A stretch of 64,000 nt of DNA. It comes from Eledone cirrhosa. Its lineage: Eukaryota. The notes under the pieces were generated by a model. It was not told the DNA's origin and ran no database searches. It worked only from the letters and a program-made list of their open reading frames with translations. The translations under genes were made by a program, and so were the position numbers. The DNA is taken from positions 74,276,001 through 74,340,000 of the forward strand of contig OZ024746.1 of assembly GCA_964016885.1 (NCBI GenBank). The letters are read 5' to 3'. Below, piece by piece: positions 1 to 64,000 of this stretch; positions within the stretch are counted from its first letter, which is position 1; every line of letters begins with the position of its first letter.

Positions 1-421
1 TATCCTGGTACTGGTTGGAAGAATGGTTCGTGAATTTTGTATATTTAACCATTTTTCATTAATGGGTTATTAGCATGGTTTTCAGTTGTAAATTTCCTTT
101 AATAATTGTTGAACCATAGAACATTGTTTCCCATCGCCAAAGAGATATTAGTTTTTCATTTCCACAACTTTCTTTCCAAAGTATGTGGGCCCTTTCATGG
201 AGTAGTACTGCAGATCTTTTTGAAATTTCCATTTCCATTTGTTGGTCCAATGATTTGAGTTTTTCCTCGTTGGAGTTGTTTCTAAACCGTAATCATTTTA
301 TCACCCTTTTTAATTTATCGGAAGCCTTAGTTTCCCTATGATTTCTTGGTATTCATTCCGGAAAGGTCTTATTTGATGATTTTTTTAGGAAGAATGATCG
401 CCGATGAATAGAGCCACTTTT

Positions 422-496
<75 letters not shown>

Positions 497-1044
497 GCTT
501 TGCTGTTATTTTACGGGGCGGTATATTGGTAACAGGTTTAAGGCTGTCATATAATTTTGGCTCTTTATGTTCCAATACCTGTCTTGAAAACATTGCATTT
601 TATCCTCCGTGATAGATAATATAGGCTACAAGAAACGTACTAGAATCAGTTAAAAAGGATGATACCAGCCAGGAAATTGCTGGCCTCCTGGCTAAATTTG
701 AAGCTTTATTATATATTGTATTGTTGATTTTTACCTCACATATTAATAATTCAATAATTATGTCTTGTATTTTATACACACCAAACAAACACATTTCCTT
801 CTTTACTTCTTCATGTATTGCCCCTTGGTGTTCGTCCTGAATGTTTATTAACTCCCTTTTGTTTTGTCATTTCTCCTTTTGTTATTTCTCAGTTTCTCTT
901 TTTGCAACTCCCTCTCTTTCTGCCTTTGTTCCCTTCATCCTTACTTTCATTATTTCTTTCCGCCTTTCATTTGTTTCGTTCGATCAACTTCCTTTCTTTA
1001 AAGTTGAACTAATACACTGTATAGGTGAAGATGTGTGTTTTATA

Positions 1045-1100
<56 letters not shown>

Positions 1101-1119
1101 AACCCTAGTACTTACGAAC

Positions 1120-1154
<35 letters not shown>

Positions 1155-1343
1155 TATATCATATATATATATATATATATATATATTCATATATGTATGT
1201 GTATGTGTATGTATTATGCAGACATGTATATCATCACTTACACATATATGTGTGCGTGTACGTGAGTGGGAGTTTGTTTGTGTATGAGTGTGTGTGTGAG
1301 TATGAGTATGAGTGTTTGTGTGTGTGTGTGTGTGCGTGTGTGT

Positions 1344-1438
<95 letters not shown>

Positions 1439-1586
1439 TGTGTATCTGTGTGTTTAGATCAGTGAGCAACAATTTAAAATACACATTTATTATCCAAATA
1501 CATATAAACACGTACATATAGCAACAAATAATGCACATATATAAAGGCATAGTTTTCGTTGCTTTTCATTTATTTCATTATCGTAA

Positions 1587-1620
<34 letters not shown>

Positions 1621-1951
1621 TTTATAATTTTTCATGCAGTGATGAAATATTTCCACACCAACCAGCATCATGCAACCATCAGCATCATCGCCGTACATTA
1701 AAGATTAAGAACGATGGGCAAAGAAGAAACCTATTAACGATAATGTGTATTGGTAATGAAAATAGTTAGAAAATACACATAAATTTAAAATACTTGAAAG
1801 ATATCAAGACCGAAAAGGCGAGAAGGAGGGTAGATGGTATGGATACAGCTCCTATCACTTTGTATATATGAGTATGTGTATGCACGAGTTTATGACATAT
1901 ATGTATATATATATGTGCATGTGTATTAGTGTATATATATATATATATGTA

Positions 1952-1989
<38 letters not shown>

Positions 1990-2028
1990 CATAATATACA
2001 TATGCATATATATATATATGAATATGTT

Positions 2029-2115
<87 letters not shown>

Positions 2116-2445
2116 ATGTGTGTGTGTGTGTGTTTGTGTGTGATTTTGTGATGGTGTGTGTGTATGTATTAGTTGTTGGAATAAATAGTTATGTGAGTTA
2201 ATGTATACGTGCTTTGTACGTCCGTATTAATTTGCACCCCGTATATGAATACACGTTTGCGCCTTTGCTATCCATTGCTGCAGTATGCATTTTTGAACGT
2301 ATGTATATATGTGATGGTGTATGTATGTATGTATATATGTATGTATGTGTATATATGTATGTGTTTATGTATGTATGTTTGTATGAATGTGTCTATGTGT
2401 ATATGTGTTTATGTATGTCCTTATGTATGTATATATATGTAGTCA

Positions 2446-2479
<34 letters not shown>

Positions 2480-3107
2480 TCTATACCTTTCATTTATATA
2501 TATATATATATATATGATTTTATATGCGTATGTATATAATGATGTATGTGTGTGGGGGTTAGTAGTGGTGTAGAATAAAGAGATGGTGTAACGTCATTAT
2601 ACACCGTTGCTAATTACAACTTTCCTATCGGGATAGTATTTAGAAATCTTTTGAAAAATCCAATCTCTATGAAGCACAAGAGTTGAAATCTTTCCGGGAA
2701 AAAAACGCGGCGAAGATAAACAAACACAGAACAAAAAACAGACGCTCACACACACAAACTATCTTTAGCACATGCATGCTCACATATACAGCTAGCGAAA
2801 AATAATATGAAAATTATATAAAAAAAATATTTATAAAAATATAATTGAAAACGAAATAAAATTTTAAAGTACAAAATACACATAGCCATAAGAAAAGACA
2901 AAAAATCGATAATTTAATTTATTGATTATAAAATCAAAGGACCCCAACAAAATTGTTCTGATAGTCAAAACCAAATTCTGTATCGGAAGATTTAATAACT
3001 TTATATCAGAGAAATATATCATTGCCGATGTGTTTTTGGTGTATAGTATGTGTATATTTCTATATATGTATACGTCTATATATATGTATATACATACATA
3101 CATACAA

Positions 3108-3180
<73 letters not shown>

Positions 3181-3197
3181 AATATATATATATATAC

Positions 3198-3238
<41 letters not shown>

Positions 3239-3416
3239 TATATATATATATAATGTGTATGTATGTATATGTCTGTGTGTATATATATATATATACGTAT
3301 ATGTGTATGTGTATATATATATATATATATATACATATATGTGTGCGTGTGTATACATATATGAGTTTATATGTGTGTTTGTGTGTATGTATATGAATGT
3401 GCTTGTCTCTGGTTTC

Positions 3417-3487
<71 letters not shown>

Positions 3488-3650
3488 CTCCTTTCGTAGT
3501 TGTTTTTCTTTGTTTTCCCAGTAATGTCTTATTTGTTTATACTCTTTGTGAGATAAAATTTGTTGTTGAACTTGTTGCATGGTGTTACTTGTCATTCTTA
3601 AGTTTGTTTTTATGATTGTTATCGAGGGTAATGTTGATGTGGTTGGTGTC

Positions 3651-3688
<38 letters not shown>

Positions 3689-3708
3689 TATATGTGTATA
3701 CATATATA

Positions 3709-3910
3709 TAGGAGAAAGTATGACCCCGACGGCAGAGCTCAAGCCGTTTCGACGGCTATTTCTGGACTTTAGTCCAGAAATAGCCGTCGAAACCGCTTGA
3801 GCTCTGCCCTCGGGATCATACTTTCTCCTATTACCCACTCTACTACCCTAAGTATTGAGTACTCTGGCGCGTTATGGTCCTTCTGGTTCGTTATCACAAC
3901 CCCTCCGTTA
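3709..3910. repeat. Palindromic dispersed repeat, family A (other copies 38282-38468 and 52884-53048; fragments 28060-28114 and 37081-37147)
   Basis: Shared ...GACCCCGACGGC(AG)AGCTCAAGCCGTTTC fold-back plus a shared tail GTACTCAATACTTAGGGTAGTAGAGTG. Confidence 0.88.
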
Positions 3911-3923
3911 CACACACACACAC

Positions 3924-3985
<62 letters not shown>

Positions 3986-5040
3986 ATATATATGTATGTA
4001 TATATATATATATGTATATATATATATACACATACATATATATATATATATATAGTGTGTGTGTGTGTTTGTATGTGTGAGTCTGTGTCTGTGTGTGTGT
4101 GCATGTGTTTGTGTGTGTGTGGCTGTTTATGTGGGTTTTTATATATGTGTGTGTGTGTATGTATACCTATATAAGCATATATACATGTATATGTGTATAT
4201 TTCAGTGTATATATGTATGTAAATGTGTGTGAGCCTATTGTTGTACCAATATATATTTGTGTATCTGTATCTTGATGTTCAATATCTATTAATCATTTCT
4301 TATTTATCTCTCTAACGGTTGATCAATCGATTAATCTATCTATGTCGGTATCTAAACGAACGCACCAATCACATACAAAACCATACATACATACATACAC
4401 ACATACACACATACATACATACATACATACATGCATATATACACACATACACGCTCCCAAATCTGTGTGTATTTGTCTCTATGTACGTGTGAGTGTGTGT
4501 GTGTGGCTTCCCGTGTGTGCGTGTGTGTCTTTAGCTGTATGTTCGTGAATGTGTGTACATATATGAATGTCTGCATGCATGTATATATATTTACATATAT
4601 ACAAAAAAAAAACACATACTTACATGCCCTTTTTTAATGAAATATATGTAAGTATTAATAGATCGATAGATATTTTAATAGATATCTGTGTTTGTATATG
4701 TGTACATTCATATAATATAGAATTTCATTAAATTTCATTCATGTACGATTACACATACATACAGTTAAATAACAGACACGCACACAAATACACACTCATA
4801 CTTACAAATATGAATTCACATTCATATACACACACAGTCTTGCAAACTCACATCTATATACATATATATATTCATACACTCATGACTACAAACATTTAGT
4901 CACTATATACATACAGAACATTTATCATCTACTTACATGCATCTACATCGGTACGCATGCAAACACACAGAGGCACACACACACATATATATGCATATAC
5001 ATACAAGCATATATATATATATACGTATATAAGTATATAA

Positions 5041-5094
<54 letters not shown>

Positions 5095-5281
5095 TTATGT
5101 AAATACATACACATACACATGAGTATGTGTATGATGTCTGTATCATGTCTATATTTCTCTCTCGCTCCATATTCTCTCTTTCTCTCCAAATACTAGACAC
5201 ACAGACACTCACAGACACACAGACACACATACAGACATACACATACATACATCTGTATATATATATATATATATACATACA

Positions 5282-5348
<67 letters not shown>

Positions 5349-5369
5349 CTATATCTATATCTATATATG

Positions 5370-5448
<79 letters not shown>

Positions 5449-5467
5449 ATATCTATATCTATATATG

Positions 5468-5589
<122 letters not shown>

Positions 5590-6482
5590 TGGGAGAAGAA
5601 ACTGAACGATTTATAGATATGTTAAAAAAAGAATTTCAAAGCTATTTGTATGTTTGTTGCTATGGGTCAGAGAAATTGTCAATTATATATTCTGTTATAA
5701 TAAGCGTCCAATATGGCTCCCGAATTCTCCAATATAATGTCATTGATGTCCAATATGTTATATGTCAAAGAGATGATTTCTTATATATAATGAGAAGTTA
5801 CCACCAGTGGATGAAAATATATTAGGTGAATTTAGAAGTATCTAATATAACTTGGATGTGAATGAATCATGCTGCCTCTGTTGTATCACATGGCATGCTA
5901 AACATATAAATGATTAGGCTACCTCAAATCATACCGTACCTTGTTGGAAATACAGTGTCGTCCAAGATGCATTATACCTGAAAGAAATTTCGGGCGAAAC
6001 AACAAATGATCGATAGCAGTTAAACACATCACATGTAAGTATTCACTTAGCTTGCTAGAAATACCATTCAAATATTACTCTAATCACCCTGATAGTTTGA
6101 GAAAAATAATGAGTGGACACATTGGTTTGAGTAGACTTAGATATTCATTAATTCGTTATTTTCAATATTGTGGTGCCATGCCAGGTTAACAACTTGCGGT
6201 GATCCCCACCCACAAAAAAAAAAATAAACATAATGATTAAGTGAAAACATAAGCCATGATAGTCACAGCTAAGGGGAATTTGATGTTACGTTTCGGTTTT
6301 ATATGATCTTAAATTTTATTAGGTGTTCAGTATATATATGGCCGATGGAGGTATGTGCTTTATATGCAATAGCAACGGTTTCACATAAACTCACAAACCT
6401 ACATACTGGGCAATATCATGATGAACAGTTTTGTCACTAAATCTTCACCTTGTACATCTGTTTGGTTTTTCCGTTCCTATAG

Positions 6483-6574
6483 ATCTAACCTACGACAGGT
6501 AGGACTCGCCACACCATTGCCAGTCCAATTATCTTTAGAAATTCTCCCAAACCTTCTACCTAAAAGTCTTCCAG
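6483..6574 (+). other. Possible isolated 92-nt host exon
   Basis: Branch-like CACTAA, pyrimidine tract ..TTTTTCCGTTCCTATAG|, donor CCAG|GTAAGC, and one open frame SNLRQVGLATPLPVQLSLEILPNLLPKSLP. Confidence 0.3.
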
Positions 6575-6889
6575 GTAAGCATGGTCTGGCCCTTCGCGTC
6601 GAAACCAAGTGTGGCGTCAGATTATAAAAAAATGAAATAATAATAACTGTTCCTACATTTGACACAAGGCCAACAATTTTCCCAGTGCATTACTGGTGCT
6701 TTATATAAAATAAAATTATATGTATAAAAGATAAACAAGGAAAAATTCCCTTATGGGGGAGGGGGGGAGGGGGGGGGGACTTTCTAGTGTCACTCATGGA
6801 GAAAGCCCACAAAAAAGCCACGGTTATCCTGATATCACCGGCAATGATATATTTCTCTGATATAAAGTTATTAAATCTTCCGATATCAT

Positions 6890-7725
6890 CTTTGCTACGG
6901 AGAAGATACTGCCCATGGAGTGGTTTTTGCTCCCATTTAGTGCACATTCTCTGTTGGCCTTTATGTTTTGTTAACACTTTGATATTCTTTACAGCCTTAA
7001 TTGCAGAATAACCATAAGTTCACAATGTATTCCCAGTTCTTCCGGAATCTTCCTACTTTCCTTTATGACTGAATGTAATCTCTCCTTCCTTTCATAATCT
7101 GCAACTATTTTCATCTGCCAATCGTTTGTGATTCATGGTTTTGAGCAGTTAATTGATTCCAATGGTCGATATCCTGTAGGACAGATCGAACTGGTTCATT
7201 CCTTTACCTTCGATTTGTCTAGGGTGATGACAACGATCTACGTCTGCTTTTATGTGATGCATTTTATTACAGGTCAAAAGTTCCCGGATTTTTAGTGTCC
7301 ATTCTCTTAGTTACATTACCGTAATTTATTCTATTGAACAATAGGTGACAACGTGGATTGCTAGCGCACTTTTGGTAGCTAGATTATTTCTCGAGATAAG
7401 CTAAGTTTTCAAGACAGCACACACTTTCCGGTAGCATTCCTCCTTGATTGTCTCTTTCATGCTGGCATGGTGAATACTTTGGCCTTCATCGATCCCATCG
7501 ATCTGTAGGCTTTTTCATTGAGTTTGGGCTTGTCATTCTGCCTTTCTTGAATGTTGCTTTGGCGCATTTTTCTAGTCCAAACTCCATCGCTACATCATCG
7601 CTGAACACCTTAAATGTTCTCAGCAGTCCTTCCAATTCGTTGTCATTTTTATCATACTCCTTCAAACCATCCAAACCATCCATATAAAAAAAACGATTTA
7701 TGGTTTTGCTGTCCATTTTGTAGCC
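6890..7725 (-). pseudogene. Decayed R4/Dong-like RT fragment
   Basis: FFYMDG, FSDDVAMEFGLEKCAKATFKKG and KWEQKPLHGQY parallel the 19365-21707 ORF. Confidence 0.85.
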
Positions 7726-7814
7726 ATATTGTATTGCAATTATTATTATTACTCGGAATTACCCAGTAATACACTGGGGTAATTGATGGCCTTGTGCCAA
7801 AAGTAGAAACAATT

Positions 7815-8390
7815 ATTATTACTCGAAACTCTTTTGTTCTGGCACATGTTATACCGACACTATACCAAATGAGCGAGACATAACCAATGGCACATGGTCC
7901 TTTGGGTAATTCCTTCAACTTTCCAACACCCTTCTTAGAATTCTTGGTTCCTAGCAAGGCTGTTTTCTGCAGCAATTCTGTCCTGATGGTAATTCCTAGT
8001 TTCTCAAGCCATGCATCCACCCTTCTAATAACTGCTCCCAGTGCGTCAAGCACAATCAGCGCCATTTCTATGTGTCTGATTCTTCACAGTTTCCTGATTT
8101 CTCTCTTCAGCTCTCCTGGTATTTCTCAATTTTCTCACTTCCCTACTCATTCAATATGTCGTCCCACGGTGAAGCAATGTACACATTATATGCCTAGTTA
8201 TTCTGCTTTTCTGCGACAACAATGTCAGGTTTTCTAGTGACGATAAAATGGTCGCACTGTATGGTCATGTCCAACAAGATCTTATACTGTTCCTTTTCAG
8301 CCACCACTTCCGATTGGTGTTCATACCACTTCTCGCTTCTGCTCATGTCATACTTTTGAGAGAGCTTCCAATGAACCAATTGTGCGATGT
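7815..8390 (-). pseudogene. Decayed R4/Dong-like 3' end (RLE domain + 3' UTR ending in TAA repeats)
   Basis: VHWKLSQKY, KWYEHQ, RKPDIVV, ALGAV, LLQKTALLGT. Confidence 0.85.
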
Positions 8391-8421
8391 TCTTCTTCTT
8401 CTTCTTCTTCTTCTTTATTGT

Positions 8422-8608
8422 GGATTGGCAGTATCGGTAGAGGGTCTGACGCTATGCTTTGCAGCAAAGAGTTACGCCCCTTTATGGTTTGAGTTCAAAT
8501 CCCGCCGAGGTTAACTTTGCCTTTCATCCTTACGGGGTCGATAAAATAAAGTACCAGTAATGCACTGGATAATTGCTGGCCTTGTGCCAAAAGTCGAAAC
8601 AATTATTA
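8422..8608 (+). mobile_element. tRNA-derived SINE (major family)
   Basis: A box TGGCAGTATCGG, B box GAGTTCAAATCC, body GCCGAGGTTAACTTTGCCTTTCATCC..GGGGTCGATAAAATAAAGTACCAGT, ATT tail. Confidence 0.9.
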
Positions 8609-8619
8609 CTCCTGAAATA

Positions 8620-9480
8620 TGGCGTGGGGGTGATCACGGGGAAAGTGGAAGAGTTAAACAGTTTAGGCAGAAATCACCTTCCTGTTTCGATCGGTTTATC
8701 ATACTCAACCAACTCCAATACATTTGCACAGATAGGGTATGATGGAGGATGGAGCGTGTATGCTCTGTGGAAATAGAGGCACGATGGCATATCTCCCAAG
8801 GGAGATATAGATTGTTCCACGATAAGGTGCTCATGACGCTCACCAACACTCTGGATCAGAAGAGAGGCAAGGAACATCAAACATGGAGAAAACCAACACC
8901 AATCCAGTTTGTGAAAGAGTGACAGAAGCTATCTACCAAAGTTAAAACAACAGGTAGTCTACTACAAATAGCCGAATCATGGGATATAAGGGTTGATTTG
9001 GGAGGTAGGTTGCAGGTCCTTAAGGTTCTTCAAGCATCCCTAAGGCCAGATGTAGTACTCTTGAGTGAAAGAATGCCAAATATCAAGAACTCTTTAATGT
9101 GTGTAGAGAGAAATGTTGGCAGACATGGTTATTTCCAGTCGAGGTGGGCTACAGGGGATTCCTGGCTCACTATGTATGGAGAGTGTTCACTGTCAATGGA
9201 ATGCCAGGAAGAGAGATGAAGGCTGCAGTCCGCAGGATGGCGGAGGTAGCAGAAAGGGCTTGTTGGCTTTAGAGCATGAGCGAGGAGATAAGCTAGAAGC
9301 TAAGAGGTGAAGATGGGCAATAATTTGGCCACAACTGCTGTCCCACCAGCGAGAACGAATTGAAGTTCAGATTCTAAACATCTAACGAACATCGTACACC
9401 ATCTGAGGGCATTAACGTCTCCTGGACATTGCTGGCATTCTTCACCGAAGGTGAATCGATGTGAGGCATCTTCTTGAAGA
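8620..9480 (+). pseudogene. Decayed RLE-type LINE 3' fragment, HERO-like
   Basis: Frameshifted pieces QGRYRLFHDKVL, LRPDVVLLS and WLFPVEVGYRGF, followed by a 3' UTR. Confidence 0.7.
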
Positions 9481-9491
9481 TGTAATTATGC

Positions 9492-9582
<91 letters not shown>

Positions 9583-10193
9583 CATTTTGTCGCCTTACTT
9601 TCTAACACGTTATCAGTAACCGCACAGCCTCGTCTCCCTCAATCCATATATATATGTATATATTGTCACTGGACAAAAATAACGAAGTTTATTATTTAAC
9701 ATTTCTCAGTTTATGCGTGTATGCATTTCGCTTTCCCTATCATTCCGTCTCCCCTTATACAGGTGACATAAACAATTACTGACACAAATGCAGTACATAT
9801 ATTTTCACGCAGTCGTACACGCATATTTTGTGAACGGCATACATACGCGCACAGATATATGGTTATACACACACACACACAGACATTATTTTCTTGCATA
9901 AACGCATGCAGATATATAAAGTTACCCTCGTCTACACATATATCGTCGCTTCTATTATGGTATATCCAGTGATATTGTAAGCCGTTTTATTGATTAAGTG
10001 AAAATATAACAAGATAGCAAAGAATTATTGTGAAAATTAATGAGATTATAAAACGGTACATTCATTTCAAAAATCTTTTGAAAACTATTCTAAAATGATA
10101 AGAAACTTTAAATGTGGAAGATTTCCTTAGCCAAACATTCGCATTTGTAGATTTAAAAAGAAAGCAATCTGTTGCTTTTATATATACATACAC

Positions 10194-10319
<126 letters not shown>

Positions 10320-10322
10320 ATT

Positions 10323-10357
<35 letters not shown>

Positions 10358-10360
10358 ATT

Positions 10361-10397
<37 letters not shown>

Positions 10398-10400
10398 ATT

Positions 10401-10547
<147 letters not shown>

Positions 10548-10717
10548 ATTTATATATATATATATATATATATAAAAACATATACAAATATATATGTACA
10601 TGAGTATATATATAGGCTTGTGTGTCAGTTTGATATATATATATATATATATATATAGATATATATAAACATATACAAATATATATGTACATACGTATAT
10701 ATATATAGGCGTGTGTG

Positions 10718-10755
<38 letters not shown>

Positions 10756-11300
10756 TGAGTGTGTGTGTGTGTGTGTGTGTGTGTAACCATATATACATAT
10801 TTAATTTTTGTTTTGTATGTTCTTTGTATTTCAAAGATTCATTATTTTTGCCTGAAACCGTGAAGAAACCTTTTTTCAGAGTTTTGACTAAGTTTTACTG
10901 ACAAGAAAATCATTGCTGCTTTTAACTGATTTTCCTTTATTTGTTTTAGATTGCGCGCAAGTGTGTAAATGTGTGTGTGTGAGCGCATCTTTGTGAATGC
11001 GTACGTGCGCTTTTGTATTAGAACTGTCTTTCTTTCTTGTTATTTTTTATATATGTTTATTTTGTGCGCGCGTTTGGTGTTGACTTTTTAAAATTATTTT
11101 TGTATATTATTTTTGTATATTGTTTTGTTGTTGGTATTGGTCTTGTCATTGTTGTTATTGTTATTGCTATTATGCATGGTATTTGTATTTCTAAAGTGTC
11201 TTTAATCTAAATTTATTACAAAAGTTTCATCTTAATCTTTTAATAAGCATGCACTCACACACACACACACACACAAACGCCTATCCACATACGTATGCAT

Positions 11301-11372
<72 letters not shown>

Positions 11373-11469
11373 ACAAAAACATAATTATACACACGATTTT
11401 ATATGTATACATATATGTATTACTAATTTACCATTTTACTGTATGAATATACATCTACACACACACACA

Positions 11470-11517
<48 letters not shown>

Positions 11518-11520
11518 TAC

Positions 11521-11609
<89 letters not shown>

Positions 11610-11644
11610 CATATATACATATATATATATATATACATATATAC

Positions 11645-11723
<79 letters not shown>

Positions 11724-12356
11724 TACATATATATATATACATATATACACACACATATATATATATATATATACATAGAGAGAGAGAGAGATATATAGAT
11801 ATAGATATATAGATATATATATGGATATGTGTGGATGTGTGTGTTGGTGCATCTCTTTGCTTATTGATGTTTAATGTGTATTAGTCATTGTAATTGTACT
11901 GATTCTCCTATAGTTGAATGTTTATACAAATATGTAAAATATTATAAATATTCATTAACATTCACGTATGTTTTTTGAAAACACACACATAAATTGTCAA
12001 ATTAGACCACACGTTTCATTATCCTGTATCTTATCCGTTTTCACTGTTTTGCTTTCAGTACATGAAAAAAGTAAATCTTATGGTTAGATGGAGTATCTTT
12101 TAAATATGATTTTCAGTATTTTATAAGAACATTATCTACTGGCATAAAGCAGTGTTCCTACAAACACAGCGATACCCAGGAGCAGAATCACCTCTCATAA
12201 TTTTATCCACGTAATACTGGAAATATCCAGGGAAAACATAAGAGAATATCACTTTCACACACTTCTACTTACTATCTTTCTTAATCTCACAACAATAATT
12301 TTTTCAAGTCTTGTACTACGGGCGATAAATAAATTTTATCAGCACCAACACACTAA

Positions 12357-12430
<74 letters not shown>

Positions 12431-12449
12431 TTTATATATATACACACAC

Positions 12450-12534
<85 letters not shown>

Positions 12535-12539
<5 letters not shown>

Positions 12540-13200
12540 CGAATTCATACACATGTAGAATCTTCCACAACCGGTTGTGTGTAACGCGGTCGTATGCATT
12601 TTTGGAGTCTACAAAACAACAAGTATACACCAAATCGAAACCATTCAATGTGGGTGCCCGACTCCGACTAAGTGCGTACTGTCAAATACTCCGTTTATAA
12701 TCTTCAAGGTCAGGATTCATTGGAAGCGGTATCAAGGCTGGTAGGTGAAGGATTAGTCGGAGGGAATTGCAGACAGCATAGTACTACTTAACTTGTCAGA
12801 AGGTGATCTCCGACTTGCACTTGACAGGTTTGCTGTAGTGTGCTGCACGGTAAGAATTAAAATCAGTGCTGCAAAACCGAGACAATCATCTTCTTTAAGA
12901 AGCTTGTGCAGTGAAATGTAGCTGTGAGTGGAATTCCACTGACGCAGGTGGAGATGTTCAAGTAACTCGGGGCCATGTTTACGAGTGATGGAAGGCAGAT
13001 GGCTGAATTAATTACAAAAACTACAGGGCCTAGTGCAGTTATGCGGCAGCTTCAGTATTCAGACATCAGAATTCATTATTTCTGCTCATCCTTACCTAAG
13101 GCCACGAATCTTGCATCATGACTGAAACAATACGTCTGCAAATACAAGCAACCGATACTGGGTTCTCCAAAGTGTCTTTAGAGTAACGTTACTTGATATC
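12535..13200. pseudogene. Decayed RTE-like RT fragments in opposite orientations
   Basis: Minus 12535-12650 reads CFVDSKNAYDRV..LWKIL. Plus ~12790-13200 reads LTQVEMFK*LGAMFTSDGR. Confidence 0.6.
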
Positions 13201-13604
13201 ATCGATACCATTTACATAAATCAGTATTATAAGTCTCGACAAAATACGTCCATCTCACCGATCATCATCAGAAACTGTGATTCAGGATATTTTATTAAAC
13301 AGATATGAAGAGTAATTGCCAAAAGGATATTTAGGGGATAGCCAGAGAAGGACCCCAACACACAAATTTAATGATAAGTTATAAAGGAAATAATTAGATA
13401 GATATGTATATAAATAAATAGTATAGATAAATACAACTTCATACACGTATAGATATTGCACCCTTACAATGACGCAATTATTCTGGATGAGTCAAGCCCA
13501 TATACTCACACACATTAATACATAAATGATTACATAAAAATACATAGAAATTCACAAAGACGTTTGTGTATTATACAACCACACACACACATATATATAT
13601 ATAT

Positions 13605-13657
<53 letters not shown>

Positions 13658-13777
13658 CATATATAAGAAAATGAGGGTCTTTTTATAAGAAAGCAAAAGA
13701 AAAAATCGAGATGTCCCGTAAAGTAAATAAATAGATATTCTTAAAAGACTCCTGTTGTATTTTCGATTTCTTTTCCT

Positions 13778-13815
<38 letters not shown>

Positions 13816-13914
13816 CACATATATCACACACCTACATACCCCTCCCCACATATATATATAAGTATTATTACAGTAGATGGGGAATTTAGGCCGAAAGAAA
13901 CCGTACGCTTGGAA

Positions 13915-14188
13915 GCTGTGGCAGGGAAAAGAATCAAATGCTTTCCTGTAGTCCAGCCAGACTGTAACCATATTCCTCCTACATTGTCGCACCTCTGACA
14001 TCGCAGTTTTGTTAATTAGGAGTTGTCCAACACACCTCCAAACACCTTTCTTTCCAGCTGCTTGCTCATCCGTGATCTTGGAGAAATAGGTTCAAGCAGG
14101 CTATATACATTTTATACATAATGTTCTAGCATGCAATGGGTCGGTAGTTTTGGGCCAAGTGGGTGCTTTTGTTCTTGGGAACCAATAC
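13915..14188 (-). pseudogene. RT fragment of a second R4-like family
   Basis: NYRPIAC, EQAAGKKG, QLLINK and WLDYRKAFDS across frameshifts. Confidence 0.8.
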
Positions 14189-14278
14189 TATATGTATGTA
14201 TGTATATATATATATATATGTATGTATATATATATATATATGTATGTATATATATATATGTATGTATATATATATATG

Positions 14279-14361
<83 letters not shown>

Positions 14362-14476
14362 ATATATATATATATGTATGTATATATATATATATGTATG
14401 TATATATATATATATGTATGTATATATATATATGTATGTATATATATATATGTATGTATATATATATATATGTATG

Positions 14477-14511
<35 letters not shown>

Positions 14512-14638
14512 GTATGTATATATATATATATATGTATGTATATATATATATATGTATGTATATATATATGTATATATATATGTATATATATATGTATATA
14601 TATATGTATGTATATATATATGTATATATATATGTATG

Positions 14639-14704
<66 letters not shown>

Positions 14705-14832
14705 TGTATGTATATATATATATATATATGTATGTATATATATATATATGTATGTATATATATATATATGTATGTATATATATATATATGTATGTATATA
14801 TATATATATATGTATGTATATATATATGTATG

Positions 14833-14893
<61 letters not shown>

Positions 14894-15221
14894 ATATATA
14901 TATGTATGTATGTTTTTTGCGCGGGGACATAGAAATAATCGGGCTGGATGCCCGATCGCGCAGTTAAACCACTGGGAGTGAAGAACCCCTAGCCCATGTC
15001 AGGGTATTCTTCTGGGAGAAGGCATCTCAGGAAACTGGGTTAACTCCGATATAAAACCTGCGGCTCAGTAGTTACCGATGATGTTGATCTTTTCTTCTTT
15101 TCGGGTTATAGCTACTGTCGCTCAGAGAGTGGGATTGGTTCAGTGCACAGTCTTTCCTCACTTTAAAAATATTCGTCACGCACAGGCATTGCACGAGTGC
15201 ATTAATAATCATTAATAGTGT

Positions 15222-15256
<35 letters not shown>

Positions 15257-15298
15257 TATTATTACTTTTTTTTTTTTTTTTTTTTTTTATCCAATTCA

Positions 15299-18200
15299 AT
15301 GATGTTCCAGAACAATGTAAACGAGATAATTGCCAATTTGGGTTCTGGAACAAAAAAGATCATTGGCAATAAGGGCAGGGGCCCCAAGTTATCACAACCT
15401 GGGCCCGCCCGTCATCGTGCCATTGTAATAGAGCCAAACAGGGCATTTAGTCTTGGCTGCTGGAACGTACGGACGCTGCTTGACAGGGATTCTTTGGAGC
15501 GTCCTGAACGAAGGACCGCTCTTGTTGCAAAGGAGCTTCGACGTTACGATCTTGACATCGTGGCTTTGTCTGAGACGAGGTTAGCTGGGGATGGTCATCT
15601 TACGGAATTTTGTGGAGAATATACATTCTTCTGGAAAGGAAGAGATGAAGGAACCAGAAGAGAGGCTGGGGTAGGATTTGCTGTTAAGACTGTACTGGTG
15701 AATAAATTAGAAGAATTCCCAGTGGGGATTAGTGAGCGTCTTATGTCCATGAGAGTTCCGCTGGACAGGGGAAGATATGCTACCCTGGTGAGTGTGTATG
15801 CTCCAACTATGAATTCTGTCGATGAAGAAAAACTGTCCTTTTACCATGCCTTGAAAGGTGTTTTAAGAAATATCCCTCAGGCAGACAAAGTCATCGTGCT
15901 TGGTGACTTTAATGCTAGAGTGGGTAGGGATTTTAACACATGGAATGTAATCGGAAGGCATGGGGTGGGAAAGTGTAACAGCAATGGTATGCTCTTGCTG
16001 CAGATGTGTGAGGAGCTGGATCTGTGTGTTACCAACACCATGTTCCAACAAAAGAACAAATTCAAGACCACATGGATGCATCCTGCATCTAAGGAATGGC
16101 ATCTTTTGGACTACGTCCTAGTCAGGATGCGTGACAGACAGGATGTGCGGTGTGTTCGTGTTCTTCGTGGAGCTGAGTGCTGGACGGACCACCGCCTGGT
16201 ACGCGCAAAAGTGAATCTAATCACCAAACGTAAAATCCGGGCTCCTGGTGTTGCCCTGCCCAAAAGATTGAATGCTGCTCGTCTTAAGGATAAAAATGTG
16301 AAGAGGACATTGGAAGAAGAGATGCAGGCTGCAGATCTTGGTGAGGATTGGCCGACCCTTAAAAAGTCGGTTTATGATGTAGGCAGACGTGTTCTGGGAT
16401 TGGTGCAGAGAAAACATCAGGACTGGTTTAATGAGAAAGATGTGCATATAGATGACTTGTTGGCTAATAAGAGGCGCGCCCTGTCACGCTACTTGACGGC
16501 AAAACCACAGGAGAGGAATACGTTGCATGAGGAGCTCAGGGATGTAAAATCACGTGTTAGGCGGAGTCTTTCTCAGATGAAGGATCAGTGGTGGAGTGAG
16601 AAGGCTGGTGAGATACAAACTGCGTCTGATTGCAATAACACAAAGCTGTTGTACAGTCTCTTGCGTGAGGTTTATGGACCGTCTTCTTCTCTGGTGACAC
16701 CGATTCGCAGCAAGGATGGCAAAGAACTTATTCGTGACTCACAGGGAATTCTACGAAGGTGGCGAGAGCACTTTGATGATCTTTTGAATCAGCCGTCTGT
16801 CGTCAGTGAAGATTTCCTCAATCTCATTCCGGAAAGTCCTGTGAAAGTAGCTCTCGCAGAACCTCCGACACTTGTGGAGGTTGCAGTGGCTATTTCGAAG
16901 CTGAACAGTGGAAGATCTCCAGGTATGGATGGCATACATGCTGAGCTCCTACAATATGGTGGTGAGAGACTCCTGCAACATCTTCACTCTCTGTTTGGAA
17001 GGATATGGGCTAATGAATCCGTGCCTGAGGACTGGAGAGATGCAGTAATGGTGGTCTTGTACAAGGGAAAGGGTAACAGGAATGATTGTGGGAACTACAG
17101 AGGTATATCATTGCTTTCTGTCGTGGGGAAAGTTTTATGTAGGGTGCTTCTGGACCGTCTGCTGACACACATTGCAGATTGTGTCCTTCCTGAAAGTCAA
17201 TCTGGTTTTCGTGTTGGACGCGGCACTACTGATATGATCTTCTCAGCTAGACAGCTCCAGGAGAAGTGCATTGAACAGGGCTTGGATCTGTATCAGGTTT
17301 TTGTCGATCTGACAAAGGCTTTCGATACTGTCAACAGAGATGCATTATGGAAGGTTCTCCAGAAACTTGGTTGCCCTGATAAGTTCCTTGCTTTAGTTAG
17401 GTCTTTCCATGACGACATGAAGGCTTGGGTTAATGTCGGAGGTAACATGTCGGAGCCTATCTCAGTAAAAAATGGAGTGAAACAGGGGGATATTCCAGCA
17501 CCGACCCTGTTTGCCATATACTTTGCAATGGTTTTCTGTATTGCATTCAGGAATTGCGAGCATGGTGTTTACATCCGATATCGAACCTCAGGCAGCATAT
17601 TTAACATCAGGCGCTTTGCTGCGAAGACAAAAGTATTTACATCAGTCATAAGAGACCTCTTGTATGCAGATGATTGCGATCTTGTAGCGCACACAGAGAG
17701 TGATATGCAGCACATTTTGAATGTATTTTCTGACGCTTGCACTGCCCTGGGTTTGACTGTCAGTCTCAAGAAAACCGTCGTCATGTACCAACCTGCACCT
17801 GGTAGGCAGTACACTGAACCAAACATCTATGTGTATGGCAAACGACTTGGAGTGGTTGATCAGTTTGTCTACCTGGGAAGCACTGTCAATCGATACGGCA
17901 ACCTTGACAGTGAAATCTCACTTAGGATTAGGAAAGCAAGTGATGCTTTCGGAAAGCTAGAAAGGCGACTCTGGGGTCGGCGAGACATATGCAGGAGGAC
18001 AAAGGTAAAGGTGTACAGGGCATGTGTACTCTCTTGTCTTCTTTATGCCTGCGAGACCTGGGTCACATATCGACGCCACCTTAAGCAATTGGAGCGTTTC
18101 CATCAGATGTGTCTCAGACGGATACATGGCGTTCACTGGAGGGACCACATCAGTGATGTCGAGATTTTGGAAAGCTCTATGTGTGACAGTATAGAAGCTC

Positions 18201-18844
18201 TTGTGCTTAAGCAGCGACTCCGTTGGAGTGGTCACCTTGCCAGGATGAAGGATTCTAGAATACCAAAACAACTCTTCTATGGAGAGTTGGTTAAAGGAAA
18301 ACGACCGCCACATAAACCAAAAAAGAGGTATAAGGATTCCTTGAAAGCCTCTCTGAAAGACGCTAACATCTCTGCTGATACATGGGAAAATATTGCTGCT
18401 GATCGTAATAAATGGAGAAAGACTGTATATGAGGGAAAAGTTGCCTTTGAGGCATCTCGAATCGCACACGAGAAAGTAAAGCGGGACGTGAGGAAGGGTA
18501 TTGCTGTTGCACTTCCAGACGGCGAGGGTCCTCCTATGTTTCTGACATGCAGCGTCTGTGCGAGACTCTGCCTAAGCAAAGCTGGACTCGAAAGTCATCT
18601 TCGCAGTCATAAAGTAAGACCAGTGGTTGACTACCAGGCTGCTGTTGGAGATGCTACTCATCATGCTTGCCAAACATGTGGTAGAGAATGTAAATCAGCA
18701 GGAGGACTCAAGCGACATGCAAAAGTACACGAACTCCAACCACAGCCGACTATTCCCAGTAAATGTTTTGGTTGCCGACTCTGTGCAAGACATTTTAGAT
18801 CATTGGCTGGGCTAAAAAGCCACATTCGATCGCAGCACTGTTAG
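15299..18844 (+). CDS. Intact RTE-clade LINE ORF: APE endonuclease + reverse transcriptase + three C-terminal C2H2 zinc fingers (1181 aa)
   Basis: APE motifs GCWNVRTL, SETR, YAPT, GDFNARVG, LDYVLV, TDHRLV. RT motifs NYRGISLL, QSGFR, DLTKAFD, GVKQG, LLYADD, YLGS. C2H2 fingers CSVC..HLRSH, CQTC..HAKVH, CRLC..HIRSQH. No stops or frameshifts. Confidence 0.96.
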   Translation: MMFQNNVNEIIANLGSGTKKIIGNKGRGPKLSQPGPARHRAIVIEPNRAFSLGCWNVRTLLDRDSLERPERRTALVAKELRRYDLDIVALSETRLAGDGHLTEFCGEYTFFWKGRDEGTRREAGVGFAVKTVLVNKLEEFPVGISERLMSMRVPLDRGRYATLVSVYAPTMNSVDEEKLSFYHALKGVLRNIPQADKVIVLGDFNARVGRDFNTWNVIGRHGVGKCNSNGMLLLQMCEELDLCVTNTMFQQKNKFKTTWMHPASKEWHLLDYVLVRMRDRQDVRCVRVLRGAECWTDHRLVRAKVNLITKRKIRAPGVALPKRLNAARLKDKNVKRTLEEEMQAADLGEDWPTLKKSVYDVGRRVLGLVQRKHQDWFNEKDVHIDDLLANKRRALSRYLTAKPQERNTLHEELRDVKSRVRRSLSQMKDQWWSEKAGEIQTASDCNNTKLLYSLLREVYGPSSSLVTPIRSKDGKELIRDSQGILRRWREHFDDLLNQPSVVSEDFLNLIPESPVKVALAEPPTLVEVAVAISKLNSGRSPGMDGIHAELLQYGGERLLQHLHSLFGRIWANESVPEDWRDAVMVVLYKGKGNRNDCGNYRGISLLSVVGKVLCRVLLDRLLTHIADCVLPESQSGFRVGRGTTDMIFSARQLQEKCIEQGLDLYQVFVDLTKAFDTVNRDALWKVLQKLGCPDKFLALVRSFHDDMKAWVNVGGNMSEPISVKNGVKQGDIPAPTLFAIYFAMVFCIAFRNCEHGVYIRYRTSGSIFNIRRFAAKTKVFTSVIRDLLYADDCDLVAHTESDMQHILNVFSDACTALGLTVSLKKTVVMYQPAPGRQYTEPNIYVYGKRLGVVDQFVYLGSTVNRYGNLDSEISLRIRKASDAFGKLERRLWGRRDICRRTKVKVYRACVLSCLLYACETWVTYRRHLKQLERFHQMCLRRIHGVHWRDHISDVEILESSMCDSIEALVLKQRLRWSGHLARMKDSRIPKQLFYGELVKGKRPPHKPKKRYKDSLKASLKDANISADTWENIAADRNKWRKTVYEGKVAFEASRIAHEKVKRDVRKGIAVALPDGEGPPMFLTCSVCARLCLSKAGLESHLRSHKVRPVVDYQAAVGDATHHACQTCGRECKSAGGLKRHAKVHELQPQPTIPSKCFGCRLCARHFRSLAGLKSHIRSQHC

Positions 18845-18852
18845 TTGCTATC

Positions 18853-18890
<38 letters not shown>

Positions 18891-18969
18891 GCTTATGTGC
18901 GTGCGTGTGTGTGTATATATATATGAATATGTATATTATTATTGTTGTTGTCGTTATTATTATTATTGC

Positions 18970-19012
<43 letters not shown>

Positions 19013-19134
19013 GTTATTAATGTATGTGTGTATATATGTGTGAGTGTATGTGTATGTATGTGTGTGTGTATATATGTATGTATATGTATGTATGTGTGTG
19101 TGTATATATATGTGTATGTATATATATATGTATA

Positions 19135-19175
<41 letters not shown>

Positions 19176-19181
19176 TTTCCC

Positions 19182-19201
<20 letters not shown>

Positions 19202-19212
<11 letters not shown>

Positions 19213-21749
19213 ATTATTATTATTTGCATTTATCTTGCTTTATGTTTATACGAGTTATCACCAAGTCACAACCAGTGACCTCAAGAGACAACAAGGTCCG
19301 CCATGTTCAAGAAAGAACACACATATTCACACATGCATCCTTAGTGTTTAGACTTGTGATGTACTTATATTGACAGGATCTTCCTTAGTATATGGGCAGT
19401 TCCCATTAGTACTATCTTTTGTATTTCTCCTATACGCGGGTTTCCTGGGATTTGCGATAAGTAGTCGTTAGACCCCTTAGGTATCATTCCCAGAGCGCCT
19501 ACAACCACTGGTATTGTTTTAGTTCTCAATTTCCACATTTTTCCAATTTCTATCTCCAGGTCCTTATACTTGCTCAATTTTTCAAATGTTTTTATAGATA
19601 CATTCTTGTCTATTGGAACAGACATATCAATTAGCAGGCATACCCTCCTTTGAAAGTCCTTCAATATTATATCAGGTCTATTTGCATCTATTTTTCGGTC
19701 TGTTTGGATGCTAAAGTTCCACAAGATTGAGATGTGATCTTTTTCAAGTATGGGAGGTGGTTGATGCTCCCACCAATTCTTTTGATGGGGCAGGTCAAAA
19801 TGCTTGCACATTATCCAATGTATGTATTGTGCAGCTCTGTCATGCCTGTTTAGGTATTCGGTTGGAGCTATAGGACTGCACATTGAAATTATATGGTCAA
19901 TGGTCTCTGGTTGTTTTTTGCATACACGGCATAATGGGCTGCACCCATTTTTTATTATGTTGGCTTGGTAATTTTTTGTTGGCAGACACTGATCTTGTGC
20001 GGATATAATCAGTCCTTCAGTCTCCGATTTCAGTCCAGAGGATGCCAACCACTGATGGGTTAAAGTTTTGTCAACATCAGGATTGTTAGCTCGCTCTGGG
20101 TATTTTCCATACAGAGGCTTTTCTTGCCATTTCTTAGCCAGTTTCTGTAGCAGTTCTTTCTTTGCAGTTACTTTTACCTGCTTTGCTTTTTCTGTGTTTT
20201 CCATTTCAGCAGTAAATGGGACTTCTGAAATTTGTAGTCCATTACTGTATCTTTGTGCATCTTTTGTAATGGAATATGATCTTTTGGTGCTTTCGTGTTT
20301 CAAAACGAGTTTGATCATCCAATCATGTGACTCCCTTAGATATGTGGATAATCCAATTGTTGCAGTTTTCAACGCAATGTCTAACTGGATTAACCCACGT
20401 CCTCCTTCTTTCCTAGGGAGATATATTCTATCTATGTCTGCCTTAGGGTGATGCATTCTGTGCATGGTTAAGAATTTTCGGATTTTTGTATCGAGCCTAC
20501 GGATCTCTGTGCTTGACCAGTTGATGACATTGTAACTGTAGGTTACTACTGGTATGGCAAGCGTGTTTATGGCATCGATCCTATTCCTTGCATTCAATTC
20601 CGTTCTTAAGATTGCTCTGACTCTGCGGTAACATTCCTTCCTTATCCTTTCCCTCATTGTCGAGTGCTTGATTCCGTCTCCTTCACAAACACCTAGATAT
20701 TTGTAAGTTTGTTCTTGATCAAGCTCTCTTATCACGTTCCCCCGATCAAGATTAATGTCTGAACTCTTCAGCAGCTTTCCTCTGGTGAACGTTGCTTTGG
20801 CGCATTTATCCAGTCCAAACTCCATTTTAATGTCATCACTGAACTGCTCCACAGTGGATAATAGCCCTTGCAATTGTTCATCATTTTTTGCAAATAGTTT
20901 CAGGTCATCCATGTAGAACAGGTGATTAATGGTTTTGTCATAGACTCTATATCCATGTTTTGTTTCATTGAGCATTTTACTTAATGGTATAAGTGCGATG
21001 CAGAATAAAAGCGGTGATAAAGAGTCACCCTGAAAAATTCCACAATTAATGTTAACTTCTCCAGCTTCCAGTGATTTTGTTTCACTATTCAAAAGGAGTG
21101 TCGTTCTCCATGTCCTCATACTGAATGACAAAAACCTCCTGATAACGGGGGATATTTTGAAAATCTCTAAACATTTTTCAATCCAACTGTGTGGCAAACT
21201 ATCAAATGCTTTTTTATAATCTATCCAAGCAATCGATAGATTTTTGTGTCTATTATGACAATCTTCCAGTATCATTTTGTTAACCAGAAGCTGATCCTTA
21301 CAGCCATATGAGCCTCGTTTACACCCTTTCTGCTCAATGGGAAATAGGTCATTTGTTATCAGGTGGTCATATGTGTATTCAGTTAGGACTGATGTTAAAA
21401 TTTTATACATTGTGGTCAAGCAGGTTATCGGTCTGTAATTTTTGGGATTGTTTGTCTCATCATTCTTCGGTAGCAGGAATGTAATGCCGTTAACTAGCCA
21501 TGATGGTATCTTTTCTGGCTCCTTAACTATTTCATTGTAAAGTTGGGCTAACAGCTCATGAGACTCTGTGAAGGCATTTATCCAAAAGTTTTGTATTTTG
21601 TCTTTTCCTGGGGATTTCCATTTGCTGGTTTTTCTTAGAGCCAAGCGCAGCTGTTCAACTGTTATATTTTCCCATGTTTGTTCTTCAAGGTGAGCTGTTT
21701 CTTTCATTTGTCTGTCTATCCATGGGGCATGTATGTTATGAACTTTTTC

Positions 21750-21787
<38 letters not shown>
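19202..21787 (-). mobile_element. Dong-like LINE inserted in a (TAA)n microsatellite
   Basis: A ~140 nt 3' UTR ends in (TAA)n at 19202-19222, and the 5' truncation abuts (TAA)n at 21749-21787. TAA targeting is known for Dong (R4 clade). Confidence 0.8.
19365..21749 (-). CDS. 5'-truncated R4/Dong-like non-LTR retrotransposon ORF: RT + CCHC knuckle + restriction-like endonuclease
   Basis: [69 protein letters not shown]. The frame is open upstream of the first Met ([14 protein letters not shown]) to the (TTA)n junction at ~21749. Confidence 0.92.
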
Positions 21788-21816
<29 letters not shown>

Positions 21817-21873
21817 GTGCAATGGCCATACTCGATAACGAGGGGGCAGCCATCATGTATATATATATGTATG

Positions 21874-22029
<156 letters not shown>

Positions 22030-22075
22030 AGTATATGTTATTTATGTGTTGTGTATGTTTGCACATATACATTCG

Positions 22076-22162
22076 CATACCAGATGAGATATCGAATAAG
22101 TGTCCAGCCCTGTCACCTTGATTGTACCCTGAGCTGATCGATATCGAAACAATTGTAATATA
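22076..22162 (+). ncRNA. Decayed type I hammerhead-like motif (core CAGATGA)
   Basis: CAGATGA-GATATCGA..TCGATATC-GAA-ACAATTGT-A; stem I is eroded; ATTAAA follows. Confidence 0.55.
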
Positions 22163-22284
22163 CCATTAAAGTTCGTACATATGTTGCAACATTGTTTTCG
22201 ATTTTACTTACTCCCCCTTCTCTCTTTCTCTCCTTTTCTCATTGTATCTCTCACATATATATATATATATTTATATATGTTTAT

Positions 22285-22780
22285 CCCGGGTTCAATCGGA
22301 GATAGCCACAGTATGTAAGTGTAGTGTTTTGGAACAGTTTAAAATCCACTCAGCGAGACAACAACGGTTTAGCAACTTCACAAGGAAAAATACCTTTATT
22401 ACAACAAAACACACCAATTTATACAGGTGTTAAAATGGGTATTACTCATGCACGTGATGTTGGTTGAGTACAAAAAGAGACAAAAGGGGAGTCAGGTAAT
22501 GCTTAACGTTAAGACAAGGGAATGTATGAAAAATGATTAGTCATGTACACGTGATACAAACAGGTGTAGAGGGAGTGTAGAATAATGTATAAAATGTTGA
22601 ATCAGAACGAAGAACAGTCACCACAGTAAGGTACTCAATACATAGCAGAGTATAAATACTGAATATAGAGATGGATTCTACAGGACTAGAACCGTTTCAG
22701 TCGTGAGAAATCATCAATGCTTCCTGATGATTTCTCCCGAATGAAACAGTTCTAGTATTGTAGAAGCCATTTCTATATTT
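22285..22780. repeat. Palindromic dispersed repeat, family B (relative at 48675-48850)
   Basis: TTCTACAGGACTAGAAC.GTTTCA fold-back in both copies; CTGATGA..GAAAC near the apex at 22724-22748. Confidence 0.8.
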
Positions 22781-22858
22781 AAAAAAAAATATATATATAT
22801 ATAACGGCGATGAATTAGTTTTGCGAGGTTTTTGATATGAAATCGTGTGTCGAAACAA

Positions 22859-23104
22859 ATATTGTTATACTTGGGGAGGGTCATATTTGTGTAATATTGC
22901 CAGAATTAATAACAGATCACACTCACTGTTTGGTTGGTTTTCGCTTCTGTGTCTTTTATATCGGTTAATTTAATTTATTCGGTCCTCAATGTTGCCATTG
23001 ACTGACCAACGGTCAAAAATACAGATACAGTATAGACACAAACAGTGAGTGTGTTCTGTTATTAATTCTGGCAATATTACACAAATATGACCCTCCCCAA
23101 GTAT

Positions 23105-23111
<7 letters not shown>
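22859..23111. repeat. Inverted repeat with ~72-bp arms
   Basis: 22859-22931 is the reverse complement of 23039-23111. Confidence 0.9.
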
Positions 23112-23155
<44 letters not shown>

Positions 23156-24109
23156 AGACATACAAAGTATGTGGAGGTGTTTACTTTTACTGAACACAAT
23201 AAAAGAACGAACTATTTAATAACGAAGATAATGCCAGTATTATTGTGTGTAAGTATGGAGACATACTGTATCAGTGAGTGATAGTGTGGGCGTATGAGAA
23301 AGTATTATTTGACCCGAAAAAATGAGTGTATGTGTAGGATTGTGTGGATTTTGAGGTAGCAAATAAACAGTGTGTGTGTGAGAGAATGAAAGAAAGTGAA
23401 CTTATGTGTAAGTCTGTGCCCGTGTATGTTTGTGTGTGCGTTTGCGTATACGTTTGCTTGTGTGTGTTAGTGTATGTTTCTGGTTTGTGTGTGTTTATGT
23501 GTGTGTATGGGAGAGATCTTGAGAGTAGAATGTATTCGATTTCATGGATATGTAACATTGTGTGCAAGTGTTACCGATGGTGTTTGTAACATACTATTTA
23601 TGTTTGTTTTTCACTCTAATTTGTGTGTGTGTGTAAGTATGTATGCATGTAAGTATCTATACATGTATGTATGTATGTATGTATGTATGTATGCATGTAT
23701 GTATGTATGTATGTATGTATGTATGTATGTATGTATGTATGTATGTATGTATATGTGCGTGTATATATACATGCGTGTGTATATGTATGTAAGTATGTAT
23801 TATTTCCTTCTTTCTCTGGATGTGCAGCTTCCCCATCAATGGTCTGTAGATATCCTTCTCTTGCATATGCCTTGCCTCACTGGCATCAAGTGGGTAGATG
23901 AATTCTAGAACCGATCATGTTTTTAATGTGTGGTTTTACACAACGATATCAGGCCGTTTGTACTTTAATTTAGTGGCATTTCTTTTATTTTTAGGTTCCA
24001 CCAGTATTCCTTTGAGGCATCAGTCTCAGCATATTCCTCCCTATTTGATTTGATGTTCGTCTTCCCTAAATCATTCCAGCTATCACAGCATACCTCAAGT
24101 GGAAGTAGT

Positions 24110-24663
24110 AACGTGAACACATCCTTTCACATGTTATGGCTAACAAGGTGAACACATCCTTTCACATGTTATGGCTAACAACGTGAACACATCCTTTCAC
24201 AGTTATGGCTAACAACGTGAACACATACTTTCACATGTTATGGCTAACAACGTGAACACATCCTTTCACAGTTATGGCTAACAACGTGAACACATCCTTT
24301 CACATGTTATGGCTAACAACGTGAACACATCCTTTCACAGTTATGGCTAACAACGTGAACACATCCTTTCACATGTTATGGCTAACAACGTGAACACATC
24401 CTTTCACATGTTATGGCTAACAACGTGAACACATCCTTTCACATGTTATGGCTAACAACGTGAACACATCCTTTCACGTGTTATGGCTAAAAACCTGAAC
24501 ACATCCTTTCACAGTTATGGCTAACAACGTGAACACATCCTTTCACAGTTATGGCTAACAACGTGAACACATCCTTTCACAGTTATGGCTAACAACGTGA
24601 ACACATCCTTTCACATGTTATGGCTAACAACGTGAACACATCCTTTCACATGTTATGGCTAAC
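24110..24663 (+). repeat. Minisatellite, 16 x 34/35 bp
   Basis: Unit AACGTGAACACATCCTTTCACA(T)GTTATGGCTAAC, nearly identical copies, no spacers. Confidence 0.97.
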
Positions 24664-24719
24664 ATCTTCAATATTTGTTTTGCACAGCCTACATTTATTG
24701 TCAAGTAATGACCTTCCTC

Positions 24720-24965
24720 TTTTGTACAATTCTTTGTTAAAAACCACATTTCAAGGCACAGTCGAGGGGGAGGGGGGGGGGGAGCAAAGAAGAGGCAGAA
24801 AAAGAAAATCTTGCTCTGTCAACATCAATGACTGAGTTGGTAACAACACCGAGACCATTAAATGTATAACAGAGAAGAGAGATTAATGGTTTCAACTGAG
24901 TTCAAAAGTATCTAGAGTGACACCCCAACGACTGCCTGCACCAGTTACGGGAACATGATGATGAT
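24720..24965 (+). pseudogene. RTE LINE 3' end fragment
   Basis: KTTFQGTVEG..RRGRKRK followed by a (GAT)n tail. Confidence 0.6.
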
Positions 24966-24979
24966 ACATACATGCGTAA

Positions 24980-25069
<90 letters not shown>

Positions 25070-26029
25070 GTATATATATTTATATAATTTAGATTCTTGA
25101 CTAATTTTGTTGAATACTGGATCTAGTACCAATATGAGCACTATCTGCTATAGCTGAGTATATACTTAGTTTGATACGATGAAGTTTAACTTTTTAATAC
25201 TTTCCTTAAATATAGGCCTTTATGATTGGTTCCATGTGTGCATCATTGTGATTACCTTGATTTAAGCATCGATCTGACCACCAGGCACGTGGATTTGGCA
25301 AAAAAAATAATGGAATAATCAAGATAAATTAAATATGCCGAGGTACAAGTAATGCCTATGACTGATACACCACTATAAAATTATTACATATTGATTCTAT
25401 TTCTGTTAGAGACCCTGACACACCAATGTTTCTCATCAGAGATGGATCTGATGAGGTACTGTGAATGATTACACCTATAATTCACTTGATATAAATGCAC
25501 ACTGTTTATGTAGTGAGCTCCTTTTATTAGAAACGTAGCCGGACTGTGTGCATTGTGGTATTCGTTCTGGTGTGTTCAAATTCTGCGCAGGTTAATTTTA
25601 CCGTTCATTCCTTCGAGCTTAAAAACTTGAATACAACTATTATGCGACCTACATTTTGTTATATTTATATATGTATATGTGTGTGTGTGTGTGTGGGGGG
25701 GGGGTATATGTGTATGTGTGTGTATGTATATGTGTGTGTGCGTGTGTGTGTGTGTGTGCATGTGCGTGTGTATGCATTTATATATGTATATATATATATA
25801 TGCATGCATAGACGCATACCTACCTACATAAACATTTATATTTGAAAAGGCCTGATAAGGCGCAGAGAAAATGATAGCTTCTTTTAAGCCACAGTTAATT
25901 CTATTTATTCTAAATTGCGCGAATCTTCAACGATCTATATTGCACCCATTGACATCGGCATATTTCACAGTTGATATAAACATTTTTTGTTTTATCATTA
26001 AGACAACAACAGCAATTTGAGATATTATA

Positions 26030-26330
26030 TCGACCTCACTACTTATCTGGTACATTTTATTTTATCGACCACGGAAGAATGAAAAGCAAATTTGACCTCG
26101 GTGGGATTTGAACTCTGAATGTAAAAAACCAGAACTGATAGGGTGGTGGATTGGCAGTATCGGTAGAGGGTCGGACGTCATGCTTTCCAGCATAGTTACG
26201 TCCCTTTACGATCTGAGTTCAAATCCCGCCGAGGTTGACTTTGCCTTTCATCCTTACGGGGTCGATAAAATAAAGTACCAGTAATGCACTGGGTTATTTC
26301 TGGCCTTGTTCCTAAAGTAGAAACAATTAT
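26030..26330. mobile_element. Two head-to-head SINE copies (minus 26030-26120, plus 26141-26330)
   Basis: Same SINE body. Confidence 0.85.
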
Positions 26331-26849
26331 CTATCCAACGCTCTACAAATTCACGCAGTCTAGCTGGCTACGGTTTTGATATAATAATTACACATTTTTA
26401 ATGCATTTGTCCGACAGGAGTCTCCTATACCTAGGAGACTGATGTGAGGGGGCGATGAGGTTTTTCTGAATATCGGCGAGCTGGAACAAAAGCTTGCCAC
26501 AGAATGTTGACTCAACCAAAAAGACCCTAAAAACAGGTATGGTTGTTAAAACAATATGACAGATGATGTTTACCCCGTAAAAAAATAGGATCAGCGTACG
26601 CCTCTCTTCAGAGTATAGCTTCCACAGTTTCCATCTAAATTTCATCGAGGAGGGAAGAAACTTTGTTATGGTTCTGCGGTGAGGTGTTGAACTACAAATC
26701 ATAAAGTGCCGAGAAGGAACACCATAACTACGTGTTTGCACATACATGATCTTACACACAGACATTCATATAATACATACATGTAAAAGAACATAGACAC
26801 AGACACATATACATATCTGTCTCTTTCTCTCTGTATACAGAATCAAACT

Positions 26850-26897
<48 letters not shown>

Positions 26898-28133
26898 TGT
26901 GATTATATATATATATATATATATATATACTTATATATATATATATGTAACTCTCTCTCTCTTAACACACATACACACACACACATATACATATATATAT
27001 ACTTGTTTATATCTTAGTATACACTCTTTTCTTATCTTTACACGGTGCCCACTTTTTATAAACAGTGTTATGGTGATGAGTTCTCCGATGATGATTACGA
27101 TAATGATAATTGTGAAAAGAACATTGATATCAAGCTAGGACAGCAGCAAGAAGAGACAATGAGCACTTTGTATCCGCCGTTCATCGTTGATTACGCTATT
27201 TCAGCTCAAACTTTTCTGTTCATTCAACCCAGATAATGACGACCAAGATGAACCAACAGGCAAATAACTTTCCCACGATAAGGATCTAAGCTACCACTTT
27301 TACGACTCCTGCTGTTAGGATCTGCCTCTATGTAGTCACAATCTGTAAGAAACAGTTTCCAAATCTCTTTTACACATTTCTGTTTATAGAATGAACTATT
27401 TGATAGGAAATATATCTCTGAAGTATATTTGAATAAGAGATATGTTGTTCATAAGTCTTCGTGATCAGGGTTAATATGCCATTAAATTATATATATTCGC
27501 AACGAAGTGAATTAAAATGTACATGGCCATACCTGCTAGATATAGTATAAAAATCTCCAAATAGAATCCTTTCTTCTAAAATGAAAATGAAAATGGTTTC
27601 GTTTAGCATACTTCAACGAGAAAGAAAGGTGGCATAGTTTCAGCTGGAATTAATTTCAATATATATATATATATATATAAAGTAAAAATTAGCGAGAATC
27701 GAATTTCAGCCTATGAAATAACGAAAAAACACTTTCGAATTGTGAGGCAAGCGCTCAATAATTCAAAAGAATTAGAGCTTACAACTTACGTTAAAGGCCA
27801 AACACACTGAGATGGTGGTTAAACTAATTATCCACACAGCGAAGATTCGGTCTCCTATTTCGGGTCAAACAGATATACAGATATAAACATATAAACATAT
27901 ATGAAAGCATAAATGTTTTATACTCACCGGACCCCTGGAATGATGGTAAAGTCCAGTGTTGGGGTTTCTGCGGCTCCATAAGTCATTTACTGTCCACTTA
28001 CATAAATGATGTTAAGTTTCTCGTATTCTGACTATATATAAATATATATATATATATATAACGAAGGGAATGTGGTAAGGAACCAGGTGGACCATAACGC
28101 ACCAAAGTACTCAATATATATATATATATATAT

Positions 28134-28866
<733 letters not shown>

Positions 28867-28987
28867 GAGATGAGTTTTATTGTAGCACAATAAAGCAATG
28901 CAAATATCGGATACGTAGCACTCCACAGTTTATAGGACTGGAGTATAAATAATATAAGATCAAAAGATGGTTAAAAGAGTTTCCATG

Positions 28988-29058
28988 TATTTTATTATGC
29001 ACATTTCAAAAACAAATATCATCATGGGATGATATTTGCGTTCTCATCAGATAAAATA
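28988..29058 (-). ncRNA. Type I hammerhead, inverted copy of 29639-29709
   Basis: Reverse complement is identical except stem III ATGTGCAT. Confidence 0.8.
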
Positions 29059-29638
29059 GGGAGACATGATATGAAGCTTAAAAAACACTTGCGAGCAGTG
29101 AAGTGAAGTGTTAAATCAACATGTGAAAAATAAAGTAAGATGGATATATGAGATTGGGAAAAAAAGGAGGGGGGGGGGGGGGTTAAGGAAGAGGAAGAAA
29201 GAAAATAAAGGATGACGGGGGAGGAGTATAAGAAGGAAGGATGAGAGAGGAGGAGAAATGAGTGAGAGAGAGATAGCCTTTAATACTGAGAAACACTGTC
29301 TCACAGAGAGAAATTAACTTTTAATTTCAAAATCTTTTTAAATTATCAATTATCTTACAACGGTTTTTTAAATTTCTCTCTGTGAGACAGTGTTTCTCGG
29401 TATTAAAGGCTATCTCTCTCTCTCTCTCTCTCTCTCACTCATTTCTCCTCCTCTCTTATCCTTCCTTTTTATACTCCTCCCCCGTCATCCTCTATTTTCT
29501 TTCTTCCTCTTCCTTACCTTTTCCTCCCCCCCCTCCTTTTTTCCCCAATCTCATATATCCATCTTACTTTATTTTTCATATGTTGATTTAACACTTCACT
29601 GCTCGCAAGTGTTTTTTAAGCTTCATATCATGTCTCCC

Positions 29639-29709
29639 TATTTTATCTGATGAGAACGCAAATATCATCCCATGATGATATTTGTTTTTGAAATGCGCAT
29701 AATAAAATA
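29639..29709 (+). ncRNA. Type I hammerhead ribozyme with palindromic stem III
   Basis: TATTTTAT-CTGATGA-[long stem II GCAAATATCATC/GATGATATTTGT]-GAA-ATGCGCAT-A-ATAAAATA; predicted cut after 29701. Confidence 0.85.
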
Positions 29710-29739
29710 CATGGAACTCTTTTAACCATCTTTTGATCT

Positions 29740-29783
<44 letters not shown>

Positions 29784-30295
29784 ACATATTATATATATAT
29801 ATATACATATATATGTGTATGTATACATATATATATACATATATATATATATGTATGTATACATATATATATATATATGTATACATATATAAATATATAT
29901 TTATGGAATGTAGAAAAAACAATATCAATTGATATGAGCAAGTAATAAACTACAAAATTACCAATAAAAACACTTTATAATCTGACCTTATTTCATATAC
30001 TAATTATCAAATATCATCAACTCCACATCATTTGAAATATACCCACCCATCAACTAATAAACAATTAGACACATTCTATTTTAAAGCCAACCAAGTCAGG
30101 GCGCCCAAAAGCACATCGACTAGCAGATATCTTAAACCTGAAATAGGGGCTATAATTATTAGTGCACATAATCAGATATAGCGATAGATACATATGGAAG
30201 CAAGAGTCACAGAGGTGGATTAACGGGGGATATATATGTATATAGATAGATAAACAGACAGTTATATATATGTATACAAACATATACATACATAC

Positions 30296-30358
<63 letters not shown>

Positions 30359-30381
30359 ACTGCTCGGAAAAGCATATATAT

Positions 30382-31025
30382 ATGTATTTAACTGCTCGGA
30401 AAAGCCCCTTTTCCTGGAGCTTAATTATTGTAAACGACTGAGAGTTTATTCTCAAAATATAATATAGTATATTGCTCCTTTATTGTAGAGCTGATCTTTA
30501 ATCCCGCATAAACGGCTGTTATTTCTAGCACCGTGAATGCGAGACGGCTAGTTTGGCCTGGCTACACACGTGTAGTCAGACCTGCAAAATTTTTGATGTG
30601 AGATGTACTAATTTTACTGGATTCCTGTTGATAAGCACAGAAGATTTGGATATTTCACTTTTTATTTCTACTCCATTTCGATTCTCTTTATTTTTCAATT
30701 CACATACCACCGTTGCGAAACGGATTTAGGTTTCGAGGTTCAAATTCGTCTACGGAACAGGTTTGGATTTTGAAATTTAAATCTGTCCAGGAATCATGGC
30801 CGTTGCCAATATAAGCTTGTTTTTATTGACTTATATCGAGACAGACAAATTGTATTCACTTTAATTAGTTTATTTCATTAATAGCTAACTTTGTCTGTTG
30901 CAATGTAAACACGTTTCGTGTTTATCATATATTTTAATGTATTTAACTGCTCGGAAAAGCCCCTTTTCCTGGAGCTTAATTATTGTAAACGACTGAGAGT
31001 TTATTCTCAAAATATAATATAGTAT
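30382..31025. mobile_element. Non-coding element, 555-bp unit with ~88-bp terminal direct repeat, in (TA)n
   Basis: ATGTATTTAACTGCTCGG...TAGTAT at 30382-30470 and 30937-31025, plus an extra 20-bp start copy at 30353. Confidence 0.75.
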
Positions 31026-32399
31026 ATATATATATATATGTTTGTAAATTATCTATCTATTTATCTATCTATCTCTCTCTCTCTATTAAATTGCATTTGT
31101 GATAACATTTTACACGTTTTTATTGTATGTAAACTTCCCCCTTTGTATTTGTCCCCTTCTTTTGTGCCCCTGTGTCTAATAAAGAAACATGTCTATCTCT
31201 CTCTCTATATATATATTATATATATTATATATATATATATATGTATATATATATAGAGAGAGAGATAGATAGATAGATAGATAGATAATTTACAAACAAC
31301 ACTACCCTCTCCATCGCTCCATATTTTCATCACCAACGTTTCAGAGTGCCTCCAGACACTTAAATAATATCGACAGCTTAACCAATGCGGTAGATTGCTT
31401 TCTCTGGATCTGCACTATCGTTACAGAGACTCATGCCAAACCACAGAATTATTTTCATTCATTGAAGACATTTTTTTAAAAATCTGTAAATGAACCGTGA
31501 CTAGCCGTTATTTATTCACGCCGATCAGGGGCACATGGTGCCTCACCAATCAGTGGGATTGAAAATAATGTTGATCTCGATACGGTTTGGACTCAGAATC
31601 GAAAATGTGTGCCCGCAATGCATTTCTTTAGAGGCTCTCATAATTATGTCAATTCGCCAGCTTTTTTTGGCAGTGCTCCTGCTTAGACAGATATCTGATC
31701 CACTAAAGAATGGAACACGAACAATTATATAAGTGGAGCCAAGGAATTATAGTTCGTGAGAATGAGATGGATGATGCACTCTGCTATTTTACCACCCAAG
31801 CAGAGAAATATATATGCGCTACATTTGCAATTATACATAATCAAACATAGCGCAATAAATTGTTGTAGTTTATTATAAAATGTATACATAATATACAGGT
31901 ATATTGCGATAGTATGGCATTGTGATATACAACGATGTTCCATAACTGTAATGATATATCACTTTCTCAACGCATTCTTTCATGTTAATTACATTAACTT
32001 TAATCTAAGCTTTACTAAATCTGTCAAAACATTAATTTCTATAAACTAGATTATATCGCAAACATAAATATAACCAAGACCTGCTGTGAAATTTGTTTAC
32101 ATGTCGTTCACAAACAAGGAAAAATGTGCCCCTACACCACAAATATATTCGACTTATTAACCACCTCCAAATTTTACCCTCCTTCATTGTATTGCTTCCT
32201 TTTGACTACCACAGTTTTATCTTCTTTTCTTTTATTCCTCTAGCTTATCGTATGTTCAAACAGTTATATATGTCTGTATGTAATGTCGCTCTATCCTCAG
32301 AAGCTATTTAAGCTAAAATAAGTAAAGGGAAGAAGCTAACTGCAGAAAAAGCGTTACTCCTACCACTCAAGCAACTCGACCATTTATGAAACTCATATT

Positions 32400-33200
32400 A
32401 CCTAACAAATAGTTATATAATATCCTTGTAAATAATAATCAGAGAGCGAGACTCGATAGAATGCGACTATAAAAATTTCGTAGTAAAACAAATCAATGCA
32501 TTTACAGTTTGTAATATTGATTTTAGTACACTTTATTGTTCATAATATCTCAAATTCAAAACGATCTGAAAGGTAAAGAGAGGCAATTTTCAAATCAAAT
32601 TTTATACAGATTGGCTTTATCTCAAACGAAAATAACGTGAATGAAGTTTAAGATTATTTCAGGGTGGGGGGAATAGAGATTTAGTGTTTCACTAAGATAT
32701 TCTCTGATGTGGAATAATACCAGAAATGTATACATGATATATTTTCATTGATGTGTTGTGTGATATCAAACAGGATTTAAGTAAACGACTGACGATGACT
32801 TATCTACCATATCTATTTAGATCTAAAGAAAATTTATACTGCATATCAAACAAAGATGGATTAGGCATAACTTATCAGTAAGGTGGATAATAGCGCTGAA
32901 ATAGTTAGAATAGACAAGGAAAGAAGCTTATCCTAAACGGATGAATATTGAATGTTATATTACTTCATATTTTGATATGAAGATATAGATATACCTTCGC
33001 AATAAAAGAAGAGCAAGAGATGGCAACTCAATATCATTTAAATAAAGCAAGATAGGGATTCATCTAGACTACAAACGTTGCGATAAAATATTTCGTTTAT
33101 GACAAAACGTTGTGAAAGATGTGACTACACATCAAGAGTGTAGAATTACGTAATGATGTTAACTCCCATCTAATGATGAAATAGAGTTAAATCGAGAATT
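32400..33200 (+). pseudogene. Heavily decayed Penelope-like RT
   Basis: DFSTLY motif at ~32519 with weak downstream RT-like pieces and many stops. Confidence 0.4.
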
Positions 33201-33761
33201 ATATTGATAGATATTAAAACTTTTACATTACATGAGTGATTCAATGAAAAATATAAATCTGTTTTAAACAGAATAATCATTCTCAAATTTTGCCGAATGT
33301 GGCCCCTTTTAGGACAAGTATGTAGTTTAACTAAATGTAACTCATAGGCTTTGTGAATTAAAAAACACGGCGGACATATGTCCATATTTACTAAAGTTAA
33401 GATGGTATTTATGGTCGTAATTATAATATAATACGATTGCCTTAAAATATTTTGACGTTTCTTTTAAATAACTATATCGTTTTCCTATTAGAAAGGAATA
33501 GGGTGGGTAAAAAAATCGAGAAACAAACGAAAAAAAAAAATGAAAAATACATAATAACAAATAAATCTCAGAGGTATTTTTAGAGATTCAGGGAGAAGTA
33601 TAAAATTGTTCCTAAAGGAGTTGATATTGACACATCTTAATTCTGAACTGTTTACCACAAATGAAGCACCATGACGTTTTGGTCAAAATTTCATTACACA
33701 AAAACCTGTCGAAAAAAGCTTCCTTCTACTTTCATAGAATATATATATATATATATATATA

Positions 33762-33821
33762 TGCAACCATGCAGTATTCTTCTCCCCATTTTTTCACATA
33801 TATTTACCTAAACTGCGATTC

Positions 33822-33865
<44 letters not shown>

Positions 33866-34335
33866 TGCTCCCTCGTTCTCTCTGTTTCTCTTACTTTCTT
33901 TCGTCCCCTCTGTCATGTCAGTTAACACTTTCTCTCTACTGACCTCTTCCTCACACTTCCACTCACTGTTTCTCCCCTTCTCACTTGCCCCCGTTCGCGA
34001 CGTTAACGATTTTCCTTCTTTCTTACATCGGATTCATCTCGAAAGGTCTATTTTTTACTCGCTTATATATTCACCCAGCTTATACTGATAGAATAACTAT
34101 GTAGCTTGTGTCTCTTCCTATCTTCGGTTAGCTTTCCTCTGTGTTGTTTACTTGTCTCACTCTCTTTACGCGTTTTAATTGTCCTAATAACTTATTTTAG
34201 TTATTATTGCGCCAACGTGAGGTATATGATTTTTAATGCAATGAAATACCTATGACCGTTGGTAAATCACTGATGAGGGTCTCATTTTATAACATGTTAT
34301 CCATGTGCAACCATGCAGTATTCTTCTCCCCATTT

Positions 34336-34340
<5 letters not shown>
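33762..34340 (+). mobile_element. Non-coding element, 544-bp unit with ~35-bp terminal direct repeat, carrying the permuted hammerhead
   Basis: TGCAACCATGCAGTATTCTTCTCCCC at 33762 and 34306; flanked by (TA)n on both sides. Confidence 0.75.
34211..34277 (+). ncRNA. Candidate permuted (pseudoknotted) hammerhead ribozyme with k-turn
   Basis: GCCAACG/CGTTGGT outer helix, k-turn, stem III GGTAT/ATACC, AUA site, stem I TGATTT/AAATCA, GAA at 34243, CTGATGA at 34270. Confidence 0.65.
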
Positions 34341-34387
<47 letters not shown>

Positions 34388-34696
34388 GCTTTTTTGAACG
34401 GCTTTCTATACAGGTCGTCCGACATTTCCTCCCGCTGGAGATTCCAACCCCCCTCTCTATAACTACTACCCTCTTTATATATACTACACGGAACTCTCTT
34501 CCAATCCCCCTCTCTATATCAATTAGCACCAATAACCATCGTACATAAACTGTACTGCAATAACTAAATAGATGTGTGTTTTGGTAGTTTGGGGAAATTA
34601 TAAAATTATTGGTGGGGAGGGGCATGGCCCCCTGCCCCTCCCCCCGTTCCACTGCCCCTGATATATATATATATATCTATCTATATAGATATATAT

Positions 34697-34731
<35 letters not shown>

Positions 34732-34771
34732 AATAAATATACACGGGTGTGTATGATTGTGTATAGAAGAT

Positions 34772-35050
34772 TATATTAATAAAAGGAATTCCAACTTTGA
34801 TTTACTCGTTTTATTTACAATCCTTTAAAATTATAATGGTATTAGAATGAAATAGTATGGTTGAATATTAAATGTTAAGTGTTAATTGAACAAGTACTTT
34901 CATACTTTCGCAATCTTTCGCAATCTTGTTCAATTAACACTTAACATTTAATATTCTACCATGATATTTCATTCTAATACCATTATAATTTTAAAGGATT
35001 GTAAATAAAACGAGTAAATCAGACAAAGTTGGAATTCCATTTATTAATAT
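34772..35050. repeat. Inverted repeat with ~120-bp arms
   Basis: 34772-34893 is the reverse complement of 34925-35050. Confidence 0.9.
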
Positions 35051-35268
35051 ATATACGGCTTAATACGGGATGTTTGTTTACAAACACACCGAGCATTATA
35101 ATAAATGTTCGGTGAATCCATACGTACATATATATATGTGTCCATGTATGTAAATATATATACATACTACTGTACGTCTGTATACATATATGTATGTACG
35201 TGTACATACTTATATTTAAGTAACAGCCGTACTAAGAGTGGGAAATGAAATTTTGTTTCATTTTTTCC

Positions 35269-35320
<52 letters not shown>

Positions 35321-35354
35321 AGAGAGAGAGAGAGATATATATAGAGAGAGAGAC

Positions 35355-35790
35355 CTGTGATACGTCTCTTCGTTACGCCAGTGGAGTCCTTGCTGCTGTA
35401 CGGGTCTGTGACTTGGTCACTGACCAAGAGACTCAGATGGTGGATGGGTGCTACACGAGAATTCTGAAGATGGCTCTGAACGTTAATTACTATACACTGA
35501 GGATGAAGGACCCAGAATTGTACGGGAACCTTCCAAAAGTCAGCTCGAAAGCGACACAGAGGAGATTAAGTTTAGCTGGACATGTTCACCGACATTCAGA
35601 GCTGACACTGCACTCAGTGCTCCCGTGGGAGACCCTACACCGGCACACTGGAAAAGGAAGACCGAGGATGACGTATATTGATGCCCTAAGGATAGACACT
35701 TGTCTTCGGGAGACGCAGGACATGGCGGCGATGATATAAGGACAGAGACCGCTTGAGAGAATTCGTCCATGGATGTCGCGAATTTTACCT
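35355..35790 (+). pseudogene. RTE-like LINE 3' fragment
   Basis: DGCYTRILKMALN, ELYGNLP, RRLSLAGHVHRH, GRPRMTYID. Confidence 0.85.
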
Positions 35791-35808
35791 GCCATATATA
35801 TATATATA

Positions 35809-37037
35809 TTCCCACGATGGGACTTGTTCACCTTTGATTTTCTCCTATTTTTTCTCCTATTTTTCTCCTTTTTTCTCCCCATTTTTCCTTTCTCTCTTTC
35901 TTCCTTTCTCCCCCCCCCCTGTTCTTCCTCTTTTCCCCCTCTTTCCTTTTTTCTCCCCCCCCCTTTTTCTCCCTCTTTTTTTCTCTCCTTTCTCTCTCCT
36001 TTTCCTCCTGGCCTTTTGATTAATATAAGGCCTCGGGCGCTCCCGATTTCGACCGATGTTCTGTAATTCAGCGCCGAAGCATCGGATCGGGATATTTACA
36101 GCTGACGAAGGATTCTCCTTTCTTTCTTTATCCTCTTGTTCCTTCCTAACCACCATTCTAAACCTTGTCTTTGTAACCACACAGCTTCTTTCGTTTCGTA
36201 TCATTTTGTATTTGCCGCTGTGACCCTACTTGCTTCGGTCGATCTGTGTTCCCGCCACACTTTCGCATCGGCCCTCCACTTTTCTCTTCCCTTCTCCTCC
36301 TCACTCTCGTTTCTTTCTCTCTGCCTCCCTCTCTCTATCCATCCGTTCGGTTTTGATTGTTGACATGTTTACACGTGTCATCGGGGCTTCTCTGTTCGCA
36401 AATCTTTGCAACACGTTTTTACCACCGTAGTGAAAAGAACCCTTCTGGATTATCTCCCTTTCTCTTCTGCCCCTCACATTTGGTTGCTCGTGCCTCTTTC
36501 TCACTCTCTCTTGTTTATGAGATAGGCAACACGATTATGCCGGCTCCAAGTCGTAGCTGACCACCAGGCTTAAGTCTCCCAGGTTGGCCACAACTTACTT
36601 TCCCTATTTTTCCACGGTTACTCATTTGCATGTTTCTTTCTCCTGTGTCTTCCCTCGATGGGACCTGTTCACCTTTTTTTCTCCTACTTTTTCTCCTATT
36701 TTTCTCCTTTTTTCTCTCCTTTTTTCCCTTCTCTCTTTCTTCCTCTCTCCTCATCACCCCCCCCCCCCTGTTCTTCCTCTTATTCCTCTCTTTCCTTTTT
36801 TTCTCTCCTTTTTTTCCCTTTTTATCCCTCTTTTTTTCTTCCTTTCTCTCTCTTTTTCCTCCTGGCCTTTTGATTAATAAAAGGCCTCGAGTGCTCCCGA
36901 TCTCTACCGAAACATCGGATCGGGATATTTACAGCTGACGAAGGATTCTCCTTTCTTCCCTTCTCCTCTTGTTCCGTCCTAACCACCATCCTATACTTTG
37001 TTTTAGTAACCACACAACCCCTTTCGTTTCGTATCAT
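35809..37037 (+). mobile_element. Non-coding element, ~840-bp unit with ~400-bp terminal direct repeat, carrying the permuted hammerhead
   Basis: 35809-36205 matches 36650-37037; flanked by (TA)n. Confidence 0.8.
36041..36111 (+). ncRNA. Second candidate permuted hammerhead (deleted paralogue at 36895-36944)
   Basis: TCCCGAT/ATCGGGA, CCGATGT/GCATCGG (ACATCGG in the paralogue), GUU site, CTGTAA/TTACAG, CC-GAA, CTGACGA-AGG. Confidence 0.6.
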
Positions 37038-37074
<37 letters not shown>

Positions 37075-37146
37075 GGGAAAAAGTCACTCTTTTCCTATTA
37101 CTCACTCTACTGCCCTAAGTATTGAATACTCTCGTGCGTTATGGTC

Positions 37147-37195
<49 letters not shown>

Positions 37196-37221
37196 CCCCC
37201 CCCCCACATATATATATATGT

Positions 37222-37412
37222 ATGTAAAAGGTAAACAGAAATAACAACACAATCGGTACAGTATATGGAAGGTATATATTAGGTATATAACGCTTGATAT
37301 AGCAGGAAGAGGGTCGAACGTTTCGGAAGCTAGTCCTTCATCAGAAGAAAGAATGAGAAACAAAATAGATTGACGGGACGGGCGTGATGGAATAACAGGT
37401 CCATTCATCTTG
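37222..37412 (-). mobile_element. Penelope-like 3' fragment with a hammerhead core but no obvious stem I
   Basis: Minus strand CTGATGAAGG-actagctt-CCGAAACGTT at 37316-37343, between microsatellites. Confidence 0.5.
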
Positions 37413-37422
37413 ACACATACAC

Positions 37423-37453
<31 letters not shown>

Positions 37454-37454
37454 G

Positions 37455-37503
<49 letters not shown>

Positions 37504-37771
37504 AAAAGAGAGAGAAAGAGAGACATGAACTAAACGTAAATCTTGTGTTTCTTGACGAAATATTGCATTCACTTGTCGGAGAAACTATACGCAGTAGACT
37601 TTCACCATAATCCCCTAGAACAGTGCTTTATTCTTTTTTACCTCCCTTTCTATCTTTATTTGATTATTACTTCAGGAATTTGAAATCAATTACAACCCCT
37701 TGAAGAAATTCGTTATGAATGAAAGAATTGATATTCCATCTATCTCGTATTATCTTGCCCTTTCTTTCGTG

Positions 37772-37829
<58 letters not shown>

Positions 37830-37987
37830 TACAAATTATTTCCTTATTTTTCTTTTAGAATTATCTTAGAGTTATTCTTTGTTTAGGGGTGAATGATTTG
37901 TATTTTATCTCTTTCGATCTATTAAGATATTTCTTGAAATATCTTACAATTTTTTACACTTTCTATTACATTATTTCTCTCTCTCTC

Positions 37988-38025
<38 letters not shown>

Positions 38026-38181
38026 TCTCTCTCTCACTCCCCCTCTCTCTGTCCTCCCCGTATTCCTTATTTTCTACCTTATTTCTTACATACTTGCACC
38101 CTACTCTTGAATTCCTCATAAGAGCAAACACACAGTTCTCCTCATTCCTTATTTCCTTCTTTATTATATATATATGCACAC

Positions 38182-38283
<102 letters not shown>

Positions 38284-38463
38284 CGAAGGAAATGTGGTAA
38301 GGAACCAGGTGGACCATAACGCACCAAAGTACTCAATACTTAGGGTAGTAGAGTGAGTAATAGGAACGAGTAGGACCCCGACGGCAGCTCAAGCCGTTTC
38401 GACGGCTAATCCAGAATTAGCCGTCGAAACGGCTTGAGCTCAGCCGTCGGGGTCCTACTCGTT

Positions 38464-38515
<52 letters not shown>

Positions 38516-38736
38516 ATATATATATAAGATATATATATATATATATAAGATATATATATATATATAAGATATATATATATTATATATATTATATATATAT
38601 ATATATATATAAGATATATATATATATTATATATATATATATGCATATATATATATATATTATATATATCTATATTCATATATTTATAACACTATATACT
38701 TTTGTTTTTATTACTTGCCATATATGTATTTATTAG

Positions 38737-38925
38737 TGGATTGGCAGTATCGGTAGAGGGTCGGACGCCATGCTTTGACGCATAGAGTTACGGCCCTTGC
38801 CATTCTGAGTTCAAATCCCGCCGAGGTTAACTTTGCCTTTCATCCTTACGGGGTCGATAAAGTAAAGTACCAGTAATGAACTGGGTAATTGCTGGCCTTG
38901 TGCCAAAAGTAGAAACTATTATCAT
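38737..38925 (+). mobile_element. SINE (major family)
   Basis: Same SINE body; nearly identical to 48146-48337. Confidence 0.9.
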
Positions 38926-39171
38926 TATTATTATTATTAATATTATTATTTATTAAAATATTGTTTTATGATTCAAATCTTAAATCGTACCCTGATGTAT
39001 GGACGCTCTGCCTTCTGCCTTTCAGACATATTTATACTTTTTTTAATTCACACTCCTTTCGAAATGTAATCTCTTATTTTTCGATATTTTTATATTTAAA
39101 AAAATTACCTCGCATTTCTTTCTTTCAATATCTCTCATTTCTCTCTCCACACACATATATATATATATATA

Positions 39172-40050
39172 CGAAGTGTGTCAGAAAAGTTCCAGGACTG
39201 ATGTCACAAAAGATTTATTTCAAACCCAAACTTCACACTAAGAGTTTCCTCCTTCAAAGTAATCCCTCTGGAGTATGTAACTGTAATCTTAGCTCTCTGC
39301 AGTGATCAAACTTTTTTCTTCATAATTTTATGTCCTCTGTTTCAGGTCGTCAAGCAATGAGCACAGAACAACGAACAAACTTGAAGTTTCTTGTACGGTT
39401 GGGGAAAACTCCATCAGAAGCACTGGGATTGCTACAGCAAGTGTATGGAGATGAGAAGATGTCACGCTCACGTGTTTTTGAGTGGTGCAAGATGACCCCA
39501 GGAGCGGAAGGCCCTCAACAACAAAGACTGAGGTCAACGTTGAGCGCGTCAGGCAGATAGTGCGTAGCGATCGTCGGCTGACTGTTCGACTGATGGCAAA
39601 TGGGCTGGGCATGAATCGGGACAGCGTCTGGAAGATTCTCACTGAAGATTTGAACATGCGGAAAGTCTGCGCGAAGATGGTGCCAAAACTGCTGAACGAT
39701 GACCAGAAGGCTCGACGCATGCAAGTGTGCCAGGACATCCTCGAGCGTCTTGAAACGGAACTAGACTTGCTAGGGACAGTCATCACCAGTGATGAGTCAT
39801 GGATCTTCGAGTACGACCCGGAGGGGACCCGTTTTGAAGGCGTGGACGACATCAAAAAGGCCGTGACGACGGAACTGCGGAGGATCCCTGAAGAATCCAT
39901 CCAGGAGTGCATGCAAGCGTGGCAGAAAAGAATGGAAAAGTGCATTAGACTCCAGGGGGATTACTTTGAAGGAGAAACTCTTAGTGTGAAGTTTGGGTTT
40001 GAAATAAATCTTTTGTGACATCAGTCCTGGAACTTTTTTGACACACTTCG
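39172..40050 (+). mobile_element. Mariner (Tc1/mariner) transposon, internally deleted, non-autonomous
   Basis: ~100 bp TIRs (39172-39273 / 39949-40050) flanked by TA. Transposase remnants EQRTNLKFLVRLGKT..VYG, DDPRSGRP, WKILTEDLNMRKVCAKMVPKLL, ITSDESW, GDYFEG. There is a frameshift, and the middle of the catalytic domain is deleted. Confidence 0.93.
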
Positions 40051-40258
40051 TATATATATATATGTGTATGTGGCCGAAATTCGAGTACGGGTATACAATG
40101 AAGGTACTCATTTAAGTGTGTTGTATTGAAGGGAATAACTATGTGTCTACTCTGGAATTTTACGTAAAAATACCTATTGAGTACGCTGGGATGCAACCGG
40201 TACTAGCAGCGAAACCCATGCTAGACCCGTCAACTTATTATATATATATATATATATA

Positions 40259-40296
<38 letters not shown>

Positions 40297-40467
40297 TGCG
40301 TGTGTCTGTGTCTGTGTATGTATATATATGCATATATGTATGTTAGTGTGTACCTAAATATATACATATATATCGGTTTCAACACACGTTTTCAGATAAA
40401 GAATCTTGCTAAACAAATTCAGAAACGAAATATATATATATATACGAAATATATATATATATACGTG

Positions 40468-40541
<74 letters not shown>

Positions 40542-41490
40542 CACACATATATGTATATATATTCATCCTTCCAGCTATCTAATTACGTATTTACGTATGT
40601 GTGTATGATTGTATATACGCGTGTGTTTCTCTCTCACTCACTCTCTCTCTCTCACACACACACACTCACACTCACACACACACAGGCACACACACAATTT
40701 CTTTTTTCCCTTCAACTCTTCCTTCTATCGATCTATCCCTTCACACATTTCATTTTTAATTGCCAGCCTGAAGTATTCATTTTTATTCGGTATATAGCTA
40801 GATATTCCTTTACCAGATTATGATAAGATATTTGATATTTACTGTTTGTATCAAATACACTTGATTACTCACTGCGACAATACACAACAAACAAGGCGAC
40901 GACCTTATGCAACTATTAGACCTTGATAACAATAAGGTTATGCTGTAAAACTGCTCCACAAACATATATGATATAGACCTTGCTGTTCAGTTGCTTCTAT
41001 TACCCTACCATACACTGTCTCTCTCACTATCTTTTCTCCAGTCGTTGTTCTTCTATCCCTTCCCCTATATAACTTCTATTGATCGAGTTCAATCCCCCGG
41101 CTCACACTTTCTGCCTGACTCTCATGCCCATCACAGTATATTTTCCTCTGTCACACATTATCTCCCTTCTTCTCATCCCTTCTAACTATCTAATTATTAA
41201 TCTATATATCCACATTTAAAACAATGATGTTGTAAATGCATCATAAATACTCATGAAATGATCAGACACACACCAATATACATGTAGATGCAAACAGACA
41301 CACGCCTATGCATTTATATACAAACGCACCTGAACCAACACTGAGTTGTATACTGATACACACACACACACACATACATGCATATATACATATAGACATG
41401 CATATGTAAATATATTTTAATATATATGTGATTATAAATATATACATACAGCTCATACATTTACACACACACACAAATATACATATATAT

Positions 41491-41646
<156 letters not shown>

Positions 41647-42489
41647 GTATGGGGAGGCCGTATGCGCATAGTTGGCTGTTGGTATGTGATACGTGATTAT
41701 ATTTTAACTGTGATAGTGTGATGGACATTATCTCTATATCTCATCATCTTAATGCAAGCGTTTTCAGTCCAGCAAGCGATAAATAATTTTGTTACCAAAC
41801 TGAAAACGAAATAAATCTAACTTGATGGATGACTTGACCTATTGTAAGATCAGGTATCTCAAGCCCTTTACCTTCTAACGTCCACGCTAATATTCATTTA
41901 TAGCATTTTATTTACTGCTTCGTCCACTTGTTTTAGACAATGGTAATGTAGAGAGCAAACTGTTAAAAAAAATAAATAAAATAAAATAAAAAGAAATAAT
42001 AAAATACGTCATATTAAAATCAAGGCGAAGAATATACGTGATGGCTCTGATGGTTGTTTTGCTTTCTGAAGTTCAATACATTCTAAAATCGACGAATCCA
42101 AAACTACAGAGTTTAAATCCTCTTTCATAAATAAAAGCCAGCGTTGAAAATCATAATACGCATTCGCAGAGAACCATATCACCATACATATGTATGATAT
42201 ATTACTATTACGTATGTATGATATATTACTTTCACGTATGTAATAATGGGAATAAGTTTAAATCTTCGATTTACAGATATTATTGATGGAAGTCTATATA
42301 GACTTCCAGAGCTCATTGCCTGTACTTTCCATAATTCAATTAATTGATCACATTCGTTTATCTCCCTTTCTTTACGTTGTTTTAAATACATTAAACACAC
42401 ACGCATTACTTTCCATCTTCGAGTTATCTCTCTCTCTCTCTATCTATCTATCTATCCCACCTTCTCTCTCTCTAATGGTTTCTTATATA

Positions 42490-42692
42490 GGCACAATGCC
42501 AGCAATTTTCAGGGAGGGGAAAGTCGATTAAAACGACCACAGTGTGTGGCTGGTACTATATTTTATCGTCCCCGTAAGGATGAAAGGCAAAGTTAACCTC
42601 AGCGGGATTTGAACTCACATCATAAAGGGCCGTAACTCTATGCTGCAAAGCATGACGTCCGACCCTCTACCGATACTGCTAATCCGCCGCCC
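42490..42692 (-). mobile_element. SINE (major family)
   Basis: Reverse complement of the SINE body. Confidence 0.88.
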
Positions 42693-42917
42693 TTTTTATG
42701 TATATAATGATAAAACATTGAGAGGGTTAATTTCATGAATTGTTTCCCTTTACTAGAAGTAAAATAATTTTGTTTTGGGTTTATGTTTTTTTAATAAACT
42801 TTTTTAAAATTTATTTTCTGTCTCTTTAAAGTTAGTGAAATATCAACACAGGAAAAACGTAGAAAAACTAGTAATTTTTTTATTATTTACGCCGCAAAAA
42901 TGATGCATATCTTATCT

Positions 42918-43095
42918 TCGGTATCGGTAGAGGGTTGGACGCCATGCTTTCTAGCATAGTTACGTCCCTTTACGGTCTGTGTTCAAATCCAGTCGAGCTT
43001 AACTTTGCCTTTCATCCTTATGGGGTCGATAAAATAAAGTACCAGTAATGTACTGGCTAATTTGCTGGCCTTGTGCCAAAAGTAGAAACAATTAT
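42918..43095 (+). mobile_element. SINE (major family)
   Basis: Same SINE body. Confidence 0.88.
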
Positions 43096-43877
43096 TCCTG
43101 CCTAAGGTAAAATTAGTATTTCACATTCCATCTCATTTTGATGAAGCGCAGAATAGCCAAATTGCATTGTAATTCTCCCACCAAACTCTGAAAAGTATCT
43201 TTGTCACTGCATATTCTCGTTTGATTAAATCATAAAAAAATAAGGATGTGTGGCCACGTAGAAGATCAATTGCTAGCTGTAACTTTCAACTCATAGTTGA
43301 GCCGGATTAAGACATTTAACGACCATAAGCACAAAAGAGATTGTAAACCTGTGTAGTATATAAGGAACAAAAGGTCCATATAATATACTGGATAAATAAC
43401 TTTAAGAGACCTCTCTTTGCTTGAGGCCCTAAGCTCGTACACACATTGATTAAAGGTTAATCCAGTCCTGGAACACCTGATCCACTGCATCACATATCTA
43501 TAATGTCTACGAGTAATGGTTTTCAGGATCATCATATGTTTTTGTACAATTATGACTAAGTTCCTTATTATGCTTCTTATTTTTTTAAGACGGCAGCTTG
43601 TGGTTTGAATGATATCTGTATACTATCTCTACTATACCAAATGACTTACTAGAGGGTCGGTTGAGGTCTTATTTATCTTATGTTATAAAAACATACGAGT
43701 CCAGCAATGGGAAATAAATGACCTATCAAGTATTTGCGCGAAAAACAGAGAAGGTGGTTTCGTTTTAATATCTAGCACTCAAAGTAATATATTTAATTGG
43801 TCAAATCACCCTCATCCTTTCATTTGTGAAGTCCATTTTGTTCCGAGCATTTTGGCTAAGATTCTGAATTGAGGTTG

Positions 43878-43999
<122 letters not shown>

Positions 44000-45096
44000 T
44001 TCTCTCTCTCCCTTCTAACTCTCGTTCACTCTCTCTCTCTTTATAAATATGTATTTATACAATTGAAATGGGCGAGATCACCGTTAATGCCCCAAAATCC
44101 CTAGTGATTTCCAGAGCTCTATTTGATCTTTAACCTGTTTGTATTTTCGTTGTTGTAGTGGCTTTGTTGGTAACGTGTCTCCGGGCGCAATTTTCACTGT
44201 CACACTCTAACGTATTTTTATTACTCTAAGCTATAACTTATCGATTTATCGGTATCACCTCATTGTGTGGTTGTGAGAGCCCTATAAGATTGATTTCGAA
44301 AAATACTAATCGTAGCTGCAACTTTGATTTTTATATATATATAGCTGCAACTTTGATTATTATATATATATAGCTAGTCTCTGAAAAGCATAGACACCCC
44401 ATTTCTTTCTGACACTCACTCTTACTTTCTCCCTATCTTCCTATCTTTCTTTCTTTCTTCATTTTTGCTTTCCCCTTTTCTACCCCGGACTCCCTCCCAA
44501 TCTTACTCTCTGATGAAGAATAAACAAGTGAAACATTGGAATTTTTCCCTCCTCGCTGTAAATGGACTCATTAAACTCATTTATGAATTATCCTAGTGTT
44601 CCGGATTGTATCTTATCTTCTATGACATATGTTCCCTAAAAGAATGAAACTTAGTCGATTGTGCCTATAACTTTCAAGTATAAAAGTTATTTTCATACAC
44701 ACAAAAAACATAAATAAAATGAAATAAAATAAAAGATAAAAAATAAAATCATTCCACATTTCTATAAGGAATGAAAAATGAAATTTAAATGAAATTGGAT
44801 TGCCTCGTTATAAGAAGTATCTTTATAATTCAATCTACTCCCTTTCTCTACCCTTCTTGTTCTTTTCTTCCAAGTACACACATTCTCTCTCCCCACCATA
44901 AGATGAATAAAGCCTATGTGTTCATACAGATAAACATATCATTTTAATTCATCTCTTCCTTTCAATGTGGTCTCTATCAACTTGTTTATTGTTTGATATA
45001 TATATAAATATATCTATATATATGTGTGTGTGTGTGTTTGAGAAGGAGAGAGAGAGAGTGAGAGAGAATGGTTGAGTATGTAAATGAGTGTGTGCG

Positions 45097-45155
<59 letters not shown>

Positions 45156-45964
45156 TATATTAATATATATGCATATATTAATATACATATATGTGAAGGT
45201 TAAACCAAAGATTTCTTCAGTATATAGTAAAAAAAAATGTTATATAATTAAGCTATACATTATCATTCAAAAAATAATTTTGATTATTAATTTCGTATTA
45301 TTTACCTCTCAAAAAAAAAAGCAACAAAAGAAAAGAGAGAAATCGAACACAATGTATATGTGTGTATATAGCTAAACAAAGACAAATAGGTTTTCAACAA
45401 AGATAGTTTGTTTAGAAAATCTATAAGATGTTAATATTTTCCATTCCTCGTTATCGCAGTATTGTTATGTGAATGCAGATGATGAATAATATCTCGGAAA
45501 CACATGTATACAGCGCTATTACACCGATTTCAAGATAACTATGATATAATCACAGCTTAAATAGTCATGACAAGGCTAAAGTATGTTTATTATAAATAGA
45601 AGTATTATATATAGAAGTATTATATAATATTTCATGCGCGATTAAATGTTAGTGTTAATTAATGCTAAAATGCTCATCAATCTGAAATGTGGTAATAAGA
45701 TGTAAATGATAATATCAATTCATATGCTCACGACTAAATTTCTAACCGACATTCTCTTTTCAAGACTAATGCCACTAGACATGAATTGTTCTTGACCACG
45801 AGATATTATGTCACAGATGTCGTTTATAAAAAATAAAGCTTAAAATGAACTTGTAGGTAGATGAATGAAACTTTTGAAATGCATCATCTTCTAATCAGAG
45901 TGATGCAAGTTTTATAGATGGTAGGGAGTATATGACACGCTAAAAATTGTTCAAGTGATCTTAG

Positions 45965-46195
45965 TGTGGTGGATTGACAGCAGGAAAAAATTGATTTGTG
46001 GTATTTAGTTTTATATTCTGAGTTGAAATCTCTTTGACGTCTGCTTTGCCTTTCATCCTCCGGTGGTCCATAAACTAAAGTACCATTGAAGTACTCAGGT
46101 GGTCCATAAACTAAAGTACCATTGAAGTACTCAGGTCAATCTAATCGTCTTCCCAAAACTGCTGGCCCAAATTGTGTTAATACTAGAAATTATTA
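45965..46195 (+). mobile_element. Old SINE copy with an internal tandem duplication
   Basis: Diverged body; GGTGGTCCATAAACTAAAGTACCATTGAAGTACTCA occurs twice. Confidence 0.7.
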
Positions 46196-46679
46196 TTTCA
46201 TACTTCAAATCAATTTAATTCTAATCCAGTTCATGGAATTATAGTTGTTGGTATAGTTAATCTTTAGCCGACGTCAGCTACGATCAAGCAGACATAAGAT
46301 TATAAACCCTCCAGTCTGCGATTGTCCAAAGTGTCCTGCCAGTTCTGGGCTGATATGAGGAGCTGTGACCGCTATTTCTACCTCATTGAACTACCACACA
46401 TAGCTTCTTTCATTGATTCGATTTAAGCAAGACGTTTGGATAGGCGCGTATTTGGATTTTGGTGTTTATGCTTGACATATTTCTGAGAACAATTAAAAAA
46501 AATTCACGAAAAGAAAATGTAATAAGAATGTAACAACAATGTAACTCTGCAATAAAATTACATAAGCACATATTCTTAAATTTAATTTGTTTTCTAAGAG
46601 CGCGACTGGAATTATTGGATAATTATATATACTGGGTTAGGGATTGGTAGTTTCACTAACTCACTAATATTTTCATATG

Positions 46680-46832
46680 AATTGGCAGTATCGGTAAAGG
46701 GTCGGACATGCTTTCCAGCATATTTAGGCCCCTTTACAATCTGAGTTCAAATCCCACTGAAGTTAACTTCGCCTTTCATTCTTACGGGGGTCGATAAAAT
46801 AAAGTACCAGTAATGTACTGGATAATTGCTGG
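46680..46832 (+). mobile_element. SINE (major family)
   Basis: Same SINE body. Confidence 0.88.
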
Positions 46833-46948
46833 TATATATGACTGTGTGTGTGTGTGTGCCTGTGTGTGTACATGTGTTTATAACATGGCTCATTTTCGAT
46901 TCCTCATGCACATATATACTTGCATATACAACCTACAACACATGTACA

Positions 46949-47013
<65 letters not shown>

Positions 47014-47426
47014 CAAATAACGAAACGAAATTAGATTTCGTTTCGTTTGTAACTCACTTTTGTATGACTGACGCTTAAACAATTAAGTTAAAGATGTACA
47101 TCCATATATGTATACTGAAATACTAGTATGTATATGAATACACACACGTATACATATGTAGATGTACCAAGTTTTTTTCACTGGTCACTTTACTGTGAGT
47201 GGCCAGCTATTCTGTATGTAAACACACAGACAAACCGGTTTTTAGAGTCATACTGGTTTTTGAGGAAACACCTTTCCTCTATTCTCCAGAAAGCCAGACA
47301 AGGAATATTGAACTAGTTTCGTTGTTGTTACAACTCATCAGCAATATTTACCTATCTTATTTTAATGAATATATATATATATATATTCATTAAAATATGT
47401 TACCAACCACTTATTTACATCATAAT

Positions 47427-47470
47427 TTGATTTACAATTGTTTCATCCTCGTAGGACTCATTGGAATCAA
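47427..47470 (-). ncRNA. Decayed type I hammerhead-like motif (core CCAATGA)
   Basis: TTGATT-CCAATGA-GTCC/GGAT-GAA-ACAATTGT-A-AATCAA. Confidence 0.6.
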
Positions 47471-47814
47471 TTATTTTATAAAGAAATTCTCAACAAGTTC
47501 ATTTTTTTCGAACACACAAAAAGTCTATAGATTTTTATTTACATTTTACAAAACTTCGTAGTCATCAACAAGAGATTATGGTTATCACGTGCAGCCTGAT
47601 GTTATTTCATAGTGTCACTTGAACGGATATCATACACCAAAATGGTCTTGTAACCATAGGCAATGTCACTTTTCTATAGAATAAATTCTTTATAAATGCA
47701 AAAGAATTCAGGTGCACACACTCACCCACACAGCTGCACTCTCCCTATGCGCAGACAAATGCTCACATATACACCCTTCCAAATCAAAATATATGTGCAT
47801 GTATTATTATTTAA

Positions 47815-48337
47815 CAATAATTGTATCTACATTTGGCACAAGGCCAGCAATTACCCCCAATACATTACTGGTACTTTATTTTATCGACTCCGTAAGGATG
47901 AAAGGCAAAGTGAACCTCGGCGGGATTTGAACTCAGATCGTAAAGGGGCGTAACTATGCTGCCAAAAGATACTGCCAATTCATAATAATTGTTTCTACAT
48001 TTTTTGGCACAAGGCCAGCAATTTACCCAGTGTATTACTGGTACTGTATTTTATCGACCCCGTAAAGATGAAAGGCAAAAATATGAAAATATTAGTGAGT
48101 TAGTGAAACTACCAATCCCTAACCCACTTAATTTTGTCATATTATTGGATTGGCAGTATCAGTAGAGGGTCGGACGCCATGTTTTGACGCATAGAGTTAC
48201 GGCCCTTGCCATTCTGAGTTCAAATCCCGCCGAGGTTAACTTTGCCTTTCATCCTTACGGGGTCGATAAAATAAAGTACCAGTAATGCACTGATATAATT
48301 GCTGGCCTTGTGCCAAAAGTAGAAACAATTATTATTA
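47815..48337. mobile_element. Cluster of three SINE copies (two minus, one plus)
   Basis: 47815-47982 minus, 47985-48080 minus, 48146-48337 plus. Confidence 0.88.
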
Positions 48338-48581
48338 TAGACTGTTTGCCAATGGGCCTAACGGTTTACTGGGTGTATCATCAGGGGAGTGGTTTGTCCA
48401 TATAAGGGTATACATTATTCATCCAATTGTAAATTTCCTTCACAGAAATATTAAATTTTTTTATATATATGGTTAAGACAGATTTGTGTTGTTACATAAT
48501 TAAGTATATCTCTGTTATGTGCATTGCTGGAGAGTCGTGTATATATGTATGTATATATATATGTATATATATGTGTGTGTG

Positions 48582-48615
<34 letters not shown>

Positions 48616-48847
48616 GGGGGGGGGTATATGTGTGTGTGTGTGTGTGATTGGGTCTGTATGAGTGTGCGTGTCAGTCCCGAGTTCAATCAGGGTTAATCAC
48701 AATAAGGTAAACAATACATTAGTAGAATGTAAAAATCATGTTTAATATATAAATGTATTCTACAGGACTAGAACTGTTTCATTCAAAATAAATCATCTAT
48801 TGAATGAAACAGTTCGAGTCCTGTAAAAACCCTTTCTATATTAAACA

Positions 48848-48911
<64 letters not shown>

Positions 48912-49158
48912 GAGATATTTGTTGGAAATAATGATATCATTGTATATATATATATATATAAACACACACACACGAAAACGCAACGACGCTATGACTTTAC
49001 AGCAACTCGCATAACAGAAATGAATTTAATTATGTAACAAAACAAATTTGTCTTAGCTTCCGTTCGTATACATACACACACACATACACCCCATACGCAT
49101 ATATAATTATATGATTATATATATATATATATATATACACATATATATATATATATAT

Positions 49159-49243
<85 letters not shown>

Positions 49244-49873
49244 TAGATGTGTATGAGAGTGCAAGCGTATTTGTTCACATGTAAGAATGTTCTTAAGGGT
49301 GTTTGAGTGCACACGTATATAAAGGAAACTTTGGAATATTTGCAGATGTCTTTGTGAAACACTTCGCTATACTTTAGCTTTTCTTTCAATTTCTCTGTCA
49401 ATTTCTACCCCTTTACATAGAACAATGTGTTCTGAACTCTGAACATAAGTTATCGATTGGTGTTGGTGGGTGGCAGTTCCATGGGTAGTGAGATTGTGGT
49501 GTTGGGTTTGCGCTTGAGGCGATTGTCTTGTTATATCATAAATGTTCTGTATACCCCTCTCTACAAATCATTTCAACGCTCTATACTTACAGATAAATCT
49601 TTTTAGTGTGGTAAATAATTTCCTGAGCCTATAATTCTCCCCCCACACTTCCCTCTTTTCCCCCATCTATACATTTATCTACACATCTTTCAAATTATAT
49701 ATATTTCTATATGCATATACATATACGTACACAGACATACGCAAGGACATAAACACATACGCACACTCATACACACACACACACACATATATACATATAT
49801 GTATATATATAGTTTTATATATACATTTATCAGCATATATATAGGTATATATATATATATATATATATAAATA

Positions 49874-49953
<80 letters not shown>

Positions 49954-50153
49954 NNNNNNNNNNNNNNNNNNNNNNNNNNNNNNNNNNNNNNNNNNNNNNN
50001 NNNNNNNNNNNNNNNNNNNNNNNNNNNNNNNNNNNNNNNNNNNNNNNNNNNNNNNNNNNNNNNNNNNNNNNNNNNNNNNNNNNNNNNNNNNNNNNNNNNN
50101 NNNNNNNNNNNNNNNNNNNNNNNNNNNNNNNNNNNNNNNNNNNNNNNNNNNNN
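49954..50153. other. Assembly gap (200 N)
   Basis: Run of N; the flanks repeat each other (49830-49953 ~ 50154-50275). Confidence 0.99.
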
Positions 50154-50194
50154 TCAGCATATATATTAGGTATATATATATATATATATATAAA

Positions 50195-50280
<86 letters not shown>

Positions 50281-50320
50281 GCATATATTTATATACATAC
50301 ATATAAATAAATAAATATAA

Positions 50321-50351
<31 letters not shown>

Positions 50352-50719
50352 TATACGTATATATATATACACACACATAAGCACATATGTGTACAATCAT
50401 TTTTAGATGTATTTCTTTGCGTGTGTCTTCGATCACACCGAATCTTATTGTTTCCTGTTCAGCTCTCACTAGTTCCATTCTCTTAATTTCTGTATTAACA
50501 AACAAACAAATAAAGCATCAACCAAAACATCGTTATTTCAGTTACTTCAAAAGCATCTCCATACAAAATACCTCCAACTCTCTAACTTTCACAGAGATAT
50601 TTTCTCACGCCCGCTCTATAAAAGTGACAATATCTGCCTTACTCTCCATAGTGTAAACTTTTACGACGCTGAAGTCGATAGATTTCCGCCACTTTAGACA
50701 AAATATTTATACTCTGTTG

Positions 50720-53382
<2,663 letters not shown>

Positions 53383-53567
53383 TATTAAAGATACTATTTA
53401 CAGTTAGGTATATACTAAACTATAAACAACTATAAACAGGGAAGGTGAGTAATTTATTACTACCTTATTACCAGTAAGAGAAATAGCTCAATGTAAGAAC
53501 ATCAGTTGTTTTACAGAGCAGTAATATAGATTACACAAGTATCAAAGTTATGTTTAAAACATTTAAT

Positions 53568-53614
53568 TGCTGACAATTGTTTCTTCCAAACTTAAGCTTG
53601 GAATCCTCGGAGCA
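53568..53614 (-). ncRNA. Type I hammerhead-like motif, core variant CCGAGGA
   Basis: TGCT-CCGAGGA-TTCCAAGC/GTTTGGAA-GAA-ACAATTGT-C-AGCA. Confidence 0.7.
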
Positions 53615-54648
53615 TTATTAATGTTTGTACATATAATTAACCTCCTATTCAACTGAAGAATCATACAGATACATATATATATATATATAGATGTTGTGGA
53701 CAACAGTTTCATGTTTACAGGGTGGAATGGATGCTACATATATTATACGAGAAGTGTACAATAATTCAAATTAAGATTAAAATTAAAATTAAAAATAAAA
53801 ATTAAAATTAAAATTAAAATTAAAATTAAAAGCAAAGGGTGGAATACATGCGACAGATAATACAAGAGAATAGTCTAATAATTAAATTAAAGAGATAGTA
53901 CATGCGTTATTCATATACAAAGGAATGGAACAAGCAAATATATCATGCATATATGAGTACTGTATGGCAAGGTATTACATGAAATACAAGCATTATAAGC
54001 GAATATGTTAGTGTATTATGGTGGATGCAATGCGATGATATTTTCTGTATAGTTCAAATTTGTATGTGTGTAGAATATGAAAGTTACAGATTTCACATCC
54101 ATTACATATGTTGAGTTATATTTGTATTGAATATTTGTTATAGTAATGGATTGTAATTTGTGTTATTTTATCCATATTTATGGATTAGAGTTGTTCTACT
54201 GCGAGAATTTTCAACGGTTTAATATCCGGAAGCGGATATGGAATTAAGGGGAACTAATGCGTAAAGGGGGGGGGGGGGGTAACTAGCTCATTATAATAAT
54301 TAAATTCCTTGCTCTAATAGACATTATATAGTGCCTCAATTGAATCCCTTATATAAAAAAGTTATGTATTTATATTTAATTTATATTTAATTTTAAATAC
54401 AGTCTATTCTCTCATAATATATTAAAGTCTGTATTTAAAATAAAATATAAATCAGCAGTCTTCAGGAGTCTTCAGGAAAATTAAAAACAATTAACACACA
54501 TCCGCACCAGTCGTAACCAAAATGCTGAGACAAGAATTTAAGAATTTATTTCCAGTCTGTCCTGGAATTGAAATAAATTGAAAGAATAAAATGGACGTAT
54601 TCTGCTCAATGAAACCTAGCTCCCTTGTATTATTTGTTACTTCAAACA

Positions 54649-54793
54649 GGGCGGTGGATTTGCAGTATCGGTAGAGGGTCGGACGCCATCCTTCCCAGCA
54701 TAGTTATGTCCCTTTACGGTCTGAATTCAAATCCCGTCGAGGTTAACTTTGCCTTTCATCCTTACGGGGTCGATAAAATGTAGAAACAATTAT
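54649..54793 (+). mobile_element. SINE (major family), 3' internal deletion
   Basis: Same head and body. Confidence 0.88.
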
Positions 54794-55821
54794 TTGTTAC
54801 TTAAAACGATACAAATTTAAATTATTCTACGTATCTATTAAGTGTTAATTTCATTAATTAATTTTATTATAACCGATATAATATTGTTACCTGTGTTCGT
54901 AATTTGTTTGGTAACAGCAAAGCATTTGAAAGGATTTCATGAGTACATCAGAAGAAGGATAACCAATAAATTTCTTAATATAAAATTCCTTTTATTCGGA
55001 TATACTGTGAAGTTACATTTACAAACGTAGGTCCGACAAATAATGAGTGAATCAATAGCCAAACAAATGCCCGTTTGTAAACTGAATTCAACCCCAAAGC
55101 CATATTGTTAGAACGTTTTCATCTTTTATGTATTATGTTACTCAACATCAATGCTTTCAGAAGTAAATCTTTCGTTAGTATGAGGAGCCGCATAATATTT
55201 CTTTGTTTAGGCATCAAACGGTCTTGAATTTTAATTGTAGTTTTAATGAAGTGTAATAATTTACAGAAAAGTCAAGGTACATAATCTGTGCTTATAAAGT
55301 ATTTATAAAATTGTTGCACTGTGTGCAAGTGTTTGTGGAAAGTATACTGGTATGTTTTAGGACATATTGATGCAAACTCTAAATCACCATCTCTTGATAC
55401 AAATAAGTGAATAAGATTTGCAAAATATACAAATCTTGAAGAGAGAGAAAGAGAGGAAGTGATTGATCCAGCAACATCCATATGCTACCAGCACGTGTTT
55501 TGTAGAAATTCAAACTAGCGAAGCATATGAGCATCAAACGTTTGGACGGTAATGACGGCTGGTTATGCTGACTTAGAAATTGCCATAGGATAAGTGCTTA
55601 AATTATCCACGATATATATATATTTGTGTGTGTGTGTATGTATGTGTGTAGAAGTGTTTCCATTTAGCAGTGGCCGTCTTCTAACTTAATACGGAACCCC
55701 ACAGTAGATTCTTGATGAAGTCGAGACAGTGGGCTGTTAATCTCTAGCGATAGAAGAGAAACTCCTTCGTAGAAAGGTCCACTAACTTGATCTTGATATA
55801 CTCTCTCTCTCTATATATATT

Positions 55822-56035
55822 TAGAGATCCATGGACGAGTTCTCTCCATAAGTCTTTGTCCTTCATCATCACCACTATATTCTGCGTCTCCGGAGACCTA
55901 TTTCTGTCCTTAGGGCATCATATGTCATATGTCATATGGTCTTCCCCTTTCACAGTGTCTGTGTAGTGGTTCCCACATGTCGGTGTACAACTCTGAGTCC
56001 TTTATCCTCAGTACGTACTGATATATATCCTGAAT
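55822..56035 (-). pseudogene. Internally deleted relative of the 35355-35790 LINE fragment
   Basis: LRIKDSELY..WEPLHRHCERGRP aligns with LRMKDPELY..WETLHRHTGKGRP. Confidence 0.7.
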
Positions 56036-56064
56036 TATATATAAATAAATACATATACAAATAT

Positions 56065-56350
56065 TGTGGAGCACGTGGCCGCTAGTGGTAATGGTGTTGG
56101 ACTTACGATCATAAGGTTCGATTCCTGGGTTGCGTGTTGTGTTCTTGAGCAAAATACTTCATTGCACGCCACTCAAGTATGCTCAGCTGAAAATGAGTAC
56201 CAGCAATAACTGGGGGTTCAAACCATGCAAAAACTGGGAGTTTAACCCTGTCCAGGGGAGAGTCTATCACTCTCAGTCGCTTCACGCCATGAAACCGGCA
56301 TAAGCACCGGCCAAATGAGCTCCTTAGACTTAAGACAGACTTTAGACTTT
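56065..56350 (+). mobile_element. Second tRNA-derived SINE family
   Basis: A-box-like TGGCCGCTAGTGG, B box GGTTCGATTCC, central TTGTGTTCTTGAGCAA, tail (AGACTTT)2. Confidence 0.75.
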
Positions 56351-56608
56351 AAATACAAATATTATCACCGAAATAACTGTGAAACGAAACCGTGCTGCAA
56401 TATCCAATATCTAACAACATAAGTCTGCTGTCACTTTCGATTCATTTAAAAGTTTGTCAATTATATGAGATTGCTGGCCAGGACAATTTCTTGGGAAACT
56501 TTCGTGTCATTTCCTTAATTCTCTCATCGCAACATCTATTCCATCATTGGAGAAAGTTATAATTGCCATTAATAATTTCATTTCCTTTCGTGTGATTTAC
56601 GATTTTAT

Positions 56609-56640
<32 letters not shown>

Positions 56641-56676
56641 CCCTCTCTCTCTAAATCTCTCTCTAAATCTCTCCCT

Positions 56677-56739
<63 letters not shown>

Positions 56740-56821
56740 CCTCTCTCTTTCTCTCCCTCTCTCTCTTTCACCATTCTCTCTCGTATTCTTCCTATATCTA
56801 AAATTTCTCCTTCGAACACTC

Positions 56822-56911
<90 letters not shown>

Positions 56912-56974
56912 ACATATATATATATATATATGTATACATATATATATATATATGTATACATATATATATATATA

Positions 56975-57006
<32 letters not shown>

Positions 57007-57040
57007 TGTATACATATATATATATGTATACATATACATA

Positions 57041-57077
<37 letters not shown>

Positions 57078-57449
57078 GTATACATATATATATGCATATA
57101 TACATATGCATATATATATATATATATGTATACATATATATATATGCATATATATATATGCATATATACATATGCATATATATATATATATATGTATACA
57201 TATATATATATGCATATATATATATGCATATATATATGCATATATATATATATGCATATATATATATGTATATGTATATATATATGTATATTTATGTATA
57301 TGTATATATATATATGTATATATATATATGTATATGTATATATATATATATGTATATGTATATATATATATGTATATGTATATGTATATATATGTATATG
57401 TATATGTATATATATATGTATATATATATATATATATATATACCTATAC

Positions 57450-57500
<51 letters not shown>

Positions 57501-57501
57501 C

Positions 57502-57533
<32 letters not shown>

Positions 57534-57557
57534 GCATATATATATAAATATACATAC

Positions 57558-57616
<59 letters not shown>

Positions 57617-57622
57617 CATATA

Positions 57623-57684
<62 letters not shown>

Positions 57685-58221
57685 AAGAGAGTGAGAGTTG
57701 TGAATATGAGTAAATTGCACACATATAAAAGTAAATGTTCAGGTAGACATATCTTTTTAGATCACACTGTGCATACATACATATATAACGTTGAATACAA
57801 ATAGATATATTAGAAATGTGTAATATATATATATATATATAATACACATATATATGATGTATGTATGTGTGAATGTATGCTTGCGTATAGCCATAAATAT
57901 ATACTTGTAATTATCTATATATCTATTAATATATTTCGTATGTATACATATATGTATACGTTTATTTATACATATATCTATATTCACGTATATTATATAC
58001 GATGCCTGTTTACAATTTACTCAGAAATATATTTATGTGCATATAGGTATATATGCATATTAATATACGGATAAATACGTGTAATGTACATTTACAATTT
58101 ATATATACCCCCTACTCTTCGACACTTCCAATCCCTGACACTATCCTTCTCAGTCTAAATATATATATATATATATACACACACGTATATATACATATAT
58201 ATATACATATATATACACACA

Positions 58222-58276
<55 letters not shown>

Positions 58277-58350
58277 CACACATATACATACATATATATA
58301 TATATACACACACATATATATACATATATATATACATATATATACACACA

Positions 58351-58396
<46 letters not shown>

Positions 58397-58470
58397 TATA
58401 TATATATATACCACACATATATATACATATATATATATATACACACATATATATACATATATATATATAT

Positions 58471-58509
<39 letters not shown>

Positions 58510-58931
58510 CATATATGTGTGTGTGTGTATGTCTATGTCTATGTATATATATATATATATAAAATCATATATGTATATACGCATGCTCTTGCGTTTATGT
58601 AATTGTCGCATGGATAGAAATTAGAATATTATCTTGATGTGTGTAGAACGGCACATCAAACCTCTAATCCGGTCGTTAAATTCATAAACAAAATCTGAAT
58701 TTCCTCAAGTTATTAAGATATAGAGGAAGCTGCGTACGATTTCTATGTAAACAGAGTAATAGTTAATAGAGGGGTAGGGGGCTGGATATAATCACCACTC
58801 ATATTACCTTATAGCAATATTAACAGAAATAACACACAGCTACATTAATACGCTCAACAAAAACAATTTACACACATGACAACTAAGAGCAATGACAACA
58901 TTTCGAACAAAAATGTCTAACATTCATTACA

Positions 58932-59059
<128 letters not shown>

Positions 59060-59119
59060 GTATATATATATATATACATATATATATATACATATATACA
59101 TATATATATATGTGTATAC

Positions 59120-59208
<89 letters not shown>

Positions 59209-59216
59209 ATGTATAC

Positions 59217-59331
<115 letters not shown>

Positions 59332-59339
59332 ATGTATAC

Positions 59340-59408
<69 letters not shown>

Positions 59409-59414
59409 CATACA

Positions 59415-59512
<98 letters not shown>

Positions 59513-59792
59513 CATATATAAATAAATACATATATATATATATGTATATATGTATGTATGTATATATACATATACGTGTGTATACACCTCTCTCTATATA
59601 TAATTAATAGCAACAAAAACTACAATGACAAGAACCTCAAGGAAATAATCTAAAAAACAATCAAAACCACCATCAATAAACACGATTCTAACATATACGC
59701 CATTGTAACCATCGAAATAAAGACATAAATGAACAAAAGTAATATGTTACAACATAAACTTTTTAATAATAGAATGAGAATGTTAAAACATT

Positions 59793-59876
59793 AATTGTTT
59801 CTACTTTTGGCACAAGGCCAGCAATTATAACAGTATATTACTGGTACTTTATTTTATCGACCCCATAAGGATGAAA
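59793..59876 (-). mobile_element. SINE 3' fragment (similar fragments at 6645-6700 and 7758-7820)
   Basis: Reverse complement of the SINE tail. Confidence 0.8.
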
Positions 59877-59899
59877 ATGCTAAAACATTAATGATATTT

Positions 59900-61900
59900 T
59901 GTAGGGCGTGATTTTCACCCACAACGCTGTTCTCATCATTTATTCCACACACATCCTTCCCCTTATTGATAATAATTCCGTCTTAATTCTCATTTAACTC
60001 TTTTTCCTTCTTCCCTCTACATTTTGTTAGCTTTGAATCTTCACATACTATCTCTTCTTGGTTTCCACGTAGTTTAGTCTGTTAGTATGTTAATAAGGTC
60101 TCATATGCTAGCAGGTCGTTCCAAATTATGTGACTTCTACTAACCCAAACGGGCTCCGTAGACACTCAAGTATGAAGTTGAAGTAGAAATTGATTCGGTA
60201 CAATGCGGATAGAAATATATAATGGGGTAAATGATGGCAGTGCTCAACTTTAAAGCTTATGTGTGCGTTTACGTAAACATCAGGATATAGAAGACAGGGC
60301 AAGAGCGACAGTTGGTGAAGTGTGTACATTCCAACTGGTCCATGTATGTGATGGCTAACAGCCTGAAATATCTTTGGAAATGGAACACTCGAACTAGAAA
60401 GTGTTGCACATGCTGACAGAGGGCAACAAACGGATTTCAGCGGCAGTGAAGCCGAAACAATTGAAGTCGGTAGATGCGATAATGTGTTCAGTAATTCAGT
60501 CCCTGGTCGTGGTAGGTTAGAAGGATAAAAAGAAACTATGTTTAAGCTATGAAGGTATTTAGTATGTCTAACTGTTGTGGGGATGAGATCTTTCAGTCTG
60601 TTGATAAATTCGTAGATGTCTATGTGTTCGGAGAAAGTATGAAGATGTTTGAGAAGTCTGGAGAGAATCTAGGAGATTTTTTCTTAGTAAGTAACGTCTA
60701 CACTAGAACAAATAGGTCCAACTTTTAAATTGGGTCCTGTTTTATGCGTTTCAATGAGATGGTAGGTGGGCAGTTTGATCTTTCTCGTGCTAAATATATG
60801 TCTAATTCTATTTGAGTTTTCTAACTACGGATACTAGTCCCAACTAGTGGTTTCACTCTGGATAGGTGTGATGTCATTAACCTTTCTGTATAGCATGGTA
60901 CTGCTGAAGTGTTGAGTGTCACTTGTGTGTAAGTGTTTTAGTCGATGATGCAGGATTCTGTCCCTTTGTCGGATGAATAATGAGTTGGGATCTAGAATGA
61001 TCTGGGGAGGGGTAAGATTGATTCTGTAAAATCTTGGAGATAGAGTGTTAGTTTATCGTTAAACTCATGTTTTCGAGGGTGAGATTGGAGTGGAATATAG
61101 GGTGGAATATAGGGAAAAGGCTAAATTTAGAATTGACAGTGGAACTGGTGGAACCAAAGTAGTAGCGGCAGCAGTGGTGTTGGCAACGGTCGTTGTAGCT
61201 TTGATAGTGATAACAGCGGCTGTGGTACGGACAGAAGTTCGCCCCTGTAACTTGTTTCTATTTCTCAGTGTAGCGTTAACTTACGATGGAGTTTGGTCGA
61301 CGTCTTATTAATTCCAATTCCACATTTGATAGGACTGCCAGATAGATCGGTAACACGTGGTTCGTTTGTAGTTTATTCGGTGATGACTGTAGTTTCAATT
61401 AGCACGTTGGTTAGTTACGTTGTATGCATTGGTGCTGGTGTCACTGTAAACAGCGTGGTGGTAGTACTTATGTTGATTTAATTGGAACTTGCATGTAAGG
61501 CGTCTTTTATTATGAGTAAATTGATTGTTGTAGCATATGTTAATCATGTTCTGTAGTTTGAAATGGTGGGGAAGCTTAGCTTGTCGAGTAGATATAGTTA
61601 CGTTGTGATGGTTGGCTGCTTATTTTAGTTCTGTAAATATATTTTAATTGAGAATGAAATTGCGTGAGGATTTGAAAGTATCTATATCGAAGCATTAGAT
61701 AGGTGTATGTTACGCATAGAGTTAAGAATGATGCTGTGTTTTAGACACAAGTTAAGTAAATTGATCTGGCAACAGAGTTTGGTTTGTTTTTCCGATATTT
61801 TGAACGGTGTCAGGATGTCATTAAATACAGTCTGACTGAGGCGTGAGGGGTATAAGCAGTATAGTTAAACTGAAGTATTGTAAGATATGTAATAAATGTT
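59900..61900 (-). pseudogene. Decayed Penelope-like element ORF
   Basis: N-terminal INLLNLCLKHSII, then SDKG..CIID (~60950-60975) and PTYHLIETHKTGP (~60730-60770), in the order expected for a PLE RT. Confidence 0.6.
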
Positions 61901-62429
61901 AAGGATTCAGAAAGCCGCTACAATGCGTATGGATATACATAAAGTTGGATCCGGGGTAAAGAATGACAAACAAAACAAAATAATGTTTTTCAACACAATA
62001 TATTTCATCATTATATTTCAAGGTAAATACCTACTTTTCAAACGAAAAATAGAACTTTCCTTTGGTGTGTGTGAGGAATACATGCGTGGATCAGTCATCA
62101 AAGAAACTCTGTCCAGTTGTTCATTGGGTGTTTCTTTATGTTTACAATTTTGGCTTCCTTAATTAGTAAATTCCCCACATTTCTCTCAGTCACATTAATG
62201 GTGAACAATTACAACAATATTATATATTAAAAACATATAGATATCTATAATGACATATATTATATACGATGCCTCTTTACAATTTATACAGAAATATATT
62301 TATGTGCATATAGGTGTATATATATATTATGCTAATAGATATTTGTAATGTACATATACAATTTATATATACCTCCACTCCAACACCGCTTCCGACACTC
62401 CTTCCAAAACTTTAAACCCAATATATAAC

Positions 62430-63960
62430 AATGTCAGACTTGAACCCGTCACCACCTCTAGCAGCAATCATCAGGGGCACACCTTACACCTCATCTCCAC
62501 ACCCATTAATCCACTTTAACGCAAATAGTGACATCCTCCTAGTACCTTTTACCCTGGAGATATCCCCATGTACTTCTACTTTTGGTATATTGGCCTTCAA
62601 TTACTTGGACTACATTACACCAATGTAAACTTTAAGCACGGTATTGGTTGTGCTAACATTGTCCTGTGTATGGAGTGCCATCATTGGATAAATGGAAGAA
62701 TAAGTGATTAATTTATTAACATAAAAGAGCTATATAATCTATATGCTGAGTGCAATGAATTAAGTACAGGTGATGTATGAGTTATAAATACATGTATGGC
62801 ATGATGGTCAGATTAGTGTCTTTGTAAGTGAGAATTGATCTCTGGTCTACCCTAGTGATATTTAACTTTGCCATGCAATCAGACATGCAATGACCCAGAG
62901 CTTACCAAGAGTCATATATAGAAGTGATTCTAATAAGACCCTGCCATTTGGAGATCTGACTCTTCATGTGGAATATTCGGTGGGGCACTCTATGATAGAA
63001 GGCAATCATCCTAATATGAACACCTTTAGTACTTCTTGATAGACTACACTGTAATTTATAGATAAGATACTTAAATTTAGAAATTGTTTATAACCTTATA
63101 TGATAGGAACTCATTTGAGACACCATTAATGTACTTTAGGATAATAAATTTAGCTATAGAAATCAGCTAGTTACCTCCCCTTAAGCATTAACTCCCCTTA
63201 ATCACACACACACTTCCGGAATATAATACGATGTCATCTCTCACGACAAAAACAACTTACTCTATAGAATCGAATTAATGAATGACAAGCTGTGATGTTC
63301 TAGCATGGTTCACCAGGAACCCAATGTTGAATCATCGTGGATTGTGAGATGGACATGTAGTCTATAAATTGCGTTTCCTGGATTCTGAGAGTGGTGGTGT
63401 GTACGAGGACAGTGGTGTGTTTTGCTTCTCATTTGTAATATTTTTGATATTTTTTGGTGTTTCTCCACATACGGACTTCTATATCGTACATGTGTGTGTG
63501 AATAATGCTTTACAAGTACAGCCCCCATGATGCTCTTAATTGCCTGCTTTGACTGCTTGTTTTACTTGTAACAATCTGCCGCACTATAAGCTTGTATAAA
63601 TAGGACACGCGTGCATGCCACACGTGTGACTGTTACATACACTGGCTACTCCAAACTTTCCTCTTGCTTTATCTTAGTAGACTGCCAATGTTTTATTTTA
63701 ATTTTAATTTTAATTTTAATTTTAACTTTAATTTTGTCCTTTAATATGATTGTAATCTTTGTATGTAAATTACCATGCTATATTATTATAATGGATGTCA
63801 ACCCACTGTGGGTCAATATATACATATGTTTCTATATGTCTCTTGTGTTGATAAGGAGGTCAAGTATGTTAAAAATCACTGAATAATTGCTCCGAAGACT
63901 CCAAACCTCGGTTTGGAAGAAACAATTGTAAGCAAATAAATGATTTAAACAGAACTTTGT
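62430..63960 (+). mobile_element. Decayed Penelope-like element with a 3' hammerhead-like motif
   Basis: NKTLPFGDL (cf. PLE LPFLD) at ~62932-62958, motif at 63887-63935, then AATAAA. Confidence 0.55.
63887..63935 (+). ncRNA. Type I hammerhead-like motif, core variant CCGAAGA
   Basis: TTGCT-CCGAAGA-cTCCAAAC/GTTTGGAa-GAA-ACAATTGT-A-AGCAA. Confidence 0.7.
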
Positions 63961-64000
63961 TTCATATAATCTCTATATATTCATATATATATATATATAT

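Follow-up and report, generated by a model that had tools for sequence, protein, structure and literature searches.

A locus at 36003-36112 of the window (the whole 64,000-nt stretch of Eledone cirrhosa DNA analyzed here) carries a copy of a motif that we consider likely, from comparison of sequences, to be a hammerhead with a permuted core; for its intact relatives we predict self-cleavage, a stem II with one strand taken from upstream, and a four-way junction at A9/10.1. On balance it also appears probable that such motifs constitute a fourth-block hammerhead class, in which A9 opens into a four-way junction and not into stem II; that this class supplies the 3' ribozyme, hitherto overlooked, of Naiad elements in cnidarians, ctenophores, molluscs, arthropods and acanthocephalans, the nematode Naiads being CSG; and that it drives more than 10,000 retrozyme copies in this genome.

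The motif lies on the forward strand within a non-coding element, termed family A (35810-37038), which comprises some 1.5 units of 833 nt arranged head to tail, is 5'-truncated and is flanked by (TA)n. The initial annotation had described a permuted hammerhead at 36041-36111, and all of the elements it listed are in place: an outer helix (36041-47/36086-92), a bulge (36048-52), stem III (36053-59/36079-85), N17 (36060), stem I (36061-66/36096-101), CC-GAA-G (36074-79) and CUGACGA (36102-108). The motif nevertheless extends beyond those coordinates, to approximately 36003-36112, and three of its parts were absent from that account, namely an upstream stem II strand, a hairpin (H5) and a closing helix (Pc). 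Reading from the 5' end, the 5' strand of Pc (36003-36006) is followed by H5 (36007-36035; stem 36010-17/36025-32), which is 99.6% paired in the family A alignment and has T at 36026 in this copy where the family letter is A, and then by the upstream-supplied 5' strand of stem II (36036-36041, G10.1 being 36036), whose partner is 36070-36075 and whose 5 pairs each form in 24-27 of 27 copies. The 5' strand of the outer helix P0 (36041-36047), the counterpart of the helix 'I' by which type-SGC ribozymes tie stem I to stem II, is joined by the bulge (36048-36052) to block S (36053-36066), which contains the stem III 5' strand, the predicted cleavage site after 36060 and the stem I 5' strand. Block G (36070-36085) then supplies the 3' strand of stem II, GAA-G and the 3' strand of stem III, and is followed by the P0 3' strand (36086-36092, pairing with 36041-47), the stem I 3' strand with the CUGACGA core (36096-36108; stem I partner 36061-66) and the Pc 3' strand (36109-36112, pairing with 36003-36006), which begins immediately 3' of A9. 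The core letters of a hammerhead (CUGAnGA, GAAA, NUH) are present in family A, but in this copy alone A15.1 is G (36079), which breaks the core, and the predicted cleavage site reads GUU versus GUC in the family. Since G at that position should cripple a hammerhead, 36041-36111, a decayed copy (U at 17, G at 15.1), is likely inactive.

Two further copies of the motif lie nearby on the same strand. The duplicate within the family A element (36857-36945) had been reported to have lost its cleavage strand, and the deletion is real, with 21 nt missing between two CCGA words, so that the cleavage site and the stem I 5' strand are gone. The other belongs to a family B element (33759-34339; unit about 531-540 nt, copies 98-99% identical, within (TA)n), whose motif (34181-34281) comprises Pc (34181-84/34278-81), H5 (34185-206), stem II (34207-11/34237-41), P0 (34212-17/34257-62), a k-turn consensus (34218-20/34251-56), the site AUA (34226), GAAA (34243-46) and CUGAUGA (34270-76); in Pc, this copy has T at 34280 where the family letter is A. 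The remark that the ancestral element used a bulge instead of a k-turn is borne out for subfamilies A1 and A2, family B having the k-turn consensus at the same place.

A descriptor of the form site..GAA(A/G)..CUGAnGA, with stem I of at least 5 and stem III of at least 4, was run on both strands of the 64-kb window and returned exactly two matches, 34226 and 36060, the latter only when A15.1 was relaxed. Both have the 5'-3' core order site, GAAA, CUGAnGA, a non-circular permutation, and the topology said to be common to 36041-36111 and 34211-34277 is confirmed. It is very improbable that this is a chance arrangement within a repeat, or that cleavage occurs only as a canonical dimer between neighboring units: although the folding energy of 36041-36111 by itself is unremarkable (z -1.3, not significant) and minimal Penelope hammerheads can act as dimers, the descriptor rate of 0.04 (strict) or 0.06 (relaxed) per shuffled window in 100 local dinucleotide shuffles is far under the two matches observed, and the three core helices all close within a single 110-nt unit and covary. 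Rfam gave no match to the motif at gathering score and no hammerhead match to E=10; searches of viral contigs gave 0 matches, and of the metagenome matches listed (at least 120 loci) 0 fitted the descriptor.

Intact relatives of the 36041 copy are abundant in the genome. The dispersed repeat that contains it yielded 1067 first-look candidates, the best other copies being 87-91% identical, and other family A copies have GUC at the site and GAAA in the core. A 27-mer running from site to GAAAC (GUC..GAAAC) has 276 exact genomic copies versus 0 in a reversed control; among copies chosen by the upstream hairpin alone, 20 of 30 keep the site, GAAA and CUGAnGA together; and at 36060 and 36079 the contigs of three runs, all from one sample, have C and A, respectively, in over 99% of depth. 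These three lines of evidence uphold the earlier suggestion of an intact core in family A, and the reconstructed consensus proposed for assay is unnecessary because intact natural copies exist.

Sequence comparison identified six helices common to the subfamilies (Pc, H5, II, P0, III and I). A pattern for the upstream hairpin had 10,619 exact genome matches versus 0 in the control, from which subfamilies C-H were recognized, and further subfamilies with the same upstream stem II pairing were met as passengers in other loci. The B-type alignment holds 34 copies (33 of 69 distinct rows plus one older B copy), near-identical family B having been given one row and truncated, deleted or redundant copies having been omitted, while that of family A holds 27 of roughly 50 sense-strand rows. 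In the former 90.2% of cells are paired, with changes on both sides in 22 of 37 pairs, and in the latter 89.6%, values that count copies and not events and that come from mostly intact rows, chosen as such, from which the structure was itself derived. Covariation in the B-type alignment was 0.369, compared to 0.174 when shuffled and at most 0.096 when slid, and P0 was 92% paired with double changes in 5 of its 6 pairs. Stems I and III sit next to the core and covary in both alignments. Stem II is almost invariant inside family A (one double change), its covariation coming from the B-type subfamilies and from comparison between families. The letter right after A9 in family A switches together with its upstream partner (UA 15, AU 7 of 27), and Pc occurs among copies as GUCC/GGAC, AUCC/GGAU and UUCC/GGAA; in alignment A1 the Pc of subfamily C is off by one column, so that its 78% for Pc is an underestimate.

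The wiring of stem II is where the motif departs from the initial annotation, which had formed this stem from CC and the GG after CUGACGA. Such a block-C stem II was rejected, as it is paired in only 28% and 40% of cells in B-type copies and 49% in family A, versus about 90% for the six-helix structure. At most 1-2 bp are possible between the letters 3' of CUGAnGA and the strand before GAAA, while in family A, family B and the further subfamilies the latter strand forms 5-6 bp with the strand just 5' of the outer helix. The order site-GAAA-CUGAnGA is that of type SGC, which cleaves in vitro (HRIMA-1 and variants; Eckert et al., 2023, PMC10085705); in the sections of that paper drawn on here, type-SGC ribozymes come from metatranscriptomes only, with none from genomes of known organisms, and the published alignment gives them a stem II of 4-5 bp after an inserted U. 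The copies here have no intact block C, with a stem II strand within 0-2 nt of CUGAnGA, and it is for this reason that we set the motif apart from type SGC, to which its predicted working is similar.

Sequestered ribozymes are common in viroid-like circles, and the motif could be an ordinary type-SGC ribozyme with a block-C stem II of 1-2 bp, the upstream pairings acting as an off-switch that keeps the circle inactive. The extra letter after A9 does covary with 11.1 among B-type copies (UA 12, AU 9, UG 4 of 34), and in 25-26 of 27 family A copies the GG after the inserted letter could pair with CC. We nevertheless judge this alternative unlikely, as pairing in a block-C stem II fails past the first one or two pairs, against the 4-5 bp of the SGC alignment, and the upstream strand recreates the exact linkage between stem II and helix I of SGC ribozymes; furthermore, in three Naiad ends, parsed by eye from portions of a published consensus file, no block-C pair with C11.1 is possible.

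The preferred six-helix arrangement places the core, Pc, H5 and stem II in a predicted four-way junction, because the post-core strand and the pre-GAAA strand both pair upstream; the fold predicted from these sequences is therefore a four-way junction at A9/10.1, with P0 connected to stem III through a k-turn consensus in B types and a bulge in family A. The B-type k-turn is a sequence consensus, a 3-nt bulge followed by tandem G-A/A-G between two helices with 2n often U or G, and family A is without it. The R10.1-Y11.1 position is a G-C pair supplied by the upstream strand in 26 of 27 family A copies and is paired via the extra letter after A9 in 25 of 34 B-type copies; most copies of subfamily C have G at 11.1, lack the extra letter after A9 and hence form no canonical R10.1-Y11.1 pair. 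In nested folds (helices I and II are pseudoknots, beyond the reach of the folding program), the probability of Pc was 0.77 in an intact family A copy and 0.11 in family B; it was 0.00 in both copies from the window, in which a hairpin over G8/A9 competes with it.

A further possibility is that the fold is kept for protein binding or RT recruitment, cleavage having been lost and the core letters being a relic. Consistent with this, the 10.1-11.1 pair is weak or missing in subfamily C, cleavage is here a prediction from sequence, and hammerheads may merely parasitize Penelope-like elements, as Craig et al. (2021, PMC8557442) suggest in a part of their text. We hold this to be quite unlikely, given that the NUH site, GAAA and CUGAnGA stay constant across subfamilies and phyla while the helix letters vary, and that N17 is limited to C, A or U in nearly all copies.

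The 36041 motif had been called an independent second instance of the permuted hammerhead, in which 'independent' overstates the case. Families A and B show no similarity by BLAST, but a covariance model built from B-type copies alone detects A3 copies of family A at E 5e-7 to 0.1 and the 36041 copy at E 0.017, and for this reason A and B are probably distant branches of one motif class.

The carriers of the motif are non-coding units of 470-850 nt, arranged in 5'-truncated arrays of 1-3 head-to-tail units and inserted in (TA)n, with over 10,000 copies in the genome according to the hairpin pattern matches. Their 3' unit end falls in (TA)n at a short, family-specific distance from the core: in family A a microsatellite lies 87-111 nt 3' of the core in 40 of 60 copies, versus 2% of random positions, and in F/H copies (TA)n lies 15-21 nt 3' of the core in 11 of 20, the corresponding family B sample being biased in that its query included the 3' end. 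The 98-99% identity among family B copies indicates that mobilization is recent, and 400 kb of arbitrarily chosen stretches contain three B-type motifs. Inverted pairs of motif-bearing units are found at L063:1399-2383 and L392:1166-1810, as in Penelope-like inverted insertions. We propose that tandem transcripts would be cut once per unit, after N17; the cut monomers would then circularize, a Penelope-like RT/GIY-YIG protein would prime internally within the RNA, at its (TA)n, from nicked (TA)n, and copying beyond one circle round would yield the arrays of 1-3 units.

The Naiad-like RT lineage is present in this genome as remnants only (12 motif hits; 82 matches, longest open frame 233 aa). 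Across 15 loci (11 extended stretches and 4 further) no same-strand motif was attributable to Naiad remnants, and an exact search of the genome for an octopus-Naiad motif gave 0 matches. The present mobilizer is probably another (TA)n-associated Penelope-like clade, since the Naiad lineage detected in this genome is dead. A long multi-cadherin frame and the resemblance to octopus Naiads indicate that the host is probably a cephalopod. Penelope-like elements with a C-terminal GIY-YIG are abundant (10,596 candidates), with some RT/GIY-YIG frames open over 844-1096 aa. The motif was built into an autonomous Penelope-like element in 0 of 50 GIY-YIG loci; a canonical type I hammerhead followed by (TA)n was present in 6 of 50 Penelope-like loci. 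The window also holds canonical type I hammerhead motifs at 29050 (-), 29647 (+) and 47341 (-), the first two forming an inverted pair like those in Penelope-like loci, and at 37310-37344 (-) a CUGAUGA..stem II..GAAAC arrangement, outside the type I descriptor, that resembles a minimal Penelope hammerhead end. Additional repeats in the window include an intact-looking LINE (15224-18844, +; a 1206-aa open frame that encodes APE endonuclease, RT and C2H2 fingers), another LINE with an 890-aa RT frame (19365-22037, -), near-perfect MITE-like inverted repeats with arms of 97-99 nt (34798-35021 and 39150-40072) and a fragment at 35350-35790 (+) that is like an RTE-type LINE 3' end by translation, with no Pfam match.

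In the parts of Craig et al. (2021, PMC8557442) on which we draw, Naiads target (TA)n and contain no canonical hammerhead, some of them having unexplained 'HHR_core' or 'HHR_half_core' cases with cores that fit no descriptor. We parsed Naiads by eye in one full part and in search windows of that paper's consensus file, which holds 54 Naiads. Within this material all six helices could be recognized close to the Obim and Ovul 3' ends, which also show the k-turn and the UAUUUU loop of family B, and likewise near those of Amil, Aacu, Anas, Movir-2, Plae, one Clytia entry and a crustacean entry that its place in the file marks as EuTe. The hosts so parsed include octopus, corals, box jelly, acanthocephalan and crustacean, with unrelated helix letters, and in the Acropora, Pomphorhynchus (Plae) and crustacean entries the letter that follows A9 has an upstream partner and is unable to pair with C11.1. 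By eye, Bfor has the layout with a 2-bp stem I and Esco has the core order with poor stem II and Pc; no parse was reached for the Ppla and Darwinula ends, and the motif was not seen in the ends of Movir-1, Chem-1 and Omin in the consensus file. Taken together, these parses suggest that the six-helix layout is likely the ribozyme that Naiads were thought to be without, and that the motif here may derive from the 3' end of Naiad elements. Two other arrangements appeared in the portions of supplement S5 parsed by eye: a clean type-CSG order in six nematode Naiads (Nbra-1, -2, -3 and three others), a type known from two metagenome sequences only in the relevant section of Eckert et al. (2023), and, in a probable spider Naiad (part 17), site..GAAA..CUGAnGA, its stems I and III being long and its stem II being formed by block C past a short insertion, which is closer to true type SGC.

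If the class is real, the apparent lack of hammerheads in Naiad elements would be explained, animal genomes would contain non-circularly permuted ribozymes in high copy number, and no census of hammerheads or retrozymes based on descriptors would have detected this class. CUGAnGA and its stem II strand would be separable, against the assumption in Eckert et al. (2023), as worded in the section consulted, that these two adjacent parts are inseparable, and the A9 junction would offer a new attachment point for engineered switches. In the open-access PMC and bioRxiv literature we found neither the four-way topology nor any permuted hammerhead from an animal genome described, and within that literature the junction at A9/10.1 is so far undescribed.

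Compared with known systems, the motif shares with type SGC, in the published portions considered here, the S-G-C core order, a helix that connects stems I and II at their distal ends, a frequent extra letter after A9, and linkers of matching length (3-4 nt between stems I and II, 1 nt between stem II and helix I). It differs in that block C of type SGC consists of a 4-5 bp stem II strand and then helix I, whereas here the stem II and helix I strands sit 5' of block S and A9 leads into the closing helix, the P0 strands having a different 5'-3' order from SGC helix 'I'. Like the non-LTR retrozymes, as characterized in parts of Cervera and de la Pena (2020, PMC7229834) and Li, Clavereau and Pollet (2026, 10.64898/2026.07.22.740005), where a Penelope-like origin is proposed for them, the elements are non-coding, low-GC head-to-tail units with one hammerhead each, dispersed as monomers to multimers; those retrozymes, however, have type I hammerheads and units of 150-450 bp, whereas the present units, of 470-850 nt, carry the permuted motif in place of a type I hammerhead. 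With Naiads, to the extent of the published material drawn on above, they share (TA)n targets, partial tandems, 5' truncation and the six-helix motif seen by eye near several consensus 3' ends; Naiads encode EN and RT, whereas the elements here encode nothing.
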